DNA of 64,000 nucleotides, from positions 3,239 to 67,238 of IMG/VR virus record IMGVR_UViG_2827986130_000001. One strand, given 5' to 3'. Origin of the DNA: a virus. Lineage: Duplodnaviria > Caudoviricetes. Position numbers and translations under genes: made by a program. The notes under the pieces were generated by a model that had not been told where the DNA came from, did not search any database, and worked only from the letters and a program-made list of their open reading frames with translations. Of this stretch, positions 1 through 64,000 are shown piece after piece. How positions within the stretch are numbered: position 1 is the stretch's first letter; the number at the start of each line of letters is the position of its first letter.

Positions 1-638
1 TGATCGATGTTGCGGAGATCGACGGCGAACGTGGTGACGGTCACCCATGGATTGGTGGCCCAGCCGTAGCCGCGTTCGGCGTTGAGGCTGTCCCAAAGCC
101 CCTCGAAAATACTCCGCGCCGGGCCGATGCGGTTCGGGTTGAGGTTTGCGTCATCCGCGACGCAGCCCTCCGCTATCGCGTCGGCCTCGCTGATCTCCTG
201 CAGGCGTTCCACCCGCACATCGATGTCAGTCAGGGTGATCCTCGACGCCCAGCGCGGCATATGCATGCCTCGGCGCGGCCGTCCCACAGTCTTGTTGTGC
301 TTCCACGCAGCGTCCGCCTCGAAGAGAACAGTCTCCTCGCCTCCCATCTCGGATGGTGCCAGATCGTCATAAGCTCGGCTTTCGGTGCGCCAGGCCTCGC
401 GGACCCACAACCGATCGATGCCGACATGGGAGGGCATCGTCCCCTTCCCGCAGGCACCGCGGTTCTCCTTCGCCCATTCAAAGGTCTGCCAGCCCATGAA
501 CCCGGTCCAGACCTCGACACCATCTGGGCCGTTCCTGAACGCGGTCTGATCTCCGACACGCCGGGTCATCGTTTTCAGGTCGTTGAGCAGCGCGCGGACC
601 ATCGAAGGCGAGAAGAGGATGGGGAGATCGCGTTTCAT
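1..638 (-). CDS. Phage ASCH/PUA-like protein, 3' end runs off window
   Basis: Not in ORF track (no stop). Reads MKRDLPILFSPSMVRALLNDLKTMTRRV...MPRWASRITL...RVERLQEISEADAIAEG...GWATNPWV, a common phage family. Confidence 0.75.
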   Translation of the reverse strand, partial: MKRDLPILFSPSMVRALLNDLKTMTRRVGDQTAFRNGPDGVEVWTGFMGWQTFEWAKENRGACGKGTMPSHVGIDRLWVREAWRTESRAYDDLAPSEMGGEETVLFEADAAWKHNKTVGRPRRGMHMPRWASRITLTDIDVRVERLQEISEADAIAEGCVADDANLNPNRIGPARSIFEGLWDSLNAERGYGWATNPWVTVTTFAVDLRNID

Positions 639-1663
639 CACGCGGCCTCCGGCATGGCGTTATGCTCGACACCATCGAGCAACCGGCCAGCGGCCTTCTT
701 CCCGACATTGTAGACCTGGGTCTGATCCCCTCCCCAGCAGCCGTCGGCATCGCGCTCCGCCCAGGCGCCTCGCGATTCACCGGGCAATATGATGGTCTCA
801 GGTGACTGGTCCTCGGTGACCCATTGGCCCCACTGTTTGAAGAAGAAGGCCGTGTCGGCGGCGGCGCACTGGTCGCGCAGCGAGCGAACCCATTCGGGAT
901 GCATCGGGCGCGCGCCTCGGCCGCTCTCGCCGCCCACAATCACCCAGTCGAGCATTGCCGTTCGATACCAGTCGTCACGACCTTCTTCGTCGGCATGGAC
1001 ACCCAATCCCCGAAGAGCATCAAGATCGCCGCGCTCGGTGGTCAACAGAGTGTCGATCGGCCCCAGCAGCGGCTCGGCCGAGACGAAACGCACCGCAGCT
1101 GGCGTCGCCAGAAGGTCCGGAATGCGTTCGTCGGCGCGTGCCTGGTCTTCGGTCGAGACGCCCAGCCAGACATTAGGCGGCGGGACGAGCATGCTCTCGA
1201 ACTTTGGCATCGGCGATGGAATCGCCTTCGCCATGCGACGGATCGTGTCTCTGATGGTCTCTCGATCCAATGCCGTCACATAGCTACGCATCCGCGTGCT
1301 GCGCTTTGTCAGGACCTGGAAGGTGTGTTGCGGTGCCAGCGCCATGACGGCGAAGACGCAGTCGATCCATTCGTCGGGCACGTTCTCGGCGAAGAGATCG
1401 CCATGGGCGCAGACGAAGATCCTGCGCGGCGCTTTCCAGCGCAATGGCTGATCTAGCCATTGCTCGTTGAAGCGCACGTGGCCGTTCCAGACCGGACCGG
1501 CCTTGCTGTCGAGTGTCAGGCCGACGCGGCTCGGCAGATGCTTCAGCCGCGTGCCGGCGAGCTTCATGGCGTAACAGTTCGTGCAGCCCGGCGAGACGAC
1601 GGAACAGCCGGTGATCGGGTTCCAGGTGGCGTCGGTCCATTCGATCAGGGAATGGTCAGCCAT
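638..1663 (-). CDS. DUF5131 / phage Gp37Gp68 family protein (three-Cys, radical-SAM-like)
   Basis: IEWTDATWNPITGCSVVSPGCTNCYA, HTFQVLTKR, FVSAEPLLG, DWVIVGGESG, FFKQWG motifs; start trimmed to ATG 1663. Confidence 0.9.
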   Translation of the reverse strand: MADHSLIEWTDATWNPITGCSVVSPGCTNCYAMKLAGTRLKHLPSRVGLTLDSKAGPVWNGHVRFNEQWLDQPLRWKAPRRIFVCAHGDLFAENVPDEWIDCVFAVMALAPQHTFQVLTKRSTRMRSYVTALDRETIRDTIRRMAKAIPSPMPKFESMLVPPPNVWLGVSTEDQARADERIPDLLATPAAVRFVSAEPLLGPIDTLLTTERGDLDALRGLGVHADEEGRDDWYRTAMLDWVIVGGESGRGARPMHPEWVRSLRDQCAAADTAFFFKQWGQWVTEDQSPETIILPGESRGAWAERDADGCWGGDQTQVYNVGKKAAGRLLDGVEHNAMPEAA

Positions 1664-1928
1664 GGTTGTCACCTCGGCGCGCCGACAGGGCCGCCGCAGC
1701 GGCATCTAGCGCTGCGTTCGCGCATTTCTGGCAGAGATCAGCGAAATCGAGACGTTCCTGGCCGCCATAACTGTCGGTCGACCGACCGCCTTCCATCCTG
1801 GCGGAGCCGAAGCTCTTGGGCCTCGCGATTGTGCGCGAGCCACCTGAGCCAAAGACGATCTTATCTTCGGTATGACCGCAATTGTCGCAGCGGATCTTCG
1901 GGGTGATGTCGACGTCAGCCACGGTCAC
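1656..1928 (-). CDS. Hypothetical Zn-finger-like protein
   Basis: CDNC...CQKC pairs; GTG start overlaps upstream stop. Confidence 0.65.
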   Translation of the reverse strand: MTVADVDITPKIRCDNCGHTEDKIVFGSGGSRTIARPKSFGSARMEGGRSTDSYGGQERLDFADLCQKCANAALDAAAAALSARRGDNHG

Positions 1929-2134
1929 CCCCTTGCGCGCCAGGCGGCGAGAGCGGCACGGCCTGCGTCGGTGATGTTGTGGCGGAGATCGATGTACCCA
2001 CGGCGGCGTAGCCCCCATATGGTGCCCGAGAAACCGCCCGACGCGGACCTGCCGCCAGGAAAGCCGTCGTGTGCATCGCGGCCAGCACTCAAGTTTTCGA
2101 GAACCGCGATCATTGAGGGTGTCAGCTTCGCCAT
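1925..2134 (-). CDS. Hypothetical small winged-helix-like protein
   Basis: Coupled ORF; LRRRGYI...ITDAGRAAL pattern. Confidence 0.6.
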   Translation of the reverse strand: MAKLTPSMIAVLENLSAGRDAHDGFPGGRSASGGFSGTIWGLRRRGYIDLRHNITDAGRAALAAWRARG

Positions 2135-2650
2135 CTAGGCCCCCACCACAACCGGGGATGAGCGAAGCTCGGCCCGAAGTTCCATCCAGAGTTTGCCGAG
2201 CATGTTTTTGCCGTCGCGGTTCGGCCCCCAGCCCCAGAAGTCATCGCGCCACGAGTTTTCGACCAGTTCGCGATCGTCCGTCGCGAGTAGTTTGCGCCGG
2301 ACGTATTCATGCTGGCTTGCCTTGAGACGCAAAATTTCCCGCATCTCGTCGACCTTCAGGTCGTCCCAATGCTCGACCTGATGGGATTTGTTTGTCTGCG
2401 CGAGCTTGAAAGCCTCATGCGCTGAGGTCGAGCGTATGATTTGGTCACAGATTCGATCACAAATGGGACCCCCGGCGAGGAAAAACCGTCGCCAGTGGTA
2501 CAAATGCTCGCTCGTGTCGAATGTGTAAGGCCCCCAACGTACTTTGAACGCCGAGAAGTTCGACAGGACATAGAAATCCTGCTCGTAGAAACAGACACGC
2601 TCGGGCGTATCGAGGCCGTGGCACTCCATAGGTTGGTCAGTGATCAGCAT
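2135..2650 (-). CDS. NADAR (YbiA/DUF1768) family hydrolase, copy 1
   Basis: FY..LSNF, TSEHLYH, KASQH..RRKLLAT..ELVE.S.RDDFWG.G..DGKNMLGKLWMELR. Confidence 0.9.
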   Translation of the reverse strand: MLITDQPMECHGLDTPERVCFYEQDFYVLSNFSAFKVRWGPYTFDTSEHLYHWRRFFLAGGPICDRICDQIIRSTSAHEAFKLAQTNKSHQVEHWDDLKVDEMREILRLKASQHEYVRRKLLATDDRELVENSWRDDFWGWGPNRDGKNMLGKLWMELRAELRSSPVVVGA

Positions 2651-2892
2651 TTCGTGGTTCCTTCAACCATGGCCGCAACGCACGCGTTCCAGCCGTCGGC
2701 CCAATGCTTTTTCCACGACGCCGAAAACCGCTCTGCTGGCCTCAGCTCGGGGATCACGGCCGCCGGCCGGGCCGCCTCGGCGCGCCTCAGCCGCTCCAGC
2801 ACGCGCTCCATGACGAAGCGGTCGAACGAGTAATGGACGTGGGTGGCAAGCCGACGCTCGACCTCGTCGAGGTCAGCATCCGTCGCCGGCAT
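2644..2892 (-). CDS. Hypothetical protein
   Basis: Coupled ORF (TGATG overlap); GWNAC motif common in phage early genes. Confidence 0.6.
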   Translation of the reverse strand: MPATDADLDEVERRLATHVHYSFDRFVMERVLERLRRAEAARPAAVIPELRPAERFSASWKKHWADGWNACVAAMVEGTTKC

Positions 2893-3314
2893 CACGCCTT
2901 CACGAGCGAGCATGAGATCCCCCTCCTCTTCAATGCGTTCAGAATGGTGCTGTGGTCGCGGTTGCCGAACAGCCGTCCCAATTGCTGAAGGCCCATGGCC
3001 GGATAGGCGAGCTTGACCGCTGCGATGGCATCGAACCTGGCCTCGATGAGGTATCGCGACCTCGCCTGTGACTTGATGTCGGCGACGGACACGCTGTGCC
3101 AGGCCGCGACGCGCTCGATTAGCTCCCGCGCCGGTGCCTTGTACGGTCGCGGGATCCTAGCGAGGGTCTGGTAGAGCTCGTAGTCGAGTGCCGCTGTTCG
3201 CGCCGCCTTGGCCTGGGCATCGCGTCGCAACTGCTCGATGGCATCGGCAACCCACTTGGCGGCTTCATGATGCCGGATCTTGGAGGCGTCGTGAAAGGAA
3301 CCGTGCAGCATCAC
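2892..3314 (-). CDS. Stand-alone DnaA C-terminal (domain IV) HTH protein
   Basis: VSVADIKSQARSRYLIEARF...LQQLGRLFGNRDHSTILNALKR resembles DnaA signature FGGRDHTTVLHA. Confidence 0.85.
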   Translation of the reverse strand: MMLHGSFHDASKIRHHEAAKWVADAIEQLRRDAQAKAARTAALDYELYQTLARIPRPYKAPARELIERVAAWHSVSVADIKSQARSRYLIEARFDAIAAVKLAYPAMGLQQLGRLFGNRDHSTILNALKRRGISCSLVKA

Positions 3315-3463
3315 GATTCTCCCGGCGCGCGGTGGCGGCCCATCTGCATCTTGAGACTATCGTTGACCCAACCAAGGCGTTCGAATGCCCAGCTGTCGGG
3401 AGGCAGCAGCCGCATCGCGGCGAGGACGCAGAATCGTGCCAGGGCTAGTTTGGTGTAAGGCAT
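3311..3463 (-). CDS. Hypothetical protein
   Basis: Short coupled ORF MPYTKLALARF filling the operon gap. Confidence 0.5.
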   Translation of the reverse strand: MPYTKLALARFCVLAAMRLLPPDSWAFERLGWVNDSLKMQMGRHRAPGES

Positions 3464-4590
3464 CACATCACCACCGTGATTTTCTCGGCCGCACGCGTCA
3501 GGCCGGTGTAGAGCCAGCGGGCGCGGTCGGATTGAAAGGAGGCGCTCTCGTCGAACAGGCAGACGGTCTCCCACTGGGAGCCTTGGGCCTTATGCACGGT
3601 GAGCGCGTAGCCGTAATCGAACTGCTGGGTGCCGTTGAGTTCCTTCCATGGGATCTCGTTGCCGGCGCCCTCGAAGAACTCTTTCCGCACCTTGATCGCG
3701 ACGGGCGTCGATTTCTCGAAGTCGAGCGATGACACATGCATGCGGACGCAATGATCGTTGAGATGGCCTTTCCGGCGCTTCAGCAGTTCCTCGACCTTCC
3801 AGAGGCCGCCGTTGAACAGGCCCTTCTCGCGATCGTTCTTCAGACAGACCAGCTGATCGCCGACCTCCGGCATCGGGCCGGTCCGATCGTGGAGCACCCG
3901 CATCCTGAAATTGTAGGCGGATCTCGTCTTGTTCAGCCCGACAAGCACCTGGTCGGCCTTCATGACATCGTCCTGGGTGAGATCGGCCCTGCAGATCACG
4001 CGGCTGACACCAAAGATCCCGTACCGGAGCCGGCCACCTTCGCGGATCGTGGTTGCCATCTGAACGATCGGGTTCTCGGCGGCCTGCCGGTGGATCTCGG
4101 TCAGCATCACATCGGGATCGGCCTCGGTGAAGAAACCGCCACCCTTGACCGGCGGCAGCTGTGCCGGATCCCCGAGAACCAGAATGGGGACACCAAACGA
4201 TAGTAGATCCTTGCCGATCTCCTCGTCGACCATGGAGCACTCGTCGATGACAAACAGCGCGGCATCACCGAGATCGTCGACATCCTTCAAGACGAATTTC
4301 TTGACGCCAGTCTCCGGGTTGAAGTCGACGTTGTAGATCGTGGCATGGATCGTCATGGCACCACGGCAGCCGTTCTTGCGCATGACCATCGCGGCCTTGC
4401 CGGTGTAGGCGGCGTAATGGACCGCACCCTTGAGGCCGTCGGCGAAGTGGCGCGCAAGCGTCGTCTTGCCGGTGCCGGCATAACCGAAGACACGGAAAAC
4501 CTGCTTGCGATCGAGGCCGCTCCCGTACCAGCGCGCTACCGCATCAAGCGCGGCGGCCTGCTGGGGCGACCAGTTCCGGAGATCAGCCAT
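3463..4590 (-). CDS. RecD/Dda-like SF1 ATP-dependent DNA helicase
   Basis: GYAGTGKTT, IDECSM, GDPAQLPPV, LTEIHRQ, YALTVHKAQGS, LYTGLTRA. Confidence 0.92.
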   Translation of the reverse strand: MADLRNWSPQQAAALDAVARWYGSGLDRKQVFRVFGYAGTGKTTLARHFADGLKGAVHYAAYTGKAAMVMRKNGCRGAMTIHATIYNVDFNPETGVKKFVLKDVDDLGDAALFVIDECSMVDEEIGKDLLSFGVPILVLGDPAQLPPVKGGGFFTEADPDVMLTEIHRQAAENPIVQMATTIREGGRLRYGIFGVSRVICRADLTQDDVMKADQVLVGLNKTRSAYNFRMRVLHDRTGPMPEVGDQLVCLKNDREKGLFNGGLWKVEELLKRRKGHLNDHCVRMHVSSLDFEKSTPVAIKVRKEFFEGAGNEIPWKELNGTQQFDYGYALTVHKAQGSQWETVCLFDESASFQSDRARWLYTGLTRAAEKITVVM

Positions 4591-4804
4591 TGGCCCGGGC
4601 CTCCCCAGCCGCTGGGCGGCGTGGCCGCACCAGGTAGCCGATGCCAGCCCCGGACAGGATCCGATGTCCCTTGCGCCGCAAGCGCGCCACGCATCGGTAG
4701 ATTGTCCGCTCGCAGACGCCGACACGGTTGGCGAGTTCTGACGCTGTCACCACTTCGTCGCCCATGGCGGCGAGCACTCGGTCGAGGTCGGCTGGTGTGT
4801 TCAT
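4583..4804 (-). CDS. HTH_11-type DNA-binding protein (HTH only)
   Basis: TASELANRVGVCERTIYRCVARLR...GAGIGY. Confidence 0.75.
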   Translation of the reverse strand: MNTPADLDRVLAAMGDEVVTASELANRVGVCERTIYRCVARLRRKGHRILSGAGIGYLVRPRRPAAGEARANG

Positions 4805-5184
4805 CACCACGGCCTCTCGATATCGTCCAGCGCCGAGACGTCCTCGGACGCGTCGCCATCGTAACGATCCGGCGGAGCCAGATATCGCGATGCCGAGGCG
4901 TACGGCCTGTTCACCCGCATCACGCTTCCCTCATCGGTCAGCGTGAGCGAGAAAATCGAGGAGCCTCCGTACCAATGCGACGTCCAGCGCTCGACGGCGA
5001 ACTCGATAGGCTTTCCGGCTTCTGCGGCCTCAGGGGCGACGAGCGTCGGGACGTCGATGCGCAGCATCTTGGCACCGAACTTTTCTTCTTCGCGGATCCG
5101 GCCGGCGTGCCGCCGATGGCCAAAGATCTCGACGATTGCCCATTCGAAGTCGTCTTCGGCTATGGGTTCTATGGTCTCGGACAT
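4804..5184 (-). CDS. Conserved phage hypothetical protein
   Basis: WAIVEIFGHRRHAGRIREEEKFGAKMLRIDVP motif; coupled ORF. Confidence 0.7.
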   Translation of the reverse strand: MSETIEPIAEDDFEWAIVEIFGHRRHAGRIREEEKFGAKMLRIDVPTLVAPEAAEAGKPIEFAVERWTSHWYGGSSIFSLTLTDEGSVMRVNRPYASASRYLAPPDRYDGDASEDVSALDDIERPW

Positions 5185-5591
5185 TAGGATTGACCCTCTC
5201 GCTGAGAACCGTCGAGGACGACGATCCGATCCGGGTGGGCCTTCTCGGCGAGCTCGGACATTGGATCGATGCGCTCGTGTTCCGCGATGTTGAACCGCGG
5301 TATCGCGATGGACTCGCCGTATCTGGCCTTCCACTTCGCCGACCACGCTGCATAGTTTTCCGCGTTGACCTGATCGGCCTCGGCAACTGCCTCCGCGAGG
5401 TGCGGATGCATGCCCAAGATGACGGGTTCGGCTTCCCTGCCAACACGGGGTAGCTGATGGGTGTACAGGCTTTCGCCGGTCATCCAGTTCAGCACCTCGT
5501 AGATGCCGCCGATATCGCAGAGCAGCCGGCCGGTTAAGACCGACAGCACGGCCTCGGTGGTGAAGTCCTTTGTCAGAGCGGTATCAGACAT
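5184..5591 (-). CDS. Conserved phage hypothetical protein
   Basis: LSVLTGRLLCDIGGIYEVLNWMTGESLYTHQLPR motif; coupled ORF. Confidence 0.7.
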   Translation of the reverse strand: MSDTALTKDFTTEAVLSVLTGRLLCDIGGIYEVLNWMTGESLYTHQLPRVGREAEPVILGMHPHLAEAVAEADQVNAENYAAWSAKWKARYGESIAIPRFNIAEHERIDPMSELAEKAHPDRIVVLDGSQREGQS

Positions 5592-6000
5592 TGGTTTTGC
5601 TCCATTTGTTGAAGGCAACGATCGCGTTGCCGAGCGCCTCGTCGATCGTGGCGCCGGTGAACCTCTGGGTGTCCCAGCCCGTCCAGTCGCCGACGCATTC
5701 CACAAATGCGCCGGGCTGCCCGTTGAAATCGGGATTGTCATTGACGATGACGACGCTGTGGCCCTCGGCGGCTCTGAGCTGCTCGACGATCCGCCAGTTG
5801 CGGGCTTCCTGCAGATACCGGTTGTTGGCCTCGATCAGATCGGTGACGCGCTTGTTGTGGGCGGTGAACACCGGCTGCATGGCGCGCAGCGCCGCCGCGG
5901 CGACGGCATCTGATGACCCCGAGAAATGATGGTACCTCGTCAGGGCGAGCTGGAACTCTTCGTCGTCGCGGATCAGGTAGGGAGTAATGACAGACATCAA
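5584..6000 (-). CDS. Hypothetical protein
   Basis: Coupled ORF with protein-like composition. Confidence 0.6.
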   Translation of the reverse strand: MMSVITPYLIRDDEEFQLALTRYHHFSGSSDAVAAAALRAMQPVFTAHNKRVTDLIEANNRYLQEARNWRIVEQLRAAEGHSVVIVNDNPDFNGQPGAFVECVGDWTGWDTQRFTGATIDEALGNAIVAFNKWSKTNV

Positions 6001-6242
6001 CGCCCCCCGCGCTGTTCGTTGCGCTTGATCAAGCGCGAGATCGGGGCGTCGAGTTTGCCGAGGTCCATGCCTTCGCGGACGATCTTGATGATGTCTGCCT
6101 CGGTCAGGGTGCGACGTTGACGACGGGTCTGGAGGAAGACACCCAACAACCCCATGATCACGATGAAGACGACCAGCATGATGATCAGCGTGCCGAGGAA
6201 CGACCAGAACGACGACAACGCGACTTCAAGGAAACGGCCCAT
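5997..6242 (-). CDS. Small membrane protein
   Basis: One long hydrophobic segment followed by a basic cluster. Confidence 0.65.
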   Translation of the reverse strand: MGRFLEVALSSFWSFLGTLIIMLVVFIVIMGLLGVFLQTRRQRRTLTEADIIKIVREGMDLGKLDAPISRLIKRNEQRGGR

Positions 6243-7048
6243 CAGAAGCGCTCCATTTCTTTGCGCCAGGCATCGGGATCGTGCCCGCCCGAGGCATAGA
6301 CATCTGTTCGGGGAAAAGGTGTTGACGTCGACACCGCTGCGGCTGCGCGCTTGCTGACCTCGAGGCGCGCGGTGTGAACCGTGTCTTCCTTGGTCGGATC
6401 GTCGGCCATCTTCGATTTGTTGAGGATCCAGTCGAGGTAACTGTCCGGGACGTCGGCCCAGCGCTTTCCGAAGTGTTCTCCAAACCCGACCTTGATCAGG
6501 GTGACCGGCTTTCCCGTCATCTCGATCAGCGTTTCGGGCTGATAGATTTTCAGGAGGTCGAGCAGGATGTGCGCGGTCACCCAGGTATCCGGGCCGGCAC
6601 GATGCGACGGCTGGGTGCGGTCGTCACCGAGGCAGAGGCCCCGCTCGTACCGGATCGAGCCGTTGCCGTGCGACTGCATCTCGGGCCATGCCGTCCGTGC
6701 CGCCTTGAATGTGCAGATCCATGGCCGGTCGGTACCGATGAAGCGGCTATCGAAGGCAGAGTTGTGGGCGCAAAGGATGTCGGCGCCGGCGCGGACGTTC
6801 TGCTTGGCCTGCGCAGGCGAGATCCCGGCCGCGGCTTGTTCATCGGTGATGTGATGAACGGCCATCGCCGGAAACGAGATCGCCATACCCGGGTTGACGA
6901 GGGCGCTTTCGGGACCGCGTTCGATCTCCCAGCCGGTCGGATACAACCGGACATCGGTCCAACCGACCTCGACCATCTCGCAGGGGTCGTCGATGCCGGT
7001 GCTTTCGACGTCGACGACGCGGATCAGGGTGAAGGTCTCAGCCATCAA
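6242..7048 (-). CDS. DEDDh 3'-5' exonuclease, ExoX-like, with DUF3820-like C-terminus
   Basis: VDVESTG, AHNSAFD, WICT, HRAGPD; GFGEHFGKRWADVPDSYLDW. Confidence 0.85.
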   Translation of the reverse strand: MMAETFTLIRVVDVESTGIDDPCEMVEVGWTDVRLYPTGWEIERGPESALVNPGMAISFPAMAVHHITDEQAAAGISPAQAKQNVRAGADILCAHNSAFDSRFIGTDRPWICTFKAARTAWPEMQSHGNGSIRYERGLCLGDDRTQPSHRAGPDTWVTAHILLDLLKIYQPETLIEMTGKPVTLIKVGFGEHFGKRWADVPDSYLDWILNKSKMADDPTKEDTVHTARLEVSKRAAAAVSTSTPFPRTDVYASGGHDPDAWRKEMERF

Positions 7049-7413
7049 GCCCTCCCCTGTGGCTCAGTGGAGATGCCGTCGACCGGTTTTCCCAACCGCT
7101 CCCACTCACGATTCATGACCACGCACTGACGCGCGAGGCGGCCTGCTGTCATCTTTAAATGCCGCTGGCCGGCGTCGACGGGCTCTAGCTCCTGACACCA
7201 CTGAAGGAGGCTTTCAGGATCCCAAGTGTTCGATGCATTGCTGTCAGCGAACTTGAAGAAGACGCGGTAGCCGCGAGCTCGATCGAAGGTGTGGCCGTAG
7301 TCGATGACGCGCCCGTTCTGGCCATCGAAGTGCAGACCGTCCGGTGCGCGATAGAACGGAGTAGATCCGGGCGGAGCATCACCAATCCGCAGCATATCGA
7401 TACCGTCAGCCAT
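7045..7413 (-). CDS. Hypothetical protein
   Basis: Coupled ORF, start MADGIDML. Confidence 0.6.
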   Translation of the reverse strand: MADGIDMLRIGDAPPGSTPFYRAPDGLHFDGQNGRVIDYGHTFDRARGYRVFFKFADSNASNTWDPESLLQWCQELEPVDAGQRHLKMTAGRLARQCVVMNREWERLGKPVDGISTEPQGRA

Positions 7414-7612
7414 TGGACTTGGCCTCCGGATCCTGAAGCCTATCCATTGCGGTCTCAAACCGGCTGAGCCAGTCGTCGAGAAACCGCTGGTGGCGTTCCA
7501 ATGCGTTGTCGATAGACGAAGCGGCGCCGCGCATCTCGCTGGCCGCAGACATCATGGTGTTGGCAGCACTGCGGACTTCCTCCGCACCCATCAAGGTTAC
7601 GTAGTTGGCCAT
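7406..7612 (-). CDS. Hypothetical coiled-coil protein
   Basis: MANYVTLMGAEEVRSAANTM, preceded by GAGGGGAGG RBS. Confidence 0.65.
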   Translation of the reverse strand: MANYVTLMGAEEVRSAANTMMSAASEMRGAASSIDNALERHQRFLDDWLSRFETAMDRLQDPEAKSNG

Positions 7613-7613
7613 T

Positions 7614-7850
7614 TCAGACCTCCCCTCGGATCGTAGGATTGGCGGGGTCGAGCCGCTGCTGAATGGCCACCACGGCCAGGGCGAGGTCGTCATCGGAAAG
7701 AACGAAATCCTTCCGACCGTCTGGCGTGTCGGGGTGCCGGACCAATACCGTGATCTTGGCACCGGGCTTAAAGCACCTAAGGATCGCGTCCATATGGTCG
7801 GCGACGATCTCAGCGACACCCTGGATTACGGGTGAAGGTTGGTCAGCCAT
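7614..7850 (-). CDS. Hypothetical protein
   Basis: Coupled ORF with GAGGTG RBS. Confidence 0.6.
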   Translation of the reverse strand: MADQPSPVIQGVAEIVADHMDAILRCFKPGAKITVLVRHPDTPDGRKDFVLSDDDLALAVVAIQQRLDPANPTIRGEV

Positions 7851-8559
7851 TGACCACCTCGCGTGCTCTGATCTCGGCCCGGATTTCCATCCAGAGCTTG
7901 CCGAGAGCATTCTTACCGTCGCGGTTCGGCCCCCAGCCCCAGAAATCGTCGCGCCACGAATCCTCGATCAGTTCTCGATCGCCGGTGGCAAGGAGCTTGC
8001 GGCGGACATATTCGTGCTGGTCGGCCTTGGCGCGAAGGATCTCGCGCATGACATCGACCTTCACGTCGTCCCAATCGGGGCGACGTAGACGTTTGTGCTC
8101 CTGGCCGATCTTGAACGCGACGTGAGCCGATGGTGCGCAGCGGATGCTATCGAGCACCGCATCTTCGAATGGCGTTGGATCGGGATTGTTGAACTTCTCC
8201 CAATGGTAAACCGCCTCCGACGTATCGAAGCGCAAGCCCTTCCACATGATGGCGAAAGCCGAGAAGTTCGACAGGACATAGAAATCCTGCTCGTAGAAAA
8301 ACACACGCTCTGGAGTGTCCAGCTTATGGCAATCTCCAGCGCCGGCCGGCCTGGCAACCTCGAACTTCATGCCGGCGTCGAGCACGACGCACTTATGGCC
8401 AGCGAAGATGCTTCCAACCTGCTGCCTGATTATGTTCATCGCTTGCGCGGGCAACTGGCGCGGCGACGTGACGACGATGACGTCACCCGGCTCGAGGCGG
8501 ACATGGCCGATGTCGCCGATAATGTTGAACTGCTTGGAATCGATATGGAAGTCAGCCAC
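7843..8559 (-). CDS. NADAR family hydrolase, copy 2, with ~70 aa N-terminal extension
   Basis: FFYEQDFYVLSNFS, TSEAVYH, KADQH...LLATGDRELIEDSWRDDFWGWG...GKNALGKLWMEIR. Confidence 0.9.
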   Translation of the reverse strand: MADFHIDSKQFNIIGDIGHVRLEPGDVIVVTSPRQLPAQAMNIIRQQVGSIFAGHKCVVLDAGMKFEVARPAGAGDCHKLDTPERVFFYEQDFYVLSNFSAFAIMWKGLRFDTSEAVYHWEKFNNPDPTPFEDAVLDSIRCAPSAHVAFKIGQEHKRLRRPDWDDVKVDVMREILRAKADQHEYVRRKLLATGDRELIEDSWRDDFWGWGPNRDGKNALGKLWMEIRAEIRAREVVNG

Positions 8560-8995
8560 GGCCTTGCTCCTGCATAGCGCGAAGGAAGCTGTCGCGTGCG
8601 CCGGACTCGATCCGTTTCATCATGCCGTCGAAGTCCGGTCGCGCCGCCATAGCGGCGGAGGCACCGAGCACCATCGAAAGCGCGATGAAGCAAGCGGCTG
8701 TGTTCTTGCCCTGGAGTACCGCCCCCAGCTCGTTGGCAACATCGACGGCCTGGGCGCCGATGTCGGACGCGTCTAGGCTCGCCCTGGCAATCGGCGTCGA
8801 AGCCACATTGATGAGCTCAATGAGAAGGGCAGTGATCTCGAAGACCGTGCTGTCGTCGCGTTGGTGGTTCGGGTCGATGACGCAGATTTCACTGCCGTCG
8901 GCATCCGCGATCGTGGCGCTGTCGTCGACATGCGTCTGGACCGGCAGTCGAATGCCAAGCTCGGCTAGCCGCGTTATGATTGCTGAGAGTCTCAC
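8552..8995 (-). CDS. Hypothetical protein
   Basis: Coupled ORF. Confidence 0.6.
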   Translation of the reverse strand: MRLSAIITRLAELGIRLPVQTHVDDSATIADADGSEICVIDPNHQRDDSTVFEITALLIELINVASTPIARASLDASDIGAQAVDVANELGAVLQGKNTAACFIALSMVLGASAAMAARPDFDGMMKRIESGARDSFLRAMQEQGRG

Positions 8996-9462
8996 GATGC
9001 GAGCTCCCCCGTCAGATGGTCAACAACCACAATTCGAACGTCGTCGTATTTGCTCTTGAGGACTGTCCCCCTGGTGGTCACGACGAAGTCGGCAGCGTCG
9101 AACTCACGATGGTGGCCACGCAATCGGGGGGAGACCACGCCTACCGTCTGCTGCCCGGTCGCTGGCGTGGCCTCCATCGCCTCATCCCGCGCAGCCCGGG
9201 TTCTTTCACCGGCAGGCGAGGCAATTGCGGTGTGGTGCATGACGATATCGGCACCGCCGTCGGCTCGGCGTTCGATCTCGATGATCGCCCGCTTCAGGTA
9301 GTTGGCCTGGTCGAGGGTCTTCTCGTAGGCATGCTGCAGCCAGTCCCGCAGCTTGAGATCCTTGCGATCAAGGGTGACGCCATATTTCTCGATGCCGAAC
9401 TGGGATCTGGACAGCAGATCCGAGCGGACGGCCTCGACTACACTGTCGATTAGCGCGGCCAT
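8992..9462 (-). CDS. Phage protein, possibly all-alpha NTP-pyrophosphatase (MazG-like) fold
   Basis: RSQFGIEKYGVTLDRKDL..DWLQHAYEK.LDQANYLK motif; fold assignment is inference. Confidence 0.55.
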   Translation of the reverse strand: MAALIDSVVEAVRSDLLSRSQFGIEKYGVTLDRKDLKLRDWLQHAYEKTLDQANYLKRAIIEIERRADGGADIVMHHTAIASPAGERTRAARDEAMEATPATGQQTVGVVSPRLRGHHREFDAADFVVTTRGTVLKSKYDDVRIVVVDHLTGELAS

Positions 9463-10181
9463 CAGAATCGCTCCGATCGCGAAGAAACAAATTCGTCGAC
9501 GACAGCGACCGTCGCGCCTTTGCCGGACAGGCCCGCCGGCGGCTCCACGGCATGCAGTGGTGGCGTCTTCGCGTAGTGAACTCGGGCGGTGGGCAACATC
9601 CCTGCGGCATGCAGCCGACGGAAGATCTCCAGCGCGGCCCTGGCATCGCCACCGGCGGTGTGGACCGCTTTATGATCGATGCCGAAATGAGCGCAGACAT
9701 CGGCCAGCTTCGGGAAGCCTCCGCCGCCGCTGGCCTTCTTGATCTTCAGCGCCATCGAGGTGCGCATGACACAGATGTTCGGGGTCTGCTCGAAACGGTC
9801 GTCCATGCCGGCGCGGCGGAGCTCGCCGCGCATCTGCTTGCAGTCGAACTGCGCATTGAACGCCACGATGACGTAGCCGGCGTCGATGACACGGACGTAT
9901 TGATCGAGGACATCACGGACATCGGCTCCGTTCTCGGCAAGGAACTCGTCGGTGAGGCCGTTCACGGCAAACGCTTCGGGCTCCATTTTCCAGCCATCGG
10001 GCCGGACGTAGAGGTCGATCGAGCGCTCCTCCTGGAGTTGCTCGTCGACGAGGATGACACCGAGATGGGCGAGCCGTGGCTGGCTGGGATCGTCGGCCGG
10101 CACCGGAACGCCGGCGGCATCCTTGAACCGGAACAGACCGCTCGTCTCGGTATCGATGATCGCGTATTTCATTGGGATCAA
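9462..10181 (-). CDS. DEDDh 3'-5' exonuclease (Pol III epsilon-like)
   Basis: IIDTETSG, VAFNAQFD, PKLAD, HTAGGDA. Confidence 0.85.
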   Translation of the reverse strand: MIPMKYAIIDTETSGLFRFKDAAGVPVPADDPSQPRLAHLGVILVDEQLQEERSIDLYVRPDGWKMEPEAFAVNGLTDEFLAENGADVRDVLDQYVRVIDAGYVIVAFNAQFDCKQMRGELRRAGMDDRFEQTPNICVMRTSMALKIKKASGGGGFPKLADVCAHFGIDHKAVHTAGGDARAALEIFRRLHAAGMLPTARVHYAKTPPLHAVEPPAGLSGKGATVAVVDEFVSSRSERF

Positions 10182-10546
10182 GCTCCGGTGGTTGCTGCGA
10201 GCGCGGCGACCGCCGGCTCGACTGGGTCGGGCTCGCCGGGATCGAGTTCGATCCGGAAGCCGGCTAGTGCGGTTGCAAGGGCGAACAGCGTGAGGGGGTG
10301 GGTGATCGCGCCGAGGTCGCCTTCGAGGACCCGTTCCGCGAGCTCGACGGCACCCGGTACACTGACGGGCCCGCAGATCACGCGGCCGTCGTCATCGGCC
10401 AGAAGAAGGTCGCCGGCCGCATAGGGGAGTTCGGCGGTGCCTTCCTTCGTTGTCATCTGGATCATCCCAGATGACGCCACGGACATCAGCTGCCGCGTCC
10501 TGTTCCGATATGTGTCGATGCAGATGCCTTGGATCTGGCCCGTCAT
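10178..10546 (-). CDS. Hypothetical protein
   Basis: Coupled ORF (ATGA overlaps). Confidence 0.6.
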   Translation of the reverse strand: MTGQIQGICIDTYRNRTRQLMSVASSGMIQMTTKEGTAELPYAAGDLLLADDDGRVICGPVSVPGAVELAERVLEGDLGAITHPLTLFALATALAGFRIELDPGEPDPVEPAVAALAATTGA

Positions 10547-10701
10547 TTCGGCACCCCGCCTTTCAGCACTTTGACCTTGGAGACAAAGCCGGCGTGCTTG
10601 AGCTCAGCGGCGGCGCGTGCCGCCTTCGCATCAGCGGCGTCGACATCGACGCTGTGGCCATCCTTGAAATGGACACGGAAGGTCACGACAGCGGCGCTCA
10701 C
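10543..10701 (-). CDS. Small hypothetical protein (52 aa, not in ORF track)
   Basis: GTG start; MSAAVVTFRVHFKDGHSVDVDAADAKAAR...; 4-nt overlaps with both neighbours. Confidence 0.65.
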   Translation of the reverse strand: MSAAVVTFRVHFKDGHSVDVDAADAKAARAAAELKHAGFVSKVKVLKGGVPK

Positions 10702-11009
10702 GACGCGATCCTCGGCCGCTCGACGCGACCTCGCGGGACCAAGCGGCCCTCGCCAACCGAATTGCCCTGGTCGCCACCTTCGTACTCGGCACGTTTTGCG
10801 GCGTCGGCGAGCTGGCCGAACCTGCCGGCCTCGTCCCCTCGCCGATCGATGCCGAACGTTCCTGCGATTGCACGCCTCAAGCCCTGGAGGAGCTCGAGCT
10901 GGTTCTGCAGTTCGTCGATCTGGGGATCGAGGACCGTGCGGACATACTCGACGGTGCCGGTTTCAGTGGCCTGAGGCAGCTCCAGGCCGAACCGAGAGGT
11001 CTGGGACAT
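10698..11009 (-). CDS. Hypothetical protein
   Basis: ORF directly downstream of recT. Confidence 0.55.
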   Translation of the reverse strand: MSQTSRFGLELPQATETGTVEYVRTVLDPQIDELQNQLELLQGLRRAIAGTFGIDRRGDEAGRFGQLADAAKRAEYEGGDQGNSVGEGRLVPRGRVERPRIAS

Positions 11010-11012
11010 CGA

Positions 11013-12185
11013 TCAGCCCTCCGATCCCGGTTCAGGGCTGTTGTCTTCATCCTTTGCGGCCTCGTCGTTGTAGCCGGCCAGCCAAGCGTCTCGTTCGGCG
11101 CCTTCGCGGAACGGGTTGGCTTTGCGGTTCATGTTCTTGCGGTAGGCGGCCCGGCCTTTGCGGTTGGCATCGGCGATGAGGTCGCCGTCGTCCGACTGGG
11201 AGGGGGAGGAGTCGGACGACGGCTGCTGCCCGGTATCGGCGGGGGGAGACTTACCGGGCTTGTCGGAGGCGGCGGGGGACGAACCAGCCTCCGATTTCGG
11301 TGCCGACTTCTTCGGGTCGTCGGCGGGTTTCTGGTCCTGCTCAACCTCGATGATCTCTCCCGTTACGGGATCGGCATCAGTGATATCTGCAGGTGTCTCT
11401 TGGTTGGCGAGAGCATCGAGGCGGCCGGCAAGGGACTTCGGCCGTACCGCTGCCGCCTCTTCTTGGGCGCCCTTCAGGTCGTAGAGTTCGTCGTCACGCC
11501 GGATCAGATCGTCGAGATCCGTCGACATTGGGAGAACTTTGGAATGCCGGCGCGCGACCGTCTTCCGCGCCATCTCGCCTTCATCGGTCTCCCACGGGGT
11601 CGACTTGATGTACCCGGCCTTGAAGGCCTTCCAGGCATCGGACCGATCACGGATCGCCCGGATCTCGCCGATCGACATGACCTCGTAGCTCTTCGTCGCA
11701 TCCTTCAAAACAGCGACGGAGTAAGCGCCGACAATCTCTCCCCGCTCGGTTTTCAGATTATAGGTGTGGTTGATCTGAGGGGCATCGCCGAGCTGGAACT
11801 CGAAGAAGTCGTTGGCGTAAACGCAATGCGCATCCCAGGTCGATATCTCGCCGCTGTTACGCGCCTTCTTCCGGATCCCGGCAATCATCGGCTGCCAGGT
11901 AATCGACGTATTGCCCTTCTTGACACTCCCGCGCAGCACCAACGCGCCTTCTCGACCATCGGGCAGGAGGCCATCTTGGGCGGCCTTCATCGCGGCATTG
12001 AACAGATCTTTGCGAGGTGCCGACAGCAGCTCCGGCTTGTTCTGGATCGCCGTCATGACAACGCGAGCGAACCGCTCCACCGGTATGTGAGCCGGCAACG
12101 CCGCCTTGAACTGATCATTCATGTTCGCGAACTGATGGCGGACGACGTCGATCTCTCGTGTACCGCGCTCGGCAACTTCGTTCAT
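11013..12185 (-). CDS. recT: RecT family single-strand annealing recombinase
   Basis: ALPAHIPVERFARV, AAQDGLLPDGREGALV, GEIVGAY, PWETDEGEMARKTVARR. Confidence 0.92.
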   Translation of the reverse strand: MNEVAERGTREIDVVRHQFANMNDQFKAALPAHIPVERFARVVMTAIQNKPELLSAPRKDLFNAAMKAAQDGLLPDGREGALVLRGSVKKGNTSITWQPMIAGIRKKARNSGEISTWDAHCVYANDFFEFQLGDAPQINHTYNLKTERGEIVGAYSVAVLKDATKSYEVMSIGEIRAIRDRSDAWKAFKAGYIKSTPWETDEGEMARKTVARRHSKVLPMSTDLDDLIRRDDELYDLKGAQEEAAAVRPKSLAGRLDALANQETPADITDADPVTGEIIEVEQDQKPADDPKKSAPKSEAGSSPAASDKPGKSPPADTGQQPSSDSSPSQSDDGDLIADANRKGRAAYRKNMNRKANPFREGAERDAWLAGYNDEAAKDEDNSPEPGSEG

Positions 12186-12213
12186 CGCAATGGTCTCCTA
12201 TTGCCGGGGCAGA

Positions 12214-12987
12214 TCAGCCGCGGAACTGGGTTTTGGTGTCTGGGAAGATCTCGACGCCGGCGAGCGGTGCGGTATCGCGGTTGGCGCGGACGTGCGCTCG
12301 GATCGCCTTCTCGATATCGGCGATCGAGAAATGGGCGCGCAGCTTGTTGAGATCGATCTTGGCGGCCTCAACGATGCGGAAATCCCACTTCGTCACTCGG
12401 CTGATCGTGCCGCCCTCGGTCCGCGTCGGGCCGCTGCCGGCGGACAACGCTGCGTTCTCCAGGACTGCGGCACGATGCTCGGCGTCCGACGCTTCCTTGA
12501 GCACGACGTCACTCATCACGCCGTGGTTGGATGCCGCCGCCTCTTCGAGCTTGCGCTGGGCCTCCTGGCGCGCCTGTTCGGCCACTTCGGCGGCCTTGCG
12601 ACGCTCCGCGGCACGTTTGGCCTCGTCGTAGGTACCGACGAGCTGCTGGAACGCGGTCTTGATTTTGTCCGGACGGGTGGCAAGCGTCTGGAAGAAGCCG
12701 TTCGTTTCCGTGACCTCGTCACGCAGCGGCTTCGTTGTCGCCAGCTTGGTTTCGTCGAGCCGTTTACCCAGCTTGTGGGCATCGAGGCCGAGCTTGGTCA
12801 GCTGGTCGCGCTGCTCGTCGGTTGTGACCGTGGGCGGAGTGCCGAGGGCATCGCGTGCCGCGTTGGCTTGGTTCGCGAGGGCCTCGACCTCGTCGATGAG
12901 ACCAACGAAGCGGTCCTTCAGGATATCGGTGACCGAGGCCAGGTTGTGCCCTGGTCCAGCGATGGATGGGGCGTCAGAAACTTCCAC
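12214..12987 (-). CDS. Coiled-coil recombination-module protein
   Basis: Long helical region; C-terminal IEKAIRAHVR...LAGVEIF; lies between exonuclease and recT. Confidence 0.7.
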   Translation of the reverse strand: MEVSDAPSIAGPGHNLASVTDILKDRFVGLIDEVEALANQANAARDALGTPPTVTTDEQRDQLTKLGLDAHKLGKRLDETKLATTKPLRDEVTETNGFFQTLATRPDKIKTAFQQLVGTYDEAKRAAERRKAAEVAEQARQEAQRKLEEAAASNHGVMSDVVLKEASDAEHRAAVLENAALSAGSGPTRTEGGTISRVTKWDFRIVEAAKIDLNKLRAHFSIADIEKAIRAHVRANRDTAPLAGVEIFPDTKTQFRG

Positions 12988-13927
12988 TGTGGATCTCCTG
13001 TGGTTTGACGCGCAGCACGCGCGTCTTGATCGGTTCCCCGAAATCACCGGTGCGAACCGAGGTGCGGGCGCTGATTTGCCAGTTCGTGGTCTGGCCGATC
13101 TCGGCGGTGCCGAGGGCGTGGATAATCTGCGGGCGGATGCGGTCCGCTATCGCTGTGTTTTCAGCGGCGATGGCTTTCGCTTCGACGTAGCGGCCGGCGA
13201 GATCATTGATGTCGTCGCGTCCGGTGAGATCCCGGCGGTCGGGCTCGCTGTTGCGGTAGACGTCGAGCACTACGGAGCCATCGCGCTGCCAGTCCGGCTC
13301 CGGTTCCTGACCGCTCTCGACCATTGCCCAGAACAACCCGACCTTCTCGACGAGGCGGTTCCAGAGCTTGAGAACGATCGGGATATCGATGACGTGCAGC
13401 TTCAGAGTGCCGCGCACGGTCAGGACGACGAGCGCGACGCAGGCCCATGGGCAACCCGTCAGCCGCGCCTCGGTGATGGTCTGGACCGCGATCCAGAGTG
13501 GCGGCACCACTTCACCGCTGTCAGGATCCAGCCAGTACTTCTCGAAGGCGTCCTGAGAGACCGTCTTGATTTGCATGTTGCCGGTGCCGTACCGATCCGG
13601 CCGGACAAGAAAGGCGTCCGGGGTCGCTCCGATCCGGCGGTCGGGATCGCGGTAGTAGGCGCGGTCGTTCTCATAGGTGACGGTCCATTCCGGATACCGC
13701 CTCCTGACCATCTCGACGGCGACGGGCTCCATGAGGTTGCCGCGTTCCATCGCCTCGCTTTCCTCCTCGTCGGGGGAAAGCCGGCCGGTCTTTTCGGCCC
13801 AGAGTTCGTATGGGGTCCGGTACGGATCGATTCCGAAGAGCGTGCCGGCAACACTGGCGGTGACGTCGTTGCTGCGAGCGGCGAGCCAGGCAGTGCGATC
13901 GGCTGGGCGGATGATCTGGATGGTCAT
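12974..13927 (-). CDS. YqaJ/lambda-exonuclease family recombination nuclease
   Basis: WLAARSNDVTAS, PYRTPYELWAEKTG, RGNLMEP, ATPDAF, QIKT. Confidence 0.9.
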   Translation of the reverse strand: MTIQIIRPADRTAWLAARSNDVTASVAGTLFGIDPYRTPYELWAEKTGRLSPDEEESEAMERGNLMEPVAVEMVRRRYPEWTVTYENDRAYYRDPDRRIGATPDAFLVRPDRYGTGNMQIKTVSQDAFEKYWLDPDSGEVVPPLWIAVQTITEARLTGCPWACVALVVLTVRGTLKLHVIDIPIVLKLWNRLVEKVGLFWAMVESGQEPEPDWQRDGSVVLDVYRNSEPDRRDLTGRDDINDLAGRYVEAKAIAAENTAIADRIRPQIIHALGTAEIGQTTNWQISARTSVRTGDFGEPIKTRVLRVKPQEIHSGSF

Positions 13928-14220
13928 GCCGCCCTGCCCGATCCGCGCTTGTTGCGCTGCCGCCATTCGCCGTTCGGAACCGCGCGGCAGAGGTAGGACC
14001 GAATGCTGGATTTAGGCACCTGCCTGCCCAGCGCTGCAAAGATCGCATCGACGTCAGGATTCTCAGCGAAAGCAGCCAGCACGCGCTGGCGCTGCGTCAT
14101 GATTCGGGTAAGGCCAAGCTTGGCGACATTGGCGGCGTCGAGATCAGATGCCAGCCCGGCGCCGCGCAGCATGTCGCGGACCTCGGCATCGGTGAATCGG
14201 GTGAAGGGGCTGTTGTCCAT
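13924..14220 (-). CDS. Hypothetical protein
   Basis: Coupled ORF. Confidence 0.55.
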   Translation of the reverse strand: MDNSPFTRFTDAEVRDMLRGAGLASDLDAANVAKLGLTRIMTQRQRVLAAFAENPDVDAIFAALGRQVPKSSIRSYLCRAVPNGEWRQRNKRGSGRAA

Positions 14221-14492
14221 CAGGCCCAGCCCTCAAGAAAGTCAGCGATCGACGCGTAGACCTGGCCGCGTTCTTCATGGCTATTGGGCCAGCCTTCGAT
14301 TTCGGCGGCCATCTTAGCCGCGTCGAGCAGCTGCTCGACGACATCGGTACCGAAGGCCCCGGACATGCTGCCGTCACCTTCACGGGCGTAGCGCAACAAC
14401 TCGGCCAGCGCGTCGGCAGCCTGCGATGCCGCTGCAATTGCGAGATCGCGGTTCCTGGTCTCAGCCTCTGTGGTTGGGGCGATGTCGATCAT
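14220..14492 (-). CDS. Hypothetical protein
   Basis: Coupled ORF MIDIAPTT. Confidence 0.6.
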   Translation of the reverse strand: MIDIAPTTEAETRNRDLAIAAASQAADALAELLRYAREGDGSMSGAFGTDVVEQLLDAAKMAAEIEGWPNSHEERGQVYASIADFLEGWA

Positions 14493-14635
14493 GTCCGCAC
14501 CTGCCGGCGGATATGGCACTGGCCGAGACGTCGCCAGAATGACTCGTACCGATCGGCGTCGACCTGATCGGCAAACTTCTGCTCGAACATCGGCGACGGC
14601 GGCATCGTCAGCGCGAAAATGGTCACGATGATCAT
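14489..14635 (-). CDS. Hypothetical small protein
   Basis: ATGA overlaps both sides, GAGG RBS. Confidence 0.5.
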   Translation of the reverse strand: MIIVTIFALTMPPSPMFEQKFADQVDADRYESFWRRLGQCHIRRQVRT

Positions 14636-14820
14636 GACTGCCTCGCCTCCGGCTGCCGGTATCCGAGGCGGACTTCGAACGTCCGGACGACCTGATCGAG
14701 CTGGAGCTCGCGGGTCATCCTGTTCCGCTTCGCCCAATTCAGGACGACAAAGGCATCATCGGCGAGCGCGCGGAGCTGCTCGTCGGAAAGCCGCGGGGTC
14801 ATCTCTGGGGCGGCGGTCAT
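14632..14820 (-). CDS. Hypothetical protein
   Basis: Coupled ORF. Confidence 0.55.
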   Translation of the reverse strand: MTAAPEMTPRLSDEQLRALADDAFVVLNWAKRNRMTRELQLDQVVRTFEVRLGYRQPEARQS

Positions 14821-15143
14821 GACAACGCGACCACGAACAAGGCGACAACAACGACGGCACCGGCGCCCAGGCTGATCCAGCCGATGACGGAAAACATCGG
14901 CTGGGCCTCGAATGGCGGGCAGTCGTCGGCATCAGCGATCGCGAGCTCGGTGAAGTCGAGCCCGAGGTCGAGATCGAGATCGGCATCGAGTTCGTAATCG
15001 AGCGGCGGTGCGTCGACCTGGGAATAAACCTTCCCGCGTCGGGCCATTTCGTCGACGTAGCGCGCCGACGAGATCACTCGGAAATCAGCCCAGGCTCGCA
15101 GCTGGCTGTCGGATACGTGCGAAAGATCGGCGAGCTCGCTCAT
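14817..15143 (-). CDS. Hypothetical protein with C-terminal TM helix
   Basis: Acidic linker followed by hydrophobic C-terminus. Confidence 0.6.
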   Translation of the reverse strand: MSELADLSHVSDSQLRAWADFRVISSARYVDEMARRGKVYSQVDAPPLDYELDADLDLDLGLDFTELAIADADDCPPFEAQPMFSVIGWISLGAGAVVVVALFVVALS

Positions 15144-15328
15144 CAGAACGTTTCCTCAAGACGGGAGATCTGGGCACGCAGCTCGGCGACGCGGCGCGTG
15201 GCTTTTGGGAGCTCGACCTGGCGGCGAGCGAAGTCGTCGATCATCTCGGCGCATACCGCGTCGCGTTCGGCACGTTCGAGGCAGCTGCGGAGATCGTCGA
15301 GGCTGGGGATGATCGATGGCGCGTCCAT
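15143..15328 (-). CDS. Hypothetical coiled-coil protein
   Basis: MDAPSIIPSLDDLR after GGAGG RBS. Confidence 0.55.
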   Translation of the reverse strand: MDAPSIIPSLDDLRSCLERAERDAVCAEMIDDFARRQVELPKATRRVAELRAQISRLEETF

Positions 15329-15329
15329 C

Positions 15330-15674
15330 TCAGCGGCCCTCCGCTTGTGCGACGGCAGCGCGGACATCTGCGAGTGTGCGTACCTCAAGCCGAACTTCAG
15401 CAGCCCACTCATCGGTGCACGAGCCGGGCGCATAGCCGCGAGCAAGGAGGGTTCCTGAAAGGCAAGCCTCTGCCAGTTTCAACGCGGCCAGCATTGCAGG
15501 AGCGGCTTGCTCCCGATTGATGGCGAGGCGCAGGCCGGCGAGGATATCTGCGACGCCTTCCTGGGTGCGATCTCCTTCGAAGCCGGCAACGAAAGCTTCG
15601 GCCTGCATCAGGGCGTCAAGGGTGTCGTTGGCCTCATCGGCCCCGAGCGGGATGGCGACTGCAGCGGCGATCAT
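15330..15674 (-). CDS. Hypothetical protein
   Basis: AAPAMLAALK...RAAVAQAEG motif typical of phage early genes. Confidence 0.6.
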   Translation of the reverse strand: MIAAAVAIPLGADEANDTLDALMQAEAFVAGFEGDRTQEGVADILAGLRLAINREQAAPAMLAALKLAEACLSGTLLARGYAPGSCTDEWAAEVRLEVRTLADVRAAVAQAEGR

Positions 15675-15829
15675 CAGAACCCGCCTTTGATCGCGTCGAC
15701 GACGCAAGCGGACAGCACCAGCCAGGTCGCCGGGAAGATCAGGAAAGCGAAGAACAGCTTTCCGAGGTCGGACAGAAGTCCGGCCAGGTCGTCGGTTTCG
15801 GGGTCTCGTCGTGGCGCTGGGTTTTGCAT
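15674..15829 (-). CDS. First gene of leftward operon, small membrane protein
   Basis: GAGGAG RBS; hydrophobic segment. Confidence 0.6.
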   Translation of the reverse strand: MQNPAPRRDPETDDLAGLLSDLGKLFFAFLIFPATWLVLSACVVDAIKGGF

Positions 15830-15850
15830 CGGATTTCTCCTCTGCCCCAT

Positions 15851-15903
15851 AGCCTTCCCCAAAACGGGAAAGTCGTCAAGCCATCAAAACCCATATTGGG
15901 GAA
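15851..15903 (-). promoter_or_regulatory. PL-like promoter with two 17-bp operators
   Basis: Minus strand TTGACG-N17-AAGGCT; operators ttccccaaaacgggaaa (15855-15871) and aaacccatattggggaa (15887-15903). Confidence 0.7.
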
Positions 15904-16054
15904 TATTTTTTAGACCGCAATCGCCCCGAAAAGGCAAACGTGCGCGCGCGCAAACTCCGAAATTGAATCGTAGTGCCTCTACGCAGTGGGTGCGTCAGCA
16001 CCCACACGGCACAGTAGCGGGACACGGAATCGGTGAAGGTTTTGCTCTAGGTTC

Positions 16055-16069
16055 GAACGCAGAGAGAAC
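16055..16069. promoter_or_regulatory. Alphaproteobacterial LexA (SOS) box
   Basis: Exact GAAC-N7-GAAC (gaacgcagagagaac) in intergenic DNA. Confidence 0.5.
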
Positions 16070-16185
16070 CTGGAAACGTAGAGCTATAGCTTGAAGGTTT
16101 ATATCTGTCCTCCGCGCGATTGCGCGATGGCGAGCACGCGCGGGTGAACCGCGCGCAGCAGCTTGTCAAGAACGGCAGATCGTAA

Positions 16186-16917
16186 TCAGAGGTGGATTTT
16201 CTGACCTTCGTCGAGGTCAAAGATCGCCTTGCCGAACAGGCTATAGGATCCCGTCACATAGGCGATGATGCGGATCTCCTCGCCTTCGACGACGCCATCT
16301 TTCGGGATGAGAATCGGCTTGTGGTGAGGGTTCGTCGATTCCGGCAGCAGGGCGACGCCATTCGGCTCCTCCCAGTACCGTTTGATGGTACGCTCCCGCT
16401 CCTGGCCGCCGAAGCGCATGCGCTCAACCACAACGATATCGCCGGTTTCGATCGGCCGGTAATGCGCCACAAAGTCCACGTAGTCGACGCCGACGGCGAA
16501 CATCCCGTCATGGATCCCGGCCTTATTCATGGAATCGCCGAGGACCTGCCAGACGTACTGTCTCGCCTGCCGGTACCGAGGATCCGGCGAGATCGCGACG
16601 GCCTGGGGCTCGTGGTTGGCGTGGAGCTCGACATCGACGAAGACACCGGCCTGCGTCGTTCCCGCGAAGGGCAGGAAGTTGGCACCTATCGGCGCCGACG
16701 GCAGCTCGCCATCACCTGACCACTCGTCATCTTCGGCGATCACCATCTGCACCGGGACACCGAATACCCGCGATGCCCGCAGGATGTAATCCTCGTTGAG
16801 GCGCCGCTCCCCGCGCTCGAGCTTGATGTACTGGCCGCGCGAGATCGCCATCGCGGCGGCGGCGTCATCATGCGTCATCCCTTTGGATTCGCGGATTTTT
16901 TTGAGCTGATTACCCAT
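16186..16917 (-). CDS. CI-like repressor (XRE HTH + S24 autopeptidase)
   Basis: LKKIRESKGMT...IKLERGER HTH; QAG cleavage site, GDSM Ser, TIKR Lys; divergent from cro. Confidence 0.93.
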   Translation of the reverse strand: MGNQLKKIRESKGMTHDDAAAAMAISRGQYIKLERGERRLNEDYILRASRVFGVPVQMVIAEDDEWSGDGELPSAPIGANFLPFAGTTQAGVFVDVELHANHEPQAVAISPDPRYRQARQYVWQVLGDSMNKAGIHDGMFAVGVDYVDFVAHYRPIETGDIVVVERMRFGGQERERTIKRYWEEPNGVALLPESTNPHHKPILIPKDGVVEGEEIRIIAYVTGSYSLFGKAIFDLDEGQKIHL

Positions 16918-16996
16918 AACGGGATTTCTACCATGCACCACAGGTGCGAGCCTTCCCCAAAATCTGCTTGCAATCTTTCCCATAATGGGGAAGCTT
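16910..16996 (+). promoter_or_regulatory. PR-like promoter with operators (OR region)
   Basis: TTGCAA(16968)-N17-AAGCTT; operators ttacccataacgggatt (16910-16926), half-site 16953-16969, tttcccataatggggaa (16976-16992). Confidence 0.7.
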
Positions 16997-17002
16997 ATAG
17001 AA

Positions 17003-17224
17003 ATGAAACTTTCAGCCTGGAAATTGAAAAATGGTCTCTCCGACGAGCAACTCGCCGAGATGATTGGCGATTGTTCGGTCTCGGGTCTGCGAAAGTGGCT
17101 TGCCGAAGAGCGTCTTCCTCGGAAAGACCAGATCGAGCGCATCCATAAGGTCACGCGGGGAGAAGTCTCAGCACCCGACTTCTACAACCTCGAACTCACC
17201 ACCGAGACCGAGGTCTCGAAATGA
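17003..17224 (+). CDS. Cro-like HTH regulator
   Basis: LSDEQLAEMIG..VSGLRKW...RLPR...IHKVTRGEVSAPDFY; divergent from cI. Confidence 0.85.
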   Translation: MKLSAWKLKNGLSDEQLAEMIGDCSVSGLRKWLAEERLPRKDQIERIHKVTRGEVSAPDFYNLELTTETEVSK

Positions 17225-17448
17225 CCTCCCCTGACCTGCGCACCGTTGTCGGCGACAACATCAGGGCAGCTCGTGAGGTCCACCGGCTCTCCCAACGGGC
17301 TCTCGCTGACCGCCTTGGCATCCACTGGACCAACATGAACCGTATCGAGCAAGGCCGTTCATCCATGAACCTGCACCGGCTCGAGCAAGTTTCCCGCGTC
17401 CTGTCTGTCACTGTTGCGGACCTCGTTACAGCGAGGGCGCCGCAGTGA
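17221..17448 (+). CDS. XRE-family HTH regulator
   Basis: VGDNIRAAR...LSQRALADRLGI...IEQG. Confidence 0.85.
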   Translation: MTSPDLRTVVGDNIRAAREVHRLSQRALADRLGIHWTNMNRIEQGRSSMNLHRLEQVSRVLSVTVADLVTARAPQ

Positions 17449-17604
17449 TTTTCTTCTCGCGCAACAATCCGGTCGGGTTGCGCGCATGCCGGCATCTCGC
17501 CGGCTTGGTGGCCCCCTCGCTTTCCCAGCTGGTGGTGGCTCGTCGTTTCTCCGGTTGTTCATCTGCTTTCGTCTCCAGTTCCGTCGCTGGAAGGAGATTA
17601 AGCG

Positions 17605-18090
17605 ATGATCGGTTCGGACTTCTCAGGAAAGCGTTCGCGATTCTCCGAATCTCGTTCGGAGCATGGCGACGCGGGCGAGCGTTCCATGTCTAGTGTTGTG
17701 CGTACCCAGCTGCTCACTCGTGATGTGGCCAAGATCCTTGCGCCTCATCAGGGATGGAAGAAGCAGGTCAGCGCAGTTCACAACGCGCTGACCAACAAGA
17801 AATTCGAACAACGGATCGAGGACCTGACGTGGAACCGCGTGAGATCGTGGTTTTTCGGGGAAGCCCGCCGCGTCGACTACGAAGAGGTCATAGCTCTTCA
17901 GGAACTCAAGGCCGTCGAGGAGGCCAAGCGTGCAAGACGTGAACTCGGAGAAACCATCGATAGGCTGGAGGCGCTTCTTACCGCTCCGGCGGCGGGCCTG
18001 GGCGGCGAAGAAGTTCGCGAACTGGGGCGACTCGCTGGCGCATTGGATCGCGCCGGAATCAAAGCCGCAGGCGACGGAGACGCCAGATGA
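17605..18090 (+). CDS. Phage regulatory-region protein (CII position)
   Basis: TWNRVRSWFFGEARRVD motif; start could be 17687. Confidence 0.65.
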   Translation: MIGSDFSGKRSRFSESRSEHGDAGERSMSSVVRTQLLTRDVAKILAPHQGWKKQVSAVHNALTNKKFEQRIEDLTWNRVRSWFFGEARRVDYEEVIALQELKAVEEAKRARRELGETIDRLEALLTAPAAGLGGEEVRELGRLAGALDRAGIKAAGDGDAR

Positions 18091-18722
18091 CGGCCTGGGT
18101 CGATATGAACCGCAGGGCGAAAGAGGCAGCGGTGCAGCCTCTTCTGGTGAAGGGCCTCACCTATAGCGAGATCGCGGCGCAGCTTGGTGCCACCTCCCGG
18201 AATGCCGTCGGAACCATAGCGTCATCGCTACGTGCGAAGGGCGCCCTATCGCTGAAGCCACGTACCTCGAGTCCGGAGCCAAAGGCGGCACGTGAGAAGC
18301 GCGCCGGCAAGACCCCAGCCAAGTTCGGCGGCGATACGCCACGGAAACCAACGCCGAAGCGCGACAAGGTACTTCGCAGAAGCGCAGCTGGATCTGTCGA
18401 AGTTGCCCCGATGCGGGGCCCCAACAATCCCCATCCCTACGATTTCAAGGCCCGGGCCGAGCAGCGAGCGACTTCACCAGGGGTCGTCGTCGCCACGAAG
18501 GACGCCTTTGATCCAATTCCCGGCATTCCACCTGTCCATTTCGCGGTGAACACCGGCTGCAAATGGCCAGTCGATGGGATCGAGGGCAAGGGCCTGCTCT
18601 GCTGCGGTGCCGACAAGGAGCCCGAGCGCACCTACTGCGGCCCCCACCAACGGCTTTCCCGTACCGACTACACCAAGCGCCAACGCGCCGAGATCGTCTC
18701 GGCTGAAAGGAAGTTCGCGTGA
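18087..18722 (+). CDS. gcrA: GcrA-family cell-cycle regulator homolog
   Basis: GLTYSEIAAQLGATSRNAVG N-terminus; CKWPV...CCG....TYCGPH C-terminus. Confidence 0.85.
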   Translation: MTAWVDMNRRAKEAAVQPLLVKGLTYSEIAAQLGATSRNAVGTIASSLRAKGALSLKPRTSSPEPKAAREKRAGKTPAKFGGDTPRKPTPKRDKVLRRSAAGSVEVAPMRGPNNPHPYDFKARAEQRATSPGVVVATKDAFDPIPGIPPVHFAVNTGCKWPVDGIEGKGLLCCGADKEPERTYCGPHQRLSRTDYTKRQRAEIVSAERKFA

Positions 18723-19222
18723 CCGCGATTCATGAACGTCCCAACAGGGCATCTGCCAAGGAAGCCGCATCTTTCGTCGAGGAGTTCGACCGCCTCGAGC
18801 AGACCCGCGAGGAAAAGCTCCGGCTCCTCGACGCCGACTTCAAGACGAAGAAGCGGGCGATCCAGAAGGAAGTCGACGCCGACCAGAAGACGCTGCTCGC
18901 CGATGCGAAAAAGCAGGGCGTCAACAAGGGCGTGATCCGGGCGATCTCCGATGCCCAGAAGATCAAGCGCAAGGCCGAGGCTCTCCTGGAGCGCGCCGAG
19001 GGCAAGGTCGATGGCCTCGAGGATGATGACCGCGAATTCGCCGTCGATATCCGCACCGCGCTCGGAAATGATTTCGCCAATTTCGGTCTCGGCGCCGCCG
19101 CTGTTGCCCGCGAGGATTCCGTGGAAACGAACAAGCCCGACGCCACGACCGCGGCCGTCATCGCGGCCGTCAAGGGCAGCATGTCGGATGAAGACTGGGA
19201 CGCAGCCGCCCGGCCGAACTGA
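18719..19222 (+). CDS. GapR/DUF2312-like DNA-binding protein (divergent)
   Basis: SFVEEFDRLE...DQKTLLADAKKQGVNKGVIRAI resembles the GapR core. Confidence 0.5.
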   Translation: MTAIHERPNRASAKEAASFVEEFDRLEQTREEKLRLLDADFKTKKRAIQKEVDADQKTLLADAKKQGVNKGVIRAISDAQKIKRKAEALLERAEGKVDGLEDDDREFAVDIRTALGNDFANFGLGAAAVAREDSVETNKPDATTAAVIAAVKGSMSDEDWDAAARPN

Positions 19223-19384
19223 TCCCTTGCGAAAGCCGGTGATGAAGCTTGGCCCGCGGTAGGGCCATGCGGAGCCGGTGAGTAGGCCGCATGGGGCGGA
19301 CCATGCAGGGGGAACGCCACCTCCTATCAGGCGTGACAGGACGGAGAGACGTCCACCCAATCCAAGCCCGACAGGGCGGAGTTT

Positions 19385-20044
19385 ATGATGACCGCACCGC
19401 GCATTCTTGCAATCGATGCCGCAGCACATTTCGGCTGGGCATATGGCCCGATCGGCGAAACCCCGAAGTCGGGATCGCAGTTCTTCGCGAAGTCCGGCGC
19501 CGGCGCCAGCTATTCCAATGTCATGCTAGGCGCGATGCGCTGGACAACGGATTTTCTGACCGCCTATCCGGCCGATGTCGTTGTGGTCGAACGTGCGGTT
19601 CCCGACACCGGCGTCAAGAATAACACCAACTACGAAACCTCGGAGATGAAGAACGGGTTGATCGGCGTCATCGTTGCGACGTCGCGTCTCCTCGGGGTTC
19701 GCAACCGTGACCTCGTCATCAAGGAAGATCGCGGCGAGCACAGGATCTGGCTTTCGACGGTTCGGTCGAAATTCCTGCCGAAGAAGCCCAAGGATGATGT
19801 CGCGAAGCCGCTGGTTCGGCAGAAATGCATCGACCTCGGCTGGGTGACCCCAGAGGAGGCCGAGGCCGACAAGGGCTACGATCGTACCGACGCACTGGCG
19901 ATCTGGTACTGCGCTTGCCTCCTCATCGACCCCAAGAATGCACCGCCCGTCGATCCGCTGTTCCTGGCCGCAGAACGCCGGAAGCGTGAAGCCGAGCGCC
20001 TCGCCGATCGGTACGCGAAGCCAGCCATTCCGGAGCGGTTCTGA
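19385..20044 (+). CDS. RuvC-like Holliday junction resolvase
   Basis: RILAIDA...GWA, VVVE, DRTDALAIW acidic motifs. Confidence 0.7.
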   Translation: MMTAPRILAIDAAAHFGWAYGPIGETPKSGSQFFAKSGAGASYSNVMLGAMRWTTDFLTAYPADVVVVERAVPDTGVKNNTNYETSEMKNGLIGVIVATSRLLGVRNRDLVIKEDRGEHRIWLSTVRSKFLPKKPKDDVAKPLVRQKCIDLGWVTPEEAEADKGYDRTDALAIWYCACLLIDPKNAPPVDPLFLAAERRKREAERLADRYAKPAIPERF

Positions 20045-20358
20045 TGGATTGGGATCCTCATCCTGGCCAGCTCGTCGTATGCGTCGACGACGACTACCAG
20101 AACGAACTTGGCATCAAAGAGATCGTCCTAGGGCACGTCTACACGATCCGTGCAGTCACCGATCCCGACGAGCTCTTTGCGGTCTTGTGCGGCCGCCCAC
20201 TCGATGAACCCGGCGTCATGCTCGTCGAGGTCCATCGACCATCGAGCCCAGATCTCGGTGAGACCCCGTTCGGGGCCTACCGGTTCAAACCGGTCGATGA
20301 CAAGCGCCTCGAAGTCTTCCGCAAGGCCCAGGCCCCAACCGATGAGGTCCCAGCATGA
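20044..20358 (+). CDS. Hypothetical protein
   Basis: GQLVVCVDD...G.VYTIR...RFKPV motif common in alphaproteobacterial phages. Confidence 0.65.
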   Translation: MDWDPHPGQLVVCVDDDYQNELGIKEIVLGHVYTIRAVTDPDELFAVLCGRPLDEPGVMLVEVHRPSSPDLGETPFGAYRFKPVDDKRLEVFRKAQAPTDEVPA

Positions 20359-20477
20359 CCCGCCCACTCGGCGGCCGTGTTCGCCGCCCCCATTCGATCC
20401 CGACACCGCTTTGCATCGCCCTCTTCGTTGCCTCCGTCGCGTTCATCGCGTTCGTGATCTTCGGTGGTGCCCGATGA
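20355..20477 (+). CDS. Small membrane peptide (40 aa, not in ORF track)
   Basis: MTRPLGGRVRRPHSIPTPLCIALFVASVAFIAFVIFGGAR; ATGA overlaps both sides. Confidence 0.55.
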   Translation: MTRPLGGRVRRPHSIPTPLCIALFVASVAFIAFVIFGGAR

Positions 20478-21196
20478 AACGCGTCATCGTTCTTGCGCCA
20501 TCACGGGACGTCGAGAATTCGTTGCGATCTGCAGCGGAAGCCGCCGGCTTCGATTCCGATGGGCAACCACTCCCACCGGAGTTTTGCTCCGCGCTCTACC
20601 GAGATCCCGACGCCATCGGTGTGATCCGGGCCACTTATTCCAGCTTTGCCGCTGTGACTTGCCGGAACTTCCGCAAGGCCGACGTCCGCAACATCCTATT
20701 CGTCTTGCTCGACAAGCAGGAAGCGCACCCCAGCTCGATGTCGCTGATCCTGAGATGTGGTGCCGACGACGTCCAGCCGGCGCCGATCGACCGCGACGAG
20801 TTCATGGCCAGGCTGAAGATGCTGGCGCGCCGCGGCGTCTACAACGACCACCTCATGATCCAGATGCCTGGCTGCGTCCTCGATGCCGAAACCGGGAACG
20901 TTGAAGGCGGCGGCAAGAAGCAGCACCTCACCACGAGCGAGGCCAAGGTGATGATGGCGCTGGCCCGGGAACCCGAACGCGCGCTGTCAAAAGACGAGCT
21001 CATGGATCGCCTCTACGGCGGTGAAGACGAGCCCGAACGCAAGATCATCGATGTCTTGATCTGCAAACTTCGCCGGAAGTTGGCCCAGATGAACGGCGGC
21101 CTCGATGTCGTCGAGACGGTCTGGGGCCGTGGCTACCGGTTCGTGCCCAAGGGTTTTGAGCCCAAGTACCGGAAGGACGTGAGGGCGCCGAGATGA
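20474..21196 (+). CDS. CtrA-like OmpR-family regulator with degenerate receiver domain
   Basis: LYGGEDEPERKIIDVLICKLRRKL...ETVWGRGY closely matches CtrA [24 protein letters not shown]...ETVWGRGY. Confidence 0.88.
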   Translation: MKRVIVLAPSRDVENSLRSAAEAAGFDSDGQPLPPEFCSALYRDPDAIGVIRATYSSFAAVTCRNFRKADVRNILFVLLDKQEAHPSSMSLILRCGADDVQPAPIDRDEFMARLKMLARRGVYNDHLMIQMPGCVLDAETGNVEGGGKKQHLTTSEAKVMMALAREPERALSKDELMDRLYGGEDEPERKIIDVLICKLRRKLAQMNGGLDVVETVWGRGYRFVPKGFEPKYRKDVRAPR

Positions 21197-21342
21197 CAAG
21201 CTTCAAGATCTCGGTCGGGATCTGCAACGTCTGTGCGCTGCCTTTCGCTGTCAGCTACGAACATGACTTGGCCTGGGGAGACACCAGCGTCGGGATCCAT
21301 GTTGGGCCGCTCGTCATCGCTTTCACGTGGAAGTGGTCATGA
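21193..21342 (+). CDS. Small hypothetical protein (49 aa, not in ORF track)
   Basis: MTSFKISVGICNVC...; ATGA overlaps both sides. Confidence 0.5.
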   Translation: MTSFKISVGICNVCALPFAVSYEHDLAWGDTSVGIHVGPLVIAFTWKWS

Positions 21343-21815
21343 GGGAGATCCGCGACATCCTAGCGGAATGCATCCGCCTCGAACGCCTCGGCCTCATCCA
21401 CCCGCTGTGGTCGGAATGGTTCGAAGCCGGTCGCGAGCCCGTCCGGATGCGTGCCGATCACATCCTTAGGCTTCTCTCCGACCGTGGCGTCACCATCGTC
21501 CAGACCGGCGAGCCGCAGTCGACGACACGTCCGGAGCCGGTGTTCTGGCGCTGGAAGATCAACGGCCAGAACGCGGAGCGCATCGCCCGCGCCGGCGCCA
21601 ATGGCATCGAGGTCGCCAAACTCGACGCCGGCACAGAGACGACCCAGCTCACCTTCGGTCTCGCCGAAGCGCACGATCTCGCCAATCGCGGTCTCTGCGG
21701 CGATCGCGAGCTCATGAAAGAGGCCGGCGTCATCACCAAGATATCCGCCGCGCTTGAGGCCTACCGGGTCGGCGCCGCCATCCTTGCCGCCCCGGAGATC
21801 CGCGATGCGCAGTGA
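21339..21815 (+). CDS. Hypothetical protein
   Basis: Coupled ORF. Confidence 0.6.
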   Translation: MREIRDILAECIRLERLGLIHPLWSEWFEAGREPVRMRADHILRLLSDRGVTIVQTGEPQSTTRPEPVFWRWKINGQNAERIARAGANGIEVAKLDAGTETTQLTFGLAEAHDLANRGLCGDRELMKEAGVITKISAALEAYRVGAAILAAPEIRDAQ

Positions 21816-21999
21816 TCTCGCAGCCGTTGGGGCCGCCTGGGAACAGATGATCGACGGCTTGGCCTCATCGCAGGCCAGCGCACTCCGTTCCATCGCCGCC
21901 GAGATGGCAGCCAAGCTCGACGAAACAGCTCGTGATGACATCGAAGGCGCCAAGGAATGGCGCGATCTCAACAAAACAGGGAACAGGTATGACCGGTAA
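21805..21999 (+). CDS. Hypothetical protein
   Basis: GGAG RBS; overlaps both neighbours. Confidence 0.5.
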   Translation: MRSDLAAVGAAWEQMIDGLASSQASALRSIAAEMAAKLDETARDDIEGAKEWRDLNKTGNRYDR

Positions 22000-23740
22000 A
22001 AAGCCGAAGAAGATGCTCGTCGCCGATCTCCTATGTGGGGCCGGCGGCTCATCCACAGGGGCGGAGCGAGCGCTGAAAGGGCTCGGGCTCGATATGGAGC
22101 TCGTCTGCCTGAACCACTGGCCAACGGCCATTGATACGCACCAGCGCAATCACCCCGAAGCTCGGCATTATGTGCAGGACATCGCCACGGTGCGCCCTCA
22201 TATCATCGTGCCTGAGGGCTATCTGGACCTGCTGATGGCTTCGCCGACCTGCACGCATCACAGCGTCGCGCGCGGTGGAAAGCCGACGTCGGACCAGCAG
22301 CGCAGCGATCCTTGGCACATCGTGACTTGGCTTACCGAGCTCCGGGTGAAGCGCATCATCATCGAAAATGTCTGGGAGTTCTGCGGCTGGGGGCCGGTGG
22401 ACCCGAAGACGGGGAAACCGATCAAAGAACGCAAGGGCGAATACTTCCACGCCTGGATAGAGACCATCAAGCGTCTCGGGTTCGAGCCTGAGTGGCGCAA
22501 GCTGAATGCCGCCGACTACGGCGACGCCACCACGCGCCAGCGCTTCATTCTGATGGCGCGTTCTGATGGCAGGAAGGTCCATTGGCCGATGCCGACACAC
22601 CGCAAGCGTGATGACGTCAACGCCGATCTGTTCTCTGGTGCACTGCCTTGGCGGCCGGCGAAAGAGATCATCGACTGGTCGATCAAGGGCAAATCGATCT
22701 TCGGCCGCAAGAAGGATCTGGCGCCGAAGACAATGGCCCGGATCTACGCCGGCGCCGTCAAGTTCGGCTGGCCGGAACCCTATCTCGTTATCCTCCGTCG
22801 TCACATGGACGGCCGTAGCATCCACGAGCCGATTCCAGCACTGGCGACAGCCCGTCATGTAGGACTTGCCGAACCAGTCATCATGAACGGCCGTAAGGGC
22901 AACAAGGCGAAACGCGTATCAATCGATCCGGTACCAACCCTCGATACCAAGGGCGGGGTCTGGCTAGCTGAACCGCTGGTGCTCTCGCAGCACAACAGTG
23001 GAGCACCTCGCTCGACCAAGGATCCGTTGCCGACGATCATGACTGGCGGTGCCGGGTCCGAAGAGCACCCAGGATGCGCTCGGCCAATGCTGGTGACCGT
23101 CGCTCACGGTAACGATGCTCGCGAGAAGGATCCGAACAGCCGGCGCTCGCATAGCCTTGAGGACCCACTGGGCGTCATTCATGGCGACGGCAGCGCCTAT
23201 GCCGTGGTGGAGCCGTTCGTGCTCTCCCGCCATGCCGACGGCACCGCGAGATCAGTCGAAGAGCCGACGCCAACGCAAGTAGCCAAGCATTCGCACCTGT
23301 TGATCACCTCCTACTATGGAGCCACTCAGACGGCCGGGAGCGGCGACGATCCACTGCCGACGGTCACAACCAAAGATCGCTTCGGCATGGTCGTGCCCGT
23401 TACTCAATCGGGCGGTGGTGCAAAGGCGCGCGATGTGAACGTCGACCAAGTGCCAACCATGACGACGGCAAAGGGGGGCGAGTTTGCATTCGCTGAGGCT
23501 ACGCCCGAGTACGACATTCTCTTCCGCATGCTCGAGCCCCATGAACTCGCTGCAGCCATGGGTTTCAATACTGAGGAAGCCACGTACGAGTTCGCGGGGA
23601 CAAAGACAGACAAGATCAAGCAAATCGGCAATGCGGTCTCGGTCTCGAAAATGAAGGCCTGCGTCGGCGCCATCATGGCCGACGCAGCCCCGAAGCGCCG
23701 CGAACCAGCCCCCGTCGTGTTCCGGGAGGCAGCGGAGTGA
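21989..23740 (+). CDS. DNA (cytosine-5) methyltransferase
   Basis: DLLCGAGG (I), SPTC (IV), ENV (VI), YG..T.R.R (VIII), QIGNAV (X). Confidence 0.92.
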   Translation: MTGKKPKKMLVADLLCGAGGSSTGAERALKGLGLDMELVCLNHWPTAIDTHQRNHPEARHYVQDIATVRPHIIVPEGYLDLLMASPTCTHHSVARGGKPTSDQQRSDPWHIVTWLTELRVKRIIIENVWEFCGWGPVDPKTGKPIKERKGEYFHAWIETIKRLGFEPEWRKLNAADYGDATTRQRFILMARSDGRKVHWPMPTHRKRDDVNADLFSGALPWRPAKEIIDWSIKGKSIFGRKKDLAPKTMARIYAGAVKFGWPEPYLVILRRHMDGRSIHEPIPALATARHVGLAEPVIMNGRKGNKAKRVSIDPVPTLDTKGGVWLAEPLVLSQHNSGAPRSTKDPLPTIMTGGAGSEEHPGCARPMLVTVAHGNDAREKDPNSRRSHSLEDPLGVIHGDGSAYAVVEPFVLSRHADGTARSVEEPTPTQVAKHSHLLITSYYGATQTAGSGDDPLPTVTTKDRFGMVVPVTQSGGGAKARDVNVDQVPTMTTAKGGEFAFAEATPEYDILFRMLEPHELAAAMGFNTEEATYEFAGTKTDKIKQIGNAVSVSKMKACVGAIMADAAPKRREPAPVVFREAAE

Positions 23741-26292
23741 CCGCCTACCTCGACTTCCTTCGGTCCAAGATGAAGGTCGCCGAAGCGACCGGGTTCGACG
23801 TCGATGACGCCGACATCAACCCAGATCTCGCCCCACACTGCCGCGCCATCGTGAAATGGGCGCTCGCCGGCGGCCGTCGCGCCATCTTCGCGGCCTTCGG
23901 GCTCCACAAGACTTCGATCCAGCTCGAATTGATGCGCCTCATCGGGAAACGCGCCGCCGGCCGTCGTCTCATCGTGTTGCCGCTCGGCGTCCGCCACGAA
24001 TTCTTCTCGGAGGCCAAGGAGCGATTCCACGGCGAGTTCGCCACTGATCTTCATTTCATCCGACGTGATGACGAGGTCGTCGACGACGACGTCACCCATG
24101 TCGCGAACTACGAGAGCGTGCGCGACGGCAAGATCGATCCCAGCATGTTCGCGGCGTCATCGCTCGACGAGGCTGCTGTGCTCCGCGGCTACGGAACGAA
24201 GACCTACCAGACCTTCCTTCCGCTTTTCCAAGGCCAGCCCTTCAAGTTCGTGGCGACAGCGACGCCATCACCGAACCGTACTAAGGAGATCATCCACTAC
24301 GCCGGCTTCCTAGAAATCATGGACACCGGCCAGGCGCTGACACGCTTTTTCCAGCGCAACAGCGAGAAGGCCAACGAGCTCACGCTCTACCCGCATAAGG
24401 AAGAGGAGTTCTGGCTCTGGGTGAACAGCTGGGCAGTGTTCCTGCAGTCGCCGGCCGATCTCGGTTTCTCCGATGACGGCTACGTCCTGCCGCCAATGGA
24501 GGTGAACTGGCACGAGGTCCAGACCGACCACGGCGCCGCCGGGTTCGATCGCGACGGCCAAGGCCTTCTCATCAACGATCCCGGCGCCAGTGTTGTCCAT
24601 GCCGCGCGCGAGAAGCGCATCAGCATGGAAGCCCGCATCGCCAAGATGGTGGACCTCATCGCCGAGGATCCCGAGGAACACCGACTGCTCTGGCACCACC
24701 TCGAGGATGAACGCCGCGCCATCGAGGCCGCGGTGCCGGGGGTCCGCTCTATTTTCGGTTCTCAGGATCTCGACACCAACGAGCAGAATGCAGTCGACTT
24801 CAAGGAAGGTCGGTTCCGGGATCTCGCGACGAAGCCGGAGATGTCTGGTGCCGGCTGCAATTTCCAGAAGCATTGCGCGTGGTCGATCTTCGCCGGCATC
24901 GACGCGAAGTTTCACGACTTCATTCAGGCGATCCACCGCATCGTCCGGTTCGGCCAGAGCCGCGCTTGCAGGATCGACATCATCTATTCGGAGGCCGAAC
25001 GCGGGACCCGCCGCATCCTTGAAGAGAAGTGGGCCGAACACGACCGCATGATGGAACGGATGACCGAGATCATCAGGAAATACGGTCTAGGTCGCCTCCC
25101 CCTGGAATCGGTGCTGCAGCGCTCGATCGGCGTCGACCGCAGGGTCGAGACCGGCGAGTTCTTCCATATCACCCTCAACGATTGCGTCGACGAGGCCCAG
25201 CGAACGGCCGCCGATAGCATCGGCCAGATCGTGACGTCGATCCCGTTCAGCAACCACTACGAATATACGGCGAGCTACAACGACTTCGGGCACACCGACG
25301 ACAACGCCCACTTCTGGCGTCAGATGGATTTCCTGACACCGGAGTTGTTCAGGATCTTGAAGCCCGGCCGGCTCGCCTGCATCCACGTCAAGGATCGGAT
25401 CCTGTTCGGCAATGTCACTGGCTCCGGACTGCCAACAGTGTCACCATTCCATGCGGAAACGATCTTCCACTTCATCCGCCACGGCTTCGACTATTGCGGC
25501 ATGATCACAGTCGACACCGACGTCGTCACCGAGAACAACGGCAACTACCGGCTCGGCTACACCGAGATGCTGAAAGACGGTTCGAAGATGGGGGTGGGTT
25601 CCCCCGAATACGTGCTCCTCTTCCACAAGCCGCAGACCGACCGGACCAAGGGTTACGCCGACGAGCGTGTCACGAAATCCCGCGATGCCTACAGCCTGGC
25701 GCGCTGGCAGCTCGATGCCCATGCGCATTGGCGATCGAGCGGCAACCGGCTGTTGTCCCGAGAGGAATGGGCCGCGATCCCGCCACGTGCGGTGCCGAAG
25801 GCGTTCCGTACCTACAGCGAGGCCACGGTCTACGACCACGAGGAGGTCGTCGCCATCGGCGAGGTCCTGCAGGCGAAGGATCGGCTGCCAACCGAATACA
25901 TGGCACTGGCGCCGGTTTCGCATTCGCCATGGATCTGGTCCGACGTCGTCCGCATGCTGACGTTGAACGGTAGCCAGTCCTCCCGCAACGTCGAGAAGCA
26001 TATCTGCCCGCTGCAGTTCGACATCGTCGACCGGCTGATCGACCGGTACTCGAACCCAGGCGATGTGATCTACGATCCATTCGGTGGCCTGATGACTGTG
26101 CCGTACCGCGCCATCCTCAAGGGTCGGATCGGCATGGCGTCGGAACTCAACGAGGTCTCTTTCGCCGACGGCCTCTACTACTGTCGTGAGGCCGAGGCGA
26201 AGCGCCAGACCCCAAGCATGTTCGACATCCTTGAGGCGCCACCAATTGCGCCCAGCATTCTTTCACCCATTATCAGCGAGCCCGCAGACTAA
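23737..26292 (+). CDS. SNF2-like helicase / N4-N6 DNA methyltransferase fusion
   Basis: FGLHKT, LDEA, TATPSPN, QAIHRIVRFGQ; then TSIPF, HICPLQ, YSNPGDVIYDPFGG. Confidence 0.9.
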   Translation: MTAYLDFLRSKMKVAEATGFDVDDADINPDLAPHCRAIVKWALAGGRRAIFAAFGLHKTSIQLELMRLIGKRAAGRRLIVLPLGVRHEFFSEAKERFHGEFATDLHFIRRDDEVVDDDVTHVANYESVRDGKIDPSMFAASSLDEAAVLRGYGTKTYQTFLPLFQGQPFKFVATATPSPNRTKEIIHYAGFLEIMDTGQALTRFFQRNSEKANELTLYPHKEEEFWLWVNSWAVFLQSPADLGFSDDGYVLPPMEVNWHEVQTDHGAAGFDRDGQGLLINDPGASVVHAAREKRISMEARIAKMVDLIAEDPEEHRLLWHHLEDERRAIEAAVPGVRSIFGSQDLDTNEQNAVDFKEGRFRDLATKPEMSGAGCNFQKHCAWSIFAGIDAKFHDFIQAIHRIVRFGQSRACRIDIIYSEAERGTRRILEEKWAEHDRMMERMTEIIRKYGLGRLPLESVLQRSIGVDRRVETGEFFHITLNDCVDEAQRTAADSIGQIVTSIPFSNHYEYTASYNDFGHTDDNAHFWRQMDFLTPELFRILKPGRLACIHVKDRILFGNVTGSGLPTVSPFHAETIFHFIRHGFDYCGMITVDTDVVTENNGNYRLGYTEMLKDGSKMGVGSPEYVLLFHKPQTDRTKGYADERVTKSRDAYSLARWQLDAHAHWRSSGNRLLSREEWAAIPPRAVPKAFRTYSEATVYDHEEVVAIGEVLQAKDRLPTEYMALAPVSHSPWIWSDVVRMLTLNGSQSSRNVEKHICPLQFDIVDRLIDRYSNPGDVIYDPFGGLMTVPYRAILKGRIGMASELNEVSFADGLYYCREAEAKRQTPSMFDILEAPPIAPSILSPIISEPAD

Positions 26293-26945
26293 TGCGCTTC
26301 CCCATGATCCGCCCCTTCCGGATGAAGCCAGCCCGTGAGCTTTTCGTTACGGTGCTTTGTGTCGATGATCTGCAGATAGACGTCCACGCTGGTCTTGTCC
26401 GGCCATTTGCGAACCAGCTTTTCGTCCACTGTGGCAGCTACCTTGAACTGAGCAACAGGCGGGGACTCTTGACGGTTTTCCCACCCGCGCAAATAGGGAT
26501 TGCCCCAGTCAGGTACCGTCCTACCGTCCATCTTCAACTCCATCACCGAGTGCTTGGCTGCGGGACCAAGTCCGTTCACATTCATGCCCAGAAAGATGAC
26601 ACCACGTCTGTTCCAGTTCACGACACGGACGACGATCTGTTCAACATCATCGAGATCTGGAACAACATTCATGGCCGGAAGAGTATCTCCGACGGTGAAT
26701 TCGGTTTGTTTCCGCTGTTCCTTGATCTGGTCGTAGAGCGCAAAGAGAGTGATGCCAGCGGCGGCGGCGGCGATGTATCCACTCCATGCCCCGAACCATT
26801 CTCGGACGCATTCACCAGTGCTTTCTCCTTTACCGCACAGGTCGGCGGCGTCGAAGTACCAGTCCATCACCAAAAACGCGAAAACGATGCCGAAGATGAT
26901 GCACGCCGCATAGAATACGACCGTGCTGGTCCTGCCCCCTACCAT
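26289..26945 (-). CDS. Antisense moron: two-TM membrane protein
   Basis: Opposite to operon; two hydrophobic segments then soluble domain; GAGGGG RBS. Confidence 0.7.
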   Translation of the reverse strand: MVGGRTSTVVFYAACIIFGIVFAFLVMDWYFDAADLCGKGESTGECVREWFGAWSGYIAAAAAGITLFALYDQIKEQRKQTEFTVGDTLPAMNVVPDLDDVEQIVVRVVNWNRRGVIFLGMNVNGLGPAAKHSVMELKMDGRTVPDWGNPYLRGWENRQESPPVAQFKVAATVDEKLVRKWPDKTSVDVYLQIIDTKHRNEKLTGWLHPEGADHGEAH

Positions 26946-26995
26946 TTATCCCCTCGCCCTAACGTTGAACCCCTGTTCATAGGGGTAGCAGCCCA

Positions 26996-27280
26996 ATGAA
27001 CGAAGTCAACGCACGCGCGGTCCCAGTCATGGGCGGCTTCGAGGGACAGTTCCGCAAAGTCCATAAGGCGGCCTGGGAATCGGTCTGCATCAACGGTGTC
27101 GCCCAGCTCTACCCAACGCAGTTCGAGGCCGAAACGATGGCCTGGCGAGCGCTCCACAGCCATCTCTGCGGTGTCATCGTCGGGACCGGTGACAAAGTCT
27201 CTCCGATGCGCTCCAAAGCCGAAGCTCAGTTCGGCGCGATCTTCAAGAAGGGTCGCAAGATCGAGGTGGAGCGGCGGTGA
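26996..27280 (+). CDS. Hypothetical protein
   Basis: ORF resuming the operon; resembles 30317..30652 in its VERR C-terminus. Confidence 0.6.
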   Translation: MNEVNARAVPVMGGFEGQFRKVHKAAWESVCINGVAQLYPTQFEAETMAWRALHSHLCGVIVGTGDKVSPMRSKAEAQFGAIFKKGRKIEVERR

Positions 27281-28077
27281 GCGAGAAAGCAAAATTCAGG
27301 TCAGAGGCCGAGCTCTGCGCCACCTTCATCTCGCAGTTACCCGAGGGTTGGACCGCATATCCGGAGACCGCCGGCTTCGATATCCTGCTGAGCCGTGACG
27401 CCGACGGCGCCCAGGTCGGTATCGAAGCCAAGCTCGTCCTCAACGCCAAGGTCATCGAGCAAGCGGTCCCCCACGACAACTGGTGGCATGCCGATGGCGA
27501 ACAGCCCGATTTCCGGGCCGCCCTCGTACCATGGGGCTGCGCCGGCGGCCTCTCCGGGGTCTGCGGGCTCCTCGGCATCACCGTCATCCAGATGGCCTCG
27601 AAGGAGCTCTACCAATCCTGGTATGAGGGCTCCCGCCGAAAGATGCGGCCTGAGCTGCCGAAGGTCGGCATGTCTACCTGGGAGGAAAGGGATTGGCGGG
27701 ACTGGTGTCCGGCGAAACGCTGCACCCTTCCCGACTACATCCCAGACGTCACCGCCGGCGCCTCGGCACCCGTGCAGCTATCGGACTGGAAGATAAGGGC
27801 GATCAAGCTCGTCGTTCTCCTCGATCGGCGCGGCTACGTGACCCGGGCCGACTTCAAGCACCTCCAACTCGACCCAGGCCGATGGATCTATAGCGGGCGG
27901 TGGCTCGTCCATGGTGCGGTCAAAGGGCAGTTCGTGCGCTGTAACGAAACCCCTGACTTCAGGACCCAGCATCCAGTGAATTTCGAGCAGATCGCCGCCG
28001 ATTTCGAGAAATGGTCCCCGGTTCAGATCCGGGCCGATCATTTGGCAACGCCAGAACATCAGGAGCGCATGCTCTGA
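27277..28077 (+). CDS. PD-(D/E)XK nuclease-fold protein
   Basis: SEAEL...YPETAGFDIL...GIEAKL. Confidence 0.6.
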   Translation: MSEKAKFRSEAELCATFISQLPEGWTAYPETAGFDILLSRDADGAQVGIEAKLVLNAKVIEQAVPHDNWWHADGEQPDFRAALVPWGCAGGLSGVCGLLGITVIQMASKELYQSWYEGSRRKMRPELPKVGMSTWEERDWRDWCPAKRCTLPDYIPDVTAGASAPVQLSDWKIRAIKLVVLLDRRGYVTRADFKHLQLDPGRWIYSGRWLVHGAVKGQFVRCNETPDFRTQHPVNFEQIAADFEKWSPVQIRADHLATPEHQERML

Positions 28078-30320
28078 TGTCGTCCGATTTCCGTGTTTCT
28101 ATCGAGCCGATCGCGCTCAGGATCCTGCCCGAATTCATCGGGGATCCGAACCGCGCGTTGTCGTCGAAGACCGAGTTGCGCTGGGGCAAAAACGGCAGCT
28201 TCTCAGTCGACCTCGTCAAGAACACCTGGCACGACCACGAGGACCAGAGCGGGGGCGGCGTCCTCGACCTCCTCCGCGCCTTCAAGGGCTACGAGAAGCC
28301 CGAGGCCGTGGAATGGCTGCAGGAGCAAGGCTATCTGGAACGCAGGGAGCGTCCGAACGGCGCCGCCGAGGGGACATCCCCACAAGGCAAGTTCGCCGGG
28401 TTCATGGACGACTGGCCAGTGGCGACGTTCGAGTACTTCGACGACCGCGGCCGCCTTGCCTACGAGGTCCTGAAGTTCGCGAAGACTGCACCACGCCGCT
28501 ACATGCAGCGGCGGCCACATCCCGCCGGCGGCTGGATCTGGGGTCTCCAGGAAGGGCTCTACGGGAAGACGAGATCCGGGGACTGGTTCAAGGCCAAAGA
28601 GGGCAAGCACTACGAGGCCGAGGAAACCTTCGAGGAGGCCCCGCGCTGGTTGTATCGTCGCGACGAGGTCCTCGCCGCCATCAAGGATGGCCGCCCCGTC
28701 GTGCTGGTCGGCGGCGAAAAGGACGTCGAAACCATCAGGGCCTGGGATCTTGTCGCGACCACAAACGCCGGCGGCGAAAAGTACTGGCGGGAGAGCTTCG
28801 ACGACGACCTCGCCGGCGCCGACATCATCATATGCGGCGACAACGATGACACCGGCCGGCAACGCACGATGTTGCGTGGTGCATCGCTGAAACCACGGGC
28901 GAAATCGGTCCGCGTCCTCGATCTTGCCGTGCACTGGAAGGAGATGCCGGAGAAAAACGACGTCTCGGACTGGAAGGAAAAGGCCGGCGGCAACGCGGAG
29001 AAGTTCGCGGTTCTGCTGAAAAAGGCCCCACCCTGGACCCCGGTGCGGCCGCGCGAGTTCGGGGCGTACTACCACGACGAGATAGACGGGCCCGGGCTCG
29101 AATACGACTACATCATTGATGGCTTGCTGACATCTCGCGGTCGCTCCGTTTTCGGGGGGCCATCGGGATCAGGGAAATCGTTCTTCGCCCTTCATGCGGC
29201 ATACTGCATCGGCCGCGGTCACGAATTCTTCGGCCACGCCGTCGAGCGTGGTGGCGTCATCTACCAGGCCGGTGAAGGCGGCCTCGGTATGAAGAAGCGC
29301 CAGAAGGCCTATAGGAAACACTTCAAGGTCGAAGACGACGAGGATATCCCGCTTGTCGTCCTGCCAGCCAAGGTCGATCTGTTTGCACGTGAAGGCGACA
29401 CCGACAAGCTGATAGCCACGATCAAGGCTATCAAGATCACGATGTCGGTGCCACTGCGCGTCGTGTTCATCGATACCTTGGCAACAGCCACGATCGGCGC
29501 CGATGAGAACTCCGGTAAGGACATGTCCGTTGTCCTCGCCAACATCGCCCGCATCGAGCACGAATGCGGCGTCCATGTCTGTCTCGTCCATCACATGAAC
29601 GCCGACGGCAAAAAGCTGCGTGGTCATACCTCGATCCATGCCAACGTCGACACCGTCGTTGTGATCACCATGGACGAAAACACCCGGATACGCACCGCCC
29701 GGCTGGCGAAGCAAAAAGACGACGAAGACGGCTTGAAGATCCCGTTCACGCTGGCATCAGTCGAGGTCGGCGAGAATCCGAAAACCGGGAAACCGATCAC
29801 GAGCTGCGTCGTCCTCACGGTTTCCGAAAAGGATGCCCTCAAGAAGGAGCAGCAGCAATTCGGCTATTCGGTGCGGCCCACCGAGGAGGCCCTGCTGATC
29901 CCGATGTTCCGCGCCATCAAAAAATACGGCCGGTTCGTCGCCGAGGAGAAGGATGGGCCACCAGAGGCCGTCGGGAAACATGTCGTCGACTTCGGGCACT
30001 TCCTCGATGTCGCCGTCGAGATGGACGCCAGCGAGAACGACAAGATCGCGGCTCGCGCAAAGATCCGGAAAGCGTTCGAGCGCAACACCTCCTATCTGAT
30101 CAAGCACCAGGTCATCGCGTTCAAGCGGACCTCTGAAAAAGCCGCGCTGGTGTGGTGGACCGGGAAGCCGATCCGGGGCTTCCCGCACACGTTCCCCGAC
30201 GACATGCGCAATCGGACAAATCCCGGACAGAACCCGGACATTTCCGAGACATTCTCGCCCCCACCGATCTCGCCGGGCCTCGCCGACATGATCGATTCCG
30301 ACCAGGAGATCCTGCTTTGA
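28077..30320 (+). CDS. Primase-helicase (TOPRIM + RepA/AAA_25 helicase)
   Basis: GEKD...DND..G TOPRIM; GPSGSGKS, AGEG, FIDTLA, DEN, VHH, RGHT. Confidence 0.9.
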   Translation: MSSDFRVSIEPIALRILPEFIGDPNRALSSKTELRWGKNGSFSVDLVKNTWHDHEDQSGGGVLDLLRAFKGYEKPEAVEWLQEQGYLERRERPNGAAEGTSPQGKFAGFMDDWPVATFEYFDDRGRLAYEVLKFAKTAPRRYMQRRPHPAGGWIWGLQEGLYGKTRSGDWFKAKEGKHYEAEETFEEAPRWLYRRDEVLAAIKDGRPVVLVGGEKDVETIRAWDLVATTNAGGEKYWRESFDDDLAGADIIICGDNDDTGRQRTMLRGASLKPRAKSVRVLDLAVHWKEMPEKNDVSDWKEKAGGNAEKFAVLLKKAPPWTPVRPREFGAYYHDEIDGPGLEYDYIIDGLLTSRGRSVFGGPSGSGKSFFALHAAYCIGRGHEFFGHAVERGGVIYQAGEGGLGMKKRQKAYRKHFKVEDDEDIPLVVLPAKVDLFAREGDTDKLIATIKAIKITMSVPLRVVFIDTLATATIGADENSGKDMSVVLANIARIEHECGVHVCLVHHMNADGKKLRGHTSIHANVDTVVVITMDENTRIRTARLAKQKDDEDGLKIPFTLASVEVGENPKTGKPITSCVVLTVSEKDALKKEQQQFGYSVRPTEEALLIPMFRAIKKYGRFVAEEKDGPPEAVGKHVVDFGHFLDVAVEMDASENDKIAARAKIRKAFERNTSYLIKHQVIAFKRTSEKAALVWWTGKPIRGFPHTFPDDMRNRTNPGQNPDISETFSPPPISPGLADMIDSDQEILL
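30212..30254 (+). repeat. Four 11-bp-phased cgGACA repeats (candidate iterons)
   Basis: GACA at 30215, 30226, 30237, 30248. Confidence 0.65.
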
Positions 30321-30652
30321 GCGATCTCCGTGTCGAGGCAATCGGGTTCCCGGGCTACTACTGTGCGGTCTATCGCCGTGACGGCATCCCGGACCGGTTG
30401 CTGGATGGTGCCGACGGTCGGCCCGAACAATTCCCATCGGCCTGGGCCGCGGTGCAAGCCGGGAAAGCTGCATTGATGCAGAGCCGCGATGCCGATGCGC
30501 CGTTCGTGGAGGCTGATCCGCTTGGGGTCACGACCTGGCTAGCCGATCGTGACGCCGCGATCGCAGCTGAACGCCACAGGGTGTTTGGCCCCGATCAGCC
30601 CCGCGATCGTGGTGGCCGTGTCTTCGTGGTCGAACGGAGGCGGCGCCGATGA
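30317..30652 (+). CDS. Hypothetical protein
   Basis: TTG start overlapping primase-helicase stop. Confidence 0.55.
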   Translation: MSDLRVEAIGFPGYYCAVYRRDGIPDRLLDGADGRPEQFPSAWAAVQAGKAALMQSRDADAPFVEADPLGVTTWLADRDAAIAAERHRVFGPDQPRDRGGRVFVVERRRRR

Positions 30653-31083
30653 CGGTTCACGACCTCTGCGCCGAATTCGGGATCAGGATCATCGATGGCC
30701 ACCGTTACCCCGAGGTAGGTGAAACCCGGGCGGTGGCGACGCTGGAACGGATCCTGCGTCGGTACGGCGAAGGCCATCTCCGGCTTGTGCTGACCACACT
30801 GGCGGAGACCGCAAACAACAAGGTTCTGCTCGACGAGGTCGGGCTGTGGATGGCGTCGGATCTCATCAGGGCTTGTGCCGGCATCGTCGAAAGCCGGGCC
30901 GATGACTGGCTGCAGACCTGGGATGCGATGCCCGTCGGCGAACTCCAGTTCATCTGCCAGGACCTCCGCGGCTTCGTTCCCCAACGCACCGCCTTGGGCG
31001 GCATGGTCTACGAGCGAATATTTAGAAGATTCGGGCAGAATGCCGGCCAGTTCGATCTCTTCGACGACAGGCGGGCGAAGTGA
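30649..31083 (+). CDS. Conserved rhizobial-phage protein
   Basis: GETRAVATLERILRRYGEGHLRLVL motif. Confidence 0.7.
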   Translation: MTVHDLCAEFGIRIIDGHRYPEVGETRAVATLERILRRYGEGHLRLVLTTLAETANNKVLLDEVGLWMASDLIRACAGIVESRADDWLQTWDAMPVGELQFICQDLRGFVPQRTALGGMVYERIFRRFGQNAGQFDLFDDRRAK

Positions 31084-31784
31084 GTACGACCGGAATGAAC
31101 ATCGGAGACATCGCGGAGCACTTCATACGCGCCGCCGAGATCGATCGGGCGACCCGCGAGCATGTCGGGCCTGCGCTGGTTCGATCGCTGCCGCTGCCCT
31201 ATGTGCATAGCCGCGCCGACAAGAACGGCTGGGGTAAAGAGGATGGTGACAGCCTGGTCGGGGGCGCCGATCCCCTCGCCGAGGAGCGCAAAGCGTTTTG
31301 GGAGCGGATCGGGGTGCTGCCGTCGGCGCATGAGATCACGGAGCTCGAGGCGATTCATGACTGGTTGACATCTGTTGCCAACGATAAGGAACGGCGCGCC
31401 CTACTGGCATGGGCTCGATCGAAGGTGGGTGGGAAGTCGTTCCGGAACTGGTGCTTCAAGACAGAGGGCATCCATCCCAACACCGGTCGGGAAAGAAAAA
31501 ATCGGGCTTTGGAGCAGATCGCGGCCATTTTGGGCCGCAAGGGTTCCCACAATAGCGAAACCGCCGATTCCGGGGAGTTGCTTCACACCCATGAAATCGA
31601 CGATGTTTCGGATACGGTCGCGGAAGATGCAGGCGAACGAGACACCCTGAATTCCTGGCTCGCCGATGGGGCCTTCGCGAAGGTTCTTCCATCCGAATTC
31701 GACGATTTCAGCTGGGCCGCCAGACGCAACGAGCGTCGGCGCCAGCAGCGCGAGGCCAAGAAAAAGAAGAAGGCGGCCTCTTAA
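31080..31784 (+). CDS. Putative late-gene regulator (Q position, DUF6362-like)
   Basis: Last gene of replication operon; C-terminal HTH-like segment. Confidence 0.55.
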   Translation: MSTTGMNIGDIAEHFIRAAEIDRATREHVGPALVRSLPLPYVHSRADKNGWGKEDGDSLVGGADPLAEERKAFWERIGVLPSAHEITELEAIHDWLTSVANDKERRALLAWARSKVGGKSFRNWCFKTEGIHPNTGRERKNRALEQIAAILGRKGSHNSETADSGELLHTHEIDDVSDTVAEDAGERDTLNSWLADGAFAKVLPSEFDDFSWAARRNERRRQQREAKKKKKAAS

Positions 31785-31842
31785 CCGCTTCTCATCCTTT
31801 CCGTTTTCATGATGTGCCGACGTGCGCATGCAGGACGGTGGG

Positions 31843-32100
31843 ATGACAGAGCAGTTGGACTGGCAGAACGATGCGATCTGGGGTGCCATCGACGAGATCG
31901 CAGCCGCGAGCCAGATGTCGGCATCCCGTCTCGCGATAGTCTCGGGTTTCGATTCCACCGCCTTCAACAAATCGAAGCGCGTCATTCGCGGCCAAAAGCG
32001 GTGGCCTTCGATGGAAGTCATCGCCAGCGTGCTACAAACCGCCGGAATGACCTATGCCGAGTTCGGCGCCCTGGTCGACAAGAAGATGGGGCGGCGCTGA
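31843..32100 (+). CDS. HTH-only homolog of a conserved alphaproteobacterial XRE-S24 regulator
   Basis: IWGAIDEIA...SASRLA..SG.D.TAFNKSKR....RWPS.E motif. Confidence 0.75.
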   Translation: MTEQLDWQNDAIWGAIDEIAAASQMSASRLAIVSGFDSTAFNKSKRVIRGQKRWPSMEVIASVLQTAGMTYAEFGALVDKKMGRR

Positions 32101-32110
32101 TAACGGACGA

Positions 32111-32362
32111 TCAACGCCCCTTCAGCATTTTCAATGCGCTCATCCTGGAGTCGATCAGCTCCCTCACCAGGTGCAGGGCGTCAAGCTCGACCTCGGCTAA
32201 GACGCGGCCGTATGCGGCTGGCGACTTGATCTGGATTTGTAGGAATTCAGTGGCCGCATCGAGGTCGGGATCATCGGAATAGGTAAGACGTACCGGCAGA
32301 TAGACGAGTTCATCGACGGTCGGATCGCCGGTGATATCGATGTGCTGAAGCGATAGACGCAT
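32111..32362 (-). CDS. Small antisense hypothetical protein
   Basis: AAGGA RBS; protein-like composition. Confidence 0.5.
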   Translation of the reverse strand: MRLSLQHIDITGDPTVDELVYLPVRLTYSDDPDLDAATEFLQIQIKSPAAYGRVLAEVELDALHLVRELIDSRMSALKMLKGR

Positions 32363-32503
32363 GGATATGGTTCCTTGTTGGTCCCTTCAAGGTACCACGC
32401 AACGAGACCTGTTTGCGGCGGCCACCTACCGCTGTGCACTGAATCCGGCGTGATCGCGGTTCGAATCGCGGATTTCCGTCAAGCCGAAATCGGCTTTTCA
32501 GGA

Positions 32504-32539
32504 TCGGACAAAACCGGGACATTTCCCGGACATTCCCGG
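32504..32539 (+). repeat. Three 11-bp-phased gGACA repeats (second candidate iteron array)
   Basis: GACA at 32507, 32518, 32529; same unit as 30212-30254. Confidence 0.65.
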
Positions 32540-32707
32540 CCGGTTTGACAGCGCCTCGAAAAAGGTTTCGGGTCTCTCGCGACCCCCTCCCTCGCGTAGA
32601 CGCCAAGGTTTGATATCGCCTGCCTCCGGGCGGCCTACAGGCCGGCCCGGCAGAGATGAAGCGCTCTACGATCACAAGGTCAGTGCTAGGAAGAAAAGGA
32701 GCTCGAC

Positions 32708-33040
32708 ATGGCAAAGCTGCGCATGATCGCTCCAACACTGCGCACCATGGACACCCGGACGGTACGTCCCCCGGTGAAGACGGCTGACGCCTTCTATCTC
32801 TCTCCGGAATGGCGGAAGCTGATGTCTTCCATCATCGCTACACGCGGTCGGATCTGTGAGGACAAGCATTGCGACGGCAGAACCCACAAGCCAGGCATGC
32901 GCGTCTTCGGTGATCACATCGTCGAGCTCCAGGACGGCGGCGCCCCGCTTGATCCAGCCAACGTGCTGCTTCGCTGTGGCGCCTCGCACACCAAGAAGAC
33001 CGCAGCTGCTCGAGCGCGTCGTCTGGCCGAGAGGTACTGA
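32708..33040 (+). CDS. HNH endonuclease (terminase-associated, HK97 gp74-like)
   Basis: FYLSPEWRKL, CEDKHC, DHIVELQDGG..LD..N...C...H..KT. Confidence 0.88.
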   Translation: MAKLRMIAPTLRTMDTRTVRPPVKTADAFYLSPEWRKLMSSIIATRGRICEDKHCDGRTHKPGMRVFGDHIVELQDGGAPLDPANVLLRCGASHTKKTAAARARRLAERY

Positions 33041-33300
33041 TGAAGAACACCTTCAAGATCACCGTAGGTAGCAGCCCAGTGACCAGCTCCGTCGAGCTCA
33101 ACGGCGTCAGGCTTGATGGTGTTGTCAGGGTCGCATTCGATCTCGACGGAAGGAACAAAACCTTCCTCAAGCTTGAGATCATGGGTGAAGCCGTCGTCGA
33201 GGGCGAGTACGTCGACCGTGTCATTGCGTCGACAGAAGGGACATATGACGAGATGCTGCACGGCGAAGGCGTCGGACGTCCCATCCTGCCCCTCCTCTGA
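33040..33300 (+). CDS. Hypothetical protein
   Basis: Coupled ORF (TGATG). Confidence 0.6.
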   Translation: MKNTFKITVGSSPVTSSVELNGVRLDGVVRVAFDLDGRNKTFLKLEIMGEAVVEGEYVDRVIASTEGTYDEMLHGEGVGRPILPLL

Positions 33301-33473
33301 CCTCGACCCCAGCGGTCGCCTGCACCTCGCCGAGGGAGGGGGGGGGCCGATCCCTAGGGCATCCGGGGCCCCCAACCGCATGGGGGTCATTCGCACAATT
33401 TTTTCGAGGGCCCGGAAAAACGGGCCGGTTTGGCTGAAACGGCCAAAATAACCCATCCTTTCGGAGTGCAGAC
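33301..33473. other. Probable cos/packaging initiation region
   Basis: Non-coding gap between HNH block and terS with G-run, inverted repeats and T/A tracts; positional inference. Confidence 0.4.
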
Positions 33474-33902
33474 ATGGCTGGACGTGGTCGGCCGCAGTTC
33501 AAGCCGACGCCGGCGCTGCGTCGTAAAGTGGAAGAGCTCGTTTCCTGTGGGATGTCGAAGGACGAGTGCGCCCGCGCGATCGGCTGCTCGACGCCAACGC
33601 TCGAAAAGTACTTCGAAGAGGAACTCGCCAATGGCGTCGCCAAGAAGCGGGCCGAGGTCATCGGTCTCCTCTATCGCGAAGCCAAAAAGGGCAACGTGAC
33701 CGCTCAGAAGAAGCTCGAGGAGATGACCCGGGTTGCCGCCGCGGCGGAATCGGTCAACGCCAGGTCCGGCACGACGCCGGCTCCGCAAGAACGGGCGGCG
33801 CCGAAGCTCGGCAAGAAAGAAGAACGTCAGGCCGCAGCTGGTCGCGTCGGCGGCAAATATGCGCCGCCGGAACCGCCGAAGCTGGTCGTCGATAACCGGT
33901 GA
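33474..33902 (+). CDS. Terminase small subunit
   Basis: N-terminal HTH (ARAIGCSTPTLEKYF.EEL), GNVTAQ, LGKKEER; precedes terL. Confidence 0.8.
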   Translation: MAGRGRPQFKPTPALRRKVEELVSCGMSKDECARAIGCSTPTLEKYFEEELANGVAKKRAEVIGLLYREAKKGNVTAQKKLEEMTRVAAAAESVNARSGTTPAPQERAAPKLGKKEERQAAAGRVGGKYAPPEPPKLVVDNR

Positions 33903-35782
33903 AGCACTGGGACACGTCCTGCGTCGACTGGGAACGCAGGATCATCGCCGGCGAGACGCTGATCCCGTTCGAGCCGCTGTTCCCCGACGAGGCCGAAGCC
34001 GCCCTCGCCGTCTTCAAATCGCTCCGGATCGTTGACGCACCGGGCAGTCCAACGTTCGGCGAGGCCTGTGAAGAATGGGTCTTCGACTTCGTCAGGGCCA
34101 TTTTCGGCGCCTACGACCCAGTCGGTGCCAAACGGCTAATCCGAGAATTCTTCCTGCTGATCAGCAAGAAGAACGCCAAATCGACGATCGCCGCCGGCAT
34201 TATGCTCACCGCGCTGATCCGGAATTGGCGGCACTCCGCGGAGCTTCTGATCCTGGCGCCGACGCTGGAGATCGCGAACAACTCGTACAAGCCTGCCGCC
34301 GACATGGTGCGCGCCGATCCTGAGCTGATGGATCTGCTGCAGATCCAGGACAACTTCCGCCAGATCACGCACCGCCTCACCAAGGCGGTGCTCAAGGTTG
34401 TCGCAGCCGACACCGACACCGTCGGCGGCAAGAAGGCCGCCTTCGTTCTTGTCGACGAGCTCTGGATCTTCGGCAAACGTCTCGGCGCCGACGCGATGCT
34501 GCGCGAGGCCACGGGCGGACTGGTGTCGAGACCGGAAGGGTTCGTTATCTATCTGACAACCCACTCCGATGCACCGCCGGCCGGTGTCTTCAAGGCCAAG
34601 CTGGACTATTACCGCGACGTCCGCGACGGCAAGATCGTGGATCCGAAGAGCCTCGGCGTCCTCTATGAGTTCCCGGCGCACATCTTGAAGGCGCAGGGCC
34701 ACCTCGATCCCAAGAATTTCAGGATCACGAACCCGAACATGAACCGTTCGGTGAGCCAGGAATGGCTTGAGGACGAGCTGAAGAAGGCGAGCTCGCCTGA
34801 TACGCGCCGGACCTTCCTAGCGAAACATCTCAATGTCGAGATCGGCATGAACCTCAGGGCCAACCGTTGGCCCGGCGCCGATCACTGGGAGCGCGCTGTC
34901 GATCCAGATCTCGCCGCGATCTATGCGCGATCGCCGTTCGAGGCACTCTATGCGCTGCTCGATCGTTGCGAATGCGTGGTTTGCGGCGCCGACGGCGGTG
35001 GCCTCGATGATCTCTACGGCCTCAATGTCCTCGGTCGCGAACCCGATGAGATCGAGGTCGAGTTCGAGATCCTCGGCCGCAAGGTCGTCCAGAAAATGAA
35101 GCGCTGGCTCTCGTGGAGCCACGCCTGGTGCCACACCGGTGTGCTCACCCTTCGCCAGTCCATAGCGACACAGCTGCTTGGGTTCGAGAAGGCTGGCGAG
35201 CTCACCATCGTGGGCGACGAACTCAGTGATCTCGGTTCCATCGTCGAGATCATCGGCATGGTGAAGGATCGCGGGCTGCTCGGCGGCGTCGGGGTGGATC
35301 CTGCGGGCCTCGGTGAGTTCGTCGAGCTCCTTGCCGAGATCGAAGTCACCCAAGACAACGGCCTTTTGCACGGCGTCCCGCAGGGCTTCGGCATGATGAA
35401 TGCCATCAAGACGTCGGAGCGCCGTCTTGCGAAGGGTCTCCTTCGTCACTGCGGAGGGCTGTTGATGCCATGGGCGGTGTCGAACCTGCAGATCGAGCCC
35501 ACGGCAACCGCGATCCGGGCGACAAAACAGAACGCCGGTGACGCCAAGATCGATCCTGTTATGGCGCTGTTCGATTCCGCCACTGTGATGGTGAAGAACC
35601 CGGAGGCGAACCGCTCAGTTTACGACCAAATGGCCGACAATGAGCCGTCAGCACCCGCTGATGAGGAGCTTTCCAAGGACGAAGAAGCGGAAATCTTGGC
35701 CAATCCAGCGCACCCGCGGTGGCAAGAGATGCGCGAAAAGTTTGAACGGCAGTTCGAAGCTGCAGACGAGGATTCTTACTGA
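33899..35782 (+). CDS. Terminase large subunit
   Basis: ISKKNAKST, VLVDELW, YLTT, NPN, DGGGLDDL, KIDPVMA. Confidence 0.95.
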   Translation: MKHWDTSCVDWERRIIAGETLIPFEPLFPDEAEAALAVFKSLRIVDAPGSPTFGEACEEWVFDFVRAIFGAYDPVGAKRLIREFFLLISKKNAKSTIAAGIMLTALIRNWRHSAELLILAPTLEIANNSYKPAADMVRADPELMDLLQIQDNFRQITHRLTKAVLKVVAADTDTVGGKKAAFVLVDELWIFGKRLGADAMLREATGGLVSRPEGFVIYLTTHSDAPPAGVFKAKLDYYRDVRDGKIVDPKSLGVLYEFPAHILKAQGHLDPKNFRITNPNMNRSVSQEWLEDELKKASSPDTRRTFLAKHLNVEIGMNLRANRWPGADHWERAVDPDLAAIYARSPFEALYALLDRCECVVCGADGGGLDDLYGLNVLGREPDEIEVEFEILGRKVVQKMKRWLSWSHAWCHTGVLTLRQSIATQLLGFEKAGELTIVGDELSDLGSIVEIIGMVKDRGLLGGVGVDPAGLGEFVELLAEIEVTQDNGLLHGVPQGFGMMNAIKTSERRLAKGLLRHCGGLLMPWAVSNLQIEPTATAIRATKQNAGDAKIDPVMALFDSATVMVKNPEANRSVYDQMADNEPSAPADEELSKDEEAEILANPAHPRWQEMREKFERQFEAADEDSY

Positions 35783-37122
35783 TGTTGGACGGACTCCGAA
35801 ACAGCTTGGCGCGAGGGCTCGACGTCCTCGCGCAGCGCGTTTCCAGTGAGCCGCGCTACCCCGACGCGCAGCGCGTTGGGGGCGGATCGCGCACGCTCGC
35901 CGGCGTTTCGATCACCCCGGATTCCGCCGTCACCATCGCAACGGTCTGGGCATGCCTTCGGTACCTGTCCCAGACCGTCGCCGTTCTGCCGTGGCACGCG
36001 ATGAAGGATGGCGCCAAAGGCGCGGAGATCCAGTCAAAGCATTCCGTCGATTATCTGATCAACAAGCGACCGAACCCTGAATGGTCGTCGTTCCAGTTTC
36101 GCGAGACCCTGACCCATTGGGCGCTGCGCTGGGGCAACGGCTATGCCGAGATCGAGCGCGACCAACTGGGTCGCCCGTTCGCTCTTTGGCCAATCCATCC
36201 GGATCGCGTCGAGATTTGCCGCGACACCGAAACCGGCGTGCTGTTCTATGAGGTGAGCAACGGCGCCGGCGGCACAATCGAAATCGCCGCCATGGATATG
36301 TTCCACCTTCGCGGCTTCGGCGAAGGCCCGGTTGGCGTCAACGTCATCACCTATGCCGCTCAGTCCTTGGGATGGGCCAAGGCTGCCCAGCTTTTCGGCT
36401 CGTCGTTCTTCGGCAACGGCGCCAATGTTGCCGGCGTCGTCATCAACAAGAAGGGTCTGAAGGAAGGCGGCCTTAGAAAGCAGCGCGCCGAGTTCGACCA
36501 ACTCTACAAAGGCGTCCGCAACGCCAACAAGACAGCGTTCCTCGATAACGATGCCGATTGGAAAAAGATCGGCCTCAACGCCGAGGAAACTCAGCTTATC
36601 GAGGTGCATCAGTACCTCGTCGAGGAAATCTGTCGGTGGTTCGGCGTCCCACCGCACAAGGTGATGCATCTTCTCAGGGCAACGTTCTCGAACATCGAGC
36701 ACCAGGCGATCGAAGTCGTCGTCGACAGCGTTTCGCCTTGGGTCAAGCGGTTCGAGGACGAAGCCGACTACAAGCTGTTCGGCCAGAACCGTCAGGGGCT
36801 CTACACCAAGATGAACATGCGAGCCCTGATGCGTGGCGACCAGAAAACGCGCGGCGAATACTACAAGCTGATGCGCGAGGTCGGCGCTTATTCGCCGAAC
36901 AGGATCCTCGAACTCGAGGATGAGAACACCATCGGCGCAATCGGCGATATCCACACCATGAACTCGACGTACACGACACTGGAGCGGATCGGAGAGGATC
37001 CGATCAATCCAAGGGCTGTCTCCGGCAACAATGGCGGTCCGCCAATGGAGCCCGACGACGAAGCGCAGACCAACATGGCCGACTTCAACCGCATTCTGGG
37101 CCGGGAGGTCGAACATGCCTAA
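35782..37122 (+). CDS. Portal protein, HK97 family
   Basis: RPNP, GNGYAEI, FFGNGA, EICRWFGVPPH, SNIEHQ. Confidence 0.95.
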   Translation: MLDGLRNSLARGLDVLAQRVSSEPRYPDAQRVGGGSRTLAGVSITPDSAVTIATVWACLRYLSQTVAVLPWHAMKDGAKGAEIQSKHSVDYLINKRPNPEWSSFQFRETLTHWALRWGNGYAEIERDQLGRPFALWPIHPDRVEICRDTETGVLFYEVSNGAGGTIEIAAMDMFHLRGFGEGPVGVNVITYAAQSLGWAKAAQLFGSSFFGNGANVAGVVINKKGLKEGGLRKQRAEFDQLYKGVRNANKTAFLDNDADWKKIGLNAEETQLIEVHQYLVEEICRWFGVPPHKVMHLLRATFSNIEHQAIEVVVDSVSPWVKRFEDEADYKLFGQNRQGLYTKMNMRALMRGDQKTRGEYYKLMREVGAYSPNRILELEDENTIGAIGDIHTMNSTYTTLERIGEDPINPRAVSGNNGGPPMEPDDEAQTNMADFNRILGREVEHA

Positions 37123-38107
37123 CGGTGTGATTGAAAACCGCGCAACGCAGCCGAAGGCGCCCGAGGAGCCGAAACAGAACCCATTGGCGCAGGTGTGGGG
37201 CGGACTCCGCGATCTCGCTCTCCGCGTCGTCGCGCTGGAAAAACTTCCGCTCGGTCGAGACGGCCGTGATGGACTTGCCGGGGCCGCTGGGCCTCAGGGT
37301 CTGCAAGGCCCGTGCGGTGAGAGAGGTGAAGCCGGCCCTGTTGGCGCTACCGGCGAGCGCGGCGAGCCGGGGCTTCAGGGTGCGGTTGGTCCCCAAGGTG
37401 TCCAGGGTGAACGCGGCCCTCAAGGCGAGCAGGGTCCGCGCGGCGAGCGTGGCGAACCTGGTCCGCGTGGCGAAAACGGGCCGATCGGTGAAACTGGCCC
37501 AATTGGTCCGGCCGGCCCTCAAGGCGAACAAGGTCTCCGCGGCGAACAGGGCATCCCTGGCCCGAAGGGCGAGACCGGCGGCGGCGGGCCAGAAGGACCC
37601 GCCGGTCCGATAGGTGGTATCGGCCCTCAGGGCCCGCAGGGGGAAATTGGTCCCCAAGGTGTCCAGGGTGAACGCGGCCCTCAAGGCGAGCAGGGTCCCA
37701 TCGGCCGCGACGGTCGCGATGGTTTGCCGGGCGCTCCAGGTCCGCAGGGAGAGCGCGGTTCGCAGGGTGATACCGGACCTGAGGGCCCGCAAGGCGAGCC
37801 GGGCACAAAGGGTGAAGCCGGCGACATCGGACCATCTGGCCCCATGGGCCCGAAGGGCGATCAAGGAGAACCGGGACCGCAAGGCATCACCGGTCCGCAG
37901 GGGGCTCGTGGTGAAATCGGTCCGCAGGGTCCGCGCGGTATCAAAGGCGATGCCGGCGAGCGCGGCGAACCGGGGCCGGCCGGTGCCGCGATGGAAGTCG
38001 TAAATTTGCGGCCGGCAAGCCTCGCTGCCGCCGATCTTAGTCGCATTTACGAAGCCGAGATCGTCTTTGGCGACGGCACGGCGCTTCGCGTTCTCGCGCT
38101 TCAATAG
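37115..38107 (+). CDS. Collagen-like protein (82 uninterrupted Gly-X-Y triplets)
   Basis: GRD...GAA triplet run at 37253-37990, short flanking domains. Confidence 0.9.
37386..37698 (+). repeat. 52-bp exact direct repeat inside collagen gene
   Basis: 37386-37437 equals 37647-37698. Confidence 0.85.
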
Positions 38108-38117
38108 AGGGACGAAC

Positions 38118-38801
38118 ATGAGCGTTCATAAGAACGGCGGCGCCAAGGCGTCCGGCGGCTATCGGGTTGTTGCCCGGAGTTCCGACCGGGCCGAAATTTA
38201 TGTCTACGGCATCATCGGCCAAGACTGGTTCGGTGACGGGGTTACCGCCAAGCAGTTCGCCGAAGACCTGAAGAAACTCGGCAATGTGAAGACGATCGAT
38301 CTCAGGATCAATTCTGACGGTGGCGTCGTTACCGAAGCCCGCGCAATGTACAACCTGTTGGTCGAGCATAAGGCCAAGGTCATCACCCACATCGATGGTA
38401 TCGCTGCTTCGGCGGCGTCTTTCCTTGCGATGGCTGGTGAAGACATCGAAATCGCCGAAGGCGGCTTCTTCATGATTCACAACGCCCGGATGTCGGCGCG
38501 CGGCACCGCCGAGGACTTCGAGCGTGCCGCTACGATCCTCAGGACGGTCAACGAAACTATCGTCGAGACCTACGCCGCCCGGACCAAAAACACCGCTGCG
38601 GATTTGAAGAAATGGATGGACGCCGAGACCTGGTTCACGGGGAAAGAGGCCGTCGAAAAAGGCTTCGCCAACCGTGTCGTCGCAAACATGCAAGTCGCTG
38701 CGTCGCTGAACAATCCCGATGAGCGCTTCGTCAATCTTCCGGGTGCTCTGAGGCCGCGCCGAAACGTTGCGGCTTCGCGCCTTGCTGCGCTCGCTCGGTA
38801 A
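38118..38801 (+). CDS. ClpP-like head maturation protease
   Basis: RINSDGG, DGIAASAAS, MIHN, MDAETWF. Confidence 0.93.
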   Translation: MSVHKNGGAKASGGYRVVARSSDRAEIYVYGIIGQDWFGDGVTAKQFAEDLKKLGNVKTIDLRINSDGGVVTEARAMYNLLVEHKAKVITHIDGIAASAASFLAMAGEDIEIAEGGFFMIHNARMSARGTAEDFERAATILRTVNETIVETYAARTKNTAADLKKWMDAETWFTGKEAVEKGFANRVVANMQVAASLNNPDERFVNLPGALRPRRNVAASRLAALAR

Positions 38802-38895
38802 CTGAATTCCGGCCTAGCCGGTGTTGGCCTTCACGCGCCCTGGCCATGCGCATCTCGGTGGCCGAAAACGCCACTCCCACTCATGGAGACATGAC

Positions 38896-40299
38896 ATGAC
38901 CAAGCACCTTGTGCTGGCCGGCAGTGGCTTGCTCAGCAGCGCTGCATTCTTCGGCCCGATTACGATGGACGCCGCGAGCGCTATCACTGCTCTCGAAGAG
39001 CGTCGTCAGGAACTGATCGACGCGTCGCAGGCTCTTGTCGACGCAGCAGATGAAGCCGAAACAGACATCTCGGCAGAAGACCTCGCCACTATCGAGGCCA
39101 ATGCCGCCGAAGCCGAAAAGCTCGAAAAGCAGATTAACGCCCGCAAGGCGCTGTTGCCACAGGGTCAGGGCCGCCGCACCACGCCGGAGCCGACCAATCG
39201 GAACGAGCCGAATGGTGGCCAGCGTAAGATCCCGGCCAATCCTCGCAACAACGATCCCCGCGGCGGTTTTCGCAGTTTCGGGGAATTCGCAATCTGCGTG
39301 AATCAGGCGGCGCGCAATCCGGGCCAGGTCGACCAGCGCCTTGCAAATGCGGCGACCACTTATGGCAATGAAGGCACGGGTGCCGATGGTGGCTGGGCCG
39401 TGCCGCAGGAGTTCCGCCGCGGCATCTGGCAGAAGGTCATGTCGGACGAGAACCTTCTCACACGATGCGACCGCCTCGAGACCGGCGCCAACAACATGAC
39501 GGTGCCGAAGGATGAGACCACGCCTTGGCAGACCACTGGCGGCATCCAGGTCTACTGGGAAGGCGAAGGTTCCGCAGCTACCGCCTCGAAGCCGTCCCTC
39601 GAGATGTCGACCATCCGCCTCAACAAGCTGATGGCGCTGGTTCCGGTGTCCGAGGAACTGCTCGAGGATGCACCCGGCCTCGAATCCTGGCTCCGCTCCA
39701 AGGCCCCGATGAAGATGACGTCGAAGATCAACACCGCGATCATCGACGGCAGCGGCGCCGGCCAGCCTCTCGGCATCTTGCGTTCGACAAGCGTCATCTC
39801 GGTTGCGAAGGAAACCTCGCAGCCCGCCGACACCATCTATTTCGCCAATATCAACAAGATGTGGTCACGTCTCTATGCCCCGCTGCGCCGCAACGCGGTC
39901 TGGCTGATCAACCAGGACATCGAACCGCAGCTCGACGGCATGGCCTTCGACCCCGCTGCAACCGCTGGCAAGGTGCCGGTCTATCTCCCCGCCAACGGTC
40001 TCTCGGCGTCGCCCTACGCGTCGCTGAAGGGCCGGCCAGTCATCCCCGTCGAGGCATGCAAAACCCTCGGCGACAAGGGCGACATCATCCTGACCGACCT
40101 CAGCCAGTACATGGCGCTGACCAAGGCCGGCCAGGACATCAAGACCGATGTCTCGATGCACCTCTATTTTGACCAGGCATTGCAGGCGTTCCGGTTCATC
40201 TTCCGCGTCAACGGCCAGCCCTGGTGGGGTTCGGCAATCAGCCCGGAAAACGGCACCACGACTCGCTCCTGGGCTGTCACGCTCGACGAGCGCGCCTGA
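38896..40299 (+). CDS. Major capsid protein, HK97 fold
   Basis: Delta-domain coiled coil, DGGWAVP, VSEELLED, G.G.GQPLGI, GRPVI. Confidence 0.95.
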   Translation: MTKHLVLAGSGLLSSAAFFGPITMDAASAITALEERRQELIDASQALVDAADEAETDISAEDLATIEANAAEAEKLEKQINARKALLPQGQGRRTTPEPTNRNEPNGGQRKIPANPRNNDPRGGFRSFGEFAICVNQAARNPGQVDQRLANAATTYGNEGTGADGGWAVPQEFRRGIWQKVMSDENLLTRCDRLETGANNMTVPKDETTPWQTTGGIQVYWEGEGSAATASKPSLEMSTIRLNKLMALVPVSEELLEDAPGLESWLRSKAPMKMTSKINTAIIDGSGAGQPLGILRSTSVISVAKETSQPADTIYFANINKMWSRLYAPLRRNAVWLINQDIEPQLDGMAFDPAATAGKVPVYLPANGLSASPYASLKGRPVIPVEACKTLGDKGDIILTDLSQYMALTKAGQDIKTDVSMHLYFDQALQAFRFIFRVNGQPWWGSAISPENGTTTRSWAVTLDERA

Positions 40300-40374
40300 T
40301 CAACCTGACGGGGCTTCGGCCCCGCTCTTCCCCATCACGCGCCGCAGGGCGGCACAATTGAGAAAGACACTCCC

Positions 40375-40875
40375 ATGAACCAGCACATCCTGGAAAAGCT
40401 CCAGATCGCGGCGGGATTCGTGCCCGTCAGCATGGCTACCGCGCCGACCGAAGACTGGGTCAGCCTGAAAAATTACGGCCGCATGACCGTCGTGTTCTTC
40501 AAGGCGGCAGGTACCGCCGGCGACGACCCGACGCTCACGCTTGAGCAGGCCACCGCCGTTGCCGGCACCGGCGCGAAAGCCCTCAACTTCACCCGTATCG
40601 ACGTGAAGCAGGGCGCCGACCTGTTCGCAGTCGGTCAGTTCACCACCGTCACTCAGGCGGCGGCGAACACCTACACCGATGCGACGTCGGCGGAAGTGCA
40701 GGCGATCTGGGTGCTCGATGTGGAAGCCGAAGACCTCGACGTCGACGGTGGTTTCGACTGCATTCGTGCCTCGATCTCCGATGTCGGCACCAACGCTCAG
40801 CTCGGCTGCATGCTCTATCTCGGCCATGAGCCGCGATATGCCCAGGCGCCGATGCCGTCGATGATCTCCGACTGA
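40375..40875 (+). CDS. Virion protein (probable capsid decoration)
   Basis: Beta-rich, Thr/Ala-rich, immediately after MCP. Confidence 0.6.
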   Translation: MNQHILEKLQIAAGFVPVSMATAPTEDWVSLKNYGRMTVVFFKAAGTAGDDPTLTLEQATAVAGTGAKALNFTRIDVKQGADLFAVGQFTTVTQAAANTYTDATSAEVQAIWVLDVEAEDLDVDGGFDCIRASISDVGTNAQLGCMLYLGHEPRYAQAPMPSMISD

Positions 40876-40942
40876 CGGCAGGGATAACGCGAGCGGGCCG
40901 GCCTTTTTGGGGCGGCCCGCGTAACTCCGACAGGAGCATCTG

Positions 40943-41539
40943 ATGCCAAGCATCACCTTCACGCAGACCCGTGTCGTAAACGACCAGTTCAAGGGCACGG
41001 ACAAAGAAACCCGGTTCGAAGCCGGCCAGACATATCGACTGCCAAGCGCCTCGTGCGTCCGCTGGAAAAGCCGCGGTGTTGCGTTCGATGCGGCGGCCGA
41101 TATTACTTCGGACCCTGACCCAGCACCTGTCCCCGTTGAAATTCCAGAAGCCTGGCGCGATCTGAAGTGGCCGGCTCTCAAGGCTCTTGCTGCTGGCTTC
41201 ACGACCGCTGCCATCAACAAGAAAGAAGAGGCGATCGACGAGATCGAGGCCGAACTGTTCCGCCGGGAGCCCATTAGCATTGTTGCCTTCCAGCAGCGCA
41301 CCCGTCCCGACGGTGTGAAAAGCGTTTATGTCGATCGTGCATGGCCGACGAAGGTCGAGATTACCCCGGCGCTCTTCGAACAGGCTCCAGACCATTTCAC
41401 CTTCGATGCAGAGGCCAAAACGGTCACCATCGATATGGCGAACGGGCGCGCGGTCTACAGGATGGTCGAAGAAACCGTTTATGGCACCGCGATTCTTGGA
41501 CTGCTGGAAGGAAACTACGAGCCGGCGCCGGCGGAATAG
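40943..41539 (+). CDS. Hypothetical head-associated protein
   Basis: AGGAG RBS; IPEAWRDLKWPALKALA motif. Confidence 0.6.
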   Translation: MPSITFTQTRVVNDQFKGTDKETRFEAGQTYRLPSASCVRWKSRGVAFDAAADITSDPDPAPVPVEIPEAWRDLKWPALKALAAGFTTAAINKKEEAIDEIEAELFRREPISIVAFQQRTRPDGVKSVYVDRAWPTKVEITPALFEQAPDHFTFDAEAKTVTIDMANGRAVYRMVEETVYGTAILGLLEGNYEPAPAE

Positions 41540-41543
41540 CCCC

Positions 41544-42173
41544 TTGTTCTGGGCTCCGGACCTTCGCTTTGCCGGCGAGACGGTTTTCGTCATCGGGGGC
41601 GGGCCGAGCCTCGCCGGTTTCGATTTCTCCCGCCTGGCCGGGCGCCGTGTCATCGCTGTCAATTCGGCGGGCTATGACGCGCCTTGGGCCGACATCCTCT
41701 TCTTCCATGACAATTCGTGGTTTGAGGAAGAGCGGAACAGGGCACTGGTCGACGGTTGGAGCGGGCTGGTCATGACCGTCTCGCGCCACGCAAAGCTTGC
41801 GGCTCCGGAGCGCGTGATGCGCGTCGAGATCGCGCAGCGCCCCGATTTCCCGATCGGCCAGGGTCCGATCAAAGCGGGGCGTAGCAGCGGACAGACCGCA
41901 GTATCCCTGGCCGTTGCCATGGGCGCCGCTGCTGTCGCGCTTCTGGGCTTCGACATGCGGGATCGAAATGGTGTGACCCATTACCACGCCGATCGTCCGC
42001 TCTACACGGCTGAGCATGCCGAGCGGACGGTTGGCGAATATGCCGCGACGTTTCTGCCGGCATGGGCTGGATGGAATGCCGCCGCAGCGAAGGCAGGGTG
42101 CAGGATCCTCAACGCGACGCCGGGAAGTGCTTTGACTGAATTCCCGACTGTTGACCTGGAGACGTTGCTTTGA
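41544..42173 (+). CDS. DUF115/MAF-glycosyltransferase-like (MptE/TPK-like Rossmann) protein
   Basis: VIGGGPSL, VIAVN, FHD..WF, SSG..AV.LA..MGA...LLGFDM, HYH, ILNATPGSAL..FP; TTG start uncertain. Confidence 0.7.
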   Translation: MFWAPDLRFAGETVFVIGGGPSLAGFDFSRLAGRRVIAVNSAGYDAPWADILFFHDNSWFEEERNRALVDGWSGLVMTVSRHAKLAAPERVMRVEIAQRPDFPIGQGPIKAGRSSGQTAVSLAVAMGAAAVALLGFDMRDRNGVTHYHADRPLYTAEHAERTVGEYAATFLPAWAGWNAAAAKAGCRILNATPGSALTEFPTVDLETLL

Positions 42174-42799
42174 ACGCAGTTTCGCAAATCCGGATCGATG
42201 TCGGCTCTGTCCGTGGCTCGCAAGCCCTCTCACGGTTGCTTGAATATCGGGATATGCGGCGCATTCTCGATATAGGATCCGGCGCCGGCGAGCACGCCCG
42301 CATCATGCGGGCTGCGGGAAAGGATGTGACGACTGTTTCGCTGGAGACCCCAGCGGATCTTATCGGTGATTACTGCGCCACGCATGTGCTGTCCGAATTC
42401 GACGCGATCTGGGCAAGCCACGTCCTCGAGCATCAGCCGGATGTCGGTCTGTTCCTGCGCAAGTGCTATCGAGATCTCCGCCCAGGCGGTCTCCTGGCCG
42501 TTACCGTGCCGCCCGCGAAGCCCGATGTCGTCGGCGGGCATCTGACGACCTGGAATGCCGGGCTACTGATCTACAACCTGATTGTCGCCGGCTTCGATTG
42601 CCGTGATGCGCGGGTGTCGGCGCCCTATGCAAGCGGGCCTGGTTATCCGCCGTACAACATCAGCGTACTCGTCCTGAAGCGCCGGGCCGCGTTGCCGCCG
42701 CTTCGCTTCGACAACGGCGATATCGAAACCCTTGCTCCATTTTTCCCGGTTCCCGTTCGTCATGGCTTCGACGGACGGCTACCCGACATCAACTGGTGA
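42170..42799 (+). CDS. Class I SAM-dependent methyltransferase
   Basis: ILDIGSGAG, FDAIWASHVLEH, LRPGGLLAVTVP. Confidence 0.9.
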   Translation: MNAVSQIRIDVGSVRGSQALSRLLEYRDMRRILDIGSGAGEHARIMRAAGKDVTTVSLETPADLIGDYCATHVLSEFDAIWASHVLEHQPDVGLFLRKCYRDLRPGGLLAVTVPPAKPDVVGGHLTTWNAGLLIYNLIVAGFDCRDARVSAPYASGPGYPPYNISVLVLKRRAALPPLRFDNGDIETLAPFFPVPVRHGFDGRLPDINW

Positions 42800-42802
42800 C
42801 CG

Positions 42803-43450
42803 ATGCATCGCCTCCTGACCATAACGACGCCGGCGAGCGACTTGCAACTGCTGACCATCGCCCAGCTGCGCGAGGCCGCCGGCGTGACCGGCACGAGCGA
42901 TGACGCCAAATTGACCTCTCTTGGCCTCCGCATCGCTGCCGATATTACGACCGAATGCAACATCGCGGTTGGGGCCGGCGGTCCGCCGACACTGCGCCGC
43001 GAGACACTCACGGAGACATTCCGGTCCGTCTCGATCGGCGAGCTTCCATTGAGCCGCCGGCATGCCGTCGATATCACCAGCATCGTTGGAGACGGTGCGA
43101 CGCTTGATGCCGGCGACTATGTTGTTGATCCGGAATCCGGCCTTGTCACCCGGCTCTGCGATGACAATCCGGTCCGCTGGTGTGCGCGAAAGCTGGTTGT
43201 CGTCTACGAAGCCGGCTTCGACACGATCCCAGGCGACCTGCAGCATGCCGCGCTCGATTTCGTCCGCTTGTCCTGGCTGGAGAAGAACCGGGATCCTCTT
43301 GTGAAAAGCGAGAGGGTTCGAACGGACGATATCGAGGAAATCGAGCGGCAATACTGGATCGGATCGGTCCCGGGCCAGTCAAACGAAGGCGCCGTCCCGG
43401 ATGTCGTCGCCGGCCAGCTGGCGCGTTTCCGCAACTCGGCATTTGGGTGA
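42803..43450 (+). CDS. Head-tail connector/adaptor
   Basis: Y.VD..SG, VVYEAGF..IPGDLQHA. Confidence 0.8.
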   Translation: MHRLLTITTPASDLQLLTIAQLREAAGVTGTSDDAKLTSLGLRIAADITTECNIAVGAGGPPTLRRETLTETFRSVSIGELPLSRRHAVDITSIVGDGATLDAGDYVVDPESGLVTRLCDDNPVRWCARKLVVVYEAGFDTIPGDLQHAALDFVRLSWLEKNRDPLVKSERVRTDDIEEIERQYWIGSVPGQSNEGAVPDVVAGQLARFRNSAFG

Positions 43451-43453
43451 ACC

Positions 43454-43864
43454 ATGGAAAATCCTGGCATTTACAATCTCGGCGATCTCGCGATTACTAC
43501 TGCGGGGACACAGAATGGCGAACCCGTCACCGATCTCGATGGCATGCTGGCCGCTGCGGTCCAGTTGCGTTTTGCCTATGGCAGCGGCGGGACGTCGACG
43601 AAGGCGTACCTGCAGGCTTCCGCCGATCAGGGAACGACTTGGTTCGACATCGCATGTGCGGTATTCGGCACTGCAAGCGAAACGGCGCTGCTGAATTTTT
43701 CCGCGCTGACGCCGAAGACGACGCAGGTCAACCCGACCGATGGCGGTCTGGCCGATGATACCGCGGTTGACGGCCTTCTTTCCGATCGCATGCGTCTCAA
43801 GGTCGTTTCGGTCGGCACCTATGCCGGAAATACGCTGCTATCCGCGCGGCTGGTGGTGCGTTGA
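43454..43864 (+). CDS. Virion-associated beta protein
   Basis: YLQAS.D.GTTWFDIA motif; within structural operon. Confidence 0.6.
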   Translation: MENPGIYNLGDLAITTAGTQNGEPVTDLDGMLAAAVQLRFAYGSGGTSTKAYLQASADQGTTWFDIACAVFGTASETALLNFSALTPKTTQVNPTDGGLADDTAVDGLLSDRMRLKVVSVGTYAGNTLLSARLVVR

Positions 43865-44226
43865 GCAATCGCGACGACACGCCGGAGGGCATGATTGCCA
43901 GGCTTGACGCCTCGCTTGCGCGGCGTGGCGAGGACGTGAAGCTGCGGCGGCTCACCCTGGGGCCGAATGCGGTGCAAATCCCCTTCGATGCCGATGTTCG
44001 AGCCTCGATCCGACCAATGAGGCCGGAAGAACTCGTCGGTCACATCGATCAGACCTGGTCGCGGGTTATTTTGAGCCCGACCGATGTCAACCGAGCGCAA
44101 TGGCCGCTGCCGATACGCAAAGGCGACAAGATCGTCCAAGGCAGCACGCCTCGCAACGTCGAGTTCGTAAAGGCGATCACAGTGCAGAACACGCTCGTGC
44201 GCATCGAACTGACGGTGGGTGGCTGA
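43861..44226 (+). CDS. Head-closure protein
   Basis: Position and PIRKGDKI...RIEL.V.G pattern. Confidence 0.65.
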   Translation: MSNRDDTPEGMIARLDASLARRGEDVKLRRLTLGPNAVQIPFDADVRASIRPMRPEELVGHIDQTWSRVILSPTDVNRAQWPLPIRKGDKIVQGSTPRNVEFVKAITVQNTLVRIELTVGG

Positions 44227-44858
44227 TGGCTGGTTTCGAGACGTTCGAACGCGATCTCCGGTTCGCGACCAAGGGGCTGAAGCCCGAGGAGATCAACAAG
44301 GGACTGGCGAAGTTCGCTCGAGCCGAGCTTCGCCGGGTGATCACCTCCGGTCAGGCCAGCACGAGCTACGAGCGCTATGTCAACGGCGTGAAGGGTGCTG
44401 TCGAGGAGAGCGTCAAGGCACCGGGACCGATCCTCTACGAGTTCGTCAACTGGCCGCTGGTGATCCGTGCCGCTCTCGCCGAGTTGCAGCGCCGGTCGCC
44501 GCGACGGTCGGGGCGATATGCCGGCGGTTTCATCGTGCTGGCCAATGGTGCAACGGCACCGGATTATTCACGTATTCCGATCGATGCCGAGATCGTCATC
44601 TTCAATGCCCGTCCCTATACCCGCAAGATCGAGATCGGCGCCAACAAGACCGGTAAGCGGCATGTCGATGGGGCCAAATCCGCCATGGCGCGCCGGTTCA
44701 AGGATGCCTTCAAGTTCGAGACGCGGTTTCTGAACATCGCCGCCGGCATTCACCCGGAGGTGCCGTATCGGCTCAGGAATAGCCAAGGACGGCGCAAGGA
44801 TCGGCAGGCAGGTGGCCTGCTCACCTATCCGTCCCTCGTCATCAATGCGGTGCGCTGA
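44226..44858 (+). CDS. Tail completion/neck protein (HK97 gp10-like)
   Basis: SPRRSGRY, N..PY.RKIE.G. Confidence 0.7.
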   Translation: MAGFETFERDLRFATKGLKPEEINKGLAKFARAELRRVITSGQASTSYERYVNGVKGAVEESVKAPGPILYEFVNWPLVIRAALAELQRRSPRRSGRYAGGFIVLANGATAPDYSRIPIDAEIVIFNARPYTRKIEIGANKTGKRHVDGAKSAMARRFKDAFKFETRFLNIAAGIHPEVPYRLRNSQGRRKDRQAGGLLTYPSLVINAVR

Positions 44859-45262
44859 TGTCCAGTTACGCGGCTTTCGAGGTCATCGAACAATATCTGC
44901 GGGCGCAGTGGACGACCACGGAACTGGTGTTCGAAAACGACGATTTCCACCTGCATGGAACTCCGGCTCCGTTCGTCTATGTCGAGATCGTCGGCAATAC
45001 CTACGACCAGGCGTCGATCGGCGGCGGGACCGACAATCTCTGGCGGGAATTCGGCCAGCTCTATCTCCACGTCATGACGCCGAACGGCACCGGTAGCGGA
45101 CAGGCACGGCAGTACTGTGACCAGTTGCTCGCACAGTTCGTCGGCTCGGACATCGGCGCTTTGACCTTCCGCGAATCCTCGGTCGGTATGGGCGAGCCCG
45201 GCCAGACCTTCGGCAATTACTACGCCATGACGGCGAGCATCACCTGGTATCGAGACGAATAG
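44858..45262 (+). CDS. Tail terminator-like protein (DUF4128-like)
   Basis: FEN, G.L.LHV..P.G.G; precedes tail tube. Confidence 0.7.
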   Translation: MSSYAAFEVIEQYLRAQWTTTELVFENDDFHLHGTPAPFVYVEIVGNTYDQASIGGGTDNLWREFGQLYLHVMTPNGTGSGQARQYCDQLLAQFVGSDIGALTFRESSVGMGEPGQTFGNYYAMTASITWYRDE

Positions 45263-45273
45263 GAAAACCGACC

Positions 45274-45426
45274 ATGTTCAAGGTTCTGAAATCCTTCAAC
45301 ACCCGCAACCGCCGCATCTCCGAGGGCGAGACCGTCTCCGAGACCGACGATCTCGCCCCGCACACCATCGAGGGCCTTGCCGCCGGCAAGTTCATCGAAG
45401 CGCCCAAGTCCGAAAAGCGCAAGTAA
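45274..45426 (+). CDS. Small virion-operon protein (50 aa, not in ORF track)
   Basis: AGGA RBS; MFKVLKSFNTRNRRISEGETV...LAAGKFIE. Confidence 0.6.
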   Translation: MFKVLKSFNTRNRRISEGETVSETDDLAPHTIEGLAAGKFIEAPKSEKRK

Positions 45427-45472
45427 TCCCAACGGGCCGGGCAGCCGGCGCAATCATCTTTGGAGAGCCCCA

Positions 45473-46942
45473 ATGTCCGATGCAAACCGCACCCGGCTTG
45501 CGCATGTGCGCGAAACCACCCTCGGCACGACGCCTACCACGCCCCGTATGCGTACCGCGCGCATGACCGGCGAGCAGATCCAGTTCATGCCGCAGACCGT
45601 CCAGTCCAACGAGATGCGCTCGGATCGCATGAACGCCGATCCGATCCAGGTCAACCAGACCAATCAGGGCGCGGTCAACGGCGAGCTGTCCTATCCGGTC
45701 GACAATTCGCCATTTTCGGACTGGCTGGAATCGCTGTTCTGCCAGGTCTGGGACAACACGCCGACATTCGACAATGAAGGCACCGCCGACAGTGTCGTGA
45801 CCGATGCCGGCACGACGACGGACACCTATGTCGTGGCGTCCGGTGGTGCTGCTGTTGTCGCTGGTCATCTTGTCCGGGCCACCGGTTTCACCAACGCGGG
45901 CAACAACCAGATCTTCCGCGCGGCATCCTCGACGGGAACGACGATTGTCGGCTCCTCGCTCAGCCTGACAGCTGAAACCGCACCGCCTGCTGCTGCAAAG
46001 CTCAAGGTCGTCGGCTTCCAGGGTGCATCGGGCGATCTGGTTGCAGTGGCGGACGGCATCACCTCAACCGCGCTGGACTTCACCACGCTCGGGCTCAATG
46101 TCGGATCGTGGATCAAGATCGGCGGCACCGCCACCGGCGACAAGTTCGCAACCGCAGCCTGCAACGGCTGGGCGCGGATCACTGTCATTGCTGCCCAGAA
46201 GATCACGCTCGACAACCTGCCGACCGGCTGGACGACCGACGCCGGCACCGGCAAGACGCTCAAGGTGTGGTTCGGTGACCAGCTCAAGAACGGCACCGAT
46301 ACGATAGGCCAGACGCTGGAACGCGGTTTCCTCGCGCAGACGACCCCGACCTACCTGATCTCGCGCGGCATGGTGGCCGGGCAAGGTGAGTTCCGGTTCG
46401 AGAGCGAGCAGATCGCAACGTGGTCGATCACCTTCCAAGGCCTGACCGGCGAATTCACCCCGACCAGCCTTGACGCATCGCCGGATGCGGCAACCACCAA
46501 CGCCATCATGGCGGCATCAGTCAATGTCGGGCGCATCGCCGAAAACGGGGCCATTCTCTCGGACAAGAACTATATCCGCTCGGTGACGGTCTCCATCAAC
46601 AACAACCTCCGCAATCTCGGCGGCATCCGTTCCGATGGTCTTGTAGGACCGGAAGACATCGGCAAGGGCTCCGCCGATGTTACCGCGCAGATGGAGACCT
46701 ATTTCGGTTCCAGCACCCTGTTGGCCAAGCTATTCGCCCAGACTGTCACAAACATGAACATCCGCATCGCCAAGGACAGCCAGGCCATGGTGTGGGCGCT
46801 GCCGAGGCTGACCTATACCGATGGCTCGGCCAATGCGACCGGCAAGAATACCGATGTCATGCTGCCGCTCACGGCGACGGCGTCGATCGATGAGCTGACG
46901 TCGAGCCATATCATGCTGGATCGCCTCGAATACTACGAGTGA
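45473..46942 (+). CDS. Tail tube (major tail) protein with inserted beta domains
   Basis: ETTLGTTP, SNEMRSDR, INNNLR, ETYF motifs; position. Confidence 0.85.
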   Translation: MSDANRTRLAHVRETTLGTTPTTPRMRTARMTGEQIQFMPQTVQSNEMRSDRMNADPIQVNQTNQGAVNGELSYPVDNSPFSDWLESLFCQVWDNTPTFDNEGTADSVVTDAGTTTDTYVVASGGAAVVAGHLVRATGFTNAGNNQIFRAASSTGTTIVGSSLSLTAETAPPAAAKLKVVGFQGASGDLVAVADGITSTALDFTTLGLNVGSWIKIGGTATGDKFATAACNGWARITVIAAQKITLDNLPTGWTTDAGTGKTLKVWFGDQLKNGTDTIGQTLERGFLAQTTPTYLISRGMVAGQGEFRFESEQIATWSITFQGLTGEFTPTSLDASPDAATTNAIMAASVNVGRIAENGAILSDKNYIRSVTVSINNNLRNLGGIRSDGLVGPEDIGKGSADVTAQMETYFGSSTLLAKLFAQTVTNMNIRIAKDSQAMVWALPRLTYTDGSANATGKNTDVMLPLTATASIDELTSSHIMLDRLEYYE

Positions 46943-46947
46943 CCTGA

Positions 46948-47029
46948 TCCCGCCCGACAGCGGGACGAACTTGGCCAAGAAGGCGGGCGGCGTTGTCGGA
47001 CGCCGCTCGCCACCCTTCCGACAAAGGTG
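46948..47029 (+). promoter_or_regulatory. Three-hairpin RNA element with complementary loops
   Basis: Loops CCGACA (46954-59), TGTCGG (46994-99), CCGACA (47018-23). Confidence 0.6.
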
Positions 47030-47033
47030 AAAC

Positions 47034-47867
47034 ATGAACCTCACGACCCATCGTCGCCGCTGGGGCGACAACGACCATTATTTCGGGCCATTTACTTACG
47101 CTCGGGACAGGCATGGATATAGGCCGCTCGCCATTATCCTGCAGTCTGGCGAAGATGAATATCCTGGTGCCCAATTGCGCATCAGCGGCTTCGGCCACAC
47201 GTTCATCACAGCAGTTCCGCATTGGCTGATTGGGCCTTATGTCGGCTGGCGCGATCTCAGCCATGCCGATTGGGCGAAGCCTGGGCCAGGTGGGAGGAAA
47301 GGCTATGTCGTGGTGGATCGTCGCGAGTATGGCTTCACGCTTTCTGACGGCCATATGTCCGTCAAACTAGGCCGTCAGACAATGGACAGCAGCACCACAC
47401 GCGATTGGGGTTGCTTTCTCCCGTGGACCCAGTGGCGTCACGTCAAGCGGCGTTACTTCGATGCCGAAGGCAATGTCTATTATGACGTTGTTGATAGTGG
47501 CACATACAATGACCGCCCACACCGCTTTGAAGTCGAGCGGATGATTGAGAAGTCATGTCCTGCAAAACGGTTCTCGTTTAAGGATTTCGACGGGGAAGAA
47601 GGCATTGCCTCCGTTCGGATCAGTGAGGGCGAATGGGCTTTTGGTACAGGCCTGTTCAAGTGGCTGTCCCTGTTCCGCCCACGCAAGAAAGTGCGCGCGC
47701 TCGACATCGAGTTCTCAATCGAAACAGGGCGGCGCAAGGGTTCGTGGAAGGGCGGCACGTTGGGTTCCCACTCGGCAATCAAAGACATTGACGAGTGGCA
47801 CAAGGAAGCTTTCCAGCGCTATTGCTCCGAAAACAATATGACCTTCATCGGCGAGGTGATGAAATGA
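47034..47867 (+). CDS. Moron-like hypothetical protein between tail tube and chaperone
   Basis: Aromatic/basic 277 aa ORF with more AT-rich codons than flanks. Confidence 0.75.
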   Translation: MNLTTHRRRWGDNDHYFGPFTYARDRHGYRPLAIILQSGEDEYPGAQLRISGFGHTFITAVPHWLIGPYVGWRDLSHADWAKPGPGGRKGYVVVDRREYGFTLSDGHMSVKLGRQTMDSSTTRDWGCFLPWTQWRHVKRRYFDAEGNVYYDVVDSGTYNDRPHRFEVERMIEKSCPAKRFSFKDFDGEEGIASVRISEGEWAFGTGLFKWLSLFRPRKKVRALDIEFSIETGRRKGSWKGGTLGSHSAIKDIDEWHKEAFQRYCSENNMTFIGEVMK

Positions 47868-48283
47868 CCATCAAGCTTTCCTCGCTGAAGGCCGACCTCG
47901 CACGCGAGGAAAAGGGCGACTGGATTGAATATCCGGACTGGCCCGACGTTGCCTTCAATGTCTCCTCCCTGCATCTCCCTGCTTTCGTGACGGCGCGCGA
48001 TCTGCTGTTGCAGCGCATGGCCAAGAAGCACGGCCGCAAGTCGGTTCCGCGCGAGGAAATGACAGCGGAATTCGGCAAGCTCTATGCCGAGCACATCCTG
48101 CACGACTGGCGCGGCATCGATGTCGAATACAGCCCGGATGCGGCACGCGATATCCTCTCCAATCCCGAATATCGCAATGTCGTCGCGGCCGTCGAATGGT
48201 GCGCCGCCAAGGTCTCCGACGTTGACATCCAATTCGTGGAGACCGCCTCAAAAAACTCCGCGCGGCCTTCCGATGGCGCCTGA
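47864..48283 (+). CDS. Tail assembly chaperone (gpG-like)
   Basis: EEKGDW, ILHDWRG, YSP motifs; slippery site near 3' end. Confidence 0.8.
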   Translation: MTIKLSSLKADLAREEKGDWIEYPDWPDVAFNVSSLHLPAFVTARDLLLQRMAKKHGRKSVPREEMTAEFGKLYAEHILHDWRGIDVEYSPDAARDILSNPEYRNVVAAVEWCAAKVSDVDIQFVETASKNSARPSDGA

Positions 48284-48606
48284 GCCAGGAAGGCCAGAAC
48301 GGATGGCTGCAGCAACTTGCCGAGGAAAATCCCGACGAGGCCGAATTCATCACGATCGCCGACCGGCCCGACGAGGCTGAGCCGCAGCCCTGGCACGATC
48401 TCTACTGGCGGGCATGGGACGCGCTCAAGGCGGATCGCCAGTTCGGCGCGATGGGTGGCGCTTCGGCGGTGCCGTATTCCGCCCTTAGCCGCTATGCGCG
48501 GGATCACGGCATAACAGGGTCCGACTTCCGGCTGTTTCAGGTCTTGTTCCGCGCCATCGATGCCGAATGGCTGACGATGGAAGCGGCGAAAGGAAACAAG
48601 ACCTAA
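48250..48606 (+). CDS. Tail assembly chaperone -1 frameshift extension (gpGT-like; not in ORF track)
   Basis: A AAA AAC at 48250-48256; -1 frame open 118 codons: ...YWRAWDALKADRQFGAMGG..VPYSAL..YA...AIDAEWL. Confidence 0.8.
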   Translation, partial: KKLRAAFRWRLSQEGQNGWLQQLAEENPDEAEFITIADRPDEAEPQPWHDLYWRAWDALKADRQFGAMGGASAVPYSALSRYARDHGITGSDFRLFQVLFRAIDAEWLTMEAAKGNKT

Positions 48607-48710
48607 CCAATGAGGCCTAGTTGTATTCCGTCGACCCAAAGCCGGTACAGGCTAAATGCGCCAGCGGCGTTGGCCAGCAGAAGCGCAAGAATAATTAGCA
48701 ACCGGATCAT
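48603..48710 (-). CDS. Small hydrophobic antisense peptide (35 aa, not in ORF track)
   Basis: MIRLLIILALLLANAAGAFSLYRLWVDGIQLGLIG fills the chaperone-TMP gap. Confidence 0.45.
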   Translation of the reverse strand: MIRLLIILALLLANAAGAFSLYRLWVDGIQLGLIG

Positions 48711-48747
48711 CGGGCATTCATAGCCTTCAGATGGGATCGGATCAAGA

Positions 48748-51498
48748 ATGACTGTTCAACTTTCAGCTCTCCGCGTCAGTGCTGACCTCAATGCATCCGG
48801 TTTTGTGTCGGGTGCATCGCAGGTCACCAAGGCCGAGCAGGACATGGTTGCGGGCGCGCGGCAGGTGTCGGTCGCGCTTGCCGATCAGCAGGGCAAGGTC
48901 AGCGCGGCGGGCAACCCGCTTGCTCGGCTGTCGCGTCAGTATATCGATGGGTACGGCTCGGCGCAGCGCTTCGAGAGCGGGCTGCGTTCGCTCAATCGGA
49001 TGCTGGAAAAGGGCGAGATCGAAGCGCGTCAGGCCGAAGCCGTCTACACCGGCATGGCGCAGAAGCTCGGGCTTGTCGCCAATGCAGCTGATGTGACCGC
49101 ACAAGGCTACGCTCGCCTTGGCGGGGTCATCGATACCGTCAACACCAAACTTGCACAGCAATCCAGTCTGGCGGCCACGGCAGCAACCGGGCTGGGGCGT
49201 ATCGGCGGTGTAAACGACAACGAAGCATCGTTCCGTCGCCGCAACATGACCTATCAGGCGTTCGACGTGGTGCAGATGGCGGCGCTCGGTCAGGCCCCGG
49301 CGATGCTGGCGCTGCAGCAGGGGCCGCAGATCGCGCAGCTTTATGCCGGTCCGGGTGGGGTTACAGCGGCGCTATCCGATGCGGCGATGGTCGCTACCCG
49401 TCTGATAGGCGTTCTTCGTGCCGTGGGTCCGGCTGCGCTCGGCGTCGGTACGGCGTACAGCTTTGTCAGCGAAGAGGTCCGCAAGGCCACGGGACAAGCC
49501 GCTTCCTTCGGCGAGGTTGCCATGGCCTCGCTTGCGCTGCTGTCGCGTGCTGTTGAGCCTCTCACCGGGCCGGTGTTTGAAGCCGCCTTCTATGCCTTCG
49601 AACGTCTGGGAAGTGCCGCCCTTGATTGGGCTGACCTGATCGTCAGCAGCTTCAACAAGGTCGGATACGATATCGGGTTCATATTCGGTGAGGCTGGAAC
49701 GGCAATCGAGGCAGCAATCGTCGGATCGTTGAATGTTGGCATTCGTGCACTCAATGGATTCACCGAGAAGGCAATTGCCGCGATCAATTCCATCATCGAG
49801 GGATGGAATAAGCTCGGTGTCCATATTGGCATGGGCGTCGGCGGGCTGGACCCATCCACCGGCAGAATTCGCGAGTTCCAGAACGACGCAGCCGCCCAGC
49901 TTGCCGAAGCGGTTGCGGCGCGCAATGCCTATGTCGCAGGCAACAATACGCCGGTCAGGGATGGGCTCCGCGGCGTCGGTGGGGAGGTTATAGACCGCCG
50001 AACCGCAAGCAAGTCCCTGACCGACCTCCAAGCGCTTGGCAGTGTCTCGTTTGCGGAGTCGATCAAGGGCGCTTCTGGGCTCGCTGGTGAGGTGTCACGA
50101 ATTAACAGCCAGGTCTCGCAGATCGGCGTTGATGCAGGTTCGTCGCGGGAGCGAGTGATCGATCTTGGCGCGGCATGGGACGCAGCGCGCCGGTCCCAGA
50201 TCGCATCGTCGCAGGCCCTGGCAGAACAGCTTCGTTCGACTGAGGCTCTGTTGAAGGATAGGCAGGCATCGATCCGAGATGCGGCGAAGACGCCGGTTGA
50301 TGTTGTGTTCGGCGACGCCAGCAAGATCAACAATGCCACAGGCGCGATCACTTCAGCTACGTCTGCCATCAACGGCGCCTTTGCGGCCATGGATCAGGGA
50401 CGCATGACGGCGAGCAGCGTCTTCAGCGTCATAGAGATGGTCAGGCAGTCAATGCTTGGTATGGGTGGCGATGCGCAGTCGATCAACGCCTGGATCGACA
50501 TTCTGGTCAAAGCCGAGCTTCAAGTCAGGGCGCTAAATGGCGATGTGAAGACGCTCCGGGAACTGATCACCAGCATCCCCGACAAGACCATCAACATCAA
50601 GATCAACGAGACGACGACGCGCACCACCTATGGCAACGGCGTCAACGTCTATCGCAGCAACGGTGGAGCGGATTCTGGCGGTTCCTCGCCGTCCAATTCC
50701 CAGATCATGTCCGGGCTTGGTGGCTATGAGGGTGATTTCTCCATCGATTACCCATGGGGCACCGCCTACACCAGCACTTATGAGATCGGCAGCGGTCGGA
50801 GACCGGTCGTCCATGCCCCGACCGCCTATGCCAAGGGCGGTATCGCGACGGAAGCGTCGATCTTCGGCGAGGCTGGACCGGAGGCGGCAGTGCCGCTCCC
50901 AGACGGCCGCACCATTCCTGTCACGCTGTCAGGCGGCGGCATGCTCGCGGCGATCGAGGCCAACACGGCGCTGACCGTTGACCAGATCGAGCGGCTGATC
51001 GGAATCACCAACACGATGTCGGGCGATATCCTGGCCATGCTGCGGCGGTCACAGGCATCGGCCAGCGCCAGCCTTGGCAGCAGGGCGACAGGCTCCAGCG
51101 GAGCAGCCACGGGCGGCGTTGGCGGCGGCATCTGGATGGAGCCCACGGTCAAGGCGATCAACACCGGCTATGGCGCCTATATTCCCGGCAAGACCGGCTA
51201 TGCGACGGGCGGCATGATGGGGCCGTTCGGTTCGGGCTCGACGGATTCGATGTTTGCGAAATTCATGTTTCGTCCCGACGAGACGATCTCGATCCATACC
51301 CCTGCGCAGCGCAAGGCGGTGGTCGATGCTCTTGATCGGGCTGGCGAGGGCGGCGGCACATCGGTCAGCTTCGGCGACATCATCATCCAGCTTCCGGCCG
51401 GCGCCGATCAGCGGCAGGGGCAACAGGCAGGACGTGCGGCCGCCGACGAGTTCACGCGCCGCGTCCGGGGCGTGATGGGGGCGAGGCTCCATGGTTGA
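48748..51498 (+). CDS. Tail tape measure protein
   Basis: Ala/Gly-rich, YQAFDV...GQ.P...LQQGPQI, AKGG...GEAGPEA.VPL. Confidence 0.92.
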   Translation: MTVQLSALRVSADLNASGFVSGASQVTKAEQDMVAGARQVSVALADQQGKVSAAGNPLARLSRQYIDGYGSAQRFESGLRSLNRMLEKGEIEARQAEAVYTGMAQKLGLVANAADVTAQGYARLGGVIDTVNTKLAQQSSLAATAATGLGRIGGVNDNEASFRRRNMTYQAFDVVQMAALGQAPAMLALQQGPQIAQLYAGPGGVTAALSDAAMVATRLIGVLRAVGPAALGVGTAYSFVSEEVRKATGQAASFGEVAMASLALLSRAVEPLTGPVFEAAFYAFERLGSAALDWADLIVSSFNKVGYDIGFIFGEAGTAIEAAIVGSLNVGIRALNGFTEKAIAAINSIIEGWNKLGVHIGMGVGGLDPSTGRIREFQNDAAAQLAEAVAARNAYVAGNNTPVRDGLRGVGGEVIDRRTASKSLTDLQALGSVSFAESIKGASGLAGEVSRINSQVSQIGVDAGSSRERVIDLGAAWDAARRSQIASSQALAEQLRSTEALLKDRQASIRDAAKTPVDVVFGDASKINNATGAITSATSAINGAFAAMDQGRMTASSVFSVIEMVRQSMLGMGGDAQSINAWIDILVKAELQVRALNGDVKTLRELITSIPDKTINIKINETTTRTTYGNGVNVYRSNGGADSGGSSPSNSQIMSGLGGYEGDFSIDYPWGTAYTSTYEIGSGRRPVVHAPTAYAKGGIATEASIFGEAGPEAAVPLPDGRTIPVTLSGGGMLAAIEANTALTVDQIERLIGITNTMSGDILAMLRRSQASASASLGSRATGSSGAATGGVGGGIWMEPTVKAINTGYGAYIPGKTGYATGGMMGPFGSGSTDSMFAKFMFRPDETISIHTPAQRKAVVDALDRAGEGGGTSVSFGDIIIQLPAGADQRQGQQAGRAAADEFTRRVRGVMGARLHG

Positions 51499-52093
51499 CC
51501 ATTCCACTGCCATCCTCGCCGAAGGCATCGCTGTCGGCTTTTCGGGCGGGCCGATCTGGAACACGTCTGCCCTGACGTCGGTTTCCGGCCACGAGCAGCG
51601 CAACCAGATGCGGGCCGAGCCGGTTCACGCCTACACCTTCACCGGGGCCGATCAGCAGCGCGCGGGCCTGCTTGCCCTGAAAGCCTTTCATATGGGGCGG
51701 CGGGGCAGGCTCTATTCCTTTCTGCTCAAGGATTGGTCGGATTTCTCTGGGACCGGCGAAGCGCTCGGAACCGGCGATGGGTCCGATGTAACGTTCCAGA
51801 TCGTCAAGGCCTATGGAACCGTCAACCCATGGTCGCGGACGATCCGGCACATCAAGGCCGGAACTTTGACGGTCTATGCTAACGGGGTCGCGGTCGATGC
51901 GGCGGATTATTCGGAGGCAAGCGGCCTGATCACCTTCGATGTCGCGCCGGCACTTGGCGTCGCGATTACGGCTGACTTCGAATTCTATGTGCCTGTCCGG
52001 TTCCAGCAGGACGAATTCACCATCAACGTCAATGCCGCCTCGGCGCAATGGGGCAATACCGGCGCGCTGGACTGCATCGAGGTGCTGGAATGA
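51491..52093 (+). CDS. Distal tail protein, DUF2460/TIGR02217 (GTA g12-like)
   Basis: GGP.W.T, SGHEQRN, RRGRLYSF..KDWSD, ADFEFYVPVRF. Confidence 0.9.
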   Translation: MVDHSTAILAEGIAVGFSGGPIWNTSALTSVSGHEQRNQMRAEPVHAYTFTGADQQRAGLLALKAFHMGRRGRLYSFLLKDWSDFSGTGEALGTGDGSDVTFQIVKAYGTVNPWSRTIRHIKAGTLTVYANGVAVDAADYSEASGLITFDVAPALGVAITADFEFYVPVRFQQDEFTINVNAASAQWGNTGALDCIEVLE

Positions 52094-53004
52094 GGACGCT
52101 TTCCGGCGGCTTCCAGACCTCGATTGCTCCCGGTGCGACGACGCTGGGCTGGCTGCTGTCGATCACCTTCGCCAATGGCACAGTCAAACGCTTCAACTCG
52201 TTCGGGACACGGGAATTCAGCTTCGGCGGCTTCACCTGGTACGGCTTCCCCGGCTTTCAGGTCTCGTCGCTGACGGAGACCAACGGCAGCGAGGCGCCGA
52301 CCGTCGATATCGAGCGTGGCCTGTCCGGTCAGGGCCTGATCACCTTTACCGAAGCCGTGACGGGTCTTGTCGAGGGGCGTCCTGCCGATCTGATCATCGT
52401 CGATTTCATCTCCGGGGCCTCGCATCGCCCTGCCTCGAAATGGCGCGTCGGCACGATCCAGACGACACGCGAGGGGCAGGCCAGTTTCGAGCTGGTCAGT
52501 CTCGAACGCAGAAACCGCCAGGTGGTGCTGAAGCGGTTCAAGACCGGCTGCCAGTGGAAACTGGGCGATGCGGGCTGTGGCGTCGATCTCGCCCCGTTCA
52601 CCGAAGCGGTGACGGTCGTCTCGAGCGCCGATCCCTACACCATCGTGCTTTCGGGCACGACACAGGCAGACGACTATTTCAACCTCGGGGCGATCCTGTT
52701 CAACACCGGCCAGAATACCGGGCTGGCCTACGATATCAGGGACTGGGTGCTGTCCTCGAACACGCTGAAACTCGCCGCGCCGCTGCGCCGGCCCTTGACC
52801 GGAGGTGATACCGCCTCGATCCGTCCGGGCTGTGATGGCACCGCGGGCGCGGCGGGATGCGGCCGCTACAGCAACAAGGCCAGGCGCTTTGCTTTCGATC
52901 ACCTGCCCGATGGAACGGTCAGCGTTCCGGCCGAACCGGAAGCGGCGGCAGCGGCCGGGACTGATGGCAGCACGAGCAACAACAGTTTCGGGGGATGGGA
53001 CTGA
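52090..53004 (+). CDS. Baseplate hub protein, DUF2163/BR0599 (GTA g13-like)
   Basis: C.WKLGD..CGVDL, YFN.G...F.TG.N.G, PGCD.T....C..Y.N..RF. Confidence 0.85.
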   Translation: MRTLSGGFQTSIAPGATTLGWLLSITFANGTVKRFNSFGTREFSFGGFTWYGFPGFQVSSLTETNGSEAPTVDIERGLSGQGLITFTEAVTGLVEGRPADLIIVDFISGASHRPASKWRVGTIQTTREGQASFELVSLERRNRQVVLKRFKTGCQWKLGDAGCGVDLAPFTEAVTVVSSADPYTIVLSGTTQADDYFNLGAILFNTGQNTGLAYDIRDWVLSSNTLKLAAPLRRPLTGGDTASIRPGCDGTAGAAGCGRYSNKARRFAFDHLPDGTVSVPAEPEAAAAAGTDGSTSNNSFGGWD

Positions 53005-53276
53005 TGGCTGTATTGTCCGGAGGGAAAGTCACCTATCCGCACCACAAGATCGTCTACAACGACGAGGGCGGCTACGGAATCCAGGTCATCAAGAACGCGC
53101 CGAACCTGTGGACCGGCTCATACGGCGGCCCGTCGTCGTCGCGGCCGTCACAGGTCAGTGCGGAAGACGCGGCCTCGCCTCTGGGCAACCCGATCCCCAA
53201 ACTTGTCGGCGCGGCATCCTTTGTCGGCCAACTCATCATTGATGCCGACCACTTCGGCGGCGTGAGGCTGAAATAG
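53004..53276 (+). CDS. Small tail protein resembling the N-terminal piece of GTA-type tip proteins
   Basis: GNPIPKLVG.....GQLI motif. Confidence 0.5.
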   Translation: MAVLSGGKVTYPHHKIVYNDEGGYGIQVIKNAPNLWTGSYGGPSSSRPSQVSAEDAASPLGNPIPKLVGAASFVGQLIIDADHFGGVRLK

Positions 53277-53277
53277 C

Positions 53278-56200
53278 ATGGGCGCGTTTGGCGGATGGGG
53301 TGACACCAGCGGCGTCTCGATAACCGCAGAGGCTCCGTCCCAGCGGCTTGTCTGCACGCTGGTGCTTGCCTTCTGCGAGACCGATCTCGGCGGGCCTGTC
53401 CGGCTTTTGCAGCTCAGGGCCAATGACACGCTGGTCTACAGCGCGATCGAACCGAAGCGCTCGCTCGGCTCGGCCATGGCGTTTTATGGTGGTGACCAGA
53501 CCTCCGTCGACCCGACCATTTCCGCGGCGATCGGGGCTGATGCGACCTACTGGCCGGGGCTGGCCTATGCCGTGCTCAAGGACTTCGACATCACGCCTTA
53601 TGGCTCGGTGCCGGGCGATATCGAATGGAAGGCGGTGCTCGGCACCTCGGTCACCGACCAGACCGCACAGGAGACCGAAAGCACGCTCACCGGGGCGGCT
53701 TTTACCGGCCAGTTCCAATCAGCCTCGGCGGTCGATCATACCCTTGGAGTCGCCTATCAGGTCGTTTGGGCCGATGCGGACACGTTCTCGGTCGTCACCA
53801 CCGATATTGAAAGCGGGACCGAGATCCGGCGCGTTGCGCTGCCTACGGACACCTACGACTATTTCGACGCGCTGACCGCGCTCGCCGGGTCGGGCTTCGT
53901 CGTCGGCGTCGCGATCACCCAGAATGTCGGCGGCGATCTGCGCGGCCTGCGCATGGTCGATACGCGTACAGGTGCGGTGACGACGCTGCACGCCCAGCAG
54001 ATCGGGAGTGACTATTTCGAGCCCTATAACATCTTCAGCTCGATCCTGCTGAAGTCGGACGCGGCGACGAAATATCTCGTCGTCTCCCAGCCGCTCATCG
54101 CGCCGGTCGACACTCCCGGCAATGACGGCATGATTGCGCTGGCCGACGTCACTAGCGGCACGTTGACGTGGATTGCCGGGCCTCAAGTTGCGCCGATCCG
54201 CGCCGGGGCATGGCAGGAATTGCAGAGCTGGACATGGGCCAGCCTGTCGAGTGGCGTCGCAACTGCCTTCTTCTGCGAGCGCAACGAACCGGCGATCTGG
54301 CGCTGCAATGTCTCGGAAACAGGCGTTTCCGGGCTTGTCAGTGTGACTTCGGCAGCGGCGTCGTATCCGGCCGGTCTCGCCTATGACAGCCTGAACAACG
54401 CCGTCGTCTACATGCGCGATGACGAGACGCTGGTCAGCTATGACCTCGACACGAAAACGAACCGCTACAGCCTCGACATGACCGGGCAATCCGGGTTCTT
54501 CAATGCGGAGAACTTCGAGACGCAGGATGCGCTGCGCCCCGGCTATGTCAGGATGATCGACGGCGCCGGCATGTCGCGCCTGCTCGATCTCGGCTCAGGA
54601 TCGGCAACGGCGATCTATGACAGCGCCTGGCCGGAGTTCTTCGCCTACAACCAGTACAAGGCATGGGGCGTCCAGCCCGGCTCGACACCGGGGACATCGC
54701 TGATCGTCCGCTTCGGCGACACGACACCTAACGCAGTCGATGCCGTCGATATCCTGACCGCCTTGGCTACCTACAATGGCGATTACGACGCCTCGGACCT
54801 GACCTTCACCGGCTTTCCCGGTAATGAGGCGATCGGTTTCCCGATCTATGAGGACACCACCATCGATGAGGCGATGGGCGAGGTCTGCTTTACCCTCGGG
54901 GCCCGGAAAACCCATGACGACGGCAAGATCCATTTCAAGATCCCGCCGCGCGATGGGGCCTTCGCCGTTGATCGGGTTCTCACCCATGACGATATCGTCG
55001 AGCGCAACGGCCAGAGCATCGTCCAGACGATCCGCGACCGCGACGCCGCGATCGAACGTGGCGTGCTGCGCTTCTGCGATCCCGACAAGAGCTACGATGA
55101 AAACGAGGTCGAATTCGTCAGGCCGAACGGCGTCTATGATGTCATCGCCTCGAACCGCAAGGAAGAATTCTCGACCTCGCTTGTGATGACGATGCCGCAG
55201 GCCGCGAAGCAGATCAATCGTTTGGTCTATGAGAGCGATGCCGGTAGCCGGGAATATCAGCTCGGTGTCATGCCAAGCCAATTCGCGGTCAACCCGGCCT
55301 CGAACGTCCAGTTCGGCTATGGGCCGAGTGACGAGATCACGGTTGTCGGCGAAGTCGTCCAGTCCGATCTCAGGGATGATTTCAGCCAGGATTTTGTCCT
55401 GGTCGAGGCGTTGCAGGCCATCGAGACGACTTTCGCCGGGACGGGACTTGTCACGGTTCCGGTTCAGGATGTCTCGTTCAACGTCGAGTTCGTCATCCTC
55501 GATACCGCGCTGCTGGCCTATGCCGATGAGACCACCGGGCTGCGCGGTTATGGTGTCCTGATCGGTGCCGGCTCCAATCCCATCGGGCCAAGTACGGCAT
55601 GGAAGAGCGCCGACGGCGACACCTTCACACAGTTCGGATCATCGTCCAATACCGCACCCGTGGCCGGAACGATCACCGCGCTGGACCGCAACCGCGATGA
55701 TGGTTTCGCCACCGACTTCGCCGGCTCGCTGACGGTCCTGGTCACCTCGGGCGATCCGGCTGACATCGACAGCGCGTCGGAAGAAGAGCGCTATCAGAAC
55801 TTCAACCTGGCCGTGGTCGGGCAGCAAGGGCGCTGGGTGCTCGTCGCGTTCGGCGGTGTTGAGGCCACCGGCAACAGTGTCGTGCTTTCCGATCCGATCT
55901 GGGGTCTTAGGGGCACCGAGGTCTACCTGTCGCAACTGGTGACGGGCGACCGCTTCATCCGGCTCCAGCCGTCCGAAGTGCTGCGCTTCGTCAACGATGC
56001 CGCCCTGCTCAATGATCCGGTCTACTACAAGGGCGGCTATGGCGGTCTCATGGTCGGCCAGATGATGACGCAGATCGATGTCGCCAATGGCGAGGCCGAG
56101 AAGCCTTATGCATCGGTTGATCTAGCCTATTCGGATGCCGGTTCAACCCGGACCATCACCTGGGAATTCCGCGAGAGGCTGGACCCGATGCGGGCGCTGT

Positions 56201-56406
56201 ATGGCGAAACGCCGGGCTATTCGGAAAGCGCCCTCGAGTTCGAGGTCGATGTCCTGAACGGATCGACGGTTCTCACCACGCTCGCCGTTACCGACAACGA
56301 AGCCGATTACGACACGACGACCCACAGCGGCGCGACTTCGGCCCGGATCTACCAGATGGGCCGCGCCGGCACGTTGCGCGGCCATGCGGCATCCCTGACC
56401 TTCTGA
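53278..56406 (+). CDS. Central tail tip/host-specificity protein (GTA megatron/Phage-tail_3-like)
   Basis: LAFCE, WPGLAY.V, F.DPDK.Y, WGLRGTE, RGH at C-terminus. Confidence 0.82.
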   Translation: MGAFGGWGDTSGVSITAEAPSQRLVCTLVLAFCETDLGGPVRLLQLRANDTLVYSAIEPKRSLGSAMAFYGGDQTSVDPTISAAIGADATYWPGLAYAVLKDFDITPYGSVPGDIEWKAVLGTSVTDQTAQETESTLTGAAFTGQFQSASAVDHTLGVAYQVVWADADTFSVVTTDIESGTEIRRVALPTDTYDYFDALTALAGSGFVVGVAITQNVGGDLRGLRMVDTRTGAVTTLHAQQIGSDYFEPYNIFSSILLKSDAATKYLVVSQPLIAPVDTPGNDGMIALADVTSGTLTWIAGPQVAPIRAGAWQELQSWTWASLSSGVATAFFCERNEPAIWRCNVSETGVSGLVSVTSAAASYPAGLAYDSLNNAVVYMRDDETLVSYDLDTKTNRYSLDMTGQSGFFNAENFETQDALRPGYVRMIDGAGMSRLLDLGSGSATAIYDSAWPEFFAYNQYKAWGVQPGSTPGTSLIVRFGDTTPNAVDAVDILTALATYNGDYDASDLTFTGFPGNEAIGFPIYEDTTIDEAMGEVCFTLGARKTHDDGKIHFKIPPRDGAFAVDRVLTHDDIVERNGQSIVQTIRDRDAAIERGVLRFCDPDKSYDENEVEFVRPNGVYDVIASNRKEEFSTSLVMTMPQAAKQINRLVYESDAGSREYQLGVMPSQFAVNPASNVQFGYGPSDEITVVGEVVQSDLRDDFSQDFVLVEALQAIETTFAGTGLVTVPVQDVSFNVEFVILDTALLAYADETTGLRGYGVLIGAGSNPIGPSTAWKSADGDTFTQFGSSSNTAPVAGTITALDRNRDDGFATDFAGSLTVLVTSGDPADIDSASEEERYQNFNLAVVGQQGRWVLVAFGGVEATGNSVVLSDPIWGLRGTEVYLSQLVTGDRFIRLQPSEVLRFVNDAALLNDPVYYKGGYGGLMVGQMMTQIDVANGEAEKPYASVDLAYSDAGSTRTITWEFRERLDPMRALYGETPGYSESALEFEVDVLNGSTVLTTLAVTDNEADYDTTTHSGATSARIYQMGRAGTLRGHAASLTF

Positions 56407-56413
56407 GGCATCC

Positions 56414-56902
56414 ATGACAGTTGAACGGAAGATCGCCACCGCGACCGATGTTGCGGCGGGCTCGAACGTCGTCACCGCGATCAATGATCGGATCAACCGC
56501 GTCGAGACCGCCGTGCTCGGCTATGCGACCTATACCCTGACAGGCACGACAGACACGCTGACCTCGGAGGAGTTCTGGGACGGCGGCGTCATCGTGCTCG
56601 TCGGCTCGCCATCAGGCGATCACACGCTGACTGTTCCAGCCTCGCAGCAGCGCATCGTCCGCGTCGTCAACACGACCAGCGTCGAGGTGACGATCCAGAT
56701 TTCCGGCCAGTCGGTAGCCGCGCCGACAATCCCGCCGAAGTCGGCCAGCGGAACACTTACTGGTATCCAGGGACAGGAGGCCGATATCCGTTCGGACGGC
56801 ACCAACGTCCGTTGGGCCGGCATCCCAATCTTCGCCATGACCGACGCCGAATACGCCGCGCTCTCCGCAGTCGATGCGCGGGCGCAATACATCACGATTT
56901 AA
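56414..56902 (+). CDS. Tail-associated protein
   Basis: Beta-rich; SDGTNV; MTDAEYAAL C-terminal motif. Confidence 0.65.
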   Translation: MTVERKIATATDVAAGSNVVTAINDRINRVETAVLGYATYTLTGTTDTLTSEEFWDGGVIVLVGSPSGDHTLTVPASQQRIVRVVNTTSVEVTIQISGQSVAAPTIPPKSASGTLTGIQGQEADIRSDGTNVRWAGIPIFAMTDAEYAALSAVDARAQYITI

Positions 56903-56914
56903 GGAGAGATCACC

Positions 56915-57331
56915 GTGGCAGCTTTCAACAAGTTCAACGCATTTTCCGAGGCGCTAGCAGAAAAAGTGCACAATCTCGGCGCGGACACGCTGACCATTGC
57001 GCTCTGCGCGGCAGCCAACGCGCCTGTCGCCACCAACAGCGTCTTGGCCGATCTCACCCAGATCGCCTACACCAACCTGTCGGCGCGCACGCTGACGGTG
57101 TCCTCGTCGTCGCAGACCTCGGGCACCTACAAGCTGGTGATCGCCGACAAGACGCTGACGGCCTCGGGCGGCGCGGTCGCAACGTTCCGCTACATCGTGA
57201 TCTACAATGATACCGCGACCAATGATGAGCTGATCGGCTGGTACGATTACGGCTCCAACCTGACACTGGCCGACGGCGAGAGCTTGACGATCGACTTCGA
57301 CAACTCAGGCGGAGTTCTCACACTTGTCTAA
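56915..57331 (+). CDS. Virion structural protein (fibre-associated)
   Basis: AAGGAG RBS; FRYIVIYNDT...LIGWYDYG motif. Confidence 0.7.
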   Translation: MAAFNKFNAFSEALAEKVHNLGADTLTIALCAAANAPVATNSVLADLTQIAYTNLSARTLTVSSSSQTSGTYKLVIADKTLTASGGAVATFRYIVIYNDTATNDELIGWYDYGSNLTLADGESLTIDFDNSGGVLTLV

Positions 57332-57944
57332 CCGGCGTCGTCAGCGCTTCCTTGTCGGTCCATCCGTTCAGAATGCGGTCCGACAATGTGCCTCGGTTCA
57401 TTCCGGTTACATCGACCCACTCCGCCAGCGTCTTGGTTTGGCCGTTCAGCTCCATCAGGCGATTGTTTGATTTGTTGCGGGCCTGTTCCTTGTGCGTTGC
57501 CCAACGGCAGTTTCCGGGGCGGTAGTGGTCGTTGTAATCGAGGCGCTCAAGGGTCATCCCTTTGGGCTTTTCGCCCATGTCCGCAACGAAACCGGCGAAC
57601 GTCTGCCACGCCTCGCAGACCTGTATGCCGCGCCCGCCGTATCGGTGAAAGTCCTTGTGCTTCGGATTGGTGCATCTGGCGGTCATCCCGGCCCATGAAT
57701 GGTAGGTGGGGCTGATCCCGTTGGTGGCGTGTCCGTGTTTTGTGCTTCGGGCGGTGGTAACTTCGCTCTTGTAGCATCCGCATGATTTCGTGAGGCCCTT
57801 GCGAAGCCTCGCCCCGCCTATCACTCGCTCAGTTCCGCAATCGCATCGGCAATGCCACTTGGCTTCGCCGCCACGCTCTGCTGTCCGCGAAAGCACGGTC
57901 CAGCGGTTCAACTTCTGTCCGGTCATATCGAGAGGTAAGGTCAT
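57318..57944 (-). CDS. HNH-type homing endonuclease-like protein
   Basis: W.CRCDCG, SCGC, YGGRGI.VC, TLER.D....Y.P.NCRWAT..EQ..N. Confidence 0.85.
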   Translation of the reverse strand: MTLPLDMTGQKLNRWTVLSRTAERGGEAKWHCRCDCGTERVIGGARLRKGLTKSCGCYKSEVTTARSTKHGHATNGISPTYHSWAGMTARCTNPKHKDFHRYGGRGIQVCEAWQTFAGFVADMGEKPKGMTLERLDYNDHYRPGNCRWATHKEQARNKSNNRLMELNGQTKTLAEWVDVTGMNRGTLSDRILNGWTDKEALTTPVRQV

Positions 57945-57993
57945 GGCGACTATGATAATCGATTTTGTTCCGGCATGGAATCAATAACTTAAC

Positions 57994-59766
57994 ATGCCCG
58001 CTCTCAAGTTCGGTTCGGTCACGCCGAGCGCGCTCCATTTCGGCGGCGCTCCGGTCTCCAAGGTCTATCTCGGCGCAACCGAGATATGGCCTCTGGCGGC
58101 TGGTGCAACGCTGACAGCGGATGCCGGCACGTTCACATTGACTGGCGTTAATGCCGCCTTCCTGCGCGCCTTGCGCATGGTCGCAGATCCGGGCGCATTC
58201 ACGCTCACCGGCAATGCTGTCACCTTCCCCGGCGCTTATGCCTTCAATGCCGAAACTGGAACCTTCACGCTGACCGGCAACGCAGCTGGACTGCTCCGCG
58301 CCCTCAGGATGGAAGCGGCATCCGGGGCGTTCTCGCTGACTGGAAACGCTGCAGGCCTGTCGAAGACCTTTACCGTTCTGGCCGAAGGTGGAGCGTTCAC
58401 GCTGACCGGCGTCGATGCGGCCTTCAAGCGGGCTCTTGTCATGCAGGCCGCGACGGGTAGTTTCACGCTTACCGGCAATGCGGCAACACTGACTTATACG
58501 CCGGTCGGCTCGAACTACGCCTTGGCCTACCGCACCACCGACCTGACCAGCGTTGGCACCGGCGGTTCGGTCGTTGGGCTGGATACCGAAGTGGCCGATA
58601 TTCCAGGCTTCCATTCGACGGCTTCGGACACCGAGCGCTTCACCGTCACCTCGACCTTCAACACGCGCTATGGGCGCTTCTCGGGCTCGTCGCGGTCCGC
58701 GACCGAAGATACCGAGGTTTACTGCCGGAAGAACGGATCGACCTTCAATGGCGTTGCCAGGCAGGTCGGGCGGTCCGCCGGCACGCAAAACCTGCGTGTT
58801 GCCTCCGGCATCATCGCGCTTGCGACCAGCGACTATTTCGACATGGTTGCCCGCGATCTGAGCGGCACGGTCACCTTCTCCGGTGGCGATTTCACATGGG
58901 GCCAACTCGAGGTCTTGCCGTCTGACTTCAACGGTTGCCTGGCTTACAAGGCCGCAACGCAGTCGCTGTCGGCCTCGACCACCACGGCGCTGGAGTTCGA
59001 CAGCGAGGTGTATGACCTCGATGGATTCCACAGCACCGCATCGAACACGTCACGGCAGACCGTCCCGGCGTCCGGGGTCTCGCTGATCAGGATTTCGGGC
59101 TGCATCGAGACGGCCTCGATCACCGCCGGCAATCAGTTCGTGCTCGGCGCTCTGAAAGGCGGGGCGTCATTCAACGGCGCGCCTAACCTGGATGTCGAGA
59201 TCGGCGTAACCGGGGCGGACTACCTAAACTGCATGTCGGGGCCGCTGGAAGTGTCTGGCTCCGACTATTTCGAGCTTACAGCATTCGGGCCGGCGCAAAC
59301 GCTCCCGGCTTCGCCCTATTCGTGGTTCCAGGTCGAGGAACTGCCATCCGACCTGAAATGGGCGCGGGCGCGGCTGGCGAGCAACTTCTCGCTTTCGGCT
59401 GCCACCACGACCAATATCCAATGGGATACCGAGGACGCGGATGTCGGCGGTTGGATCGACTTGGGGACCAACAACACCCGCCTGACAGTCCCGAGCGGGG
59501 TCACGAAGATCCGCATCGTCGCCAACCTTCAGGCTGCATCGTCGACGAACCAGCTCGTTGTTTCGATGACCAAGAACGGGGCCAGCTTCCCGGGCATGGG
59601 CTCGTTCGACAATGAGACGGCCGGCGTGGACAGCGTCAACGCATGGTCGGCGATCCTTGACGTTACACCCGGTGATTATTTCGAGATCACGGCGTTTTCG
59701 ACCAACGCCCGCAGCCTGACTGGCGGCACCACGACGTGGGCCACCATCGAAGAAGTCAGGTTCTAG
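57994..59766 (+). CDS. Fibre/receptor-binding protein with six A..G.F.LTG repeats and three tandem C1q-like domains
   Basis: ~22-aa repeats; three copies of D.E..D..G...RxTV...GxxF.G...DYFE. Confidence 0.75.
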   Translation: MPALKFGSVTPSALHFGGAPVSKVYLGATEIWPLAAGATLTADAGTFTLTGVNAAFLRALRMVADPGAFTLTGNAVTFPGAYAFNAETGTFTLTGNAAGLLRALRMEAASGAFSLTGNAAGLSKTFTVLAEGGAFTLTGVDAAFKRALVMQAATGSFTLTGNAATLTYTPVGSNYALAYRTTDLTSVGTGGSVVGLDTEVADIPGFHSTASDTERFTVTSTFNTRYGRFSGSSRSATEDTEVYCRKNGSTFNGVARQVGRSAGTQNLRVASGIIALATSDYFDMVARDLSGTVTFSGGDFTWGQLEVLPSDFNGCLAYKAATQSLSASTTTALEFDSEVYDLDGFHSTASNTSRQTVPASGVSLIRISGCIETASITAGNQFVLGALKGGASFNGAPNLDVEIGVTGADYLNCMSGPLEVSGSDYFELTAFGPAQTLPASPYSWFQVEELPSDLKWARARLASNFSLSAATTTNIQWDTEDADVGGWIDLGTNNTRLTVPSGVTKIRIVANLQAASSTNQLVVSMTKNGASFPGMGSFDNETAGVDSVNAWSAILDVTPGDYFEITAFSTNARSLTGGTTTWATIEEVRF

Positions 59767-59792
59767 CTCAACCAATCGAAGGAACACCTCCT

Positions 59793-60287
59793 ATGTCAGA
59801 TGCTCGTTGGCTCGAACGCGCCCGCGCCTACATCGGCGTGCGCGAATTTCCGGGGCCGAAGCACAACAACATCATCGTCAGGTGGTGGGAGGCGATCCGG
59901 GCGCCGTTCCGTGACGACGAAACGCCCTGGTGCGCAGCCTTCGTCGGCGCCGTGCTCGAGGAGAGTGGCATTCGGTCGACCAGGCTTGCGTCGGCCCGCT
60001 CCTATCTCAAGTTCGGCTCCAAGCTTCCTGAAGCTTGCATGGGCTGCATTGTCGTGTTCTGGCGCGGCTCGCCGTCGGGCTGGTCGGGCCATGTCGGGTT
60101 CGTGGTCGGCAAGGACAAGGCCGGTAACCTGATGGTGCTCGGCGGCAATCAGGGCGACGAGGTCAACATCAAGCCGTTCGGGCGCAACCGCGTGCTCGGC
60201 TACCGCTGGCCAGATGACAGTGTGACGCCTTCGTCCAAGCTGCCGGTGCTGCGTTCCGACGGCAAACCATCCCAGAACGAGGCGTGA
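59793..60287 (+). CDS. TIGR02594 family (NlpC/P60-CHAP-like) endolysin
   Basis: DDETPWCAAFV, ARSY, GHVGF, LGGNQ. Confidence 0.88.
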   Translation: MSDARWLERARAYIGVREFPGPKHNNIIVRWWEAIRAPFRDDETPWCAAFVGAVLEESGIRSTRLASARSYLKFGSKLPEACMGCIVVFWRGSPSGWSGHVGFVVGKDKAGNLMVLGGNQGDEVNIKPFGRNRVLGYRWPDDSVTPSSKLPVLRSDGKPSQNEA

Positions 60288-60288
60288 C

Positions 60289-60645
60289 ATGAAGCGCGGT
60301 GTTCTCCGAACCGGCGACGGCGGCCGGCTATTGTTCCGGTGCCCCGGCTGCAACGAGGCGCACCAAGTGCAAGTCGGGGATGGGCCCGGACCTCGCTGGG
60401 GTTTTAACGGCGACTATGCCCGCCCGACATTCACGCCATCGGTACTGCTCAAGACGGGTCACTACTGCGCCGGCCAGGAAGGCAAGGACTGCTGGTGCAC
60501 CTATGAGGCAAGGATCGGCAAGCCTTCACCTTTCAAATGCACCGTCTGCCACTCCTTCGTGACGGATGGACGCATCCAGTTCCTCAACGACTGCACTCAC
60601 GCGCTCGCCGGCCAGACTGTGCCGTTGCCCGATTTCGAGGTGTGA
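60289..60645 (+). CDS. DUF6527-like Zn-binding protein
   Basis: CPGC...H, W.FNGD...PTF.PS, CHSFVTDG.IQFL.DCTH.LAGQTV. Confidence 0.7.
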   Translation: MKRGVLRTGDGGRLLFRCPGCNEAHQVQVGDGPGPRWGFNGDYARPTFTPSVLLKTGHYCAGQEGKDCWCTYEARIGKPSPFKCTVCHSFVTDGRIQFLNDCTHALAGQTVPLPDFEV

Positions 60646-60647
60646 CC

Positions 60648-60914
60648 ATGAAGCCATCATGGAAGATGCGGCGCCGGATCATCATCGCCACGCTGCTCTT
60701 CTGCGCGGGTGAGATCGTCTATCTGACGATTTGGGGGCAGGACACTGACCTTGCCGCAACCATCGCGAACGGCGTCCTGATCCTCGCCGGTTCGGTCATC
60801 GGCTCATATGTCTTCGGAGCCGTCTGGGATGACCGCAATGTCATGGCGATGCGGAAGTCGGACAAATCCGATCCATACGATGATGACACGCCGCCGCGGG
60901 ACTTCGCAGGATGA
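60648..60914 (+). CDS. Holin
   Basis: Two TM segments, RRR N-terminus, Y.FGA.WDD; in lysis cassette. Confidence 0.75.
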   Translation: MKPSWKMRRRIIIATLLFCAGEIVYLTIWGQDTDLAATIANGVLILAGSVIGSYVFGAVWDDRNVMAMRKSDKSDPYDDDTPPRDFAG

Positions 60915-61279
60915 CTCAGATCCGCCTCATCATCGCGGCGGCGTTGGCCATCGTGTTTCTGTCCGTCGGCGGCCTGGCGCTCTGGTATCGCAGCAATGCC
61001 TTCGCGGCTGAGGCCGAGCGCGACAGGGCGCGTGCCGATCTCGCGACGGCCGTCGACGTCAACCGCGCGCAGGAAGCCACCATCGGCAGGATGCGCGCTC
61101 AGGCCGACGCGGACGCCAAGGGTGCCGCCGAACTCGCCGCCGAACTCGCCGCGCTCAACGATGCCTTTCGCGCCAACAATGCTGCTCTTGCCGAGCTGAA
61201 GGACAAAGATGCGACCGTTCGCGACTATCTCAACACTCCTGTGCCTGATGATGTTCGCCGGATGTATGCACCGCGCTGA
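60911..61279 (+). CDS. Rz-like inner-membrane spanin
   Basis: N-terminal TM, coiled coil, C-terminal PVPDDV. Confidence 0.8.
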   Translation: MTQIRLIIAAALAIVFLSVGGLALWYRSNAFAAEAERDRARADLATAVDVNRAQEATIGRMRAQADADAKGAAELAAELAALNDAFRANNAALAELKDKDATVRDYLNTPVPDDVRRMYAPR

Positions 61280-61487
61280 GCCGCGCATCGTCGTCCAGCG
61301 CGAGTTCGTACAGACCAAGGTGCCCGATGCCTATCTGGCACCCTGCGGTGGCCGTTGGCGGAAGGAAGGCGGGCCAGCGATCACCCAAGATTTCATCGAT
61401 CGCGGTGACGTCGCACTTGCCGGGCTCGATTGCCGAGACGCGCAGATCAACAAGATCATCAAGTGGAACAGAGGGCTTGGGGAATGA
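61209..61487 (+). CDS. Rz1-like outer-membrane lipoprotein spanin
   Basis: Overlaps Rz in another frame; signal peptide with lipobox FAGC; VP..L.PC...C. Confidence 0.8.
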   Translation: MRPFATISTLLCLMMFAGCMHRAEPRIVVQREFVQTKVPDAYLAPCGGRWRKEGGPAITQDFIDRGDVALAGLDCRDAQINKIIKWNRGLGE

Positions 61488-61783
61488 TCAGAACATGGCG
61501 TTATACACTCTGGGTCTTATGCGGCATCGCATTGGCGATGACGCTTTTGCTGTTGTGGCGGCCGGCTGTGGCTCAATCGCTGTGCGCGCCGGCCCCGGAC
61601 TTCCTGCATCGCTTCGAGGTCAAGCTTGGCGAGTTCGTGGTGTTGCGTGGCGACACCAGCAACGGCAGGCAGATCGTTGTTACCCGCGCCGAGGATGGCC
61701 GATGGTCGATCATTGAGATCACGGAGGACGTCGGATGTCTTCTCATGGAGGGTGAGGCCTCCGAATTCGACAACGGGATCTGA
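61484..61783 (+). CDS. Secreted hypothetical protein
   Basis: Signal peptide AVA-Q, two Cys, G.WS. Confidence 0.6.
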   Translation: MIRTWRYTLWVLCGIALAMTLLLLWRPAVAQSLCAPAPDFLHRFEVKLGEFVVLRGDTSNGRQIVVTRAEDGRWSIIEITEDVGCLLMEGEASEFDNGI

Positions 61784-61787
61784 GCCG

Positions 61788-62174
61788 ATGGCGACGAGCC
61801 TGCAGGAAATCTACCAGGCCATCGGCACCCTCACCAACGAAGTCAAAAATCTGGCCGAGAAGATCGACAAGGCCGAGGAGCAGGCGGCGGAAGGGTCGCG
61901 CCGCGCCGACGAGCATCGCGCCGGCATCCACCGTCGTGTCGACGAGCTCGTCCTGGATGTCGGCAACGTCAAAGCTGATGTTGCCGCCCTCAAATCAGAT
62001 ATCGCCGGCATGACTAACGAGGTCGCGAAAACCAAGGAAGTGACCGATGAGGTCAAGCGCTGGAAGCTGATGGGTATCGGCGCCCTTGGGGTCGTTGGGA
62101 TCGGCGGCACCGCCCTTGGAGTGTCGATTGCGAACTCCCTTGAATGGCTGGCGCACTTCTTTCGCACACCCTGA
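61788..62174 (+). CDS. DUF1515-like membrane protein
   Basis: Coiled coil, HRRVDE, VKRWKLMGIGALGVVG. Confidence 0.7.
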   Translation: MATSLQEIYQAIGTLTNEVKNLAEKIDKAEEQAAEGSRRADEHRAGIHRRVDELVLDVGNVKADVAALKSDIAGMTNEVAKTKEVTDEVKRWKLMGIGALGVVGIGGTALGVSIANSLEWLAHFFRTP

Positions 62175-62220
62175 GATCCGCGCCCGGCGGTACCGGGCAT
62201 CAACCAAGGAGAAGACTGAA

Positions 62221-62466
62221 ATGTCCGCGACTATGAGAGCGAAAATGAAGGTTTCGCGTGTCGAGCGCTGGGACGGCGCCGACAAGGTGACGATGATTGC
62301 GGTCTGCAAGCCAAGCGGCTACCCGGCGGACGGCAGCGACGAAGACAACACCTACGCGAAGTTCTCACCGCAAGGGGAGTTGACGCTGACTATCGCGAAT
62401 CCCGCCCTCGTCGGCAAGATCGAGCCAGGGACGACCTTCTACCTCGACTTCACGCCTGCCGACTGA
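62221..62466 (+). CDS. Conserved phage hypothetical protein
   Basis: AAGGAG RBS; RAK..V...EDN...SP.G.L...I.NP....G..FYLDFTPA. Confidence 0.75.
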   Translation: MSATMRAKMKVSRVERWDGADKVTMIAVCKPSGYPADGSDEDNTYAKFSPQGELTLTIANPALVGKIEPGTTFYLDFTPAD

Positions 62467-62488
62467 CGTGGCAATCCCCTGCCCCACC

Positions 62489-62522
62489 GCCCCGCTGGCT
62501 TCGGCCGGCGGGGCTCTTTTTT
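62489..62522 (+). terminator. Rho-independent terminator ending late operon
   Basis: gccccgctggc-ttcg-gccggcggggc followed by T-tract. Confidence 0.85.
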
Positions 62523-62627
62523 GCGTTTGTGCTGAAATTAACCGGCTGTGAAGCGTCAGTGCGCCTGGACCTGATCTGGCTGCGTCAAGTTCTTGAAATT
62601 ATGCGCGTTCTGTGGAAGCGTGCCAGC

Positions 62628-62890
62628 GGGCTGAACACCCGGACCTGGAATACGGAATGCGAACCCCTCTGGCGGGGGATCTCACCGGAATCGCGAAAAG
62701 AAGTCCCTTGTTGGACTTCCGAACGCAATGCGGAGCGCCTTGGCGGGCGTCCCAACTCGGCTTTACGGCCGGGGGCGGTCGCTATGTCCAGAGGGAAACC
62801 TTAAAAGCGTTCGGCCTGTCTTCCAGGCAGGTGTTCACCCCCGGCTTCGGCGCCGATCGCCGTGTGGGTCTGAATAGCCAATACCTGGAA
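62628..62890 (+). ncRNA. Structured leader / C4(P1)-CI(P4)-like antisense RNA cassette
   Basis: Nested long-range stems; antisense block 62821-62837 matches both 62632-62650 and 62871-62890; TTGAAA-N17-AAGCGT upstream. Confidence 0.55.
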
Positions 62891-62898
62891 AGTCCGTC

Positions 62899-63132
62899 AT
62901 GAACCCTCAAGCCATCAATCGTCGCACATTCATCGGCGGGGTAGCCGTCCTTCGCGCCTCAGTTGTCGGCGGCAAAGCCTTGGGACAGCCCGCAGCTCCG
63001 GAGGTCGATGATGCCGCTTGCTCGGGCTCATGCCTTTACAATGCCGGCGGCCGGTACTGGTGGCAGGTCTGGCAGGATCGCGACGATATCGCGCCCGGGT
63101 TCCGAATCGGAACAATCCGCCAGATCGGGTGA
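62899..63132 (+). CDS. Small protein with twin-arginine-like N-terminus (possibly degenerate)
   Basis: NRRTFIGG motif directly downstream of the RNA cassette. Confidence 0.45.
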   Translation: MNPQAINRRTFIGGVAVLRASVVGGKALGQPAAPEVDDAACSGSCLYNAGGRYWWQVWQDRDDIAPGFRIGTIRQIG

Positions 63133-63133
63133 C

Positions 63134-64000
63134 CTACGGCGGCAGGATTTCAGTCACGGTGGCGTGCCGAAGTTTAGCCTCGCCCCTGAGATGCTTCGCG
63201 ATGACTCGCAGTAACGGCACCACCGGAACAGCTTCTTTGTTGCCGGCGCCCATCTGGACCGAGAACTTGTCCGTGTGAAGGAACTCCAGGGCCCGCCACA
63301 GCTCATCGCGCTGCGCGGCTGAAACTGCGGGGATCGCGCGTCCCATGTATTTCATGCCGTCGGCAAGAAGCAGCGATGGTGCCGCACCCCGCTTCCGTTC
63401 GTAGCCGACAACAACGAACTCCTTGAAGGCATAGGTTTTGGTTTTCAGCCAATCCCTGCTGTCGCCGCTCTTGTACCGGCTCGCCCGCCGCTTCGAGACG
63501 ACACCCTCGACCTCGAGCTCGGCGACCTTGGCAAAAAGCTCGGCCCCGGAGCCGTCGTAATCATCGCTGAACCTGACCTCCTGGCTCGGGGCACCAAGGG
63601 TATCTCGCAGCAGCGACCTGCGATCCTCGCATCGCCACCCCCGGATATCGTCGTCGCCGATCAGCAAGAGATCGAAGGCATAGAAGACGAGGTCGTTTTT
63701 CTTCCACCTGATCGCGCCTGGCAACCGGCTGAAGTCGGCCCGGCCGATCTCATCGAGAACGACGATCTCACCGTCTAGAACGGCGTCCTGGCCGCCGACG
63801 ATCGCGTTGGCAGCGGCAAGCACAAACGGGTATTTCGACGACCAGTCGACGCCGTTCCGGGTCAACGCCCGTGGGGTCTGACCCAGTTGCAGCTGGGTCC
63901 GGTAGCCGTCGTACTTGATCTCATGGGACCACGCCTCGCCTTCCGGCGGCTTGTCGACCTCGGTCGGGAAGCAGAACGGGAGAAAACCCGCCGGCTTCAC
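63134..64000 (-). CDS. ATP-dependent DNA ligase (LigD/LigC-type ligase domain); start at window edge
   Basis: EIKYDGYR, LDGEIV, YAFDLL, EGVVSK, Y.SG....WLKTK. Confidence 0.9.
   Translation of the reverse strand: MKPAGFLPFCFPTEVDKPPEGEAWSHEIKYDGYRTQLQLGQTPRALTRNGVDWSSKYPFVLAAANAIVGGQDAVLDGEIVVLDEIGRADFSRLPGAIRWKKNDLVFYAFDLLLIGDDDIRGWRCEDRRSLLRDTLGAPSQEVRFSDDYDGSGAELFAKVAELEVEGVVSKRRASRYKSGDSRDWLKTKTYAFKEFVVVGYERKRGAAPSLLLADGMKYMGRAIPAVSAAQRDELWRALEFLHTDKFSVQMGAGNKEAVPVVPLLRVIAKHLRGEAKLRHATVTEILPP

What the first reader, a model, noticed from the sequence alone, without database searches (positions are those of the whole stretch)
46948..47036. Three-hairpin kissing-loop switch downstream of the tail-tube gene
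Seen: hairpin 1 is tcccgc-[CCGACA]-gcggga (46948-65). Hairpin 2 is ggcgggcggcgt-[TGTCGG]-acgccgctcgcc (46982-47011). Hairpin 3 is cacc(c)tt-[CCGACA]-aaggtg (47011-29), and its 3' arm is the Shine-Dalgarno of the next gene. The middle loop is the exact complement of both flanking loops. Inference: mutually exclusive loop-loop pairings could set translation or mRNA processing of the downstream gene (ancestrally the tail chaperone) relative to the tail tube. I do not recognise this as a named RNA family.
Basis: partly seen in the sequence, partly recalled or inferred. Interest (0 to 1): 0.75.

Follow-up and report, generated by a model that had tools for sequence, protein, structure and literature searches.

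The report
Kissing-loop RNA after tail-tube gene
The 91-base gap after the tail-tube gene of this prophage folds into a conserved, previously undescribed RNA whose hairpin tips are complementary to one another and change together in related phages, and it probably sets how much of the next gene is made relative to tube protein.

Summary
Observation confirmed. The three hairpins lie at the stated coordinates with loops CCGACA / TGTCGG / CCGACA. This triple occurs once in the window and in 0 of 80 shuffled strands.

It is a real, conserved element. By my labelling, 46 of 67 distinct homologous tube loci carry it. A covariance model finds 39 strong copies, and only one in the window. All 18 pairs of H1 and H2, and 3 of 4 of H3, show compensatory changes. 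The loops change in concert: CCGGCA/TGCCGG, CCCACA/TGTGGG, CCAGCA/TGCTGG, GACCAA/TTGGTC. One-sided loop changes are mostly G·U wobbles, which points to + strand RNA.

The same architecture occurs in Caulobacter phages phiCbK, CcrColossus and C1, Roseobacter phage RDJL Phi 2 and Azospirillum phage Cd. There is no Rfam match.

Added parts are a covarying perfect palindrome between H1 and H2 and, in relatives, a further target copy overlapping the start codon.

Function is inferred: the H2 loop masks the ribosome-binding region of the next gene, and H1, 3-8 nt past the stop codon, competes. Here the next gene is an inserted Acb3 anti-CBASS gene rather than the chaperone.

The scan earlier noted analogous elements on other DNA, in T5-like phages.

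The parts
45473..46942 (+). Tail tube gene (Phage_tube_2 family). The start is taken as ATG 45473 (MSDANR...), as in the relatives.
   Evidence: ORF; Pfam PF18906, E 4.4e-34; phrog_290, E 5.9e-54; for the N-termini of relatives.
46940..46942 (+). Stop codon TGA of the tube gene, 5 nt before H1.
   Evidence: The stop-to-H1 distance is 3-8 nt (median 5) in 39 copies.
46948..46965 (+). Hairpin H1: 6-bp stem, loop CCGACA (46954-46959). A copy of the target hexamer, proposed competitor.
   Evidence: I22. All 6 pairs show compensatory changes. The H1-H2 loop cells are 97.0% paired.
46970..46979 (+). Hp: perfect palindrome CTTGGCCAAG, a small hairpin or self-complementary site.
   Evidence: 38 of 39 copies have an even perfect palindrome here and the 39th an odd one. 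Mean half-length is 5.5 against 2.0 in shuffles.
46982..47011 (+). Hairpin H2: 12-bp G+C-rich stem, loop TGTCGG (46994-46999), complementary to the other loops.
   Evidence: I4. All 12 pairs show compensatory changes. No T-run follows.
47011..47029 (+). Hairpin H3: loop CCGACA (47018-47023). Its 3' arm AAGGTG (47024-47029) is the Shine-Dalgarno sequence.
   Evidence: 3 of the 4 modelled pairs show compensatory changes and the H2-H3 loop cells are 98.3% paired. H3 is not formed in the single-sequence minimum-energy fold.
47034..47867 (+). Acb3-family (CBASS inhibitor) gene, inserted between the element and the chaperone gene.
   Evidence: Pfam PF25187, E 9.1e-63; phrog_7203. Relatives have the chaperone here.
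47864..48283 (+). Tail assembly chaperone gene. Its ATG overlaps the Acb3 stop (ATGA, 47864-47867).
   Evidence: sequence; phrog_313, E 3.2e-11. Its N-terminus MTIKLSSLKADL matches the relatives.

Best explanation
The whole 91-nt gap between the tail-tube gene and the next gene is one structured, cis-acting part of the late mRNA (+ strand). It has four parts.
- H1: a small hairpin about 5 nt after the tube stop codon.
- Hp: a short perfect palindrome.
- H2: a long G+C-rich hairpin.
- H3: a small hairpin whose 3' arm is the Shine-Dalgarno sequence.

The 6-nt loop of H2 (UGUCGG) can pair with the identical hexamer CCGACA shown by H1 and by H3. In many relatives it can also pair with a further copy that overlaps the start codon.

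Shown here: the hairpins and the loop-to-loop complementarity are under selection.

Inferred: pairing of the H2 loop with the copies that flank the Shine-Dalgarno sequence hinders ribosome binding. This keeps translation of the gene after the tube gene low relative to the abundant tube protein, and possibly, through polarity, lowers the tail genes further downstream. The H1 copy competes for the single H2 loop and so sets what fraction of messages is repressed. Because H1 sits within reach of a ribosome stopping at the tube stop codon, that competition may be coupled to tube translation. The direction of any such coupling is unknown.

In this phage the element now precedes an inserted Acb3 anti-CBASS gene, and the chaperone gene is coupled to it by an ATGA overlap.
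For: Conservation. Among 67 distinct homologous tube loci, I labelled 46 as carrying a two- to four-hairpin element with complementary loops. Model R1 finds 39 copies at E < 1e-6 in 79 sources, and only one in the window.

Stems. 94.5% of cells are paired against 73.4% in shuffles (0 of 500 as high) and 41-53% when partners are slid. H1 has compensatory changes at 6 of 6 pairs, H2 at 12 of 12 and H3 at 3 of 4.

Loops.
- RNAalifold on a plain MAFFT alignment returns only the H2-loop:H3-loop helix.
- All copies change in concert in L025/L070 (CCGGCA/TGCCGG), L030 (CCCACA/TGTGGG), L051 (CCAGCA/TGCTGG, including the copy near the ATG) and the Azospirillum phage Cd group (GACCAA/TTGGTC).
- These variants are nested among CCGACA carriers on the tube tree.

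RNA, + strand. G.U against A.C counts are 49:18 in the stems and 11:1 in the H1-H2 loop pairs.

Link to translation.
- The 3' arm of H3 is the Shine-Dalgarno sequence.
- A copy ends within -1 to +5 nt of the ATG in 20 of 51 intergenic regions, and 14 of these overlap the A of the ATG.
- H1 starts 3-8 nt after the upstream stop codon even where that ORF is not the tube gene (L097, L004).
- Two relatives with an inserted gene (L034, L016) carry a second H3-plus-copy unit in front of the chaperone gene.
- Relatives without the element have the chaperone ATG within 3-40 nt of the tube stop.

Not a dispersed repeat. There is one hit per genome in 4 of 5 host genomes.
Against: No expression or structure-probing data exist; no RNA run was listed. 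All function is therefore inference.

- In the window's own minimum-energy fold H3 is not formed.
- With a median 2-nt H2-H3 linker, a hairpin-hairpin kiss in cis looks impossible, so the best-conserved contact needs H3 open or another molecule.
- In the Bosea / EBPR siphovirus 3 variants (L033, L073, L080) the CCGACA hairpin lies about 35-45 nt before the ATG and does not contain the Shine-Dalgarno sequence. This fits a purely architectural role better.
- 21 of 67 relatives do without the element, so it is dispensable.
- The core CCGAC is kept across very distant phages. Pairing alone does not require that, and it could mean that a protein or another RNA reads it.
- The perfect palindrome Hp is not explained by this model.
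- The alignment used for the stem counts was fitted to a model containing those stems, which favours them. The loops were unpaired in that model.
Confidence: 0.5

Rival explanations
1. Attenuator or stabiliser. H2, perhaps with the whole hairpin cluster, is a leaky transcription stop or a 3'-end protecting structure that makes tube mRNA more abundant than downstream mRNA. The loop-loop contacts only compact the fold so that it resists RNases or pauses the polymerase.
For: Homologous tube genes in Vibrio phage RZ01, Rhodobacter phage RcSpartan and Pseudomonas phage Ab26 are followed at the same place by a plain G+C-rich hairpin with a T-run. EBPR siphovirus 3 has such a hairpin plus the element. 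In the L033/L073 variants the kissing hairpins bracket about 95 nt and are not at the Shine-Dalgarno sequence. A paper seen only in a search listing proposes that hairpin clusters terminate transcription (PMC8355165). Earlier AI notes of this scan read the T5-like analogues this way.
Against: No T-run follows H2, and no terminator-like site was called in the gap. This reading does not explain why target copies flank the Shine-Dalgarno sequence and overlap the ATG, or why H1 keeps a fixed distance from the stop codon.
Confidence: 0.2
2. Trans-acting antisense. A processed RNA containing H2 is released from the abundant tube transcript. Through its loop it acts on the ribosome-binding regions of other transcripts, as the c4 RNA of phage P1 does. 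The upstream copy belongs to the precursor fold.
For: One antisense loop is paired with identical short targets both upstream and at the ribosome-binding site of the next gene, and relatives carry different specificities. This is the layout I recall for P1/P7 c4. From PMC8198154 I read passages stating only that c4 is an antisense RNA needed to repress ant within the c4-icd-ant operon. Action in trans removes the steric problem of the 2-nt linker.
Against: No other CCGACA hairpin or ribosome-binding-site target above chance occurs in the window: 7 other loop-hairpins against a null of 4.2, and a single model hit. There is no evidence of processing and no match to Rfam's C4 family or any other.
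Confidence: 0.12
3. RNA-RNA assembly. The complementary loops together with the self-complementary Hp join two or more messages (a dimer or a network), for example to coordinate or sequester late tail mRNAs.
For: Hp is a perfect palindrome through its centre in 38 of 39 copies. The centres are GCGC, CGCG, GGCC, CCGG, TGCA and CATG, which a hairpin loop does not need. The same feature occurs in phiCbK, CcrColossus, C1 and RDJL Phi 2. Each RNA carries one loop of one kind and two to four of the other. A paper seen in a listing and abstract reports phage-associated RNAs that form homo-oligomers (PMC12286853).
Against: The predicted homodimer gain is not beyond shuffles: median -16.1 against -10 kcal/mol, with the shuffles' 5th percentile at -16.7. 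Palindromy of the centre could instead result from template-switch mutation in a small hairpin. Messages being translated are poor partners for stable dimers.
Confidence: 0.1
4. DNA-level sites. The hexamers, in both orientations, and the palindrome are binding sites of a DNA-binding protein, or they form cruciforms.
For: A change of protein specificity would also make all copies change together. The core CCGAC is conserved across distant phages. The palindrome is symmetric, like an operator.
Against: Each hexamer sits in the loop of a hairpin whose stem covaries. One-sided changes are biased to G.U over A.C, 49:18 and 11:1. The palindrome covaries instead of keeping one sequence. The positions are tied to the stop codon, the Shine-Dalgarno sequence and the ATG.
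Confidence: 0.04

Closest known systems
Guanidine-II riboswitch (mini-ykkC)
   Same: Small G+C-rich hairpins in a leader whose loops kiss, with the contact proposed to control access to a nearby Shine-Dalgarno sequence. Dimer formation competes with the contact within one molecule (passages of PMC9300104).
   Different: Its loops are ACGR tetraloops forming two G-C pairs and depend on guanidinium. Here the loops are 6 nt, fully Watson-Crick complementary and vary in sequence between phages. There are three to four partners for one loop, no conserved ligand pocket is evident, and the element is intercistronic. No Rfam match.
c4 antisense RNA of phages P1 and P7 (immI operon)
   Same: A phage operon carries an RNA whose loops pair with short targets that occur both upstream and at the ribosome-binding site of the next gene, and related phages differ by matched changes on both sides. 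This layout is recalled. From PMC8198154 I read only that c4 is an antisense RNA repressing ant in the c4-icd-ant operon.
   Different: c4 is a processed trans-acting RNA with two target-binding loops and controls an antirepressor. Here there is one loop, a late structural operon, no evidence of processing and no Rfam C4 match.
Terminator or stabiliser hairpins after major phage structural genes
   Same: Same place and the same presumed purpose, more tube than downstream products. Plain examples follow the homologous tube genes of Vibrio phage RZ01, RcSpartan and Ab26.
   Different: H2 has no T-run. The covarying complementary loops, the copies at the Shine-Dalgarno sequence and ATG, and the palindrome have no counterpart.
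Kissing-loop RNAs after the tail-tube gene of uncultured T5-like phages
   Same: A small hairpin next to the tube stop codon, a long hairpin with a complementary tip, and a look-alike of the target at the chaperone ribosome-binding site (e1-5779273, e1-6104974 and others).
   Different: Other phage lineage and hosts, with no sequence likeness found. Those have two hairpins and often a terminator tail. I did not re-examine those notes here.
   Same: Short hairpins presenting self-complementary (GUGCAC, GCGCGC) or mutually complementary loops that join RNA molecules. The comparison is recalled.
   Different: Nothing shows that this element joins molecules (one search was inconclusive). It is part of an mRNA, not a genome or a packaging RNA.

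Membership tests
Any Rfam 15 family | Score at or above the family's gathering threshold | tested here: not met
   the best hit is BjrC80 on the minus strand, 23 bits against a gathering score of 80; 0 matches at gathering level in 12 element-bearing loci.
Intrinsic (Rho-independent) terminator | G+C-rich hairpin | tested here: met
   H2 has 12 bp, mostly G-C.
Intrinsic (Rho-independent) terminator | Run of T/U directly after the hairpin | tested here: not met
   H2 is followed by ACCCTTCC. No terminator-like site falls in 46940-47036.
Guanidine-II riboswitch (mini-ykkC) | Two hairpins capped by ACGR tetraloops | tested here: not met
   The loops are CCGACA / UGUCGG. No Rfam hit.
P1/P7 c4 antisense RNA | Sequence and structure match to the C4 family | tested here: not met
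   No match at E up to 10 in 46500-47500, nor at gathering level in relatives.
P1/P7 c4 antisense RNA | Processed, trans-acting small RNA | not testable with these tools
   No RNA run was listed.
Structured RNA with loop-loop (kissing or pseudoknot) pairing | Complementarity of the loops kept through changes on both sides in relatives | tested here: met
   2 of 6 positions show double changes in each contact, with 98.3% and 97.0% of cells paired. Whole-hexamer switches appear.
Dispersed genomic repeat (REP / MITE-like) | Many copies per genome | tested here: not met
   One hit in the window and 67-kb record. One hit each in 4 of 5 host genomes of 4.9-7.5 Mb.
Shine-Dalgarno-sequestering hairpin | The Shine-Dalgarno sequence pairs with an upstream complement, with covariation | tested here: met
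   H3 CCTT/AAGG changes to CTCC/GGAG and others. 3 of 4 pairs show double changes. H3 is not formed in the window's single-sequence minimum-energy fold.

The most novel reading that the evidence does not exclude
The element is a multi-state RNA device with no described counterpart. One antisense loop (H2) is shared among a decoy hairpin, which a ribosome terminating on the tube gene unfolds, and two targets that flank the Shine-Dalgarno sequence and cover the start codon. Translation of the abundant upstream gene would then directly gate initiation on the next gene. Alternatively, or in addition, the complementary loops and the self-complementary palindrome join late mRNAs into dimers or networks. 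The same device would be shared by siphophages of Alphaproteobacteria, including phiCbK, and perhaps by T5-like phages.
Probability: 0.2. Interest if true: 0.85.

Novelty: new variant of a known kind. Interest (0 to 1): 0.72.

Why it matters
Long-tailed phages need far more tube protein than chaperone and tape-measure protein, yet the genes are adjacent and co-transcribed. How the ratio is set is known for few phages.

This is a compact RNA element of about 90 nt with unusually clear comparative support: every stem covaries, and whole loop sequences are swapped in concert at three or four sites. It sits exactly at that junction. It also occurs in cultured, tractable phages (phiCbK on Caulobacter, Azospirillum phage Cd, RDJL Phi 2), so the proposed mechanism can be tested directly.

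It is absent from Rfam. I found no description of it in six literature searches of a library limited to open PMC papers and bioRxiv.

The junction is also a landing site for accessory genes: Acb3 here, other small ORFs in L034 and L016. The element may therefore govern expression of anti-defence cargo.

One loop with several competing, matched partners is also a natural design that synthetic biology could use for fixed-ratio expression.

Tried and rejected
- Chance: rejected (0 of 80 shuffled strands).
- Dispersed repeat: rejected.
- Canonical terminator: rejected for lack of a T-run.
- Promoter for the inserted gene: no sigma-70-like site in the gap. This scan does not cover alphaproteobacterial promoter types.
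- Other hairpins with these loops elsewhere in the window: 7 against a null of 4.2, so nothing beyond chance.
- Homodimer energetics by cofold: not distinguishable from shuffles.
- RNA-seq: no RNA holder was listed for window:46500-47500, and read laying was therefore not used.
- Wider prevalence: model R2 in 151 sampled genomes of the order found only the centre genome itself. Few candidates per genome were scored, so this means 'not found in those searched'.
- Tree: the careful search did not finish, so the quick IQ-TREE tree was used. The labels on it were set by eye and by the model. L076 and L077 were labelled 'none' but show a TGTCGG-loop and a CCGACA-loop hairpin respectively.
- Automated loop-complement count: it mis-picked the main hairpin in L028, L054 and L080, and took the downstream partner in L033 and L073. 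These 5 of 51 count as misses there, although searches show the complementary loops.
- Model alignment A5: L030 and L094 have an extra hairpin aligned as H1. Their true H1 lies further upstream.
- Literature: searches gave no description of such an element. Supplements were not consulted.
- Steric statements and the P1 c4, HIV DIS and phi29 comparisons rest on recall, not on a tool.
Full report
WHAT IS THERE

The window is a 64-kb part of a 67-kb IMG/VR provirus record. The finding lies in the late structural operon. The genes in order are:
- a tail terminator gene, 44858-45262;
- the tail tube gene, 45473-46942 (Pfam Phage_tube_2, E 4.4e-34);
- a 91-nt gap;
- an Acb3-family CBASS-inhibitor gene, 47034-47867 (Pfam PF25187, E 9.1e-63);
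- the tail assembly chaperone gene, 47864-48283;
- the tape measure gene, 48748-51498.

- H1 at 46948-46965, loop CCGACA;
- H2 at 46982-47011, 12 pairs, loop TGTCGG;
- H3 at 47011-47029, loop CCGACA, whose 3' arm AAGGTG ends 4 nt before ATG 47034.

IS IT MORE THAN CHANCE

- The hexamer is common in the window: 85 sites against 49 expected.
- I searched for the pattern 'X, reverse complement of X, X, each in a 6-nt loop of a hairpin of at least 4 bp, within 100 nt'. It occurs once in the window and in none of 80 dinucleotide-shuffled strands.
- The single-sequence fold is only mildly better than shuffles, z -2.79. It forms H1 and H2 but not H3.
- The minus strand folds about as well.
- The window alone is therefore suggestive but not conclusive.

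RELATIVES

I collected homologous tube loci from IMG/VR, from one-per-species genomes (Mesorhizobium, Aquamicrobium, Rhizobium, Brucella rhizosphaerae, Bosea, Niveispirillum and others) and from GenBank phages. Of 83 loci with a readable tube stop, 68 differ in the first 140 nt downstream. On a tree of 67 distinct tube proteins I labelled 46 as carrying an element with complementary hairpin loops and 21 as lacking it. Carriers occur in both main branches (quick tree only, because the careful search did not finish). Loci without it have the chaperone ATG 3-40 nt after the tube stop.

A covariance model was built from 11 copies with H1, H2 and H3 as its structure. It finds 39 copies at E < 1e-6 in the window plus 78 loci. 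Exactly one of them is in the window, at 94 bits.

STEMS

The counts below are on the model alignment of the 39 copies.

| Measure | Result |
|---|---|
| Cells forming standard pairs | 94.5% |
| Same, 3' letters shuffled | 73.4% (0 of 500 as high) |
| Same, partners slid by 1-3 columns | 41-53% |
| H1 pairs with changes on both sides | 6 of 6 |
| H2 pairs with changes on both sides | 12 of 12 |
| H3 pairs with changes on both sides | 3 of 4 |

The alignment was fitted to these stems, which favours them. However, the raw sequences show the same swaps, for example TCCCGC/GCGGGA, TCCCCGG/CCGGGGA and TCCCGT/ACGGGA.

LOOPS

The loops were unpaired in the model.
- The H2-H3 loop cells are 98.3% paired and the H1-H2 loop cells 97.0%. 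Each contact has two positions with double changes.
- RNAalifold on a plain MAFFT alignment, where the stems are poorly aligned, returns only the H2-loop:H3-loop helix.
- Whole hexamers are replaced in concert at every copy:
  - CCGGCA/TGCCGG in L025 and L070;
  - CCCACA/TGTGGG/CCCACA in L030;
  - CCAGCA/TGCTGG/CCAGCA, plus a fourth CCAGCA 2 nt before the ATG, in L051;
  - GACCAA/TTGGTC in Azospirillum phage Cd and four relatives;
  - a register shift, TCCGAC/GTCGGA, in L094.
- L051, L030 and L025/L070 are nested among CCGACA carriers on the tube tree, so these are separate events.
- One-sided changes are mostly wobble-compatible, for example CCGAUA in a Brucella-type clade and CCGGCA in L023 and L029.
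- G.U against A.C counts are 11:1 in the H1-H2 loop pairs and 49:18 in the stems. This points to RNA of the + (mRNA) strand rather than duplex DNA or the opposite strand.

ANATOMY THAT BEARS ON FUNCTION

- H1 begins 3-8 nt (median 5) after the upstream stop codon. This holds in L097, where a homing-endonuclease-like ORF is inserted between the tube gene and the element. It also holds in L004, where the upstream ORF is unrelated.
- The H1-H2 linker, which contains the palindrome, is 12-20 nt. The H2-H3 linker is 1-8 nt, median 2.
- I examined 51 intergenic regions: the 39 copies, 8 longer variants and 4 cultured phages. In 20 of them a copy of the target ends between -1 and +5 nt of the start codon. 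In 14 its last A is the A of the ATG (CCGACAUG; CGACCAUG in phage Cd).
- The window lacks this extra copy.
- The targets therefore flank the Shine-Dalgarno sequence on both sides.
- In L034 and L016 another small gene sits after H3. A second 'H3 plus ATG-overlapping copy' unit then precedes the chaperone gene.
- In the window the chaperone ATG instead overlaps the Acb3 stop, as ATGA.
- In L004 the element precedes an Acb3 homologue next to a small-terminase gene, outside a tail module.

THE PALINDROME

All 39 copies have a palindrome between H1 and H2: 38 are even and perfect, and one is odd. Mean half-length is 5.5 against 2.0 in shuffles, and the sequence covaries (TTCTGCGCAGAA, ATTGCGCGCAAT, TTCGTGCACGAA, TTTGCCGGCAAA and others). 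The central four bases are always self-complementary, which a hairpin loop does not require. I cannot explain this. It may reflect template-switch mutation in a small unconstrained hairpin, or a form in which the centre is paired, such as a duplex between two RNAs. A cofold test was inconclusive.

BREADTH

The same architecture occurs after the homologous tube genes of five cultured phages:
- Caulobacter phage phiCbK: H2 loop AAAUCGGGG; CCCCGA(U) at four places, including the loop of the hairpin next to the stop codon and just before the ATG; palindrome CTCAGCGCTGAG.
- Caulobacter phages CcrColossus and C1.
- Roseobacter phage RDJL Phi 2.
- Azospirillum phage Cd.

It was not seen in Vibrio phage RZ01, Pseudomonas phages JG012, M6 and Ab26, or Rhodobacter phage RcSpartan, which have a plain hairpin there; three of these hairpins (RZ01, RcSpartan, Ab26) are followed by a T-run.

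In four of five host genomes the improved model hits only the prophage copy. It found nothing else in 151 sampled genomes of the order.

HOW IT MOST LIKELY WORKS

Shown: a structured RNA whose hairpins and loop complementarities are under selection, tied in position to the stop codon, the Shine-Dalgarno sequence and the start codon.

Inferred:
- The single H2 loop masks the ribosome-binding region of the next gene by pairing beside the Shine-Dalgarno sequence or over the AUG.
- The identical H1 loop competes for it.
- The outcome is a set, low ratio of downstream products to tube protein, possibly amplified by polarity.

A ribosome stopping at the tube stop codon should cover the 5' arm of H1, so the competition may depend on tube translation. 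I cannot tell in which direction.

A geometric caveat is my own estimate from A-form dimensions, not a computation. Stacked hairpin-kiss-hairpin contacts span about 24 bp. A 2-nt H2-H3 linker cannot bridge that, so the H2:H3 contact in cis needs H3 open (a pseudoknot with about 6 nt crossing a 12-bp stem, which is borderline) or another molecule. The 12-20-nt H1-H2 linker could allow a cis kiss if the palindrome is unfolded.

The rivals are a leaky stop or stabiliser, a processed trans-acting antisense RNA like P1 c4, RNA-RNA assembly, and DNA sites. They are weighed in their own sections.

COMPARISON AND NOVELTY

- No Rfam family matches.
- The closest described devices share the principle but fail the membership tests listed. 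They are the guanidine-II riboswitch (PMC9300104, passages), the c4 antisense system (PMC8198154, passages, with the layout recalled) and terminator or stabiliser hairpins.
- Six literature searches found no description.
- Earlier AI notes of this scan describe analogous kissing-loop RNAs after the tube gene of uncultured T5-like phages. There is no sequence likeness to this one, and I did not re-test them.
- I therefore file this as a new variant of a known kind, a cis-acting structured mRNA element with loop-loop pairing. Its multi-partner design is unusual and its comparative support very strong, but there is no functional evidence yet.

Noticed in passing
window 47034-47867: An Acb3-family CBASS-inhibitor gene (Pfam PF25187, E 9.1e-63) is inserted between the tube-gene element and the chaperone gene. 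Its stop overlaps the chaperone ATG (ATGA, 47864-47867). An anti-defence gene thus rides in the late tail operon behind this RNA element.
   Followed up: partly
L034:4055-4330; L016:3988-4314; L097:4048-4623: The junction is an insertion hot spot. Unrelated small ORFs follow H3 in L034 and L016, with a duplicated H3-plus-copy unit before the chaperone gene. In L097 a homing-endonuclease-like ORF (phrog_314) sits between the tube gene and the element.
   Followed up: partly
L004:302-1190: The full element precedes an Acb3 homologue (53% identity) next to a small-terminase gene and after an unrelated ORF. The element and Acb3 may therefore move together as a cassette.
   Followed up: partly
window 46970-46979 and the same place in 38 relatives: A perfect palindrome whose central four bases are always self-complementary (GCGC, CGCG, GGCC, CCGG, TGCA, CATG). 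A hairpin does not need this, and it remains unexplained.
   Followed up: partly
L102:2293-2359 (Pseudomonas phage JG012): The tip of the hairpin after the tube gene (ATGGTG) is complementary to CACCAT just 5' of the Shine-Dalgarno sequence of the next gene. This is a possibly related theme in a phage that lacks the three-hairpin element.
   Followed up: no
L080 / L015 (EBPR siphovirus 3), first 100 nt after the tube stop: A canonical terminator-like hairpin with a T-run precedes a long variant of the element, in which a TGTCGG-loop hairpin and a CCGACA-loop hairpin lie about 90 nt apart.
   Followed up: no
window, whole: CCGACA/TGTCGG is over-represented: 85 sites against 49.1 +/- 7.0 in shuffles. 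This is probably a codon effect (GCC-GAC and the like). No other loop-hairpin context above chance was found.
   Followed up: partly
window 46976-47083, minus strand: A weak Rfam match to Bradyrhizobiaceae sRNA BjrC80 (23 bits, gathering score 80, E 0.048), taken as chance.
   Followed up: no
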